Shown: in pieces, positions 1 to 38,741 of the stretch
Numbering within the stretch: the stretch's first letter is position 1
Layout of the letters: each line of letters begins with the position of its first letter
IMG/VR virus record: IMGVR_UViG_3300024996_000135
Location: 1-38,741 of that record
DNA length: 38,741 bases
Source of the DNA: a virus
Lineage: Duplodnaviria > Caudoviricetes
Direction: 5' to 3' (one strand)
Position numbers and translations under genes: made by a program
The notes under the pieces: model-generated
The model's input: only the letters and a program-made list of their open reading frames with translations
Databases searched by the model: none
What the model was told of the DNA's origin: nothing

Positions 1-219
1 ATGCAAAAAAACATAGGAAAACACAATAAAAGGGATATCAGGCGAGCGGCAACGGTGGAAGAAACAGCCGGTTTGTTAGGCATATCAAAAAATTACGTGC
101 AAAAAGTAATGCGAGGGGACCGGGAAAATGATGAGGTAGTGGCAGTTTTCATGGAACTGAGTGAGCGGAAGAATTATCTATTGGAAGAAGTAAAAAAATT
201 AGTGCCTTTTAATAACTAA
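1..219 (+). CDS. Ner/Cro-like HTH DNA-binding protein
   Basis: Small basic HTH (VEETAGLLGISKNYVQKVMRG) immediately upstream of the transposase, the Mu ner position. Confidence 0.65.
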   Translation: MQKNIGKHNKRDIRRAATVEETAGLLGISKNYVQKVMRGDRENDEVVAVFMELSERKNYLLEEVKKLVPFNN

Positions 220-222
220 GCC

Positions 223-2277
223 ATGGTAAAGAACGAAAAGACACATAACGAGCTATACCTGGAAAGAATTGACCTGGTACCACACATCATGAGTTACGAT
301 GCGTTTATTAAGAATAATCAACGGAACGGGCAGTATTGGAACATGATGCAAAACCCGAATGATGGCCGGATTCCAATGGTGAAATTCGAAACCATGCGGC
401 CCAGCTTAAAGCAGCGAATTAATGATCATTATAATGGCAATGTATATAATCACCTGGCCGCTGCTCCAATCAAAAAACTGGTACAAATTGATCCGCATGC
501 CGAGCAATTTTATAATAGTTACCGGTACGGCAATAACCAGGTGCTACCAGTTGAACACCAGCATCGCTACACAATAGCGGCCAGTTGGCTTAACATGATC
601 ATTACTGTTACCGGTGATAAAAACTTCATCAAAAAAGAGCTTCAACTTACTATAGATCAGTTTTGGCAGAATATCTACGTGCTAATAAAAACAGAGAATG
701 TAGAACTGCCAACTAGTTATGCCAGGCTTGTTGCTAATAAAGACAGCGCTTTAAAAAAGTACAAAGAATCAAAATACGAATCGTTAATCGACTGGCGCTT
801 TGGTAATAAAAATAGTGCTAAGCTTGGTAAAACCTCTGATGGCTTTTGCGCTCAATTAGAAGATCAGCAGCTGGCCATTATAAGAAAATTAGCCCGCTTG
901 CATGTTAATTTTAACCCGGTAGAAATAGAATCATTCGCAAATGATATTTTTCATAAACAAGGTTGGCCAACAGTTTCAGCCGGTACCATTGCTAACCGTA
1001 TAAAAGAACACCTTCCCTCCATTATAAAAGATAGAAACGGTAAAAAGGTATACAACAATAAAGTTGCAATGCAGGTAAGCCGCCAGCGGCCAGAATACCC
1101 TGGATACTACTGGACCCTTGACGGTTGGACGGTCGAGCTACTTTACCAAGATGGGAGCAAGTATGACAACCGGCTTGTTATGGTTGTTGTGCTAGATGTA
1201 ATGAATAATTACCCGGTTGGGTATGCCATTGGCGAAAGGGAAAATACAGAGCTGATCCGTATGGCACTTCGCAATGCTGTAATTCACATGCAGCAATTAT
1301 TTGGAGCTGTGTATAGGCCCTGGCAGTTACAATCAGATCGCTACGGTATAAAAAACCTTACACCATTTTACAACTCGGTTACTCATTTATATACGCCTGC
1401 TGCGGTTGGCAATGCTAAGAGCAAAGTGATAGAACCCTGGTTTAATTACTTCAATAAAAAACGCTGTAAAAAGCAATTTAACTGGAGCGGCCATAACATC
1501 ACATCACGCCCAGGCAACCAGCCGAACACCGAAAAGCTAAATGAAATCAAAAAATCGTTCCCGGATAAGCAGGGCGTCATTGACCAGCTAAACAGACTAA
1601 TGTTGCAAGAGCGTACCGAATTACTGCCAGCCTATAAAGAAGCTTGGATGGCAATGCCAGTCCAGGATCAGATTACACTTACTCCTGAAGATTGCCTGGT
1701 TGTATTTGGCAGAGCTCATACTGAATTTAACCACATCAGCGGCTTGGGTTTGATTGTAACAATCGGAGGTAAAAAATTAACCTTCGACAGTTTTGATCCG
1801 GCATTCCGTGCGCTTCAATTTTCTACCCGCTTCCAATTAATATATGATCCCGAAGATTTAAGCCAAGCCCTGGCAGTTACAGAAGATGGAAAACAACGCT
1901 TCATGTTGCACAACAAAATGAAAGTGGGTATGGGCTTCAAAAACACAACACCTGAGCAGTTGGAATATCGCCAACGTATTAATGACTTTAACAGGCAGCG
2001 CAAAGAAGAGATAGTACAACAAAACCTGATTGATGACGCCATAATTGCGGACGTAATTGAAAACACATTGCAGCTGAGTAATGATGATGAAACGGCCTTG
2101 AAGCTTATGCTCACAGATCAATACGGCCAGCAGAAAGAACGCTTACAAGATGCCAAGGGCTTGAAGAAATTAGAAAATAAAAAAGCTGCAGCTGAACAAT
2201 CAGCAGCGCAGAAAAGTTGGGATGCCCAACAGCAGGAGTACCTAAACAGCAAAACAGATTTATCACAATACTTATAA
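223..2277 (+). CDS. Mu-like DDE transposase (MuA analogue)
   Basis: 684 aa with WTLDGW, VVVLDV..YPVGYAIG, QSDRYG and NAKSKVIEPWF motifs of an integrase-core DDE domain. Confidence 0.9.
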   Translation: MVKNEKTHNELYLERIDLVPHIMSYDAFIKNNQRNGQYWNMMQNPNDGRIPMVKFETMRPSLKQRINDHYNGNVYNHLAAAPIKKLVQIDPHAEQFYNSYRYGNNQVLPVEHQHRYTIAASWLNMIITVTGDKNFIKKELQLTIDQFWQNIYVLIKTENVELPTSYARLVANKDSALKKYKESKYESLIDWRFGNKNSAKLGKTSDGFCAQLEDQQLAIIRKLARLHVNFNPVEIESFANDIFHKQGWPTVSAGTIANRIKEHLPSIIKDRNGKKVYNNKVAMQVSRQRPEYPGYYWTLDGWTVELLYQDGSKYDNRLVMVVVLDVMNNYPVGYAIGERENTELIRMALRNAVIHMQQLFGAVYRPWQLQSDRYGIKNLTPFYNSVTHLYTPAAVGNAKSKVIEPWFNYFNKKRCKKQFNWSGHNITSRPGNQPNTEKLNEIKKSFPDKQGVIDQLNRLMLQERTELLPAYKEAWMAMPVQDQITLTPEDCLVVFGRAHTEFNHISGLGLIVTIGGKKLTFDSFDPAFRALQFSTRFQLIYDPEDLSQALAVTEDGKQRFMLHNKMKVGMGFKNTTPEQLEYRQRINDFNRQRKEEIVQQNLIDDAIIADVIENTLQLSNDDETALKLMLTDQYGQQKERLQDAKGLKKLENKKAAAEQSAAQKSWDAQQQEYLNSKTDLSQYL

Positions 2278-2289
2278 CCCCATCCCATC

Positions 2290-3234
2290 ATGCAAGAAGA
2301 AACTAAATACCAAATTGTACTAGCAGCAAGCCAGTATATCAAAGAAAAAAACTTAAGCCAAAATGAAGTTGCCCGGCTGAGTGGTATTAATAGCGGCTAC
2401 CTCAGCAATATGCTTAACCAAAAATTTATAGTAAGCGTAAAAGGCAAAGATGTAGAGATTGCTGATCGTTGGTTTTATCAGCTCTCCGATTGGGCGCAGC
2501 TTCCCTTTAAAAAACAAGTGTGGGAAGTTATTCCAACCCGCCAATTTTCAGAAATATTAGCACAGCTGGAATATGCCAAAAAAACAAGCAGCGTAATTAC
2601 CCTGGTGGCAGATACCGGCCTTGGAAAAACGTATATCATTGATCGCTTTCAACATCGCCACCCAAGGCAGTGTGTAAAAGTAACAATCAATAGCACCTAC
2701 AAGCTCAAAGATATTTTAGCAGCCATTTGCGATAAAATTGGCGTAGAAGCTGCCTGGAGCACCAGCCAAACACTTACAGCTCTCATTGAAAAATTTAAAG
2801 AGTTAAAACGAAACGGCGAAAAGATGATCATCATTATTGATGAAGCCGAGAATATGCAGCTCCCTGTTTTAAAAATGCTCAAAGGCCTCTATGATGGTAT
2901 TAAAGGATATACATCCATCGCCCTGATTGCTACAGATCAACTGATTCACACACTAGACCGCATGCGCCGCAAAGATGCCACTGGCATACCGCAATTATTT
3001 CGCCGTTTAAAAGCCGGTATAAGGCATATTAATAACCACAACGAAGGGTTTAAACCATTCTTTGAAAAGTACATTCCTAACGACAAAGCCCTGCAAAAAC
3101 TACTACTAACCCTGTGTAGCAATTACGGTGAATTGCACGATTACTTGGAACCCGTTTTAAGAGAAGCTTTTGAAACCGATCAACCCGTTACCGAACACAT
3201 GTTTCGCTTATACCATAACCTTCCAAACTATTAA
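2290..3234 (+). CDS. MuB-like transposition AAA+ ATPase with N-terminal HTH
   Basis: N-terminal XRE-like HTH, Walker A ADTGLGKT, Walker B IIIIDEAE; follows the transposase. Confidence 0.88.
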   Translation: MQEETKYQIVLAASQYIKEKNLSQNEVARLSGINSGYLSNMLNQKFIVSVKGKDVEIADRWFYQLSDWAQLPFKKQVWEVIPTRQFSEILAQLEYAKKTSSVITLVADTGLGKTYIIDRFQHRHPRQCVKVTINSTYKLKDILAAICDKIGVEAAWSTSQTLTALIEKFKELKRNGEKMIIIIDEAENMQLPVLKMLKGLYDGIKGYTSIALIATDQLIHTLDRMRRKDATGIPQLFRRLKAGIRHINNHNEGFKPFFEKYIPNDKALQKLLLTLCSNYGELHDYLEPVLREAFETDQPVTEHMFRLYHNLPNY

Positions 3235-3237
3235 CCC

Positions 3238-3630
3238 ATGGATCAATCAACAACTCATGTACAAAAGTGGCAAATGCAAGCCATAGAAACCCAGGAGGCC
3301 GTATTGCAGCTTCTTAATACTGACCTGGACAGTTTCACAAAATACCAATATCAGTGCGGCATAGCATATCTGCAGTGGCGTTACCCTGTTGATGAAAAGG
3401 CCAGGCATATTTTAGAGCGTAGTAAATTTTTTTGGAACTGGTTCAAGTTCGTTTGGCTGCAATATGATATTAGCTTCTTAAGCTACAAGCGCAGCCTGAT
3501 GGAGTGTTCAAGAGAAACAATTATACAGGCATACGAGGGATTGCATGATCCCCAGGCGATGGCAGTTGATACCCGCCCCAACGCTGTTGTTTTAGAAGAG
3601 TTAAACCCAAAAAAATCATCAATATGCTAA
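3238..3630 (+). CDS. hypothetical phage early protein
   Basis: 130 aa ORF tightly packed in the early operon. Confidence 0.6.
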   Translation: MDQSTTHVQKWQMQAIETQEAVLQLLNTDLDSFTKYQYQCGIAYLQWRYPVDEKARHILERSKFFWNWFKFVWLQYDISFLSYKRSLMECSRETIIQAYEGLHDPQAMAVDTRPNAVVLEELNPKKSSIC

Positions 3631-4040
3631 ATAACTCAGACACAATACTCATACACAAAATACTTGCAGATGCAGAAAAAAAGATAAAAGATGAACTAAA
3701 CGTTCGCTGCAAGGTAGAAGTGACAGAGGTAATTAGTTATGGTATCTCAGATTATTACATTAATCACTGCCTCAATCGCTGGCAGGTAAACATGGCTTAT
3801 ATACGGCAAAAAAAAGGTGACAAACACCATATTGCGCTACGCCAAATTCTTTGTTTTATATTAAGAAAAGAAACAAAGCTGACTTACAATCAAATTGCCA
3901 AGCTACTAAATATAAAAGACCACGGTACTGTTATAAATGCTATAAAAAGGTTCAATAATTATATTGCCACCAATGATCCTTACCTGTTACAATTTTATAA
4001 CCCTGTAAAGGAATTAGTTACCTCCATCCCTCATAAATAA
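3624..4040 (+). CDS. DnaA C-terminal (domain IV-like) HTH protein
   Basis: RQILCFILRKETKLTYNQIAKLLNIKDHGTVINAI resembles the DnaA domain IV pattern RQIAMYL...IG..F..RDHTTV.HA. Confidence 0.75.
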   Translation: MLNNSDTILIHKILADAEKKIKDELNVRCKVEVTEVISYGISDYYINHCLNRWQVNMAYIRQKKGDKHHIALRQILCFILRKETKLTYNQIAKLLNIKDHGTVINAIKRFNNYIATNDPYLLQFYNPVKELVTSIPHK

Positions 4041-4336
4041 TGAAGCTAAAATTAAACAAACATCAAATGCAAGCTCTTGAATTGGAACTGTCAAAAGTAT
4101 TGCAATATGAGCAGTTCGATATTACAGATAAACTACTCGCTATGTTGCTTAACCGGCTATATATATTACTTGCCCGAAAACTCATAGAGTTAAAACCAAA
4201 GTACACAATTACAATCCCAGATGAGTGTGCAATTGCCCTATATCTATATTACCAGGGTATTTCTTACAATCCAGTAGACCAAAGTAACATTATTATTAAA
4301 AACATTTGTAACCAAGTAGATAAGCAATGGAAATAA
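4040..4336 (+). CDS. hypothetical protein
   Basis: 98 aa ORF with overlapping TAATG coupling. Confidence 0.6.
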   Translation: MKLKLNKHQMQALELELSKVLQYEQFDITDKLLAMLLNRLYILLARKLIELKPKYTITIPDECAIALYLYYQGISYNPVDQSNIIIKNICNQVDKQWK

Positions 4337-4488
4337 TACTCTTAATAATCATCATCATTGTTGTACTCATAAAAGTGGTAGGCCTCTATTATGAGTATAT
4401 AGGTCATAAAGAAGAACAGGCAGCAAAAGCCGAGCATTATCGAATTTATAAAAACAGAAATTTTAACCATAAAAAAAATAAAAAATGA
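4327..4488 (+). CDS. small single-pass membrane protein (53 aa, absent from the ORF track)
   Basis: Hand translation MEIILLIIIIIVVLIKVVGLYYEYIGHKEEQAAKAEHYRIYKNRNFNHKKNKK. It fills the gap exactly and its TGA overlaps the next ATG (ATGA). Confidence 0.7.
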   Translation: MEIILLIIIIIVVLIKVVGLYYEYIGHKEEQAAKAEHYRIYKNRNFNHKKNKK

Positions 4489-5126
4489 AATCAGTGAAAT
4501 TTCACACAACGAAAGACAATGTTTGGAGAAATGCATCCGGCGATCTTGTCCCCTTCAATTTCGTTCCTCAATCCGATAAGAAAAAGGAGGTTTTATCAGC
4601 AAAAATGTACAAAGCTGCATTATTGGCCGAGGCAACTTTAAAATCATTTCATCAACAATTAAGTAGTGCTTTTGATACTGTTTCCGACCTCATCAAAGAA
4701 GAATATCAACTGAAGCATAAGAAGCAAAAAAAACAGGGCAAGGGTTCCATTACCTGGTTCAATTTTGACAGGTCCATAAAGATAGAAGCTGATATGAATG
4801 AGATCGTAAAATGGGATAACGCTTTAATGACCGAAGCCCTGGCTCTTCTTAATTCATATTTAAGTAAAAATCTAACAGAAGCCAATGCATTACTTGCAGG
4901 TTTAGTTCAATCTGCTTTTGCAAATAGCCGTGGAATGATTGACAATGCAAAAGTTTTTCAAATACTCAAATACCAGGATAAAATTAAAAACAAAGACTTT
5001 CAGAAATCCTGCGAATTAATGAAGTCCGCTCAGAGCATCGACAAAACCAAGTTGTATATGCGAATATGGGAAAAACAAGAAGATGGCCAATATCGTAATA
5101 TCAATCTAAACTTCTCAAGTATTTAG
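4485..5126 (+). CDS. DUF3164-like Mu-phage early protein
   Basis: W.NA.G.LVP, KGSITWFNFDRSIKIE and C-terminal YMRIWEK...G.Y..I.LNFS motifs. Confidence 0.75.
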   Translation: MKSVKFHTTKDNVWRNASGDLVPFNFVPQSDKKKEVLSAKMYKAALLAEATLKSFHQQLSSAFDTVSDLIKEEYQLKHKKQKKQGKGSITWFNFDRSIKIEADMNEIVKWDNALMTEALALLNSYLSKNLTEANALLAGLVQSAFANSRGMIDNAKVFQILKYQDKIKNKDFQKSCELMKSAQSIDKTKLYMRIWEKQEDGQYRNINLNFSSI

Positions 5127-5240
5127 CCCTAAAATGGCTTTTAATACCTCAATAAATGCCATTTTTTACCCAAAAAACGCATTAAAAACAACGTAATTAA
5201 CACATAATCAAAAGACTAAGGAATAAATCAACTGATAAAA

Positions 5241-6008
5241 ATGGAAGGATTGGCACCAAAAATACTACCTGCAATGGGCTTGTTGAAAACAGCGCAAAAG
5301 CCGCCTAAGAAAAAGAAAACCAAAGTATTACGACCTTCACAAATCATCAATAAAGAAAGGCGTTATATCCAGTTAGACGGCCCTATTGGAGACAGTATTG
5401 GTAAACTTGAACTTGGCACTAAAATATTCATAACCGGCAAGTCTTTTAGCGGTAAATCCACTTTCATATCAATGCTATGCGCTGCCATCAGCCAGCACGT
5501 AAAAGTTGATTACAATACCCATGAAGAAAAAGGTGGCGATGCCAGTACCATCATTGAGAAAATGAAATATGCGGGCATCACAGAGCTTCACGATACAGCC
5601 ATCCGTTATTACCAGGCGCCCATTGAAAGTAGTACACAAGAGACGTTTGCAGAAGTACTCAGCCGAAAAGGCAGCGCAGGATTTGCCGTGCTTGATTCCA
5701 TCCAGCATGCACAAATGTCAAAAAAAGATTACATCGCTTTTACCAATCGTTTTTGCAATGCTCGCCGGGGTAAAATAGTGGCTTTTATATCGCACTGGCA
5801 AAAGAATGATTTTGTACTGCATGTAAAACACGACTGCGATGTAAAGCTTGAAGCAATGGGATATGTGGTATATGTTGAAAGCCGAATGGAAGGGGCCAGT
5901 AATATGCCTATTGTTATTTGGGAAGAGGGAGCCAAAAAAGCATGGGGCAAAAATTTTAAAAAAGTAATAGCCGGAAAGTACTGGCCCGGTAAAAAGAATA
6001 CAAAATAA
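5241..6008 (+). CDS. RecA/RadA-like P-loop ATPase
   Basis: Walker A GKSFSGKST and Walker B AVLDSIQ. Confidence 0.75.
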   Translation: MEGLAPKILPAMGLLKTAQKPPKKKKTKVLRPSQIINKERRYIQLDGPIGDSIGKLELGTKIFITGKSFSGKSTFISMLCAAISQHVKVDYNTHEEKGGDASTIIEKMKYAGITELHDTAIRYYQAPIESSTQETFAEVLSRKGSAGFAVLDSIQHAQMSKKDYIAFTNRFCNARRGKIVAFISHWQKNDFVLHVKHDCDVKLEAMGYVVYVESRMEGASNMPIVIWEEGAKKAWGKNFKKVIAGKYWPGKKNTK

Positions 6009-6013
6009 TTACT

Positions 6014-6229
6014 ATGGAAAGATTGCAACAAACAACCATTAAAGAACTCCAAGTAGGAGATCGCTTTTATCGCACGGGCGATAAAAAAAAGACGGTATTT
6101 ACCGTTGTGAAATGCCCGATTAAAAAAACTTACTTCCGCACTTACCGCTATTTTGCTTTAGCCGATGGAGAGCTGCACCCGCACCCCATTAATCTATCAA
6201 CCCAATTAACCTTTTTACGCCATGCATAA
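6014..6229 (+). CDS. hypothetical protein
   Basis: 71 aa ORF in the operon. Confidence 0.55.
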   Translation: MERLQQTTIKELQVGDRFYRTGDKKKTVFTVVKCPIKKTYFRTYRYFALADGELHPHPINLSTQLTFLRHA

Positions 6230-6493
6230 CATTAAAATAACGTTTGAAGATTGGGGACAGGACTTCCTGGAATTTATCTGCTCCGAAAATGGAGAAATTT
6301 TAGATGTTCAACCCTTTCAACATTGGGTTTGGAAACGTTTTACAGTCAATAATATTGATGAAGTACAAGTGGGAGGCTTTGCTATTTTGCATGAAGAAGG
6401 CGAATTTTTACAGCTCCGATACCCTATTGAAAAAATAGAGAGAATTGAAATTTTATAAATCCAACCCAATTAACCTTTTTGCGGCATGCCTAA
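6198..6493 (+). repeat. 32-bp imperfect direct repeat (6198-6229 and 6462-6493) flanking one ORF
   Basis: caacccaattaacctttttacgccatgcataa versus caacccaattaacctttttgcggcatgcctaa, 29/32 identical. Confidence 0.85.
6222..6458 (+). CDS. hypothetical protein
   Basis: 78 aa acidic ORF between the direct repeats. Confidence 0.6.
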   Translation: MHNIKITFEDWGQDFLEFICSENGEILDVQPFQHWVWKRFTVNNIDEVQVGGFAILHEEGEFLQLRYPIEKIERIEIL

Positions 6494-6534
6494 TTTGAAA
6501 ACAACATCATTTAAACACATCATCATCATTTATT

Positions 6535-8028
6535 ATGCCTCGTAAAAATTCATACATAACCTTCACAGATCAGTTTTGCGGTGCCGGTGGCAGCTCTCAG
6601 GGTGTACGCTCTTTATCAAAGAAAAAAGGAGGTGGAATAGAAGTTAAAATGGCTTTAAACCACTGGAAATTGGCCATTGAAACACACGAAACTAATTTTC
6701 CCGAAACGCTCCACGATTGCACAGATATATCAGCATGCGATCCACGCCGCTATCCTTCCACTGATGTGATGGTAACCTCCCCTGAATGCACTACTCATAC
6801 CCCAGCCGGAGGGAACCATCATAAAGCTTTGAAAGCACAAATGGATTTGTTTGCATCAGGTAAAATTGATCCCGCCACAGAGCGAAGCAGAGCAACCATG
6901 TGGGATGTATGCCGCTTTGCAGAGTATCATAAATACAATGCCATCATAGTTGAAAATGTGGTGGAAGCAAAAACCCGGTGGCCGCTATTCGATAACTGGC
7001 TCACCTGCATGCATACATTGGGCTATAACCATAAATGTGTTTACTTGAATAGTATGCATTGCCACCCAACGCCACAAAGCAGGGATCGGATGTATGTGGT
7101 GTTTTGGAAAAAAGGGAATAAAGCGCCTGATCTTGATTTTAAACCCACTGCTTATTGTGGCAAATGTTGCAAAGATGTACAGAGCGTTCAAACATGGAAA
7201 AACCCATACAAACAGTATGGCAAGTATCGTTCTCAATATGTTTATTCATGCCCTTCATGCACCACCGCAGTAGAGCCTTATTATTATGCTGCAATGAATA
7301 TCATTGATTGGAGTGATAGAGGCCAAAGGATTGGGGATAGAAAAAAGCCGCTTGCTTCAAAATCAGTAGATCGCATTGAACGTGGGTTGAAAATGTTTGG
7401 CGATGTTCCTTTACAGTTTCATGCTGCATACAGTGATCAGGCAAGAGGCGTGGTAAGGCCACTTACTTCTTATGGTTTTGCACAAACTACTTTCTCATCA
7501 CAGGCAATTGCATTGCCGCCAGTTCCATACATAATCAAGATGGAAAACCTCAGCAATGGTGATAATAATATAAGGTCGGCTGCTGATGTTATGCAGGCGC
7601 AAACATGCACTCATAGTAGTGGCATTGTTTTCCTTACAGAATATACAAGCAAGGGCAAAGCGAGGGCTATAACAAATGTGTTAAATACTGCCACATCAAG
7701 AGAAAAAATGGGCATCCTTACTGATGGTGCTTTAAATGCGTTTTTATCTTATTACAATGGTGGCACAGATCAGGCCAGCCATTTATTAGCATCAACCGGC
7801 ACACAGCCAACCGGGCAAAGGCTCAGCCTGGTATCATATACACAGCCTAAAATTGAAGACTGTTATTACCGCATGCTGAAAGATGAAGAAGTAAAGCTCT
7901 CAATGGCTTTTGATAAAGACTATATCATATTAGGCACTTCCAAAAACAAGGTAAAACAATGCGGCAATGCTGTAACACCACCAGCAATGGAGTGGATAGC
8001 CGGGCAAGTAATTGAATCATTCAACTAA
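6535..8028 (+). CDS. DNA (cytosine-5) methyltransferase
   Basis: Motif I DQFCGAGG, catalytic SPECT, ENV, QSRDRMY and motif X KQCGNAV; CxxC...CxxC insert. Confidence 0.92.
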   Translation: MPRKNSYITFTDQFCGAGGSSQGVRSLSKKKGGGIEVKMALNHWKLAIETHETNFPETLHDCTDISACDPRRYPSTDVMVTSPECTTHTPAGGNHHKALKAQMDLFASGKIDPATERSRATMWDVCRFAEYHKYNAIIVENVVEAKTRWPLFDNWLTCMHTLGYNHKCVYLNSMHCHPTPQSRDRMYVVFWKKGNKAPDLDFKPTAYCGKCCKDVQSVQTWKNPYKQYGKYRSQYVYSCPSCTTAVEPYYYAAMNIIDWSDRGQRIGDRKKPLASKSVDRIERGLKMFGDVPLQFHAAYSDQARGVVRPLTSYGFAQTTFSSQAIALPPVPYIIKMENLSNGDNNIRSAADVMQAQTCTHSSGIVFLTEYTSKGKARAITNVLNTATSREKMGILTDGALNAFLSYYNGGTDQASHLLASTGTQPTGQRLSLVSYTQPKIEDCYYRMLKDEEVKLSMAFDKDYIILGTSKNKVKQCGNAVTPPAMEWIAGQVIESFN

Positions 8029-8040
8029 TCTAAATAAACA

Positions 8041-8460
8041 ATGCGCCAGTTTCAAATAACCTCACCCAATTTTAAAGGCACGGCCATACTGCAGTACGAT
8101 GCCAATAACCGGCTGGTTAAAATTGATGTAAGTGATACATCAATGAGTATAAATGCCATCAATACCTTTAAAGCTTACATACCTGCCGATTTTGACATGT
8201 TGCAGCAATGCATCAGCAACACTAAGCTCACTGTAATAGAATCAGGCTATGTTATTCCATTCGAAGATTTTTGGGATAAGTACAAAAAGAAAGTAAACCG
8301 GCTGCGGGCAATTAAAGAATGGAACCACCTGCGCCCGGAAGAAAAAATAAAAGCCCTGGCAGGTATTAGCAAATACAATCAGTATGTAGAACGCACCGGT
8401 ATTGGCAAACTTGATCCGGATAATTATTTAAAAAACAAACGCTTTACAGATGAATACTAA
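8041..8460 (+). CDS. hypothetical phage protein
   Basis: C-terminal FEDFWDKY.KK....A...W..L motif seen in phage replication-region proteins. Confidence 0.6.
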   Translation: MRQFQITSPNFKGTAILQYDANNRLVKIDVSDTSMSINAINTFKAYIPADFDMLQQCISNTKLTVIESGYVIPFEDFWDKYKKKVNRLRAIKEWNHLRPEEKIKALAGISKYNQYVERTGIGKLDPDNYLKNKRFTDEY

Positions 8461-8632
8461 TATCAAATTTACCCCGTACAGTAGTTCCTTTTACCAGGGC
8501 TACGAAATTATATACGAGAATGGGTTTTATACAATTACCATATTACCCATGCTGCCCTTTATTAGTTTGGCAGCTGCTAAGGCTTATATTGATCAACTGA
8601 AAACAGCATCCAATGAACCAGGAACAGTATAA
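8450..8632 (+). CDS. hypothetical protein
   Basis: 60 aa ORF overlapping both neighbours. Confidence 0.5.
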   Translation: MNTNIKFTPYSSSFYQGYEIIYENGFYTITILPMLPFISLAAAKAYIDQLKTASNEPGTV

Positions 8633-9017
8633 GGCAGCGTATGCCATTTTACATAAAACAGGCCTTATTGCCCAAAAAGAAAACATTGTAGCCTCCATAA
8701 GCCAGGGACGCACCACCAGCATGCGGGGGCTGAACCATCAGGAAAGCATTGACCTGATACGCTATTTAAAAGAAAGCCAGCCCTCAAATAATGATCGGGA
8801 TAAAATGATTCGGAAACTTTATTATTATTGCCACCAAATGGGGTGGACAAAGCTAAACCCACAAGGAAGGCTGGTAGCCAATGGCCAGCAGTTCGATGAA
8901 TGGGCCGTTAAGCATAGCTACCTAAAGAAAAAATTACAGGCATATACATACCCGGAATTACCTAAATTAGTAAGCCAGTTTGAACAGGTATATAAATCAC
9001 ATTTAAAAGCGTTTTAA
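8613..9017 (+). CDS. GemA/gp16-like (DUF1018-like) regulatory protein
   Basis: GRTTSMRGL...E...LI..L and EL.KLV.QFE motifs; Mu gemA position. Confidence 0.65.
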   Translation: MNQEQYKAAYAILHKTGLIAQKENIVASISQGRTTSMRGLNHQESIDLIRYLKESQPSNNDRDKMIRKLYYYCHQMGWTKLNPQGRLVANGQQFDEWAVKHSYLKKKLQAYTYPELPKLVSQFEQVYKSHLKAF

Positions 9018-9018
9018 T

Positions 9019-9597
9019 ATGAAGAAAATAATTATTTTAGTTTTCAGCTTTTGTATTGTAAATACTTCTACCGCTCAAAAAGAGTGGGAAAAGCTGAACA
9101 TGGATTCTATAACATTTGCTTATAAATTCGGTAGTGAAACCGAATTTAAAATGCAACAGCAAATTATGAATAGCAGTAGAAATGGATATAGAGTTTTTTT
9201 GATAGGAGCAAAAGCAGGGTATTTAAATTACTTGCTACTTTATTTAATGCAAAAACATTGGGAAATATCAACAAAAGAAACGGATGGAGCCATAACGGCA
9301 ACCGCTACAATGTACAATAACGAAAAGGCTTACAATGCAAAATTGAATATGTCATTTTTTAGAAATAAAGAAAATAGAATTACTAAAGTAACTATTTCTG
9401 GAACTGCCAATGATGTTATTGATATGTTTATTTTTTATTGGGAAAACTTTGATTTCGATTATAATAGACTTAAAACTAATAGGGAAATTTGCACTAATAA
9501 TGCCTCAGATAAAGTGTGTTTTTCCTGGAAAAATGCAAATCCTCAAATCTCTATTATAAAAGGCCCAATAGATTTTCAATTCGAAAAAATAAAATAA
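9019..9597 (+). CDS. exported hypothetical protein (moron-like)
   Basis: Sec signal MKKIIILVFSFCIVNTSTA-Q; visibly AT-rich DNA. Confidence 0.7.
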   Translation: MKKIIILVFSFCIVNTSTAQKEWEKLNMDSITFAYKFGSETEFKMQQQIMNSSRNGYRVFLIGAKAGYLNYLLLYLMQKHWEISTKETDGAITATATMYNNEKAYNAKLNMSFFRNKENRITKVTISGTANDVIDMFIFYWENFDFDYNRLKTNREICTNNASDKVCFSWKNANPQISIIKGPIDFQFEKIK

Positions 9598-9601
9598 TTC
9601 C

Positions 9602-9609
9602 TATATTTG
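9602..9609 (+). promoter_or_regulatory. Bacteroidetes sigma-70 -7 element
   Basis: TATATTTG matches TAnnTTTG and lies directly before the structured antirepressor leader. Confidence 0.65.
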
Positions 9610-9612
9610 AAT

Positions 9613-9771
9613 TGCGAAACACAAATAACACAATGCAATTCAAATCAACTTTTCACAAGCCAATTGCCCCGGTAAGGGTAGTCAATCCCTTAACTCCTCA
9701 CTTCATTGTGTTGTGTTTCGCAGCCGGGGCAGTTGGCTTTAAATATTTAAAAAAATGCGAAACACAACACA
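9613..9771 (+). ncRNA. C4-like antisense RNA leader of the antirepressor
   Basis: 16-bp stem 9657-9672/9724-9739 with one G-U pair and inner hairpin 9673-9692. Segment 9704-9722 is complementary to both 9613-9635 and 9756-9771. Confidence 0.7.
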
Positions 9772-10387
9772 GATCATCCCCATCATTCAGAGGGGTGAAC
9801 AAGAACAATGGGTAGATGCCCGCACGCTTCACCGCTTCCTGGAAGTAGGTAAAGATTTTTCCAATTGGATCAAAGATTACATTACCGATTTCGACTTTGT
9901 TGAAGGCAGGGACTTTTCGCCAAATTTGGCGAAAAGTACTGGTGGCCGCCAGGCCATAGAGTACACAATTACTATGGACATGGCCAAGGAGCTTAGCATG
10001 CTCCAGCGCAGCGAAAAGGGTAAACAGGCCCGGCTGTATTTTATACAGGCCGAAAAAGAATTGCGAAAACTACAGGCCGCCTTTATTGAGGGCTTTGACG
10101 CAGTTCAACAACTACTCGCCCAGGTGAAGCCTACCAGCCACCTGAACAGCTTATGGTACCCGGCTGGCCAGCTCCGCCGCCTGAGTGGCAAAACCAGTAG
10201 TGGTAGCTATAGTTACAAGTTGCGTAAAATGCAACCCCTAGGCACAGCCACCAAATTACCACACAATGGTATTGAAGCATGGTTTGTAAGGCAGGATGCA
10301 GTGGCTGATCTGCTTTGCATAAAACCCAGTCACATGATTGGGTCTGCAATGGTTAAACTGTTAAAAGCGGGAGGTGCCCATGCATAA
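9755..10387 (+). CDS. AntA/AntB-family phage antirepressor
   Basis: VDARTLHRFLEVGKDFSNWIK...GGRQAIEY.ITMDMAKELSMLQRSEKGKQARLYFI. Confidence 0.9.
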   Translation: MRNTTQIIPIIQRGEQEQWVDARTLHRFLEVGKDFSNWIKDYITDFDFVEGRDFSPNLAKSTGGRQAIEYTITMDMAKELSMLQRSEKGKQARLYFIQAEKELRKLQAAFIEGFDAVQQLLAQVKPTSHLNSLWYPAGQLRRLSGKTSSGSYSYKLRKMQPLGTATKLPHNGIEAWFVRQDAVADLLCIKPSHMIGSAMVKLLKAGGAHA

Positions 10388-10598
10388 CCCATATTATCTG
10401 CCATACCAGGATGCAATGAAGCAGCTTAGCCTTAGTACCCACATACACCAGTTGCAAAAAAGGCAAAAAAAATATCCTTTACATTTTATGCAACAGGGCA
10501 GCGAGGTGTATATAAGTATAGTACTATTTGAAGCGCTTAAAGATTACAAAGCTGCATCAGATTATTTACTGGCATTAAAAAAAGGAGGCGTAAAATGA
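10374..10598 (+). CDS. hypothetical protein
   Basis: Coupled to the antirepressor; the likely start is the ATG at 10380. Confidence 0.5.
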   Translation: MPMHNPYYLPYQDAMKQLSLSTHIHQLQKRQKKYPLHFMQQGSEVYISIVLFEALKDYKAASDYLLALKKGGVK

Positions 10599-10804
10599 CA
10601 AAAATAACAAGCGATGCATTAATAATAACTATACCCGAAAGCGACCCACAAGAAAGAAAGGAGTGGTTAATAAAAGCCATTGCCGCAGCTATTCGTTGGA
10701 ATGCAAATTTAAGTTCCGGTGAAAAGTATACCGCTGATGGCGATAATCTTTTTGTGTTGGCGCAGCTGCTTGAGGAATTAGTTGAAGTAGATAAATCAGA
10801 ATAA
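10595..10804 (+). CDS. hypothetical protein
   Basis: 69 aa ORF with ATGA overlap. Confidence 0.55.
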   Translation: MTKITSDALIITIPESDPQERKEWLIKAIAAAIRWNANLSSGEKYTADGDNLFVLAQLLEELVEVDKSE

Positions 10805-10820
10805 CAAAAACAAAACCATA

Positions 10821-10846
10821 AGGGCTGCACATCGCAGCCCTTTTTT
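10821..10846 (+). terminator. intrinsic terminator
   Basis: AGGGCTGC-acatc-GCAGCCCT followed by a T run. Confidence 0.85.
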
Positions 10847-10897
10847 GTTCATATCTTATTTGGTATGCAATAAAAAAATATTTTATACTTGCATTAT

Positions 10898-11227
10898 ATG
10901 CGAGGCCACCGCTCAGTCTACCTTTCACTGTTTAATGAAGAAATCATCACTCCACTACCGGTGGCATTAAGACGTGGCCGTAGTGAATTGCTTCTACAAA
11001 AGAGAAACGAAAAGCTTGCACACCGTTATTGGTGGCTTGTAAAAATTAAAGGAAAGCAGTACCACGTTGCACTTAACGATTTAGAACAGGAATTTGATAT
11101 AGCTGCATTCACCATTGCAAAACGGCTTTGCGAATCAGAATGCACTTCTATTTTAAAAACACTCAACACCGATAAACCTGCATCCGCTTTTTTTAAAACT
11201 AAGTACCCCTATTTAAATTGGCAGTAA
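10898..11227 (+). CDS. putative Mor/C-like late transcription regulator
   Basis: ATG at 10898. RNEKLAHRYWW...LNDLEQEFDIAAFTIAKRL is HTH-like. It lies between the early and structural blocks, after TTTG-N21-TATACTTG. Confidence 0.5.
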   Translation: MRGHRSVYLSLFNEEIITPLPVALRRGRSELLLQKRNEKLAHRYWWLVKIKGKQYHVALNDLEQEFDIAAFTIAKRLCESECTSILKTLNTDKPASAFFKTKYPYLNWQ

Positions 11228-11714
11228 TTACCTGGTCGGGAGTCTCTACTTTTGTTTTAATTTTTTCAACAGTATAGGTACATGCACAACTAAGCTGCAG
11301 CACTCTTACCCGTATATCATCATCCCGTTTTTCAGTTCCACTTTTTTCACGCATTAAACGGCTCCAGCCGGTCGGAGCCCAACCATGCAATGCCTGTGTT
11401 ATCTTTTCCTCTACTTCATAATAAGCCAATGCGTTTGGCCGGATATTATCCGGTACCAGGTTATCGCTTTGGGTATATTGCACCAGCCCCAGCCTGAGCG
11501 TTACAATACCCTCAGCCATTTGTGTAGTATTGCCCTGTACCTGGCTGTATTTAAAATCATCCACATCTATTAATAAGCATGGCCAGCTCACAGCTGGGCG
11601 CAGCTCGTAATTCTCAAGTTGCCCCATATCCTGGTTAATGTAACGTACTTCCGGCACCAGGGCTTTTATCCGCTGCAAAATGCTTTCGTATAAATTAGCA
11701 AATGGACTGTTCAT
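11199..11714 (-). CDS. Mu gp37-like tail terminator/completion protein
   Basis: INQDMGQLE...PAVSWPCLLID and ALHGW motifs. Confidence 0.65.
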   Translation of the reverse strand: MNSPFANLYESILQRIKALVPEVRYINQDMGQLENYELRPAVSWPCLLIDVDDFKYSQVQGNTTQMAEGIVTLRLGLVQYTQSDNLVPDNIRPNALAYYEVEEKITQALHGWAPTGWSRLMREKSGTEKRDDDIRVRVLQLSCACTYTVEKIKTKVETPDQVITANLNRGT

Positions 11715-11721
11715 AATAATT

Positions 11722-12279
11722 TTAATTAAATATTGATTTTAAGGCCCTCAAAGTTTCCCTTTCCACAGCTTTATTTAGTACCGGGCTATCAGCGCCGCTT
11801 ACCGGCATAAACTGGCGGCGAGGTATATTTACTTTACGGGTAAATGCATTCACTTTCGTAGTGCTTAAAAGCACAGTAACGCTTTTCATTCGCTCTTTAC
11901 CTTTATTGGTAAACTTCCCTGATGCTACCCGCTTTTTGCCCAACAATCGCCTCGTATGCGCTCGTACGCTTACTGTTCCCTTATAACCATTGTTGTGTAC
12001 TTTGGCATAAGGGCTATCATTGTATAATTGCACCAGCGCCAAGCCCATAATTCTAAAGCCGGTGCGGCGGCGTAGCGATCCACTTTTTACAAGTATAGTA
12101 CCTTTCCGGCTGTTGGCCTTCCACTTTTGAAAACTAGAGCCCTGCCAGCCTTGCGCTCTGAAATTTCCATTAACAAAACGTACGGCCATTTGCCCTACAT
12201 TCTTTGGCCATTGGTAATGCATGTACTGCTTCAGCTCATTGGTTTTTTTGATCAGTCCATCACTTATTAAATTTTTCAT
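11722..12279 (-). CDS. phage virion morphogenesis protein (Mu gpG-like)
   Basis: NFRAQGW, ILVKSGSLRR, YAKVHNNG and IPRRQFM motifs. Confidence 0.85.
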   Translation of the reverse strand: MKNLISDGLIKKTNELKQYMHYQWPKNVGQMAVRFVNGNFRAQGWQGSSFQKWKANSRKGTILVKSGSLRRRTGFRIMGLALVQLYNDSPYAKVHNNGYKGTVSVRAHTRRLLGKKRVASGKFTNKGKERMKSVTVLLSTTKVNAFTRKVNIPRRQFMPVSGADSPVLNKAVERETLRALKSIFN

Positions 12280-12287
12280 TATATTTG
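12280..12287 (+). promoter_or_regulatory. putative -7 promoter element antisense to the head operon
   Basis: TATATTTG(CA); no clear -33 element seen. Confidence 0.5.
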
Positions 12288-12293
12288 CACTGT

Positions 12294-12355
12294 AGATAAC
12301 CGGTAGTTATGGCGTCCCCTTCCAAGGGTCGGACCATATCGCCGGTTATCTTTTT
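12294..12355 (+). ncRNA. candidate small RNA with a tRNA-Gly(UCC) anticodon stem-loop mimic
   Basis: Basal stem 12294-12303/12342-12351, middle stem TATGG/CCATA, apical CGtCCC-CTTCCAA-GGGtCG, then a T run. Confidence 0.55.
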
Positions 12356-13614
12356 ATATAAATAAGTTGCCCAGACCTTAGTGTTCTCGCCTGTTTATCT
12401 GTTGTAATTTTATGAATTGTCCAGCCTAACAAATCCTTATCTACCCGAACCACAATAGCTGCAGCATCAAAATATTTTATAAACTCGGTCTCTAATTTTT
12501 TCCCTTTATTATTAAGCCTTTGCCATACTTCATCAGGGTTATTTAAAATATCATTGAAAGAGGCCCCAAACTCCCATCTTTTATCATCCGGTTTATCTTC
12601 TATAGCATGCCTGAAAGATTCTCGGCGTAGTTTAACTGTGATGCCCGTAGGTGTTTTAATCAATGCTTCTTTTTTATATACTTCATCAAACCACTCAATA
12701 GCATCGGCTGCATTTTCAAAGCTGTGAGGGGCAGGCCACACACTATCTGCCAGTATTTTTTCAACCGCAGGCAGGTTGTAGTTTTTTATAGCATCCAATG
12801 CTGATAGTGAATCGGGGTAGCTATTATCGCCTGTTGTAATACCTTTCAGGTTATTCAGATAAGTATTCTTTTCCAGGTCAAACAATTGTTTATTCCTGCC
12901 CATGTTCTTTTGAAAATAAGGTGATATTTTATATTCCTTTTGAAAATCAGCTTTAGGATCAACCGTTATCTTGCTTGCATTACCGGCAATGCCCGGCACT
13001 ACACTGCATCGGCAGTTCCAGCCATTGGGCGGGTAAATGGTATTCCAAATCTTATCGGTGGTTTTAGCTGTAAACTTATCCAGGCGGGCATGCTCCGGCC
13101 TTACATGGCCATCGCCTACGGTAGAGTATTCTAAGTACTCTACACCGTTGCTGCTAAATTCATCCCATTTACGGGCCATTTCTGCACTGCTTTTTGCTGT
13201 GTTGTACTCCGTTTGCAGCCAGCTATGGTTTATTTCATGCCCGGCATCCATTACGGAATTTCTAAAGTCAGTAAAGCTTCGCAAGCTACCATCCTGCTTT
13301 GTCATCATTTTAGTAAAAAGTTGCATTTCATACAAGCTTTTGGCTGCAGAAAATGCATGTATGTTCTGCTGCAGGTAAGCGCTTAATTCGTTGCGGCTAT
13401 CCTCAAAACTAAAAGAAGTGCCATCCAGTCCATGCCACATGGCGTCCGTCAGCTTTTTAGCATTGTAGTGGTAAATATCAATGGGTATCTGCCCTTCTTT
13501 TATTTTGGCATCATATAAATCCTTAGCCACGGTTTCCATCAAGGCGTCCAGCTCGGCAATGCGTTTTTTATCAGCATTCAATTTATGCCCGCAGCAATTA
13601 TCCTGGTATTGCAA
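12346..13614 (-). CDS. MuF (gp30/SPP1 gp7-like) minor head protein with a C-terminal PBECR2-like nuclease domain
   Basis: MuF motifs WLQTEYNTA, YSTVGDGHVRPEH and PPNGWNCRC. C-terminal FRHAI...ILNNPDEVW...FIKYF...RSGQLIY. Confidence 0.82.
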   Translation of the reverse strand: MQYQDNCCGHKLNADKKRIAELDALMETVAKDLYDAKIKEGQIPIDIYHYNAKKLTDAMWHGLDGTSFSFEDSRNELSAYLQQNIHAFSAAKSLYEMQLFTKMMTKQDGSLRSFTDFRNSVMDAGHEINHSWLQTEYNTAKSSAEMARKWDEFSSNGVEYLEYSTVGDGHVRPEHARLDKFTAKTTDKIWNTIYPPNGWNCRCSVVPGIAGNASKITVDPKADFQKEYKISPYFQKNMGRNKQLFDLEKNTYLNNLKGITTGDNSYPDSLSALDAIKNYNLPAVEKILADSVWPAPHSFENAADAIEWFDEVYKKEALIKTPTGITVKLRRESFRHAIEDKPDDKRWEFGASFNDILNNPDEVWQRLNNKGKKLETEFIKYFDAAAIVVRVDKDLLGWTIHKITTDKQARTLRSGQLIYIKR

Positions 13615-13637
13615 CCTAAGCCTCCAATGCCCTGCAA

Positions 13638-14927
13638 TTACAGGGCTTCGCCAAAAAAATCGTTCAACACTTTTTTAACTTCATCTTCAACGCTTAATTT
13701 TTTACCGGGCTTAACGATTGGTGGCTTCTGAGCTTCAGCTTCTTTCTTTGCTTCAATTTCCTGTTTCTGCAAATCATAATCTGCCGGTTTAGCAATGCCG
13801 CTGATGTTATAAAAATGCTCATCATCTACAGGTATACCTGCATTCTTTAATTTAATGGCCATATCAATCAGTTTATTGGCCAGCTCCGGCTCCACCGGAT
13901 CATCGTATGTAAACTTTCCTTCAGCAGGCAATAAGCCAAGCCTAATTAATACAGGCTTTACTTTTTCGTTCAGGATGCTGAGCTCATCTTCCTGATCATC
14001 TTCAGCCACTTCATTCACCGTTTTGTAATGCGTTTCACTTTGCGCATACCCACTGCTTTTGCTGCTGGTAGTGGTTTCAGTAGCCCCTAGTATGTGTACA
14101 GCAAGCTCTTCATTCATAGCCGTACGCAAGCGATCATATAGATCAGAGCTTCCGCTGGTGCCTTTCATTTCATGGAAGGTTAATTCTGCCTCTTTGGGTA
14201 ATACAGCATAAGCGGCGCTACCTGCTTTATCCAATGCATTTTCCAATTGCAATCGAACCTGCTCATTAAACCCATCGTAGCGGGCTTCTCTAAAGGGCAT
14301 GCCAAATATTTGTGCGTAGTTAGCCCAATCCGCAATATTCCCACGTTTATAAATAACGTAGGCGCAAGCTTCCAATAGATAACCGAGATCGTTCCATTCC
14401 CCAATTTCAACCACATAATTGCTAAATGGCGGGTTACGGTAGGCAATACCATCTACGCCATATTGCTCATACACAATAAGGCCTTCATCTGGCTTAATAT
14501 GTTTTTTGGGTACATCAAAAATCTTAAGCCCATCAGCGTTCATTATTTCAATGCACCCGATGCCCCATGCTTTGCAAAGCTGTATTTTTTTTCGAAGCTT
14601 CCGAAACTCCGCAAGGTTTATAAAATCGTTTACAGCATCTATTTCTTTGCCTGATTTATCGCAAAATCTCAATTTCTTTTTTGTAACAGCCAACACACGT
14701 TTGGCCACCAGGCGTTTCAGAAACCCATCTTTAAGTACATCATCGTACATATCCATTAAAAGCACTCGGCTTCCATTAATACTTTCGGCTTGTATATGTG
14801 CATTGCGCCACTTGTCAATATCCAGCATGCTACGCTGTACCGGCCTGATGTTGATGTTCATGATCTGCAACCCCTGTTCGGTGATGCTACCGTTTTTTTT
14901 AATAACTCCTGGTTTCACTTTTGCCAT
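13638..14927 (-). CDS. portal protein (Mu gp29/DUF935-like)
   Basis: WANYAQIFGMPFREARY and ILGATETT...SGYAQSETH motifs; 429 aa. Confidence 0.88.
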   Translation of the reverse strand: MAKVKPGVIKKNGSITEQGLQIMNINIRPVQRSMLDIDKWRNAHIQAESINGSRVLLMDMYDDVLKDGFLKRLVAKRVLAVTKKKLRFCDKSGKEIDAVNDFINLAEFRKLRKKIQLCKAWGIGCIEIMNADGLKIFDVPKKHIKPDEGLIVYEQYGVDGIAYRNPPFSNYVVEIGEWNDLGYLLEACAYVIYKRGNIADWANYAQIFGMPFREARYDGFNEQVRLQLENALDKAGSAAYAVLPKEAELTFHEMKGTSGSSDLYDRLRTAMNEELAVHILGATETTTSSKSSGYAQSETHYKTVNEVAEDDQEDELSILNEKVKPVLIRLGLLPAEGKFTYDDPVEPELANKLIDMAIKLKNAGIPVDDEHFYNISGIAKPADYDLQKQEIEAKKEAEAQKPPIVKPGKKLSVEDEVKKVLNDFFGEAL

Positions 14928-14928
14928 T

Positions 14929-15354
14929 TTAAAAATTATTATTTCTCTTTATGTTGCTGCCCCATTTAATATAGTTATTAGGTTCGTTGGGTGGCGCTAC
15001 AGTTGGGTAAGGCAGGTTAGGATTATTTTTACCTCTTTGCACTTCACTTAGCCATTCAGTTGCCCGCTCGTAGCGTTTTAGCCGCAATTCCATTTCTACA
15101 CCCGGATTACTGAGTTGTATATAATGCCATACAGCAATATCTTTTACATACAACAAAAGAATGGGGTTGCGGTTGGCTCCGGTTGCATTAAAGATCGCTG
15201 TCGTATCATAGGCCGTCAAATAGCCCCTGGCTTCTTCAATAGCAGCATCGATTGCAAAATCAAGTTGTGCAGTTGTGGTAGGGTCTCTTTCTATTTCCTT
15301 TACTACTTCGCCGTATAAGTGGCTGGATATTTCTGAAGCTGTTAAATATGGCAT
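14929..15354 (-). CDS. Mu gp36-like head-tail adaptor (DUF1320)
   Basis: AIEEARGYL..YD, KDIAVWH and RYERATEWL motifs. Confidence 0.85.
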   Translation of the reverse strand: MPYLTASEISSHLYGEVVKEIERDPTTTAQLDFAIDAAIEEARGYLTAYDTTAIFNATGANRNPILLLYVKDIAVWHYIQLSNPGVEMELRLKRYERATEWLSEVQRGKNNPNLPYPTVAPPNEPNNYIKWGSNIKRNNNF

Positions 15355-15355
15355 T

Positions 15356-16858
15356 TTAAAATCGTTTTGAATGTGGTTTTCTGCCTCCTAAAATCATAGG
15401 TGCAGCAGCAAATAATTTAGTGTCGATAATATGCTTAGCTCCCTCAGCAGCATCAGGTCCATCGTCATGCGTTTTGCTACCGGGCTGCAGCGCCATAAAC
15501 TGCTCTTTCAGCGTTTCCATGCTGGGGTTTTTAAGGTATTGGTCTAGTTCATTTAAAAACAATTTATGCTTGCGGTTCAAAGGTTCAAGCGTAGCTTCTA
15601 TCCTGGTAAACTTGTCCGGCTTTTTTCGGGCATCGCCGGTAATAACGATCGTGGAGCCTAGGCTTTTCAACTCGTTCTGAATTTCTTTAATAATAATATC
15701 CTGAATGAAGTTGTCCTCCGCCACCCAATATACAGGTGCTGCCCCGTTTACAAACTTTTCAATGTCGTGCATACCGGCTGCGAATGTGGCCGTTGTACAT
15801 TGCTTAATAAAGCATTTAATTATGTGATATTCATCTTTCCATTTACCCATCAGTACACAGGCTTTATAATCATTTTTAGCCGTGCTTTTGTAGCTCAAAT
15901 CATTATATGCAACTAAAAACGGGTAAGATGAAAGTGGCTGCATTTTTTTATAATGCATTTCCTCAAATACAGTTCCTTGAATAATTGGATTGTTGTAATA
16001 TTCTTTTTGCTGCGAAACATAAGAGATCATGCTTAGAATGTCATCCACATCTTTCTCGCTGTTTTTTTGCGGCCAACTGCTTTTGCCATTCTTATCCCTT
16101 ATGTTGATAATATCTGTATGCTTCGCCTTTAGGATTGCCCTGGTTATGCAGCAGTCTTTGGCTATGATGTTGCCACAAAATATAAATGTGTATTTGCCAC
16201 TGATACTAACAGTAGGCATTACGGCCTGTTCAAGCCATTCCCATTTATCTTTAATAATGCGTAGGTTCTTGCACTCCTCATCTGTATCAAAGTCATCAAT
16301 TAAAATAACATCAATCCTTTTTTCTTCAGCTCTACTACCCCTGGGGCTTTGGCCTGCGCCAATAGCTCGGTAAGCAGCTCCTTCATTCGTTACAAATTCA
16401 CCACTGGCCCAATCGCCAATGCTTTGCTGTTTGCCATAATCGTTAATAATGCGCTGGTTGCTTTCCAGGTTTATTTTATATGGCCTCAGCAACCTTTCGG
16501 CATTATCATAACTATTGCTAATTAAAAGCACATTAAAACGCTTTTTAAGAAGCGTCATATACAACACTTCCATCATGGTGCGGGTGCTTTTTGCCAGTTC
16601 CCTGCTCCATGCTCTTACTTCATACCAACGGTCGTTATTCAGTACCCGAACTGTTGCTTTTTTATGAAACGGCGCCGGTTCCGCAAATGCAAACTTTGGA
16701 AAGTAATATTTAAACCAGGCTTCCGGATCAGCTTCTAATTGCTCTATTCTTTTTTTCTTTTGAGAAGCCGATTCGGTTAAGTCAATAAAAGTACTGGCCG
16801 CAACCTGTTTGCGGTATTTATCCCAATAACTGAGCGCCTGTTTATCTTTTAATTTCAT
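15356..16858 (-). CDS. terminase large subunit
   Basis: Variant Walker A RELAKST, GAGQSPRG, ILIDDFD and nuclease motif HDDGPDA. Confidence 0.9.
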   Translation of the reverse strand: MKLKDKQALSYWDKYRKQVAASTFIDLTESASQKKKRIEQLEADPEAWFKYYFPKFAFAEPAPFHKKATVRVLNNDRWYEVRAWSRELAKSTRTMMEVLYMTLLKKRFNVLLISNSYDNAERLLRPYKINLESNQRIINDYGKQQSIGDWASGEFVTNEGAAYRAIGAGQSPRGSRAEEKRIDVILIDDFDTDEECKNLRIIKDKWEWLEQAVMPTVSISGKYTFIFCGNIIAKDCCITRAILKAKHTDIINIRDKNGKSSWPQKNSEKDVDDILSMISYVSQQKEYYNNPIIQGTVFEEMHYKKMQPLSSYPFLVAYNDLSYKSTAKNDYKACVLMGKWKDEYHIIKCFIKQCTTATFAAGMHDIEKFVNGAAPVYWVAEDNFIQDIIIKEIQNELKSLGSTIVITGDARKKPDKFTRIEATLEPLNRKHKLFLNELDQYLKNPSMETLKEQFMALQPGSKTHDDGPDAAEGAKHIIDTKLFAAAPMILGGRKPHSKRF

Positions 16859-17061
16859 CTACCTTTTATCCTTGCAAATAAATGTGGCCATGCAGTTGAT
16901 GCACCGGCTTTGGTTATTCTTAATCGTTCCTCCGCTACTTTTTTATCGCTACGGTATTTTGTCATAAAAGCAGCCAGTTGCCGGGCGTCCTTTTTTGTTT
17001 TGAGCCATTTGTATAAAAAGAATACAGCAGCCAACAGTAGTATTAAGTGGTATATATCCAT
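16855..17061 (-). CDS. small membrane-anchored hypothetical protein
   Basis: N-terminal hydrophobic helix with a basic tail; coupled between the two terminase genes. Confidence 0.55.
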   Translation of the reverse strand: MDIYHLILLLAAVFFLYKWLKTKKDARQLAAFMTKYRSDKKVAEERLRITKAGASTAWPHLFARIKGR

Positions 17062-17063
17062 AA

Positions 17064-17504
17064 TTATTTAATGCTTTGTTTTATATACAGGTCAAACCAT
17101 TGAGTTATTGTTTTACTCAGTTCAATATCCTGGCTGCGTACCAGGTTTATAAACTCGGTACCTACTTCCACCTTTTCTGCAATGGAAGTTTCTATCTCTA
17201 GATTTTTAATTGCAGCTGTGAGCTTCAATACAGAATCGGCCTGTTTGCTGTTGATCGGAATTTTTTCTTCACCGGCTTCATCAATACTATCATTTAAGAT
17301 TTTAAGCAGCTTATAAAGCCGTTTTAATTCATTTTCACGGGTAGTTAATAATGAGGTCTGGAGACTTTCCCAGCCATCCTCTTCCTTCCATTTGCTGATT
17401 GTTTTTTCAGATACACCCACAATGCTTGCAATCTCTTTTTGCAAATATTGGCCGGTGCAATACAATGCCTTGGCTTTTGCCTGCTTGTCTTTTATTGTGC
17501 TCAT
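17064..17504 (-). CDS. terminase small subunit-like HTH protein
   Basis: AKALY...QKEIASIVGVSEKTISKWKEEDGW; upstream of the large subunit. Confidence 0.75.
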   Translation of the reverse strand: MSTIKDKQAKAKALYCTGQYLQKEIASIVGVSEKTISKWKEEDGWESLQTSLLTTRENELKRLYKLLKILNDSIDEAGEEKIPINSKQADSVLKLTAAIKNLEIETSIAEKVEVGTEFINLVRSQDIELSKTITQWFDLYIKQSIK

Positions 17505-17666
17505 CTATACAAAAATGCACCTCAATAAAGCCGAATAAAATTCAAGAAAACATGACGGTGCAATTACCGGAATGTCGTGGTCAGCCTGCATTTACATCAT
17601 GTTTATATGATTTGTAAAGCCTTGTTTTAGCCCCCATTTTTACATTTTAAAACACGTAGGCATCAC

Positions 17667-18695
17667 ATGGCAAAACTGGATATTGATTTTGTATTACTTG
17701 ACGAAACCACTGTGCGTTTCGGCTTTCGTGCTTTGATGGATGGTGCCGAGCTGGAAGATTTTAAAGCCAATCCGGTTATGTTATTACAGCACAATCGCCC
17801 CAGCGAGTGGAGAGGCAAGGATGAAATAATGTTGCCCATTGGCCGCTGGTGGGATATACGTGTAGAAGATCGGCAGCTTTTGGCTAAGCCTGATTTTGAT
17901 GATGATGATGATATGGCAATGAAGGTGCAAAAGAAGGTAGAGAAAAAATACTTAAACGGTGCAAGCGTTTGGATTGATCCGATAGCCAGTAGTGATGAGG
18001 ATCATTTAAAAGCACCTGGCCAATACTTACCTACTGTTACACGGTGGGGCATCCTGGAAGCAAGCATTGTTGATATACCCAACTGCAGAAATGCACTTGC
18101 ATTACGCAATAGCGATGGAGCCAGGATTGAGTTGAGCGCCCATACCAACAAGACAGATATCAAAACGATTTTACAAAACATTTCAATCGACAAAAAAGAA
18201 ACCATGGATAAAAAGTTACTGGCCGTTAAACTAGGCCTGGCAGAAGATGCCACAGATGTTCAAATTAGTGAGAAACTGCAGGCGGTACTTACTGCTGGAA
18301 GCAATATCACTCAATTGACAACAGAAAACCAGGCGCTGAAAGATCAGATCGTACAATTGAAAGATGCAGCAGTTGCGGCGCAAATCAATAACCTGGTTGA
18401 TGGAGCTGTAAATGAAGGTAAGCTCACAGCCGAAGATGCACCGACTTACAAAAAGCTTGCTGCCGCTGATTTTGAAACCACACAGGCTGCTATTAGCAAA
18501 ATGAAGCCATACGAATCTGTGGAGTCTAAATTAAGTACAGCCAAAGAAACTGATAAAGCAGAATTGGATGCACTTACAAAACTGAGCGGTATTGACCTGT
18601 ATAAAACCGGTCAATTGGAAAAACTGCGCAAGCTCAGCGAACCTCATTTTAAAACCAAATACAAGGAAGCCTTCGGCGTAGAGTTTAAGGGCTGA
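17667..18695 (+). CDS. prohead protease fused to scaffolding domain (Mu gpI-like)
   Basis: FKANPVMLLQH, PIGRW, GAS and EASIVDIP motifs; coiled-coil C-terminal half starting at an internal ATG (18204). Confidence 0.85.
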   Translation: MAKLDIDFVLLDETTVRFGFRALMDGAELEDFKANPVMLLQHNRPSEWRGKDEIMLPIGRWWDIRVEDRQLLAKPDFDDDDDMAMKVQKKVEKKYLNGASVWIDPIASSDEDHLKAPGQYLPTVTRWGILEASIVDIPNCRNALALRNSDGARIELSAHTNKTDIKTILQNISIDKKETMDKKLLAVKLGLAEDATDVQISEKLQAVLTAGSNITQLTTENQALKDQIVQLKDAAVAAQINNLVDGAVNEGKLTAEDAPTYKKLAAADFETTQAAISKMKPYESVESKLSTAKETDKAELDALTKLSGIDLYKTGQLEKLRKLSEPHFKTKYKEAFGVEFKG

Positions 18696-18738
18696 TTTTA
18701 AAAACCATAACAAAATTTAGAAAAACAAAAGATCAATA

Positions 18739-19785
18739 ATGAAACCTACACGTATTTTACTTGGCTTGATTAAGCTTTTTATTGTAGCCCTATTCGTGGC
18801 TGTACTATTTGACACAAACCCGGTTTTACCATTTGTAACCCTCATTGTGTTGAGCTGTATTGTACCCATGCCAAAAAACGCACTGATGTCCGTTGTGTTG
18901 GAAACTTGGGCTCGTTACATCATTGAGCGATTTTGGAAGGATAATGCCTTCTTGAAGAATACGTTTGATGATAGTGATAATGTTTTAAGTGGCCGCATTG
19001 TTCACATTCCTCAGCCAGGTAGTAAGCCAGCGGTTGTGAAGAACAGAGCCGTATTCCCCGGCACTGCTGTTAGGCGATCCGATACTGATGTAGTGTATGC
19101 ATTGGATGAGTATAGTACCGATCCTACGCACATCCCCAATATAGACGCCATTCACCTTAGTTACAGTAAGCAAGATTCTGTTATGGGCGATCACATGGCT
19201 GTATTGAATGAAACTGTAGCTGATGATTTACTGCTTAAGTGGGCTACCAATGCCGTTATCGTGAAAACTACCGGTGTGGCAGTTGCCCCAATAACTGGCC
19301 AAACAGGCAACCGGAAAGGGTTCCCGCATACAGATTTGCAAAAACTGATGATCCGGATGAATGTAGATAAAGTACCTAAACAAGATCGTTATATTCTTAT
19401 TGACGATAACATGTTCGATTCGTTTTATACGAGCTTAAGCGATACCAACGCAAAAGACTTCAGCCGCTATGCTGATGCCGAGAATGGTATTGTGGGTAAG
19501 CTGCACGGCTTCCACATCATGACCAGGGCAAGCGTGATTGCATTTGCCAATGCGGGCACAGTTAAAGCACTTGGTGCAGCTTTAGGAGCTACAGATCATT
19601 TGGCAAGCCTGGCATGGCACAAAAACAGCCTCGCCACTGCAATTGGTGACATGAAGTTGTTCCAAAATTCAAATGATGCTCTGTACTACGGCGATGTACA
19701 TTCAGCTCTTGTAATGGCAGGCGGTAGAGTGCGTAGAGAAGACGGCCTGGGTATTTACGCCATTGTACAAGATAACGCTGCTTAA
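18739..19785 (+). CDS. major capsid protein with hydrophobic N-terminal extension
   Basis: Follows the protease; VHIPQPGSKP.V.KNR, LSYSKQDSV and VGKLHGFHI motifs. Confidence 0.82.
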   Translation: MKPTRILLGLIKLFIVALFVAVLFDTNPVLPFVTLIVLSCIVPMPKNALMSVVLETWARYIIERFWKDNAFLKNTFDDSDNVLSGRIVHIPQPGSKPAVVKNRAVFPGTAVRRSDTDVVYALDEYSTDPTHIPNIDAIHLSYSKQDSVMGDHMAVLNETVADDLLLKWATNAVIVKTTGVAVAPITGQTGNRKGFPHTDLQKLMIRMNVDKVPKQDRYILIDDNMFDSFYTSLSDTNAKDFSRYADAENGIVGKLHGFHIMTRASVIAFANAGTVKALGAALGATDHLASLAWHKNSLATAIGDMKLFQNSNDALYYGDVHSALVMAGGRVRREDGLGIYAIVQDNAA

Positions 19786-19815
19786 TATTAATTTTTAGTT
19801 GCAGTCCCATCCATA

Positions 19816-19841
19816 AGGAGTAGGCCCGTAAGCCTACTCCT
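19816..19841 (+). terminator. 10-bp hairpin after the capsid gene (attenuator or mRNA stabiliser)
   Basis: AGGAGTAGGC-ccgtaa-GCCTACTCCT with no U tract. Confidence 0.55.
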
Positions 19842-19852
19842 AAATTAAAAAA

Positions 19853-20095
19853 ATGTTTCAACGCATGTCCATAGAAGAAAGGCTCAATGTTTACCTGGCT
19901 GGTATATGTGGAGCGTTTGGTGGAATGATAAAGTTTTCTATGGGCTACCTCACCAATATTTTCATCATTAACCTGTTGGAAGCTGGTATTACAGCAATGG
20001 TGTGTGGTGCGTTGGGTGTAGCAGGCAAAGAGCTCTACGCAATTGTAAAGAATGTGTACATAAAAAGATACAAAAAGAATGAAAAAGTTCCTTGA
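19853..20095 (+). CDS. putative holin or antiholin
   Basis: Two hydrophobic segments and a basic C-terminus, in the lysis cluster. Confidence 0.55.
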   Translation: MFQRMSIEERLNVYLAGICGAFGGMIKFSMGYLTNIFIINLLEAGITAMVCGALGVAGKELYAIVKNVYIKRYKKNEKVP

Positions 20096-20306
20096 AAATA
20101 TTAACCGCACAGATGTTCGCAATATCATAGCCATCCTGTACACATTACTGGTATTGGTATTCATCTATGTGCTGGCATTTAAAGCCGTTCCGGATCAAAA
20201 CAAAGACTTGGTAAACGTGTTGGGCGGTGGCGTATTCTCGGGCGTGGGTGTTATCCTGGGCTTTTATTTCGGATCATCCAAAGCAGACAAAGAAAGCCAT
20301 GGATAA
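20079..20306 (+). CDS. putative holin (two transmembrane helices)
   Basis: Two TM helices ending in GFYFGSS. Confidence 0.65.
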   Translation: MKKFLENINRTDVRNIIAILYTLLVLVFIYVLAFKAVPDQNKDLVNVLGGGVFSGVGVILGFYFGSSKADKESHG

Positions 20307-20739
20307 AGTTATTTGTCTCATAATGCTCATTGCAGTCTTTGGTTGTAATAGCAGCAAAGAGTTCTTTAAAAGCGCAGCAGACAGTACATCAGTTACCAAA
20401 ATTGATAGTGGTGCAATCAAAAGCATCGCTGCCACTGAAACTAAAGATATTGATTGGGGCAAAGAGGTAATTATTTATCCGCCGGTAAGAGACTGTACGA
20501 TTCATAATTATTACCCAACTGCCATTATAAGAGAATGGGGGAAAGATAAAACCAGGACTGAAATTATAAGTAAGGATAGTGGGTGGAAAAGCAAAGCTGA
20601 TAGTCTGCAGGTTGTAAATGAAAACCTGATAAAAAAAAGCGAAACACAGGTTATGAATATATGGCACATCGTAGGGTTGTGCGTTGGCATTTACCTGTTA
20701 CTGTGGGGAGTTAGTAAACTAAAAATATCATTTCGATAA
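20299..20739 (+). CDS. putative unimolecular spanin
   Basis: ATG at 20299; lipoprotein signal MDKVICLIMLIAVFG-C plus C-terminal TM helix IWHIVGLCVGIYLLLWGV. Confidence 0.65.
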   Translation: MDKVICLIMLIAVFGCNSSKEFFKSAADSTSVTKIDSGAIKSIAATETKDIDWGKEVIIYPPVRDCTIHNYYPTAIIREWGKDKTRTEIISKDSGWKSKADSLQVVNENLIKKSETQVMNIWHIVGLCVGIYLLLWGVSKLKISFR

Positions 20740-21212
20740 TGGAACCAACACTTAGCCAAAGGAGCCTTTGTATTGCTGCAAGTCAGGAGGGAGTGAGTGA
20801 GCGGCCAAAAAACAGCAACAGCGGCCCTGAAGTTAATCAGTATTTAAAAAGCATTGGCCTTGGCCCCGGTTACTCTTGGTGTATGGCTTTTGTTTATTGG
20901 TGCGTAAATAAAGCTGCAGCAGAAATGAGCATAAAGAATCCGTTAATAAAAACGGGTGGCGTTTTACGGCAATGGAATGAAACATCGTGTAGGAAAATTC
21001 CGAAAACCAGTAGAGCTGTAAAACCCGGAGATATTTTTATTATGGAGTTTTCAAAAGGCAGGGGGCATACCGGTTTTGTTGCGAAAGTTGAAGGTTCATT
21101 GGTTCACACAATAGAAGGAAATACGAATGACGATGGAAGCCGGGAAGGTTACGAAGTGGCCAAGAGAGTAAGAACAATTTCGGGTATGAAGGGATTTATA
21201 CAACTCACATAA
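20739..21212 (+). CDS. CHAP-domain endolysin
   Basis: WCMAFVYW (Cys), GHTGFV (His) and TIEGNT motifs. Confidence 0.9.
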   Translation: MEPTLSQRSLCIAASQEGVSERPKNSNSGPEVNQYLKSIGLGPGYSWCMAFVYWCVNKAAAEMSIKNPLIKTGGVLRQWNETSCRKIPKTSRAVKPGDIFIMEFSKGRGHTGFVAKVEGSLVHTIEGNTNDDGSREGYEVAKRVRTISGMKGFIQLT

Positions 21213-21223
21213 ATTTTCAAAAT

Positions 21224-21577
21224 ATGAACAAAGATCAAGCAGCCAAAGTAGCGGCTCCGTTTTTCAAAACTTATCCAACAGCAAAAGAATTTCATGTAAC
21301 CAGTGATGAGCAAGTTTTTGAGGTAAAAGTAAATGCCGATAATCATGCTAAAAGCCTGGGGAAAGATAAAGATGCAGTGATCTCCATTTTGCGGAACGAA
21401 AATTTAAAATCTGCGGAACCATCTGCAAAGGAAGTGCTGGAAAATAAAATAGCCAGCCCTTCTGCAAAAGTTGGTAAGGGCAAGGATAAGAAGGCAAATG
21501 AAAAAATAGACAAAGAATTGGAGGAAGCCAAAGAAGCTCTTGCTGCGATTCCCGTGGTAGAAGGGGCAGGAGAATAA
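21224..21577 (+). CDS. hypothetical Lys/Glu-rich protein
   Basis: 117 aa; FHVTSDEQVF...A.NHA N-terminal motif; precedes the sheath gene. Confidence 0.6.
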   Translation: MNKDQAAKVAAPFFKTYPTAKEFHVTSDEQVFEVKVNADNHAKSLGKDKDAVISILRNENLKSAEPSAKEVLENKIASPSAKVGKGKDKKANEKIDKELEEAKEALAAIPVVEGAGE

Positions 21578-21606
21578 TACATTAATAACTTTTATTTAGA
21601 AATATC

Positions 21607-22839
21607 ATGCGTCCAAATGTAAGTGTAAGCATATTGAATGGTGGCCTCAACCTGGCCAATCCCAGTGAAAACGGCACCAGCGTATTGTTGGTAGCATCGC
21701 CACTGGCACCGGTTGCCGGTTATGGTGTGGCATTTTTATGCCGCAACAAAAAAGAGGTAGAGACCGCATTTGCCCAGGCTGGCAATGAAGCAGTCGTTAC
21801 GGCTATTAATAATGGTTTCTATGCGGAGGCTCCGGAAGGCACCAAATTATATGTGCTTGCGATGGCACCAACCACCACATTAAAAACTTTGGTTTCTGCT
21901 GCTAATGCCAATAAGCCTTTAAATCTGGCTACTTCACAAGCAAGGCTTTTGGCTGCTGTAAAATTTCCAAGTGGCGCCTACGTGCCGGAGATCACAGACG
22001 GGTTTGATACCGATGTACACAACGCTGTTGTGGACGCACAAACCCTGGCAGATGCCTGGCTCGCTCAAAAAAGGCCCTTCCGATTCTTTATAGAAGGATT
22101 CGCTTTTGCTGCTGCAGCAGCTGCAAAAGATTATAGCACAGATAATAAACGCAATGGTGCCATCATTGTTGGTAAAATCAATGACAGCACAGCGCAATTA
22201 ACGCTGCTGGCAATGGGTAGAGCTGCATCAGGTGAGCCGCAGCAAAATATTGGCCGCATCAAATCAGGTGCATTAAAAATTGCCGAAACAGCGGTTGTTA
22301 AAATAGGCGCAAATACTATTGAGCTTACCGATACAACTGATTTGGAAACATTGCATACCAAACGCTATATAGTAATTGAGCGGAATGAAATTGGTACCGG
22401 CTATGTTTTCAATGATGACAACATGCTAACCGAGCCTGCGGATGATTTCAATAACCTGGCGAATGGCCGAGTGATTGATAATGCCACCCGTGTTGCTTAC
22501 CTAGCCTATTACCAGGAACTAAAAGATGATGTGTTTGTAGACGAAGATGGGCGCTTAAATGCCGCTGCCGAAAAAGCCCTGGAGACTAAAATCGAAATGG
22601 CCATAGCCAATCAAATGAGCGGCCAATTGTCGCAAAAGAAGGATGGATCACCATCAGTAAAATGCCTGGTAAACCCTGATGCAAATAAGTATGCGGCTTT
22701 GTATGCATCTGCTGGCATCACTAACCCAAATTTCAACATCCTTCAAACAAATACGGTATACATATTCTTACAGGTTCAGCCAAAGGGTTGCCTTAAATAT
22801 ATCAATGTGTATCTGGGCCTTACTAGTAACCTTAATTAA
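21607..22839 (+). CDS. tail sheath protein (DUF2586-like)
   Basis: 410 aa; NIGRIKSG and NGRVIDNATR motifs; upstream of the tube gene. Confidence 0.8.
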   Translation: MRPNVSVSILNGGLNLANPSENGTSVLLVASPLAPVAGYGVAFLCRNKKEVETAFAQAGNEAVVTAINNGFYAEAPEGTKLYVLAMAPTTTLKTLVSAANANKPLNLATSQARLLAAVKFPSGAYVPEITDGFDTDVHNAVVDAQTLADAWLAQKRPFRFFIEGFAFAAAAAAKDYSTDNKRNGAIIVGKINDSTAQLTLLAMGRAASGEPQQNIGRIKSGALKIAETAVVKIGANTIELTDTTDLETLHTKRYIVIERNEIGTGYVFNDDNMLTEPADDFNNLANGRVIDNATRVAYLAYYQELKDDVFVDEDGRLNAAAEKALETKIEMAIANQMSGQLSQKKDGSPSVKCLVNPDANKYAALYASAGITNPNFNILQTNTVYIFLQVQPKGCLKYINVYLGLTSNLN

Positions 22840-22861
22840 TCAATTTTAAAACCGTTTTAAA

Positions 22862-23293
22862 ATGAGTTTTAATAGTAGAGAATTCGAATTTGCCGATATA
22901 AAAGTAAGTATGCTGGGCGTAACGCTAGAGGGCTTACGTGGCCTTACTTATAAAAAATCGTGGGAAAAAGAAGTGGTGTATGGAGCAGGCAACGAAGGCC
23001 GAGCTGTACAGCGTGGTAATAAAAAATACGAGGGCAGCCTGTCTCTTTTAAAAAGTGATATGGATGTACTTGACCAGGCTGCAAGAGATGCAGGGTATGA
23101 CGGCATAGTAGATGTGCCCGGTAAGCTCATTGATATTACCTGTGTGTATCAAAAAGAAGAAGATAAGGCAGGCCTGTCAAGTGTAGGACTGATCAATGTT
23201 GAATTCACGGAATTTGAAGATGGAATGAAACAGGGAGACAAGTTTAAGGAAGTGACATTGCCATTCATTTTCTTACGCTTAAAACAGCAATAA
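22862..23293 (+). CDS. tail tube protein
   Basis: FNSREFEFADI, YGAGNE...QRGNKKYEG and MKQGDKF.EV.LPF motifs. Confidence 0.8.
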   Translation: MSFNSREFEFADIKVSMLGVTLEGLRGLTYKKSWEKEVVYGAGNEGRAVQRGNKKYEGSLSLLKSDMDVLDQAARDAGYDGIVDVPGKLIDITCVYQKEEDKAGLSSVGLINVEFTEFEDGMKQGDKFKEVTLPFIFLRLKQQ

Positions 23294-23318
23294 TTATTTA
23301 TTTATAAACTCAACCAAC

Positions 23319-23621
23319 ATGAACGAAGAAAAAGTATCTGCAGACCAAATACAAGCCTGGAAGGAAAAATATGGCAAAGTGTTTAAATACGAAGTAGAAG
23401 GCAAAGTGGCTTACCTGCGGCCCGTTGATAGAAACACATATTCCCTGGCAGCCAGCAAAGTAACGAGTGCCGGCCCGAACAAATTCAACGAGGTAGTGAT
23501 CAATGGTATTTGGCTAGGCGGTGATGAATGTATTCGCACAGAGGATAGCTATTATTTTGGTCTGATTGAATTCGTTGAAGAATTAATGGCAAAAAAGAAA
23601 GGTAACCTGGGGGAGTGTTAA
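23319..23621 (+). CDS. tail assembly chaperone (G-like)
   Basis: QIQAWKEKYG; located between the tube and tape measure genes. Confidence 0.75.
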   Translation: MNEEKVSADQIQAWKEKYGKVFKYEVEGKVAYLRPVDRNTYSLAASKVTSAGPNKFNEVVINGIWLGGDECIRTEDSYYFGLIEFVEELMAKKKGNLGEC

Positions 23622-23800
23622 GCGCTGCAAAAGGCGATTTCGAAGCAAACCCAATTCAATATATCAATCTCCAATTACGCTATCATCTTGGGCTTACAAA
23701 GCAGGAATTAAATGAAATGACGGATGAAGAATGGGCAGAACATTATGCCATTCTAGAGAATATTAGAAAAGCAGAAGCAGCAAGAAAGCCATTTGGATAA
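23609..23800 (+). CDS. tail chaperone T-like extension (-1 frame)
   Basis: Open -1 frame reachable at G GGG GAG (23609-23615); in-frame GTG at 23615. Confidence 0.6.
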   Translation, partial: GGVLSAAKGDFEANPIQYINLQLRYHLGLTKQELNEMTDEEWAEHYAILENIRKAEAARKPFG

Positions 23801-23821
23801 AACCGATGGCTTTCTATTTTA
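23783..23821 (+). terminator. hairpin or weak terminator before the tape measure gene
   Basis: AGAAAGCCAT (23783-23792) pairs with ATGGCTTTCT (23806-23815), followed by ATTTTT. Confidence 0.5.
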
Positions 23822-23825
23822 TAAC

Positions 23826-25571
23826 ATGAGCAATACACTTGAATACATACTGAAGCTGAAAGATATGCTTACTCCTAGCATGCGCCAGGCGGCCAGCATA
23901 AGTAATTCCAGTGCCGTGCAAATTCAGCAACAGTTTGATAAAATAGATAAATCCGGTAAAAAGATGGCCAGCAGCGTAGACGAGTTACGCCAGCGGCTGG
24001 ATGCTGTAAATAAAGTGCGCTTTGGTACTCAGGTACAAAGGGAGTTTGATATTGCCACCAGGGCAGCTAATAAACTGGAAAGGCAGATAGATCAGATGGA
24101 GGGTAAAGGAAAGAAAGGTGCAGGAAGTGGCGGCATGCTCGGTGGTATTGTAAAGGGCAATTTAATTAGTAGAGGTATTGAAACAGGACTTGGCATTATA
24201 AAGGACGGGATTGGCGACACTTACCAATCCGCCTTAAAAGATTCGAGCTTACGCACAGCCATCAACAGCACTACAGGCGGCCAGGGTGCCGAAGCCGTAA
24301 AGAAAACAAGTGCTATTAGCGATAAGTATGGGTTGAATTATGAAGCCAGCCTGGAAGGGGTAAAAACTTTGACCGGCGGGTTAAAAAGCATGAATATGCC
24401 TTTAGCCGAACAGATGAAAATATTTGAAGGTGTTAGTACAGGTATAGCGGCAATGAAGCTGGGTGCAGAGGAAAGTAAAGGTGCCATGCTTGCACTTGGG
24501 CAAATGGCCAGTAAAGGAGTAGTGTCTGCGGAAGAATTAAGAGGCCAACTCGGCGAAAGAATACCCGGTGCGTTTGGTATAGCTGCCAAATCAATGGGGG
24601 TAACAGAAGCGCAGCTGGGCAAGATGCTTGAAAGAGGTGAAATAGCTGCAAAAGACTTTTTGCCAAAGTTTGCCGCCGAAATGCAAAAAACATTTGGTGA
24701 AGATGCTTTGAAAGCAGCTAATGGCCCGGCAGCCATGCAAGAGCGTTTTAATAATGCCATTTACAATATGAAGGTGGCCATAGGTGAAGGATTGATGCCT
24801 GTAATTACTCCGGTAATTCAAAAGCTTACCGAACTGGCGACCATAGTAATTCCATATATACAAAGCGGAATTGAGTATGTAATAAGCTTGTTTCAATCTG
24901 TTAACAGCGGTACAAGCGAATGGAGCGAATACATCAATATAGTGCGCTCCATACTTATATCAAGCTGGAACACCATAAAATCGCTGGCTTCAAATGTGTG
25001 GAACATTGTAAGCGGCATCGTGGAATGGGTGAAAAAAAGCGAATTGATGAAAGATTTGGCATGGGCAATAGGAAAAGCTTTTGAGGGCATACAATGGGTA
25101 ATTAAACAAATAGGTGATGCCATTGAATGGATATGGGATAATACCATTAAACCAATACTTGATGCCGTAGAATGGATTTACAGCAATATAAAAGGTTTGT
25201 TTGGCGGTGGAAAAACAGAAGTAGTAGTTACAGATGGCACAAGAACTGCAACCATAGCAGCACAACCGGCCTTTGATAATTCAGAATTTGAAAAAGCCCA
25301 ATTTGCTTTTGATGCAAAACATGCGAAAAATAAAATGCTTGGTGTAACTACACCAATTAATCCCAAGAATAATGGCGGGCTATCATCTTCCAAAAGCGAC
25401 AGCATCAACAACGGAGGCCAAAAAAGCATTGTAATTAATATTGGCAAGATTGGAGAAAAAATAGAGCAGCATATAGTAGGTGGCACAAAAGAAGCAGCCG
25501 AAGGTTTTGCTTCAGTAGTTCGTGAAGAAGTACTGCGCACTTTGTACAGTTTAAATAATGTAGCCGTATGA
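23826..25571 (+). CDS. tape measure protein
   Basis: ATG at 23826; ALGQMASKGVVSAEELRGQLGERIPGA tape-measure domain and Trp-periodic amphipathic repeats. Confidence 0.9.
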   Translation: MSNTLEYILKLKDMLTPSMRQAASISNSSAVQIQQQFDKIDKSGKKMASSVDELRQRLDAVNKVRFGTQVQREFDIATRAANKLERQIDQMEGKGKKGAGSGGMLGGIVKGNLISRGIETGLGIIKDGIGDTYQSALKDSSLRTAINSTTGGQGAEAVKKTSAISDKYGLNYEASLEGVKTLTGGLKSMNMPLAEQMKIFEGVSTGIAAMKLGAEESKGAMLALGQMASKGVVSAEELRGQLGERIPGAFGIAAKSMGVTEAQLGKMLERGEIAAKDFLPKFAAEMQKTFGEDALKAANGPAAMQERFNNAIYNMKVAIGEGLMPVITPVIQKLTELATIVIPYIQSGIEYVISLFQSVNSGTSEWSEYINIVRSILISSWNTIKSLASNVWNIVSGIVEWVKKSELMKDLAWAIGKAFEGIQWVIKQIGDAIEWIWDNTIKPILDAVEWIYSNIKGLFGGGKTEVVVTDGTRTATIAAQPAFDNSEFEKAQFAFDAKHAKNKMLGVTTPINPKNNGGLSSSKSDSINNGGQKSIVINIGKIGEKIEQHIVGGTKEAAEGFASVVREEVLRTLYSLNNVAV

Positions 25572-26155
25572 GTTTAGCTCTTGATAATATTTACCTGCAA
25601 GCTTTTGGCACGGAGCCTCCTTTGGCTGATGCTAACAGGTTTAATATAGAAGCCGCACCCGGTCGCAAGAATACGAGCAGCCTTGGCCAACCGTATTATG
25701 AAACAGATCTGTTGGGTAGGGAGTTTTTCTTACCTGTACGGCTTGATGGTTTGCTGATTCCATTCGCTGTGGTAGGGATCACCGAAAAGAAAACGATTGT
25801 AAGCACACCGATGCCTGAACGTGGTGGTAGTGTAAAAGAAATGATAAGCGTGGATGATTACTTGTTCAATATTAAAGGCATACTCATCAATGATGCGGAT
25901 GAATGGCCGGAAGCTGAAATTATTGCACTGCATAAGTTATTTGAAAAAAATGAGAGCCTCATATTGCGTAGTGCCATTACCGATATTTTTTTAAACGGCT
26001 CAGCTGAGCACCGGGTGGTGGTTAAGCAAATAAGCTGGCCATCAGTTAGCGGCGTTGAAAATGCAAAGCCATTTGAAATGGAACTGGAAAGCGATATGAT
26101 TTTTAACCTGGAGTTGGAGAAACTATTTGTTGGCCCTGTAAATATTGGTGTGTAA
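25568..26155 (+). CDS. tail tube initiator-like protein (DUF6046-like)
   Basis: KKTIVST...R.GSVKE.IS.DDY...IKG and LESD motifs. Confidence 0.65.
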   Translation: MSLALDNIYLQAFGTEPPLADANRFNIEAAPGRKNTSSLGQPYYETDLLGREFFLPVRLDGLLIPFAVVGITEKKTIVSTPMPERGGSVKEMISVDDYLFNIKGILINDADEWPEAEIIALHKLFEKNESLILRSAITDIFLNGSAEHRVVVKQISWPSVSGVENAKPFEMELESDMIFNLELEKLFVGPVNIGV

Positions 26156-27144
26156 TGTTTTCACTCTGCAGTAAAATATCAATGGGGCAGTTTGTTGGCA
26201 TAAAGCCTAACGAGGTTAAAATTGATAAAAGCATCTTTGAATTTGTAGACAAGGCCACAATAAAACTACCTATTACTGCACGGATAAAAAGAGATGGAGA
26301 AATTATTACAACCAGTATTGAAACAGCCAAGCAGTTTAAAGAAGGTGATTTTGTAAAAATTGAGTTGGGATATAACAAGCAATATTATTCGGAGTTTGAG
26401 GGGTTTATAGCCCGCATCAATTTCACACAGCCGCTGGAGGTAGAGTGCGAAGGTTATAGTTACCAGCTCCGCAAAAAAACATTGCTTAAAACATTTGTAA
26501 ATGCTCAATTAAAGGACATTTTAAAGTTCATTATAGAGGGCACTGATATTAAACTTGATGCGGACATTCCTATTTTCAAAATAGAAAAGATGGTACTGGC
26601 GAAACATAATGGTGTAGAAGCTTTGGAGATGATAAAAAAGATAAGTGCCGGAACGATCAGAATGTACTTTACTGGCAAAATATTATATGCCGGTTTGCTT
26701 TATCTGCCACCTAAAAAAACGGTTAAATACCTGATTGGCTGGAATGTGATAAAAGATAATAACCTAAAGCTGAGAGAAGCCAAGAATCAGGAAGTGACGG
26801 TGAATATGATTGGCGAAAAAAAAGACGGCAGTAAAGTAAAAGTAATAACCAGTTCCGGGAAGGCGGGTACAAGGGGTGAAACTAAAGTTATAAAAACACA
26901 TGCTGTTACTGATGAGGCAACATTAAAAGCAATGGCAGCGGCAAAACAAAAACAGCTAAGCTTTAATGGTTACGAGGGTAAAATAACAGCTTTCGGATCA
27001 CCATACTGTGAACCTGGTTATAAATGCGAATTGGGCGATAATAAATATAAAGAGCGTGGCGGTAATTATATAGTGGAAAGTACTTCGGTTACTTATGGCA
27101 TGAGTGGGTACCGGCGCACAGTTGGCATCGGTGCAAAATTATAA
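26155..27144 (+). CDS. baseplate hub (gpD/gp44-like)
   Basis: IELGY...EFEGFI, ECEGY and GYEGKITAFG.P motifs. Confidence 0.75.
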   Translation: MFSLCSKISMGQFVGIKPNEVKIDKSIFEFVDKATIKLPITARIKRDGEIITTSIETAKQFKEGDFVKIELGYNKQYYSEFEGFIARINFTQPLEVECEGYSYQLRKKTLLKTFVNAQLKDILKFIIEGTDIKLDADIPIFKIEKMVLAKHNGVEALEMIKKISAGTIRMYFTGKILYAGLLYLPPKKTVKYLIGWNVIKDNNLKLREAKNQEVTVNMIGEKKDGSKVKVITSSGKAGTRGETKVIKTHAVTDEATLKAMAAAKQKQLSFNGYEGKITAFGSPYCEPGYKCELGDNKYKERGGNYIVESTSVTYGMSGYRRTVGIGAKL

Positions 27145-27145
27145 A

Positions 27146-27628
27146 ATGGGAGCAACAGAAGATAATATAAAGGAGCAGTTAGGAGCATTTGCTAATAAAT
27201 ATGGCCCTTCCATCATTATGCCGGCAAAGGTGCTGGCTGTAAATGAAAATGACTGTACGATTGAAATTGAATTTAGCGATGAAAGTAAAATTGATGATGC
27301 AAGACTTAGAAGTGTTATTAAGGCAGGGAATAAAATCGTGCAGTTCCCATCCGTGGGCTCGATGGTATTGGTTGGGCGTATTGACGGCTCAGACGATTAT
27401 GTTGTATTGGCTATTGAAGCAATAGATTTCGAGTTGGTTGAGATCGATGGCACCCAATTCAAGATTGCGGCCAGTGGCTTTACAATCAAAAAGGGAACCG
27501 ATAATTTAAAAGATGCAATGATTAAAATAATTGAAGCTGTAGAAAAAATAGTGGTACTACAAGGCACCAACCCGGATCGGCTAAAACTGGCATCAGCAAA
27601 AGAAATGATAACAAACATATTTAACTAA
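27146..27628 (+). CDS. baseplate spike (gpV/gp45-like)
   Basis: ATG at 27146; OB-fold-like RLRS...FPSVGSMVLVG. Confidence 0.65.
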   Translation: MGATEDNIKEQLGAFANKYGPSIIMPAKVLAVNENDCTIEIEFSDESKIDDARLRSVIKAGNKIVQFPSVGSMVLVGRIDGSDDYVVLAIEAIDFELVEIDGTQFKIAASGFTIKKGTDNLKDAMIKIIEAVEKIVVLQGTNPDRLKLASAKEMITNIFN

Positions 27629-27870
27629 TGGCTTTAAATAAAACAACGCTGGGCACAGCTTTAAACAATGCAACCAATGCCTGGAATGATGTGGCAATTT
27701 CTGATGCAGACTTACCAGCAGCCAGGCAGGCATATTGGGAAAAAGTTGCTGAATGCATTATAGATCATTTTAAAACGGCTATTGAAATAAAAATACCCGG
27801 TAATGGGCTACTGGCTCCGAGTGGTGGTGGTGCTGTAACCGGGACATCAACAACGGGAACAATTTTATAA
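27628..27870 (+). CDS. small baseplate protein (possible spike tip)
   Basis: 80 aa with Gly/Thr-rich C-terminus; follows the spike gene. Confidence 0.5.
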   Translation: MALNKTTLGTALNNATNAWNDVAISDADLPAARQAYWEKVAECIIDHFKTAIEIKIPGNGLLAPSGGGAVTGTSTTGTIL

Positions 27871-28175
27871 TGACTGATTTTTTATTAAATGATGAATATG
27901 ACCTGCTTTTTATCGCTGGCGATTTTGCAGCCGGAAACAGTGACGTGCAGCACCAGGTACTTTTATTATTAACAGATAAGGGAGACTGGAAAGAAGCTCC
28001 AACGGTAGGTGTTGGAATTGATCTGTGGCTAAAAGATAACGATGGGGATGGTTTATTAGGAGAAATAAAAAAAGAGTTTGAACGGGATGGGCTGACGGTT
28101 AAAAATATTGAAATAGGAACTAATGGAAAATTAAACATTGATGCAAGTTATACGGAAACACCAAACGCTATTTGA
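27870..28175 (+). CDS. baseplate wedge protein (gp25/gp46-like)
   Basis: GDF..G.S..QH..LLL...KG.WKE.PT.GVGI motif. Confidence 0.65.
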   Translation: MTDFLLNDEYDLLFIAGDFAAGNSDVQHQVLLLLTDKGDWKEAPTVGVGIDLWLKDNDGDGLLGEIKKEFERDGLTVKNIEIGTNGKLNIDASYTETPNAI

Positions 28176-28446
28176 TTTTACGTGCCAGCATTGCGGCAGT
28201 ATGGAAGCTGTCTTTGTTTTTGCAATGCTGAATGGCATTGGCATTACAGATGAAGTGCCTCCGGGAACGCAACTAGAAACTGTGGTAGTGGATAATAAAG
28301 TGGTGGCTGATTATGTAAAGAGTAAACTAGTGATTGCAACAGCATTTGCGATGCCATTTATACCCAGCGGAGGTATTGGCTTTATGCGCATCATGCCGGG
28401 TAGTTCACAGGAGAATAATTGGAATAATGGGTTTAAAGTAAGTTAA
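28141..28446 (+). CDS. LysM/tail X-like baseplate protein
   Basis: QTLFD...QHCGS.EA.F..A.LNG.GITD...PG..L motif. Confidence 0.65.
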   Translation: MQVIRKHQTLFDFTCQHCGSMEAVFVFAMLNGIGITDEVPPGTQLETVVVDNKVVADYVKSKLVIATAFAMPFIPSGGIGFMRIMPGSSQENNWNNGFKVS

Positions 28447-29271
28447 ATGGCTAGAACAATTAAAGAAATTCATGCGGAGCTTTTGCAAAAGGTTGCAGAT
28501 GATGCTGTATTAACAACTGTACTATATAGCAGCAGCCAAACGGCAATTTATCGGTTGTACTTATACATTGTTGCATTTTGTGCTTGGTCAACTGAAACCA
28601 TTTATGATCTGGCAAAAGTAGAAATCAACGAAACGATTAGCGCCATGAAGCCGCACAGTTTACGGTGGTACGCAGAGCGGGCAAAAATGTTTCAATTTGG
28701 CTTCGACCTGGTGGATGAAGCAGATTATTATGACAATACCGATATACCGGAAGATACTGTGAATGAAAGCAAGATAGTAAGCTATGCAGCAGTTGTGGAA
28801 CAAAGCAGAGGGATACGAATAAAAGTAGCGAAGACGGTTGGTGCTGATTTAGGTCCATTAAGCACTCCGGAAGTAGATGCTTTTACCCGCTATATAAAAG
28901 AAATAAAAGATGCAGGAGTAAAGGCTCTGATCACCAGCGGCCCAGCCGATAATTTAAAACTGCAGCTTGTTATAGTTTACGATCCGCTGGTATTGGATGG
29001 TACCGGCGCCCGGTTAGACGGCAGTAATTCTATGCCCGTTAAAACAGCCATTAAAGAACATTTAAAGAACCTCCCATTCAATGGCGTTTTTTCCGTTCAA
29101 AAACTGGTAGATGCAATTCAGCTTGTAGATGGTGTAGATGATCTGCAATTGCAAACAGTGCAAACTAAATACGGCCTGCTGCCCTTTACGAGCTGTGGCA
29201 TCAGTGTAATACCTGATGCGGGTTATTTAAGAATTGATGATGCCGACTTAACAATAACATATCAAACCTAA
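28447..29271 (+). CDS. baseplate J-like protein
   Basis: PHSLRWY...AKMFQFG, IKDAGV and L.FNG.F motifs. Confidence 0.7.
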   Translation: MARTIKEIHAELLQKVADDAVLTTVLYSSSQTAIYRLYLYIVAFCAWSTETIYDLAKVEINETISAMKPHSLRWYAERAKMFQFGFDLVDEADYYDNTDIPEDTVNESKIVSYAAVVEQSRGIRIKVAKTVGADLGPLSTPEVDAFTRYIKEIKDAGVKALITSGPADNLKLQLVIVYDPLVLDGTGARLDGSNSMPVKTAIKEHLKNLPFNGVFSVQKLVDAIQLVDGVDDLQLQTVQTKYGLLPFTSCGISVIPDAGYLRIDDADLTITYQT

Positions 29272-29759
29272 TGAACCCAAATATTTTCAATATTAACTGG
29301 AATGTAATAGCAACCTGGTTTGTACCAAAGAAAATAAGAAAACCATTCTTGCTTAGTTGGGTATGGGTATTGGTTTACCCTTTTTCCACATTGCATCAGC
29401 AGTTTTTATTGTTTCGCAAAGCAAAGCTTTATCATCTAATGATCACTAGCCAAAAATGCTGGTTAGAAAGATTACTTAACGACCGATACGACAGCACTGA
29501 GCGCCGTATTTACATTGATGACCTGCCCGATACGCCGCCAGTTTACATTTTTCGCAGAGATGAAAACAAACCATTGGCATTATATCGAAGAAGCGAAAAC
29601 AGGCCGGTGTATTTATATACTAGAAACGAGACGGAGCAGGACACAGACTACTTTATTGTATGGGTGCCGGTTTCACTTGTTTTTAATAAGCCAGAAATGA
29701 CCAGCCTTGTTAAGATATACAAATTGGTGGGAACAAAATTTATAATACAGACTTACTAA
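29271..29759 (+). CDS. baseplate wedge / tail I-like protein
   Basis: SQKCWLERLLNDRYD...RRIYI; follows the J-like gene. Confidence 0.65.
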   Translation: MNPNIFNINWNVIATWFVPKKIRKPFLLSWVWVLVYPFSTLHQQFLLFRKAKLYHLMITSQKCWLERLLNDRYDSTERRIYIDDLPDTPPVYIFRRDENKPLALYRRSENRPVYLYTRNETEQDTDYFIVWVPVSLVFNKPEMTSLVKIYKLVGTKFIIQTY

Positions 29760-29760
29760 G

Positions 29761-30552
29761 ATGAATAAAAAAATTGACTTCACGAATTTAGGTGGATACC
29801 CACTAGATCAGGATAGCCTGGCATTTATGCAAGATAGTTACCGAGGCGCATTGGGTGCGTTGGCTCGTTTATGTGGTGACAAAACAATATTGCATGGTGT
29901 GGAAGTAGCAGCTGGTAATGTAAGCGATGGATGGATTGCTTACAACGGCGAGCTGATGCCATTTGTTGGCGGCAGCTTAGGCGCACAGGTTGTAATTGCA
30001 GAAACCGTTGTTCCCTTGATTTTTGAAGACAATGCGCAGCATGATGTAGAATTTACAAAGTATGCTACCTGCGGTGCATTGGGAGCTTTCTTGTTTTCAG
30101 AATTAAAAGCTTTAGCACCACTCAGCCAGATTTGGGTGAAAGGTGATATAAAAGAAATTGACTGCGATGCGGCATATATCGCTGCCAATTTTGATGGCTC
30201 CGGCCTGGGCATTAATGAGCGGGCTGGATGGGCAATTTGTAACGGAAATAATGGTACAAAAAATAGGCAAGGCCGTGTAAGTGCGGCAATGGATGCAGCT
30301 CAGGTAGAATTTAATTTGATGGGAAAAACAGGTGGAGCAAAAACACACACTTTATCAGTTAACGAACTGCCCAGCCATCGCCATGATTATAAACATGGTG
30401 GTGTTGGCGGCGTGGACAGTAATCCAGCCGGTGGAGGGTACGGAGTGAACAACCCAACTCAATACACTCATCAAACAGAATATGCCGGTGGCGGGCTAGC
30501 ACACAATAATCTGCAGCCATATATAGTAACGCTTGTAATTCAAAAATTATAA
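29761..30552 (+). CDS. tail fibre / tail-collar domain protein
   Basis: GWAICNGNNGT, GGAKTHTLSVNELPSH.H and HNNLQPY motifs. Confidence 0.8.
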   Translation: MNKKIDFTNLGGYPLDQDSLAFMQDSYRGALGALARLCGDKTILHGVEVAAGNVSDGWIAYNGELMPFVGGSLGAQVVIAETVVPLIFEDNAQHDVEFTKYATCGALGAFLFSELKALAPLSQIWVKGDIKEIDCDAAYIAANFDGSGLGINERAGWAICNGNNGTKNRQGRVSAAMDAAQVEFNLMGKTGGAKTHTLSVNELPSHRHDYKHGGVGGVDSNPAGGGYGVNNPTQYTHQTEYAGGGLAHNNLQPYIVTLVIQKL

Positions 30553-30562
30553 AAAAGAAGAG

Positions 30563-31003
30563 ATGTTTATAGATGACGTAAAACCATGGTTTGAAACCGG
30601 CGACTATCCAACGCAGGCGCAGTTTTACTCTTTCTTTAGCAAACTACGCTGGAAAGATGAACCCCTGGCCATTGGCGATATTTCCGGATTAACTCAAATA
30701 CTTAATGAGTTGAGCCAGCCCATTGAAACATTTACCACCAGTGCTGCGGTTGATTTTGAATATTCATTGCCCGTTAATTTTTTACTAAGCGATATAATAA
30801 TTAAGGCGCCTACTACTTGCGTTGTAGCTGTTACTGCCTCCACAATTGCCGGTGAAGAATTTAGTATTGCCGACTTAGATGTAGATGCAGATAAGGGTGC
30901 GCTGGTGGAAGTTGGCATTTTGTCTTATGTGGCTCATCAAATTAAAATTACCGGGTTACCAGCCGGAACTTCAATTAAAATCATTAAAAAAAGAATAGCA
31001 TGA
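30563..31003 (+). CDS. tail-fibre-associated protein
   Basis: N-terminal WFETGD.PTQAQF...W.KDE...I.GL motif typical of Bacteroidetes phage fibre anchors. Confidence 0.55.
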   Translation: MFIDDVKPWFETGDYPTQAQFYSFFSKLRWKDEPLAIGDISGLTQILNELSQPIETFTTSAAVDFEYSLPVNFLLSDIIIKAPTTCVVAVTASTIAGEEFSIADLDVDADKGALVEVGILSYVAHQIKITGLPAGTSIKIIKKRIA

Positions 31004-33201
31004 TGAAAAGTTTTTTTACAGCCCTATTAATATTTGCAAGCAGTATGGCCATGTGCCAACGAAGTATCAGCACTGATCGTTTGCAGGTAAATAAAATATT
31101 TGGCATCGGGAATAATAAAGTGACTGGTATTAGTAATGATACCACACTATCAAGTGCAACGGTGCTGCCTACAGCATTAACTATACGAGAGTTTGTAATT
31201 GGCCGCCTGGCAAACTTACCGGTTAGCGGCGGTGGCGACGTTCCAAACTTTACAGCCAGTAGTGGATTAGTGCGGCAAGGCAACAATTTTAAACTCCAGG
31301 ACACATTGAACGGCCCGGGTAGTAAATTAATATGGATGCCAGCAAAAGGTGCATTCAGAGCAGGCATGGCACAGGGTAACGAGTGGGATGAGCCTAGCAT
31401 CGGAATAGCCAGTGTAGGGCTTGGCTTAGGGAATAGAGCCAGTGGTAGTAATGCGATAGCTATTGGCCCATTTGCATCTGCACTTGCTTATAATTCTACA
31501 GCTATTGGCCCATTTGCTGTAACAATGGGCGCACACAGTATTGCACTTAGCGCCTTTTCTGCAACAACAATTGGTGGCTTCACTACGGCCATTGGTTTTG
31601 ACACAAAAGCAGTGGGCGACACAAGTATTGTATTAGGATCAATGAGCTATAGTAATGGTCAAAAAAGTATCGCAATCGGCTCTAACCTAAAGGCACAAGG
31701 CTTCGGCTCCGTTGCATTAGGAATGTTTAATGATACGACTTCTGCTGCATCAGCAACTACCATAAATTCATTAAACAGGTTATTGGACATAGGTACTGGC
31801 ACGAGCAGTGCTAATAGGCGAAGTTCTCTTGTTGTTTTAAATAATGGAAAAACCGGGATAGGCACGGTTACTCCTGATAGTTCACTCACATTAGTGGGGG
31901 GATTTAAATATCAGCATCCTTCGGCAGGTAATGGGCGTATATTACAAAGTGATGCGAATGGTGGGGCAACTTGGGCTCCAGCTGATTATTGGAAATTGAT
32001 GGGTAACAGCCTTGTTACCGGAGATGAATTTATAGGCACTAAAAATAATTACCCATTAAAATTCAGGTCGAATGATACAGAAATTGGTAGTTTAAATACT
32101 GATGGGAGTTTCAATTTTGGATATTATTCAAGTTCAACCAACCAGGGAATTTCGTTGGGCAATGGGGCAGTTTCGGACAATAGTATTTCTTTAGGAGCCA
32201 GCAATAACACACTGAGCAATGGTATAGCAGTTGGTACAAGTAATTATGCAGATGGTAGTAATGGACTTGCGCTGTCAATGGGTAAAAATGTTAACACACA
32301 AGAAAATGCAATAGGTATCGGCGAGAATATAACTGTACCAAAGAATACGATAGCAATAGGAACAAATCCAAGTATATCTACAGATGGGAGTGGTAATAAT
32401 ATTGTTATAGGTAATTCAAGTCAATTAAGTACAACTGGAGCCAATAGTTCTTCTATAGTTATGGGTGCAAACTCATTGGTTTATGGAGATAACAACACAG
32501 TTATAGGTTCACAATCATTTGTTTTTGGCAACAATGCCATAGCATTAGGGAATGAAGCTCAAGCAGGTGATAACACTTTTTCAATTTCACCATACATAAC
32601 TCAAATGCGCTTACCTCTTAATGGAGCGATAGATGGAGATGTATTAACTTATGATGGTATGTTAGATGCTGCTATATGGAAACCTGTAACAACAGATACC
32701 AATGAGGTGGTAGGACTTGGTACCTATGTAGCTGACAAAATTGGGAAACGTGTTAGAGATACATTTGCTATTGCAGATAATTCAACTGGTTATTTACAGA
32801 TAGATTCTATAAATGCTCATAAGAGTCAAATCTCTTTTATTGGCAATTTGGATAGTCTGATCAATGCGAAGCTTCCCAAACAAATGATTATTCACATGAG
32901 TAGCGCCCACGGATTAGCAGTTGTATATAATAATACCAATTTAACCGTAGATTCTGTAGTTGTAATTGGAGGCATGACAGAACTCGCTTTTGTTAAAATA
33001 TATTCGGAATCAATTAAAATTAAGACTTATTCGCAATGGTTTGGTTTGCAAATGACTGATAATACCGGTACACCTGATACTCCAAGGTGGCAGATTAGCT
33101 ACGTTGCTCCTAATGATACTGAAGCCCTTTATATGTGGCCATTGCCCGGAAGTAGTTTCCTTACAGATTATGATGTTACAATAACAATTACTATTCCATA
33201 A
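31000..33201 (+). CDS. signal-peptide protein with YadA/Hep-Hag-like beta-roll repeats (adhesin or fibre-like)
   Basis: Sec-like signal MMKSFFTALLIFASSMAMC-Q; two blocks of ~14-aa xAIG repeats. Confidence 0.75.
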   Translation: MMKSFFTALLIFASSMAMCQRSISTDRLQVNKIFGIGNNKVTGISNDTTLSSATVLPTALTIREFVIGRLANLPVSGGGDVPNFTASSGLVRQGNNFKLQDTLNGPGSKLIWMPAKGAFRAGMAQGNEWDEPSIGIASVGLGLGNRASGSNAIAIGPFASALAYNSTAIGPFAVTMGAHSIALSAFSATTIGGFTTAIGFDTKAVGDTSIVLGSMSYSNGQKSIAIGSNLKAQGFGSVALGMFNDTTSAASATTINSLNRLLDIGTGTSSANRRSSLVVLNNGKTGIGTVTPDSSLTLVGGFKYQHPSAGNGRILQSDANGGATWAPADYWKLMGNSLVTGDEFIGTKNNYPLKFRSNDTEIGSLNTDGSFNFGYYSSSTNQGISLGNGAVSDNSISLGASNNTLSNGIAVGTSNYADGSNGLALSMGKNVNTQENAIGIGENITVPKNTIAIGTNPSISTDGSGNNIVIGNSSQLSTTGANSSSIVMGANSLVYGDNNTVIGSQSFVFGNNAIALGNEAQAGDNTFSISPYITQMRLPLNGAIDGDVLTYDGMLDAAIWKPVTTDTNEVVGLGTYVADKIGKRVRDTFAIADNSTGYLQIDSINAHKSQISFIGNLDSLINAKLPKQMIIHMSSAHGLAVVYNNTNLTVDSVVVIGGMTELAFVKIYSESIKIKTYSQWFGLQMTDNTGTPDTPRWQISYVAPNDTEALYMWPLPGSSFLTDYDVTITITIP

Positions 33202-33205
33202 TTCT

Positions 33206-34210
33206 ATGAAAATAATTTTTAGCTACATACTTATATTCTTAAGTTTTTGTTGCCTGGCAAGTGAAGGCGATAGCCTGGGGCGGCAGGTGAAGCATCAATT
33301 TATTACCGATCAATGGGGTCATACTAAGTGGGGGCTGTACCGCATTCCACCAACTGAGGGTGTGCATCCTGTTATTGTATTTTTTCATGGCGCAGGCGAA
33401 GCCGGAAGTACAGAGAATGATTTGAATAAATTAATGGCACATGGCCTGCCCTGGTTGATCTCTACTGGTAATAATTTAAAATTCAATAATCCGGTCAGCG
33501 GCCAGCCAATGGAATTTATATCCATTGCCATACAAAACCCAGGATGGAGTACTGAGCCATCTGATGTATTTTATGTACTTCAGCATGATCCGATCATGGC
33601 GCCACGCATTAAAAGGAATGCAATATTTTTCACCGGCCTTAGTGCGGGCGCAGGTATGATACTGCAGGCTGTAACCACAAGCCCTGAATGGGCTGCACAA
33701 GTGGCAGGCATCGTGCCTATGAGTGCTGCAGGTGCCGGTAACAGCTCCGGTTATGCATATTGGACAGGAAAGCCAACCTGGGCGTTTCATGGCTTGCAAG
33801 ATGCTACTTGCCCATACCAATACACCGAGACATTCATAAATGCATGCGGCGGTAAATGGACACGTTTACCGAGTGGCCATGGCAATTGGAACAGCCTCTA
33901 TGATCCTCAATACAAAGAAAATATTAACGGGCAATTTCTGAATATATACGAATGGATGCTGAGTGTAATTGTAGAACCGGTGTTGAGCTTACCCCCGGTA
34001 AATTCTCCTGGTCCACAAAATGAGTTACAAATAAACGGTACAACAATAAAATTTAAAGCCAACCGATTGGGAGACTATGCTGTTTTTAATATACTGGGGC
34101 AACGGGTATGTGCAGGACGATTGAAGTTAGGCTATAACTACATTGATGTTCGCTCGAACGGGCTATTTATTTTAAAAACTGAATTAAGGACAATAAAAAT
34201 ATTATTATGA
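33206..34210 (+). CDS. secreted alpha/beta hydrolase with T9SS C-terminal-domain-like tail
   Basis: Signal peptide; FFHGAGE, GLSAG (Ser), HGLQD (Asp) and GH (His). C-terminus VFNILGQRV...GLFILK....TIKILL. Confidence 0.8.
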   Translation: MKIIFSYILIFLSFCCLASEGDSLGRQVKHQFITDQWGHTKWGLYRIPPTEGVHPVIVFFHGAGEAGSTENDLNKLMAHGLPWLISTGNNLKFNNPVSGQPMEFISIAIQNPGWSTEPSDVFYVLQHDPIMAPRIKRNAIFFTGLSAGAGMILQAVTTSPEWAAQVAGIVPMSAAGAGNSSGYAYWTGKPTWAFHGLQDATCPYQYTETFINACGGKWTRLPSGHGNWNSLYDPQYKENINGQFLNIYEWMLSVIVEPVLSLPPVNSPGPQNELQINGTTIKFKANRLGDYAVFNILGQRVCAGRLKLGYNYIDVRSNGLFILKTELRTIKILL

Positions 34211-36300
34211 AGATGAAATTGACAGCACTATGCTGCATGATTGGTTTTATGTTAAGTGCGCAAACGCTTATACCAATACGAAAGATTTATAACGCAACCC
34301 AAACGGGAAACGAAAAAGCATTTATAGATGAGCAAGCATTAACAACTCCTGCTAATTCTAATGACTGGTGGGAGAGCCTGAGCATGTTTAATAAAAATAC
34401 TTCGGTTATACTTCAATACAACAGCTACACGGGTGCATACCGAACCAGTGCTTTACCGCCCTCGGGCATTCATTATGAGTTTGAGTTGAATGGCACTTTT
34501 AAAATAAGCAGCGTTCAAATATTTGTGCAACCAAATGGAAATAGTAACGATACACTGCGTATAAAATCAGGATTGCCGTTTAATTTCAATAACCCTATTG
34601 GGCAGATCGTTGACAATGGAACGCTGAGCCAGCAATGGTATAGTTTTTCAAGCAGCGACACAACTCAATGGCTGCAGCTAACCGTTGGCGAGGGTTTTGG
34701 CATCATTAAAGAAATAAAAATTTACGGATATAAATTACAAAACTATATTGAGCAGACAGTTAATTTATCGGCTTCAAAAATGAAGTTTGACAGTGTGGCT
34801 GCCGTGAATATGGTGTTTCAAATGGGGCAAAGCTCAAACGGTACAAATTACGATGAGCATATTGTTGCAGGCGCCAGGCATTTTGCAGCCGCTACTTACA
34901 TAACGCATGCAGATGGTACGCTTATTCATCCATCCGGAACAGCGGGTGAAGTAGAAGAAATGTTCGTTAATAGAATTGTTGGAAGTGGTACCGATTTATA
35001 TTATGCTATGGGTAGCATGGTAAGTGCCGGAATGGTTACTCCCGGTAATAACAGCGGCGGCGATTGGGCCAGTCAAAAGCCGATCAACACAGCATTAGGT
35101 GATAGCGCCAACGGCCAACGATATGGTGGCATTCTTACATTCAATGAGATTGCATCCAATCCGGCCAGCTATGCACAGGCAGCTTGGACGCTGAGAGCTT
35201 TAGCGAAAGCGCATAAGCAATTAGGTCTTAAATACATTGAGCCTGATAACGAGAAAGACGGCTCTTTTAAAGCCGCCGGTTATATGTACCCTGAGCAGCT
35301 GGCCGCCATGATCAGCTGCTATTATGATGGGCATGGAGGGACGGTAACATTTGCTGGAGATAGCGTTGGGGTTGCGGGTACGGGTATAAAATTAGTAAGC
35401 CCTGCATTAGCGTACATAAGCCCTCGGTATATTGAAAGCATGATCCTTTGGTGGAAGTTCAATCGACCAGCAGGGTATAAAAAATTCCCTTTAGACGTGT
35501 TTTCGGTTCATGCTTACCCTGGCACGTTTGAATTACAATTTACTGGCGCCGGTGAAGCTGTAGCGCCGGAGGACACTATTTACAATCTTAAAAGTAAATT
35601 AGATACTGCCAGGTACTATGCCGCAATCATGGGTGTGCCACTTTGGAATACAGAGTCGGGTTTTGATTGTTACCCGGAAGATCAAGTGATCACGTCTGGC
35701 TCGTGTCCATCTGGTACAAAATGGGGAGGTTCATTTATGGCTATTAAAGCATTTGCGGGTAAGACAGAAGAACAGATTCAAGCTGAATGGACGGTACGAA
35801 ATTTATTGCTACATGCCAGCACAGGAACTAAGCTATTCATATACTGGCTGGCGGATCAGTACAAATCGGGTACAACCTGTGGTACTTTCAATAGTGCAGG
35901 CTTGCTTCGTTTTGATACGGTGATCGCCTGGAAGCCGCTCTATATTCCACGCCTGGCATATTACTATACTGAGGCACTAAAGGGCAGCCTTAGCGGCTAT
36001 GTTTTTACAGGAGCCGTTCATAATGGCTCTACCTACCTGCACAAGTATGAATTAGCAACTGACGCAAGTAAGAAGGCCCTGGTGTATTGGCGAGCCACGA
36101 GCAATGGAAGTACAGCAGCTGTAAGGCTACCATTTGCGGCCAGCACATCGTATGAGGTAATTACACTAAATAATACAACAACAGGTAATTCGATCTCCGG
36201 GGCCGGGACCTTAGACTTAATTGCTACGGAAAGCCCTCAGATCATCTTATATAGTGGAGGGTTTGCGGGTGTTGGAAAGAACTATTTTTTAATAAACTAG
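34207..36300 (+). CDS. secreted putative glycoside hydrolase (clan GH-A-like)
   Basis: Signal peptide and N-terminal beta-sandwich; EPDNE (acid/base), DVFSVHAY and WNTESG (nucleophile). Confidence 0.7.
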   Translation: MKMKLTALCCMIGFMLSAQTLIPIRKIYNATQTGNEKAFIDEQALTTPANSNDWWESLSMFNKNTSVILQYNSYTGAYRTSALPPSGIHYEFELNGTFKISSVQIFVQPNGNSNDTLRIKSGLPFNFNNPIGQIVDNGTLSQQWYSFSSSDTTQWLQLTVGEGFGIIKEIKIYGYKLQNYIEQTVNLSASKMKFDSVAAVNMVFQMGQSSNGTNYDEHIVAGARHFAAATYITHADGTLIHPSGTAGEVEEMFVNRIVGSGTDLYYAMGSMVSAGMVTPGNNSGGDWASQKPINTALGDSANGQRYGGILTFNEIASNPASYAQAAWTLRALAKAHKQLGLKYIEPDNEKDGSFKAAGYMYPEQLAAMISCYYDGHGGTVTFAGDSVGVAGTGIKLVSPALAYISPRYIESMILWWKFNRPAGYKKFPLDVFSVHAYPGTFELQFTGAGEAVAPEDTIYNLKSKLDTARYYAAIMGVPLWNTESGFDCYPEDQVITSGSCPSGTKWGGSFMAIKAFAGKTEEQIQAEWTVRNLLLHASTGTKLFIYWLADQYKSGTTCGTFNSAGLLRFDTVIAWKPLYIPRLAYYYTEALKGSLSGYVFTGAVHNGSTYLHKYELATDASKKALVYWRATSNGSTAAVRLPFAASTSYEVITLNNTTTGNSISGAGTLDLIATESPQIILYSGGFAGVGKNYFLIN

Positions 36301-36319
36301 TTTGTTTGGGTTTAAGTAG

Positions 36320-36348
36320 GCCGGGTATATCTATACCTGGTATTTTAT
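36320..36348 (+). terminator. putative terminator of the late operon
   Basis: GCCGGGTAT-atct-ATACCTGGT with G-U pairs, followed by ATTTTAT. Confidence 0.5.
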
Positions 36349-36355
36349 GGAGCGC

Positions 36356-36485
36356 AAAAAAAATGCCTCCGACTTTACTGTAGGCTCTCAACCCTACAAT
36401 AATAAAGGTGCACACACACCAAGCCGAAGGCAATGCCTTTGATGGTGTGTGTGCACCTATTTATTTTGAGAGTAAAACAAATGTA
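36356..36485 (-). ncRNA. candidate structured small RNA divergent from the methyltransferase gene
   Basis: Minus-strand TACATTTG (36485-36478); 11-bp stem that is fully paired only on the minus strand; inner hairpin; 16-nt internal complementarity; U8 tract. Confidence 0.6.
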
Positions 36486-36495
36486 AAGCATAGAA

Positions 36496-37326
36496 ATGAA
36501 AAAAAAGTACAATCAAGCTCCATTGCCATTTATGGGGCAAAAAAGAAAGTTTTTAAACAAGTTTAAAGAGTATTTAATGACCTGCCCTACTGATGCAACT
36601 TATGTTGATCTATTCGGCGGATCAGGTTTGCTGAGTCGTGCAGTTAAGGACACGCATCCGAAAGCCAGAGTTATCTATAACGATTTTGATAATTACAAGC
36701 AGCGAATTGAGGCTATTCCAGCCACTAATCAGCTGTTGATGGATATTCGTTCAATGATAGGAGAAATGCCAAAAGACAAGCGCCTGGATCAAGCGCTTAA
36801 GAATGAAATACTAGATCGTATAAGTAAAGAAACCGGCTTTGTTGATTATATAACCATTAGCAGCAGCCTGCTATTTTCAATGAATTATGCCACTTGCTTC
36901 GAGGATATGGCCAAATCGTCATTTTACAATTGTGTGCGATTGAGCGATTACGATGCCAGTGGGTATCTTGATGGCCTTGAAGTGGTTCGGATGAGTTACC
37001 GGGAGCTGTTTAAGAAATTCGAGAAAAAGCAGAATGTTTTGTTTATTGTTGATCCACCTTACCTGAGTACGGAAGTAGGCACGTATACAGGCTATTGGAA
37101 GCTAGCGGATTACCTTGATGTACTTACTACTTTGAACAGTAAACAGTACTTTTATTTCACTAGTAACAAATCGCATATTTTAGAGCTTTGCGAATGGATG
37201 GGAACTTATACGGATTATAGCAATCCCTTTAAAAATGCAGTAATTTCGACCACAAAGAATACGATGAATTACAATAGCACATATACTGATATAATGGTGT
37301 TTAAAGGCTATACAACTACCGTTTAA
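36496..37326 (+). CDS. D12-class N6-adenine DNA methyltransferase (at the Mu mom position)
   Basis: PLPFMGQKR, DLFGGSG, YNDFD and DPPY motifs. Confidence 0.92.
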   Translation: MKKKYNQAPLPFMGQKRKFLNKFKEYLMTCPTDATYVDLFGGSGLLSRAVKDTHPKARVIYNDFDNYKQRIEAIPATNQLLMDIRSMIGEMPKDKRLDQALKNEILDRISKETGFVDYITISSSLLFSMNYATCFEDMAKSSFYNCVRLSDYDASGYLDGLEVVRMSYRELFKKFEKKQNVLFIVDPPYLSTEVGTYTGYWKLADYLDVLTTLNSKQYFYFTSNKSHILELCEWMGTYTDYSNPFKNAVISTTKNTMNYNSTYTDIMVFKGYTTTV

Positions 37327-37341
37327 TCGCAATAGGGAAAA

Positions 37342-37391
37342 TATCACGTTTGGAATTATTTTGTATCACGGGTGGTTTTTGCGGTTTTATA
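37342..37391 (+). repeat. putative prophage right end with tandem transposase-binding sites
   Basis: TATCACGnnTGGnnTT at 37342 and 37364 (22-bp period), followed by GCGGTTTTATA. Confidence 0.6.
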
Positions 37392-37434
37392 TTGAAAAAG
37401 AAGCCGGCCAGTGCAGAAAAAATATTTTTTTAAA

Positions 37435-37470
37435 CTAAATTTATTAGTATATTTGTGCTAATCAAATTAG
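37435..37470 (+). promoter_or_regulatory. two CTAA-N5-TTAG operators flanking a TATATTTG -7 element
   Basis: CTAAatttaTTAG at 37435-37447, TATATTTG at 37448-37455 and CTAAtcaaaTTAG at 37458-37470. Confidence 0.75.
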
Positions 37471-37475
37471 CCGTT

Positions 37476-38228
37476 ATGTCACAAGCTGGTTTAAATTTAA
37501 AATACCTGCGCAAATTGCGTGGATGGACACAAGAAGAATTTGCACAAAGATTAGGCATTAAGCGATCCCTGGTAGGCGCTTATGAAGAAGAAAGAGCAGA
37601 CCCCCGCTTAGATGTGCTTGAAATAATCGCCGATATGTTTAAGCTTACGCTGGATGAACTTTTACTAAAAGATTTAAACAACCAGGGAGGCAGTTACCTG
37701 CAAAAACGCAGGCAACAAAAGATGGCTACGGCCGATAGAAATCTCATCCACTTTGTTCCTGTAAAAGCAGCTGCAGGTTATTTAACCAGTTATGCCGATA
37801 GTGAATTTATTGATGAGCTGAATACCTTTACCCTACCCATGCTAAGTGGTGGCCATTACCGGGCATTTGAAATTGTGGGAGACAGTATGATGCCAACCCC
37901 CAGCGGTAGCGTTATAGTAGGTGAAAAAATAAACGGTATTGAGGATGTAAAAAATGATATGGCTTATATTGTAGTAAGCCGCAATGAAGGAATTGTATAT
38001 AAACGCATCGTAAAAAATAACCGGTCCAAAGCAAAAGTTACATTGGTAAGTGATAATCCCAGTTACCAGCCCTATCAAATAAATACTGAAGATATTGTAG
38101 AACTTTGGCAGGCACAGGTTGTTATTGGCAAGGTACCTACCCAACAACGCTGGGATGTGAATAGCTTAGCCAGCCTTGTAAATAATTTACATAACCAGGT
38201 AACAACTTTAAAAAAGAAAATGAATTAA
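37476..38228 (+). CDS. host XRE-HTH plus S24 peptidase repressor (non-canonical Bacteroidetes LexA-like)
   Basis: ATG at 37476; HTH, AAG cleavage site, GDSM, KR and LVSDN motifs; upstream palindromic boxes. Confidence 0.85.
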   Translation: MSQAGLNLKYLRKLRGWTQEEFAQRLGIKRSLVGAYEEERADPRLDVLEIIADMFKLTLDELLLKDLNNQGGSYLQKRRQQKMATADRNLIHFVPVKAAAGYLTSYADSEFIDELNTFTLPMLSGGHYRAFEIVGDSMMPTPSGSVIVGEKINGIEDVKNDMAYIVVSRNEGIVYKRIVKNNRSKAKVTLVSDNPSYQPYQINTEDIVELWQAQVVIGKVPTQQRWDVNSLASLVNNLHNQVTTLKKKMN

Positions 38229-38303
38229 TACCCCGTTCAAAAACCTTATTCACTAATTTTAGCAAACAGATACATCGATTCATAACATTTAAAAATTACA
38301 ATT

Positions 38304-38741
38304 ATGATTAAGTTACAAGTCATCGGGAACCTGGGAGCCGACTGCATTCAAAAAGAAGTAAACGGAAAAAACGTAATCAATTTTAATGTGGCCCACAGCG
38401 AAAAATTTAAAGATTCTCATGGCAATTTAAAAGAGCGTACCATTTGGGTAAACTGTGCTTACTGGACTGACCGTACCGCCATTGCACAATACCTCACCAA
38501 AGGGAAAACCGTATATGCCGAAGGCACACCGGATACCGATGCTTATACAAATAAAGACGGGCAGATAGCTGCTACCTTACGTATGCGTGTGCAAAACATT
38601 CAATTATTGGGTGGCGCCGATTCTAATGGCAGCAACCAGGGCAATGTATCCCATGCCGGAAGCACCCCCTCGCCTACCGTAAGAACACAGCCGGAAACAA
38701 CCCCTTCTACAGTGGCAGCCGACGATGACCTGCCGTTTTAA
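38304..38741 (+). CDS. ssb: single-stranded DNA-binding protein
   Basis: IGNLGAD OB fold and acidic C-terminus DDDLPF. Confidence 0.95.
   Translation: MIKLQVIGNLGADCIQKEVNGKNVINFNVAHSEKFKDSHGNLKERTIWVNCAYWTDRTAIAQYLTKGKTVYAEGTPDTDAYTNKDGQIAATLRMRVQNIQLLGGADSNGSNQGNVSHAGSTPSPTVRTQPETTPSTVAADDDLPF

What the first reader, a model, noticed from the sequence alone, without database searches (positions are those of the whole stretch)
12280..12900. MuF-PBECR2 nuclease paired with an antisense RNA that mimics the tRNA-Gly anticodon arm (candidate RNA antitoxin or decoy)
Seen: MuF ends in a ~150-aa extension with PBECR2-type motifs (H, L..PDEVW, FIKYF, R.G.LIY). The next gene is the structural gpG-like gene, so no immunity ORF follows. 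The 66-bp gap instead holds, on the opposite strand, a TATATTTG -7 element (12280-12287), a ~58-nt hairpin and a T run. The hairpin has a 10-bp basal stem (12294-12303/12342-12351) that overlaps the MuF stop codon. Its apex is CG-u-CCC[CU UCC AA]GGG-u-CG, with the 7-nt loop at 12319-12325. Known: CU-UCC-AA is the anticodon loop of bacterial tRNA-Gly(UCC). The BECR fold includes the anticodon nucleases colicin E5 and colicin D, and MuF toxin genes are normally followed by protein immunity genes. Inference: this is a virion-packaged tRNase neutralised in the lysogen by an anticodon-mimic sRNA, and the loop predicts tRNA-Gly as the substrate.
Basis: partly seen in the sequence, partly recalled or inferred. 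Interest (0 to 1): 0.92.

Follow-up and report, generated by a model that had tools for sequence, protein, structure and literature searches.

The report
tRNA-shaped RNA immunity for phage nucleases
In this prophage and over a hundred relatives, head-protein genes carrying predicted RNA-cutting toxins are followed on the opposite strand by a promoter motif and a short folded sequence, in many cases shaped like part of a tRNA, which likely works as an RNA antitoxin in place of the usual immunity protein.

Summary
In detail: MuF ends in a PBECR2 domain with the predicted catalytic His and Thr. The 66-bp gap holds an antisense TAnnTTTG element, a 58-nt hairpin over the stop codon and a T run. The arrangement is family-wide. 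The antisense element follows 92 of 100 nuclease-type MuFs (PBECR2, LPD3, CdiA_C) but 2 of 42 short MuFs. Toxins that act on proteins use the same slot for a small antisense protein gene. In three separate lineages the gap is lost together with the catalytic His. RNA shape tracks toxin class: anticodon-arm-like beside LPD3 and the window's PBECR2 clade, stem plus CCA beside CdiA_C. Most likely (about 0.6) this is a virion nuclease held off by a tRNA-mimic RNA that binds it. The tRNA-Gly substrate claim is weak (about 0.3): sister loops are CUAAA-like, exact anticodon loops are not enriched family-wide, and distant PBECR2 RNAs lack the arm. Transcription, toxicity and binding are untested. Ten literature searches and two look-ups in this scan's notes found no earlier description.

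The parts
12346..13614 (-). MuF minor head protein gene with C-terminal nuclease extension (422 aa from TTG)
12358..12690 (-). PBECR2 domain (aa 309-419), colicin-D-like BECR fold
   Evidence: Pfam PF18810 E 1.8e-15; model pLDDT 94.6; best structural matches CdiA BWH57 and colicin D, Z 5.4
12607..12609 (-). His336, predicted catalytic residue in the N-terminal helix
   Evidence: conserved in 100 of 117 homologues; His/Thr pair described in PMC5512222
12418..12420 (-). Thr399, predicted second active-site residue
   Evidence: nearly invariant in alignment A1; replaced in the gap-less lineages
12280..12287 (+). TATATTTG, Bacteroidota -7 promoter element, directly abutting the gpG start codon
   Evidence: consensus in PMC7366714; strict motif in 94 of 99 His-plus-gap homologues
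12294..12351 (+). predicted small RNA: closed 58-nt hairpin whose basal stem covers the MuF stop codon
   Evidence: transcription not shown
12313..12333 (+). anticodon-arm-like apex: short stem with one U-U mismatch, loop CUUCCAA (12319-12325), 2-nt 3' bulge
12351..12355 (+). T run, predicted intrinsic terminator of the antisense RNA
   Evidence: T runs follow the stem in homologues
11722..12279 (-). gpG-like virion morphogenesis gene, the next gene of the late operon
   Evidence: PF05069 E 1.3e-5

Best explanation
The MuF gene ends in a predicted tRNA-cutting nuclease that is likely packed into the phage head, and the antisense hairpin behind it is likely a small RNA antitoxin that would bind the nuclease as a decoy shaped like a tRNA anticodon arm. 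Shown: the domain, its conserved His and Thr, the promoter motif, the fold, and how the cassette is distributed across toxin classes. Inferred: the host's primary sigma factor transcribes about 60 nt in the lysogen independently of the late operon; the closed stem makes the RNA stable; its apex occupies the active site; this protects the cell during late expression and against incoming virions with the same toxin, while a cell without the RNA suffers tRNA cleavage. The isoacceptor is open: tRNA-Gly about 0.3.
For: (1) Slot logic. Among 162 dereplicated MuFs found through the MuF domain, an antisense TAnnTTTG lies 40-130 nt past the stop in 13/18 PBECR2, 24/24 LPD3, 55/58 CdiA_C, 7/8 unclassified, 2/42 short MuF and 1/12 protein-targeting toxins. 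In the protein-targeting class the motif sits further out and precedes a 51-85 aa antisense ORF in 6 of the 8 that have it; hankyphage does the same. (2) Co-loss. Of 117 PBECR2 domains: His and gap 99, His without gap 1, no His with gap 6, no His and no gap 11, the last in three separate lineages. (3) Specific position: strict motif in 94 of 99 His-plus-gap loci, against 4 of 62 after the next gene's stop. (4) Strand: the antisense fold is the more stable in 143 of 162 RNAs. (5) Shape follows toxin class. Near-clade PBECR2: CU-starting loops on 4 or more pairs in 16 of 25 versus 8.0 +/- 2.2 shuffled, 0/200. LPD3: YU-NNN-R 7-nt loops in 7 of 24 versus 2.4, 0/200. CCA right after a stem: CdiA_C 19 of 55, LPD3 0 of 24, PBECR2 3 of 76. 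The CdiA_C profile hits PDB 4g6v, an acceptor-stem tRNase (PMC9086364). (6) Best structural matches of the domain are colicin D and CdiA toxins.
Against: No strand-resolved transcript (searches are contigs only), no toxicity and no binding data. The 51 distant PBECR2 RNAs show no anticodon-arm enrichment; they carry other conserved motifs. Exact host anticodon loops are at chance level family-wide. The shape patterns were chosen after looking at the data, and 8 patterns were run on 5 sets; several were not significant, e.g. YU-NNN-R loops in the near clade, 4 of 25 versus 2.7. Six His-less domains keep the gap, five of them with the motif. Structural Z of 5.4 is modest. Some colicin-like toxins cut the acceptor stem, not the anticodon, and PMC5512222 suggests PBECRs may target mRNA or crRNA rather than tRNA. 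Loci are related, so counts overstate independence.
Confidence: 0.6

Rival explanations
1. The RNA is a cis-antisense regulator (type I-like): it pairs with the 3' end of the toxin cistron, or its convergent transcription collides with leaky late transcription, so the toxin mRNA is cut or silenced.
For: It is convergent and overlaps the stop codon; the basal stem or a terminator hairpin covers the stop codon in the homologues inspected; co-loss with the His fits this reading equally well.
Against: Cis pairing needs no conserved loop, yet loop ends are conserved in the near clade (C first 16/20, U second 15/20, A last 15/20) and shape changes with toxin class. The same slot holds protein genes for protein-targeting toxins. 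The protein must be made late to enter the head, so mRNA silencing cannot protect then (inference).
Confidence: 0.17
2. The RNA binds the nuclease as an antitoxin but is not a tRNA mimic; the CU...A loop is simply a protein-binding hairpin, and the match to tRNA-Gly is chance.
For: Loop length varies from 5 to 8 nt; middles such as AAA and AAU match no host anticodon; distant PBECR2 RNAs are multi-stem without the arm.
Against: LPD3 RNAs repeat tRNA-Tyr/Cys-like arms (L461 shares its 5-bp stem with the host tRNA-Tyr arm; L280 has the exact Arg(UCU) loop), and CdiA_C RNAs end in CCA, matching the substrate region of their closest solved relative.
Confidence: 0.13
3. The hairpin acts only in the sense late mRNA (processing site, partial terminator or self-cleaved feedback target), and the promoter-like word is a by-product of the A-rich leader of the next gene.
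For: The hairpin also folds on the sense strand (-26.3 versus -27.5 kcal/mol); the motif abuts the gpG start codon; no -33 element at the usual spacing.
Against: The T run is on the antisense side; the antisense fold wins in 143 of 162; the motif follows the next gene's stop in only 4 of 62; the same motif precedes antisense ORFs, by 4-6 nt in four cases, in the protein-targeting class.
Confidence: 0.07
4. The antisense unit encodes a short peptide antitoxin (18 codons from ATG 12309).
For: An 18-codon ORF exists in the window.
Against: No ORF of shared position or length in 17 near-clade RNAs; 6 of the 17 have no ATG.
Confidence: 0.03

Closest known systems
MuF polymorphic toxins (Jamet et al. 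2017, PMC5576092; PBECR domains of Iyer et al. 2017, PMC5512222)
   Same: MuF domain plus variable C-terminal toxin in the head-packaging module of a temperate phage; PBECR2 with the His/Thr pair.
   Different: [quoted passage not shown] No RNA is mentioned in the passages read.
Type III toxin-antitoxin systems (ToxIN, AbiQ, CptIN, TenpIN) and AbiF/RCd22 (bioRxiv 10.1101/2025.04.15.648962)
   Same: An RNase neutralised by a small RNA through direct binding (inferred here).
   Different: Theirs are repeat arrays upstream of, and co-transcribed with, the toxin. Here: one copy, downstream, opposite strand, own promoter, toxin fused to a virion protein, RNA tRNA-shaped and paired with at least three toxin families.
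Type I toxin-antitoxin systems with convergent 3' overlap (recalled: txpA/RatA, bsrG/SR4)
   Same: Convergent antisense RNA overlapping the toxin's 3' end.
   Different: Their toxins are small membrane peptides and the RNA acts by pairing (recalled); here the toxin is a 422-aa nuclease fusion inside a late operon and unpaired loop letters are conserved.
Colicin D and CdiA tRNases with protein immunity (PMC9086364; bioRxiv 10.64898/2026.08.28.747851)
   Same: BECR fold; characterised colicin-like members mostly cut tRNA.
   Different: All described immunity factors in the passages read are proteins.

Membership tests
MuF polymorphic toxins | N-terminal MuF domain with C-terminal toxin domain | tested here: met
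   PF04233 and PF18810 above cut-off
MuF polymorphic toxins | located in the head-packaging module of a temperate phage | tested here: met
   between Portal_Mu and gpG-like genes, with transposase-like, AAA and repressor genes in the window
MuF polymorphic toxins | small downstream immunity ORF (typical, not universal) | tested here: not met
   66-bp gap, then the 185-aa gpG-like gene
MuF polymorphic toxins | toxicity and presence in the virion | not testable with these tools
   needs expression and virion proteomics
PBECR2 (BECR RNases) | profile match, His in N-terminal helix and C-terminal Thr/Ser | tested here: met
   definition in PMC5512222
PBECR2 (BECR RNases) | BECR fold | tested here: inconclusive
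   the top nine matches are colicin D, CdiA and toxin-antitoxin entries, best Z 5.4, rmsd 2.6, 77 aligned for colicin D; Z under 8
Type III toxin-antitoxin | antitoxin is a tandem repeat array upstream of and co-transcribed with the toxin | tested here: not met
   single hairpin, downstream, opposite strand; the portal gene lies upstream; no Rfam match
Type III toxin-antitoxin | toxin homologous to ToxN/AbiQ/CptN/TenpN or AbiF | tested here: not met
   only Phage_Mu_F and PBECR2 matched in Pfam at E up to 0.01
Type III toxin-antitoxin | RNA neutralises the toxin by direct binding | not testable with these tools
   inferred from slot logic and conserved loops
Type I toxin-antitoxin | antisense RNA complementary to the toxin mRNA | tested here: met
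   overlaps the stop codon and the gap
Type I toxin-antitoxin | small, usually hydrophobic toxin peptide (recalled definition) | tested here: not met
   422-aa MuF-nuclease fusion
tRNA gene or tRNA remnant | cloverleaf with D and T arms and acceptor stem | tested here: not met
   ARAGORN 0 genes in the window; no Rfam tRNA match

The most novel reading that the evidence does not exclude
Bacteroidota Mu-like phages carry a polymorphic toxin system whose immunity factors are tRNA-fragment decoy RNAs exchanged together with the nuclease: anticodon-arm mimics for BECR-fold toxins (PBECR2, LPD3) and CCA-ended minihelices for CdiA_C toxins. The RNA would then report which part of which tRNA each uncharacterised toxin attacks, with tRNA-Gly the target of this window's enzyme.
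Probability: 0.45. Interest if true: 0.95.

Novelty: new variant of a known kind. Interest (0 to 1): 0.86.

Why it matters
Polymorphic toxins are taken to need protein immunity, and RNA antitoxins that bind proteins are known from a few families. If true, this adds a widespread class in which a roughly 60-nt substrate mimic serves at least three nuclease families of two folds. It explains the apparently missing immunity genes behind these MuF toxins, gives testable substrate predictions for PBECR2 and LPD3 (both without known activity in the papers read), and offers very small, specific tRNase inhibitors. Cultured carriers exist (Mucilaginibacter, Flavobacterium, Phocaeicola, Porphyromonas phages), so it is directly testable.

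Tried and rejected
Literal anticodon matching across the family: at chance. Best local match of the window's apex to host tRNA arms: both tRNA-Gly rank first (22.0 versus 16.5), but 258 of 1000 random CU-NNN-AA hairpins scored as high. Rfam: nothing credible in the window region or in 20 homologous loci. Foldseek PDB: no match at E 0.001. LPD3 model: best matches again CdiA and RelE-type toxins, Z 5.1 at most, suggestive only. Whole-RNA MAFFT plus RNAalifold gave no consensus for the near clade because the sequences are too diverged. The 5-bp apex count (83.6% paired versus 47.4% shuffled) rests on segments that I anchored on the folded stems, so it is not independent. One search used a structure string that I indexed wrongly and is disregarded. 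RNA-seq was sought for homologue L105, not for the window: only contigs, no strand; one sample's short contigs clustered on the slot, one ending at 2443 near the predicted start, but wastewater runs were scattered and holders were selected with this region; inconclusive. The DNA of the closest protein relative (P0003, 71%) could not be found. Sampled relatives rarely carry the domain. No complex prediction was run: the tool takes no RNA partner.

Full report
Observation. The window is a Mu-like prophage of a Bacteroidota host (gene content; nearly all named relatives are Bacteroidota). MuF (12346-13614, -) carries Phage_Mu_F and PBECR2 (E 1.8e-15) and is followed after 66 bp by a gpG-like gene. 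The gap holds TATATTTG (12280-12287, +), the Bacteroidota -7 consensus given in PMC7366714 (passages), then a 58-nt hairpin (z -4.6) whose basal stem covers the MuF stop codon, then five T. The loop CUUCCAA equals the host's tRNA-Gly(UCC) loop. The 7-nt register ties energetically with a tetraloop register (-27.4 versus -27.5; 646 of 2000 samples).

The protein. An AlphaFold2 model from 35 sequences has pLDDT 94.6. Its best matches are a Serratia CdiA toxin and colicin D (Z 5.4), then other CdiA and toxin-antitoxin entries; these Z values are modest. His336 and Thr399 match the His/Thr pair that PMC5512222 gives for PBECRs (passages). BioRxiv 10.64898/2026.08.28.747851 (passages and section 10) places PBECRs in the colicin-like group, whose characterised members mostly cut tRNA. 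PMC5512222 instead suggests mRNA or crRNA targets. Activity is untested.

The cassette is family-wide. Searches with the domain gave 271 loci, 262 with enough downstream DNA, 111 at 80% identity. Most have a 45-230 nt spacer between the stop codon and an antisense TAnnTTTG that lies just before the next start codon, folding into a closed stem. For the count I used 117 domains: 108 of 118 representatives (10 partial or frameshifted rows dropped) plus 9 from the MuF-first search. The result: 99 have His and a gap, 1 has His and no gap (L175), 6 lack His and keep a gap, 11 lack both (the no-gap list was picked by hand). The 11 fall into three lineages; one is nested beside sisters that keep His, Thr and RNA (L022, L023). 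The strict motif is present in 94 of the 99, against 4 of 62 after the next gene's stop. At least three of the five misses have a one-letter variant and a hairpin.

The slot is an immunity slot. Searching with the MuF domain, which does not select on the toxin, gave 239 loci, 230 usable, 162 dereplicated. The antisense motif 40-130 nt past the stop occurs in PBECR2 13/18 (all five misses lack His), LPD3 24/24, CdiA_C 55/58, unclassified 7/8, short MuF 2/42 and protein-targeting toxins 1/12. Classes come from Pfam extended by my own profiles; the zincin-like members rest on weak hits or resemblance, and L316 was placed with the short MuFs by hand. In short MuFs the next gene starts within 30 nt in 35 of 41. 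In protein-targeting toxins, 8 of 12 have the motif within the scanned range, mostly 175-233 nt out, and 6 of those 8 have a 51-85 aa antisense ORF behind it; three others are followed directly by a small sense ORF. So the same promoter position drives a protein for ART, deamidase and peptidase toxins and a short hairpin for nucleases. PMC5576092 (passages) describes only the small-ORF case.

Is it a tRNA mimic? In part. Against: exact host anticodon loops occur in 1 of 73 PBECR2 RNAs, at chance, and 51 distant PBECR2 RNAs show no arm. For: in the window's clade (23 of the 27 tree rows plus L276 and L289), loops starting CU on 4 or more pairs occur in 16 of 25, against 8.0 shuffled and 8 on the opposite strand. 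In 20 of 28 near-clade RNAs with a clear apex (8 left out), the stem is 4-5 bp with many pair types; the loop starts C (16) U (15), ends A (15) and has 7 nt in 12; a 2-nt 3' bulge follows, often GG, AG or UG, which are among the commonest letters after the anticodon stem in host tRNAs. LPD3 RNAs show YU-NNN-R 7-nt loops in 7 of 24 versus 2.4, mostly with GUA or GCA middles. CdiA_C RNAs end a stem with CCA in 19 of 55, against 3 of 100 in the other classes, and their closest solved relative, 4g6v, cuts the tRNA-Ala acceptor stem (PMC9086364, passages). These patterns were chosen after inspection and kin are not independent, so the shuffle counts overstate certainty. The contrast between classes is the stronger point.

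tRNA-Gly. The nearest sisters have CUAAAA, CUAAA and CUCAAA loops. Of twelve 7-nt loops, 11 have A in the middle and the window is the exception. A CU-NNN-AA loop matches some host tRNA in 16 of 64 cases. Both Gly tRNAs are the best matches to the apex, but 26% of random hairpins score as well. The window's protein sits on a long branch, so a shift to Gly is possible. I put it at about 0.3.

Mechanism. Most likely the RNA is made from a host-sigma promoter in the lysogen and binds the nuclease as a substrate-shaped decoy, protecting during late expression and against incoming virions with the same toxin (0.6). Cis-antisense control (0.17) explains the overlap and the co-loss but not the class-specific loops. 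A binding RNA without mimicry (0.13), a sense-strand element (0.07) and a peptide (0.03) follow. The antisense fold is the more stable in 143 of 162 RNAs. Transcription was not shown: the public runs found for homologue L105 were contigs without strand.

Known systems and novelty. It is a MuF polymorphic toxin without the usual immunity ORF. It would work like a type III system but fails two of that group's features as given in bioRxiv 10.1101/2025.04.15.648962 (passages): no upstream repeat array and no ToxN- or AbiF-type toxin. Rfam has no match. Searches (listings; passages only for the papers named above) found no description; some searches were background searches. PMC12135933 (passages) does not mention MuF. 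The library lacks most subscription journals and I read no supplements; those of the 2017 and 2026 domain surveys could bear on this. This scan's notes held no such finding; they gave the lead to the portal-MuF frameshift site, which I checked only by reading the sequence. The type I examples and colicin D's cleavage of anticodon loops are recalled, not from calls.

Verdict. Real, conserved and tied to nuclease activity; the RNA-antitoxin role is well supported by comparison but unproven; the Gly specificity is weak. Interest 0.86.

Noticed in passing
window 13629-13659 (- strand): The portal gene ends with a U_UUU_UUU heptamer in frame (13653-13659), followed 6 nt later by a hairpin (13629-13646); a -1 slip would enter the MuF frame, which is open here, fusing the toxin to the portal. 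Many homologous ORFs are 730-900 aa long, and those annotated in GenBank are portal-MuF-PBECR2 fusions. Earlier notes e1-6121637 and e1-8131093 describe such a signal in other genomes.
   Followed up: partly
L511:2697-2960 (hankyphage p00, BK010646.1): MuF carries a papain-fold deamidase domain and is followed by an antisense TAnnTTTG and a 77-aa ORF, a candidate protein immunity gene. MuF is not mentioned in the main text of PMC12135933, whose stranded RNA-seq could test it.
   Followed up: partly
L461, L475, L429, L508, L356, L336, L280 (downstream of MuF-LPD3): Antisense RNAs with tRNA-Tyr/Cys/Arg-like anticodon arms; the LPD3 model resembles BECR toxins. LPD3 is likely a tRNase.
   Followed up: partly
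L377, L393, L398, L400, L401, L402, L278, L490 (downstream of MuF-CdiA_C): Antisense minihelices ending in NCCA just before a separate terminator hairpin, with compensatory changes in 9 of 11 consensus pairs among 11 aligned loci.
   Followed up: partly
L175:2300-2750 and L043: L175 keeps the His but has no gap; a 138-aa ORF overlaps the stop. A similar ORF follows the RNA in its sister L043. Possible switch between RNA and protein immunity.
   Followed up: no
L021, L027, L030, L048, L090, L093, L200, L212; L041, L085, L114, L167, L179, L512: Distant PBECR2 clades carry other RNA shapes: about 90 nt with a conserved GCUCACUG...GGAA...AGC core, or 190-230 nt with two domains; none of those scanned is in Rfam.
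   Followed up: partly
L316:2501-4048: MuF with a long extension weakly matching LAGLIDADG_3 but ending like a short MuF; possibly an intein or homing insertion.
   Followed up: no
L318, L319: CdiA_C-like MuFs followed by 410-440 nt gaps without the strict motif in the first 300 nt; may hold longer RNAs or small antisense genes.
   Followed up: no
window 6535-8028 and 36496-37326: The prophage encodes both a C5 cytosine methylase and a D12-class adenine methylase.
   Followed up: no
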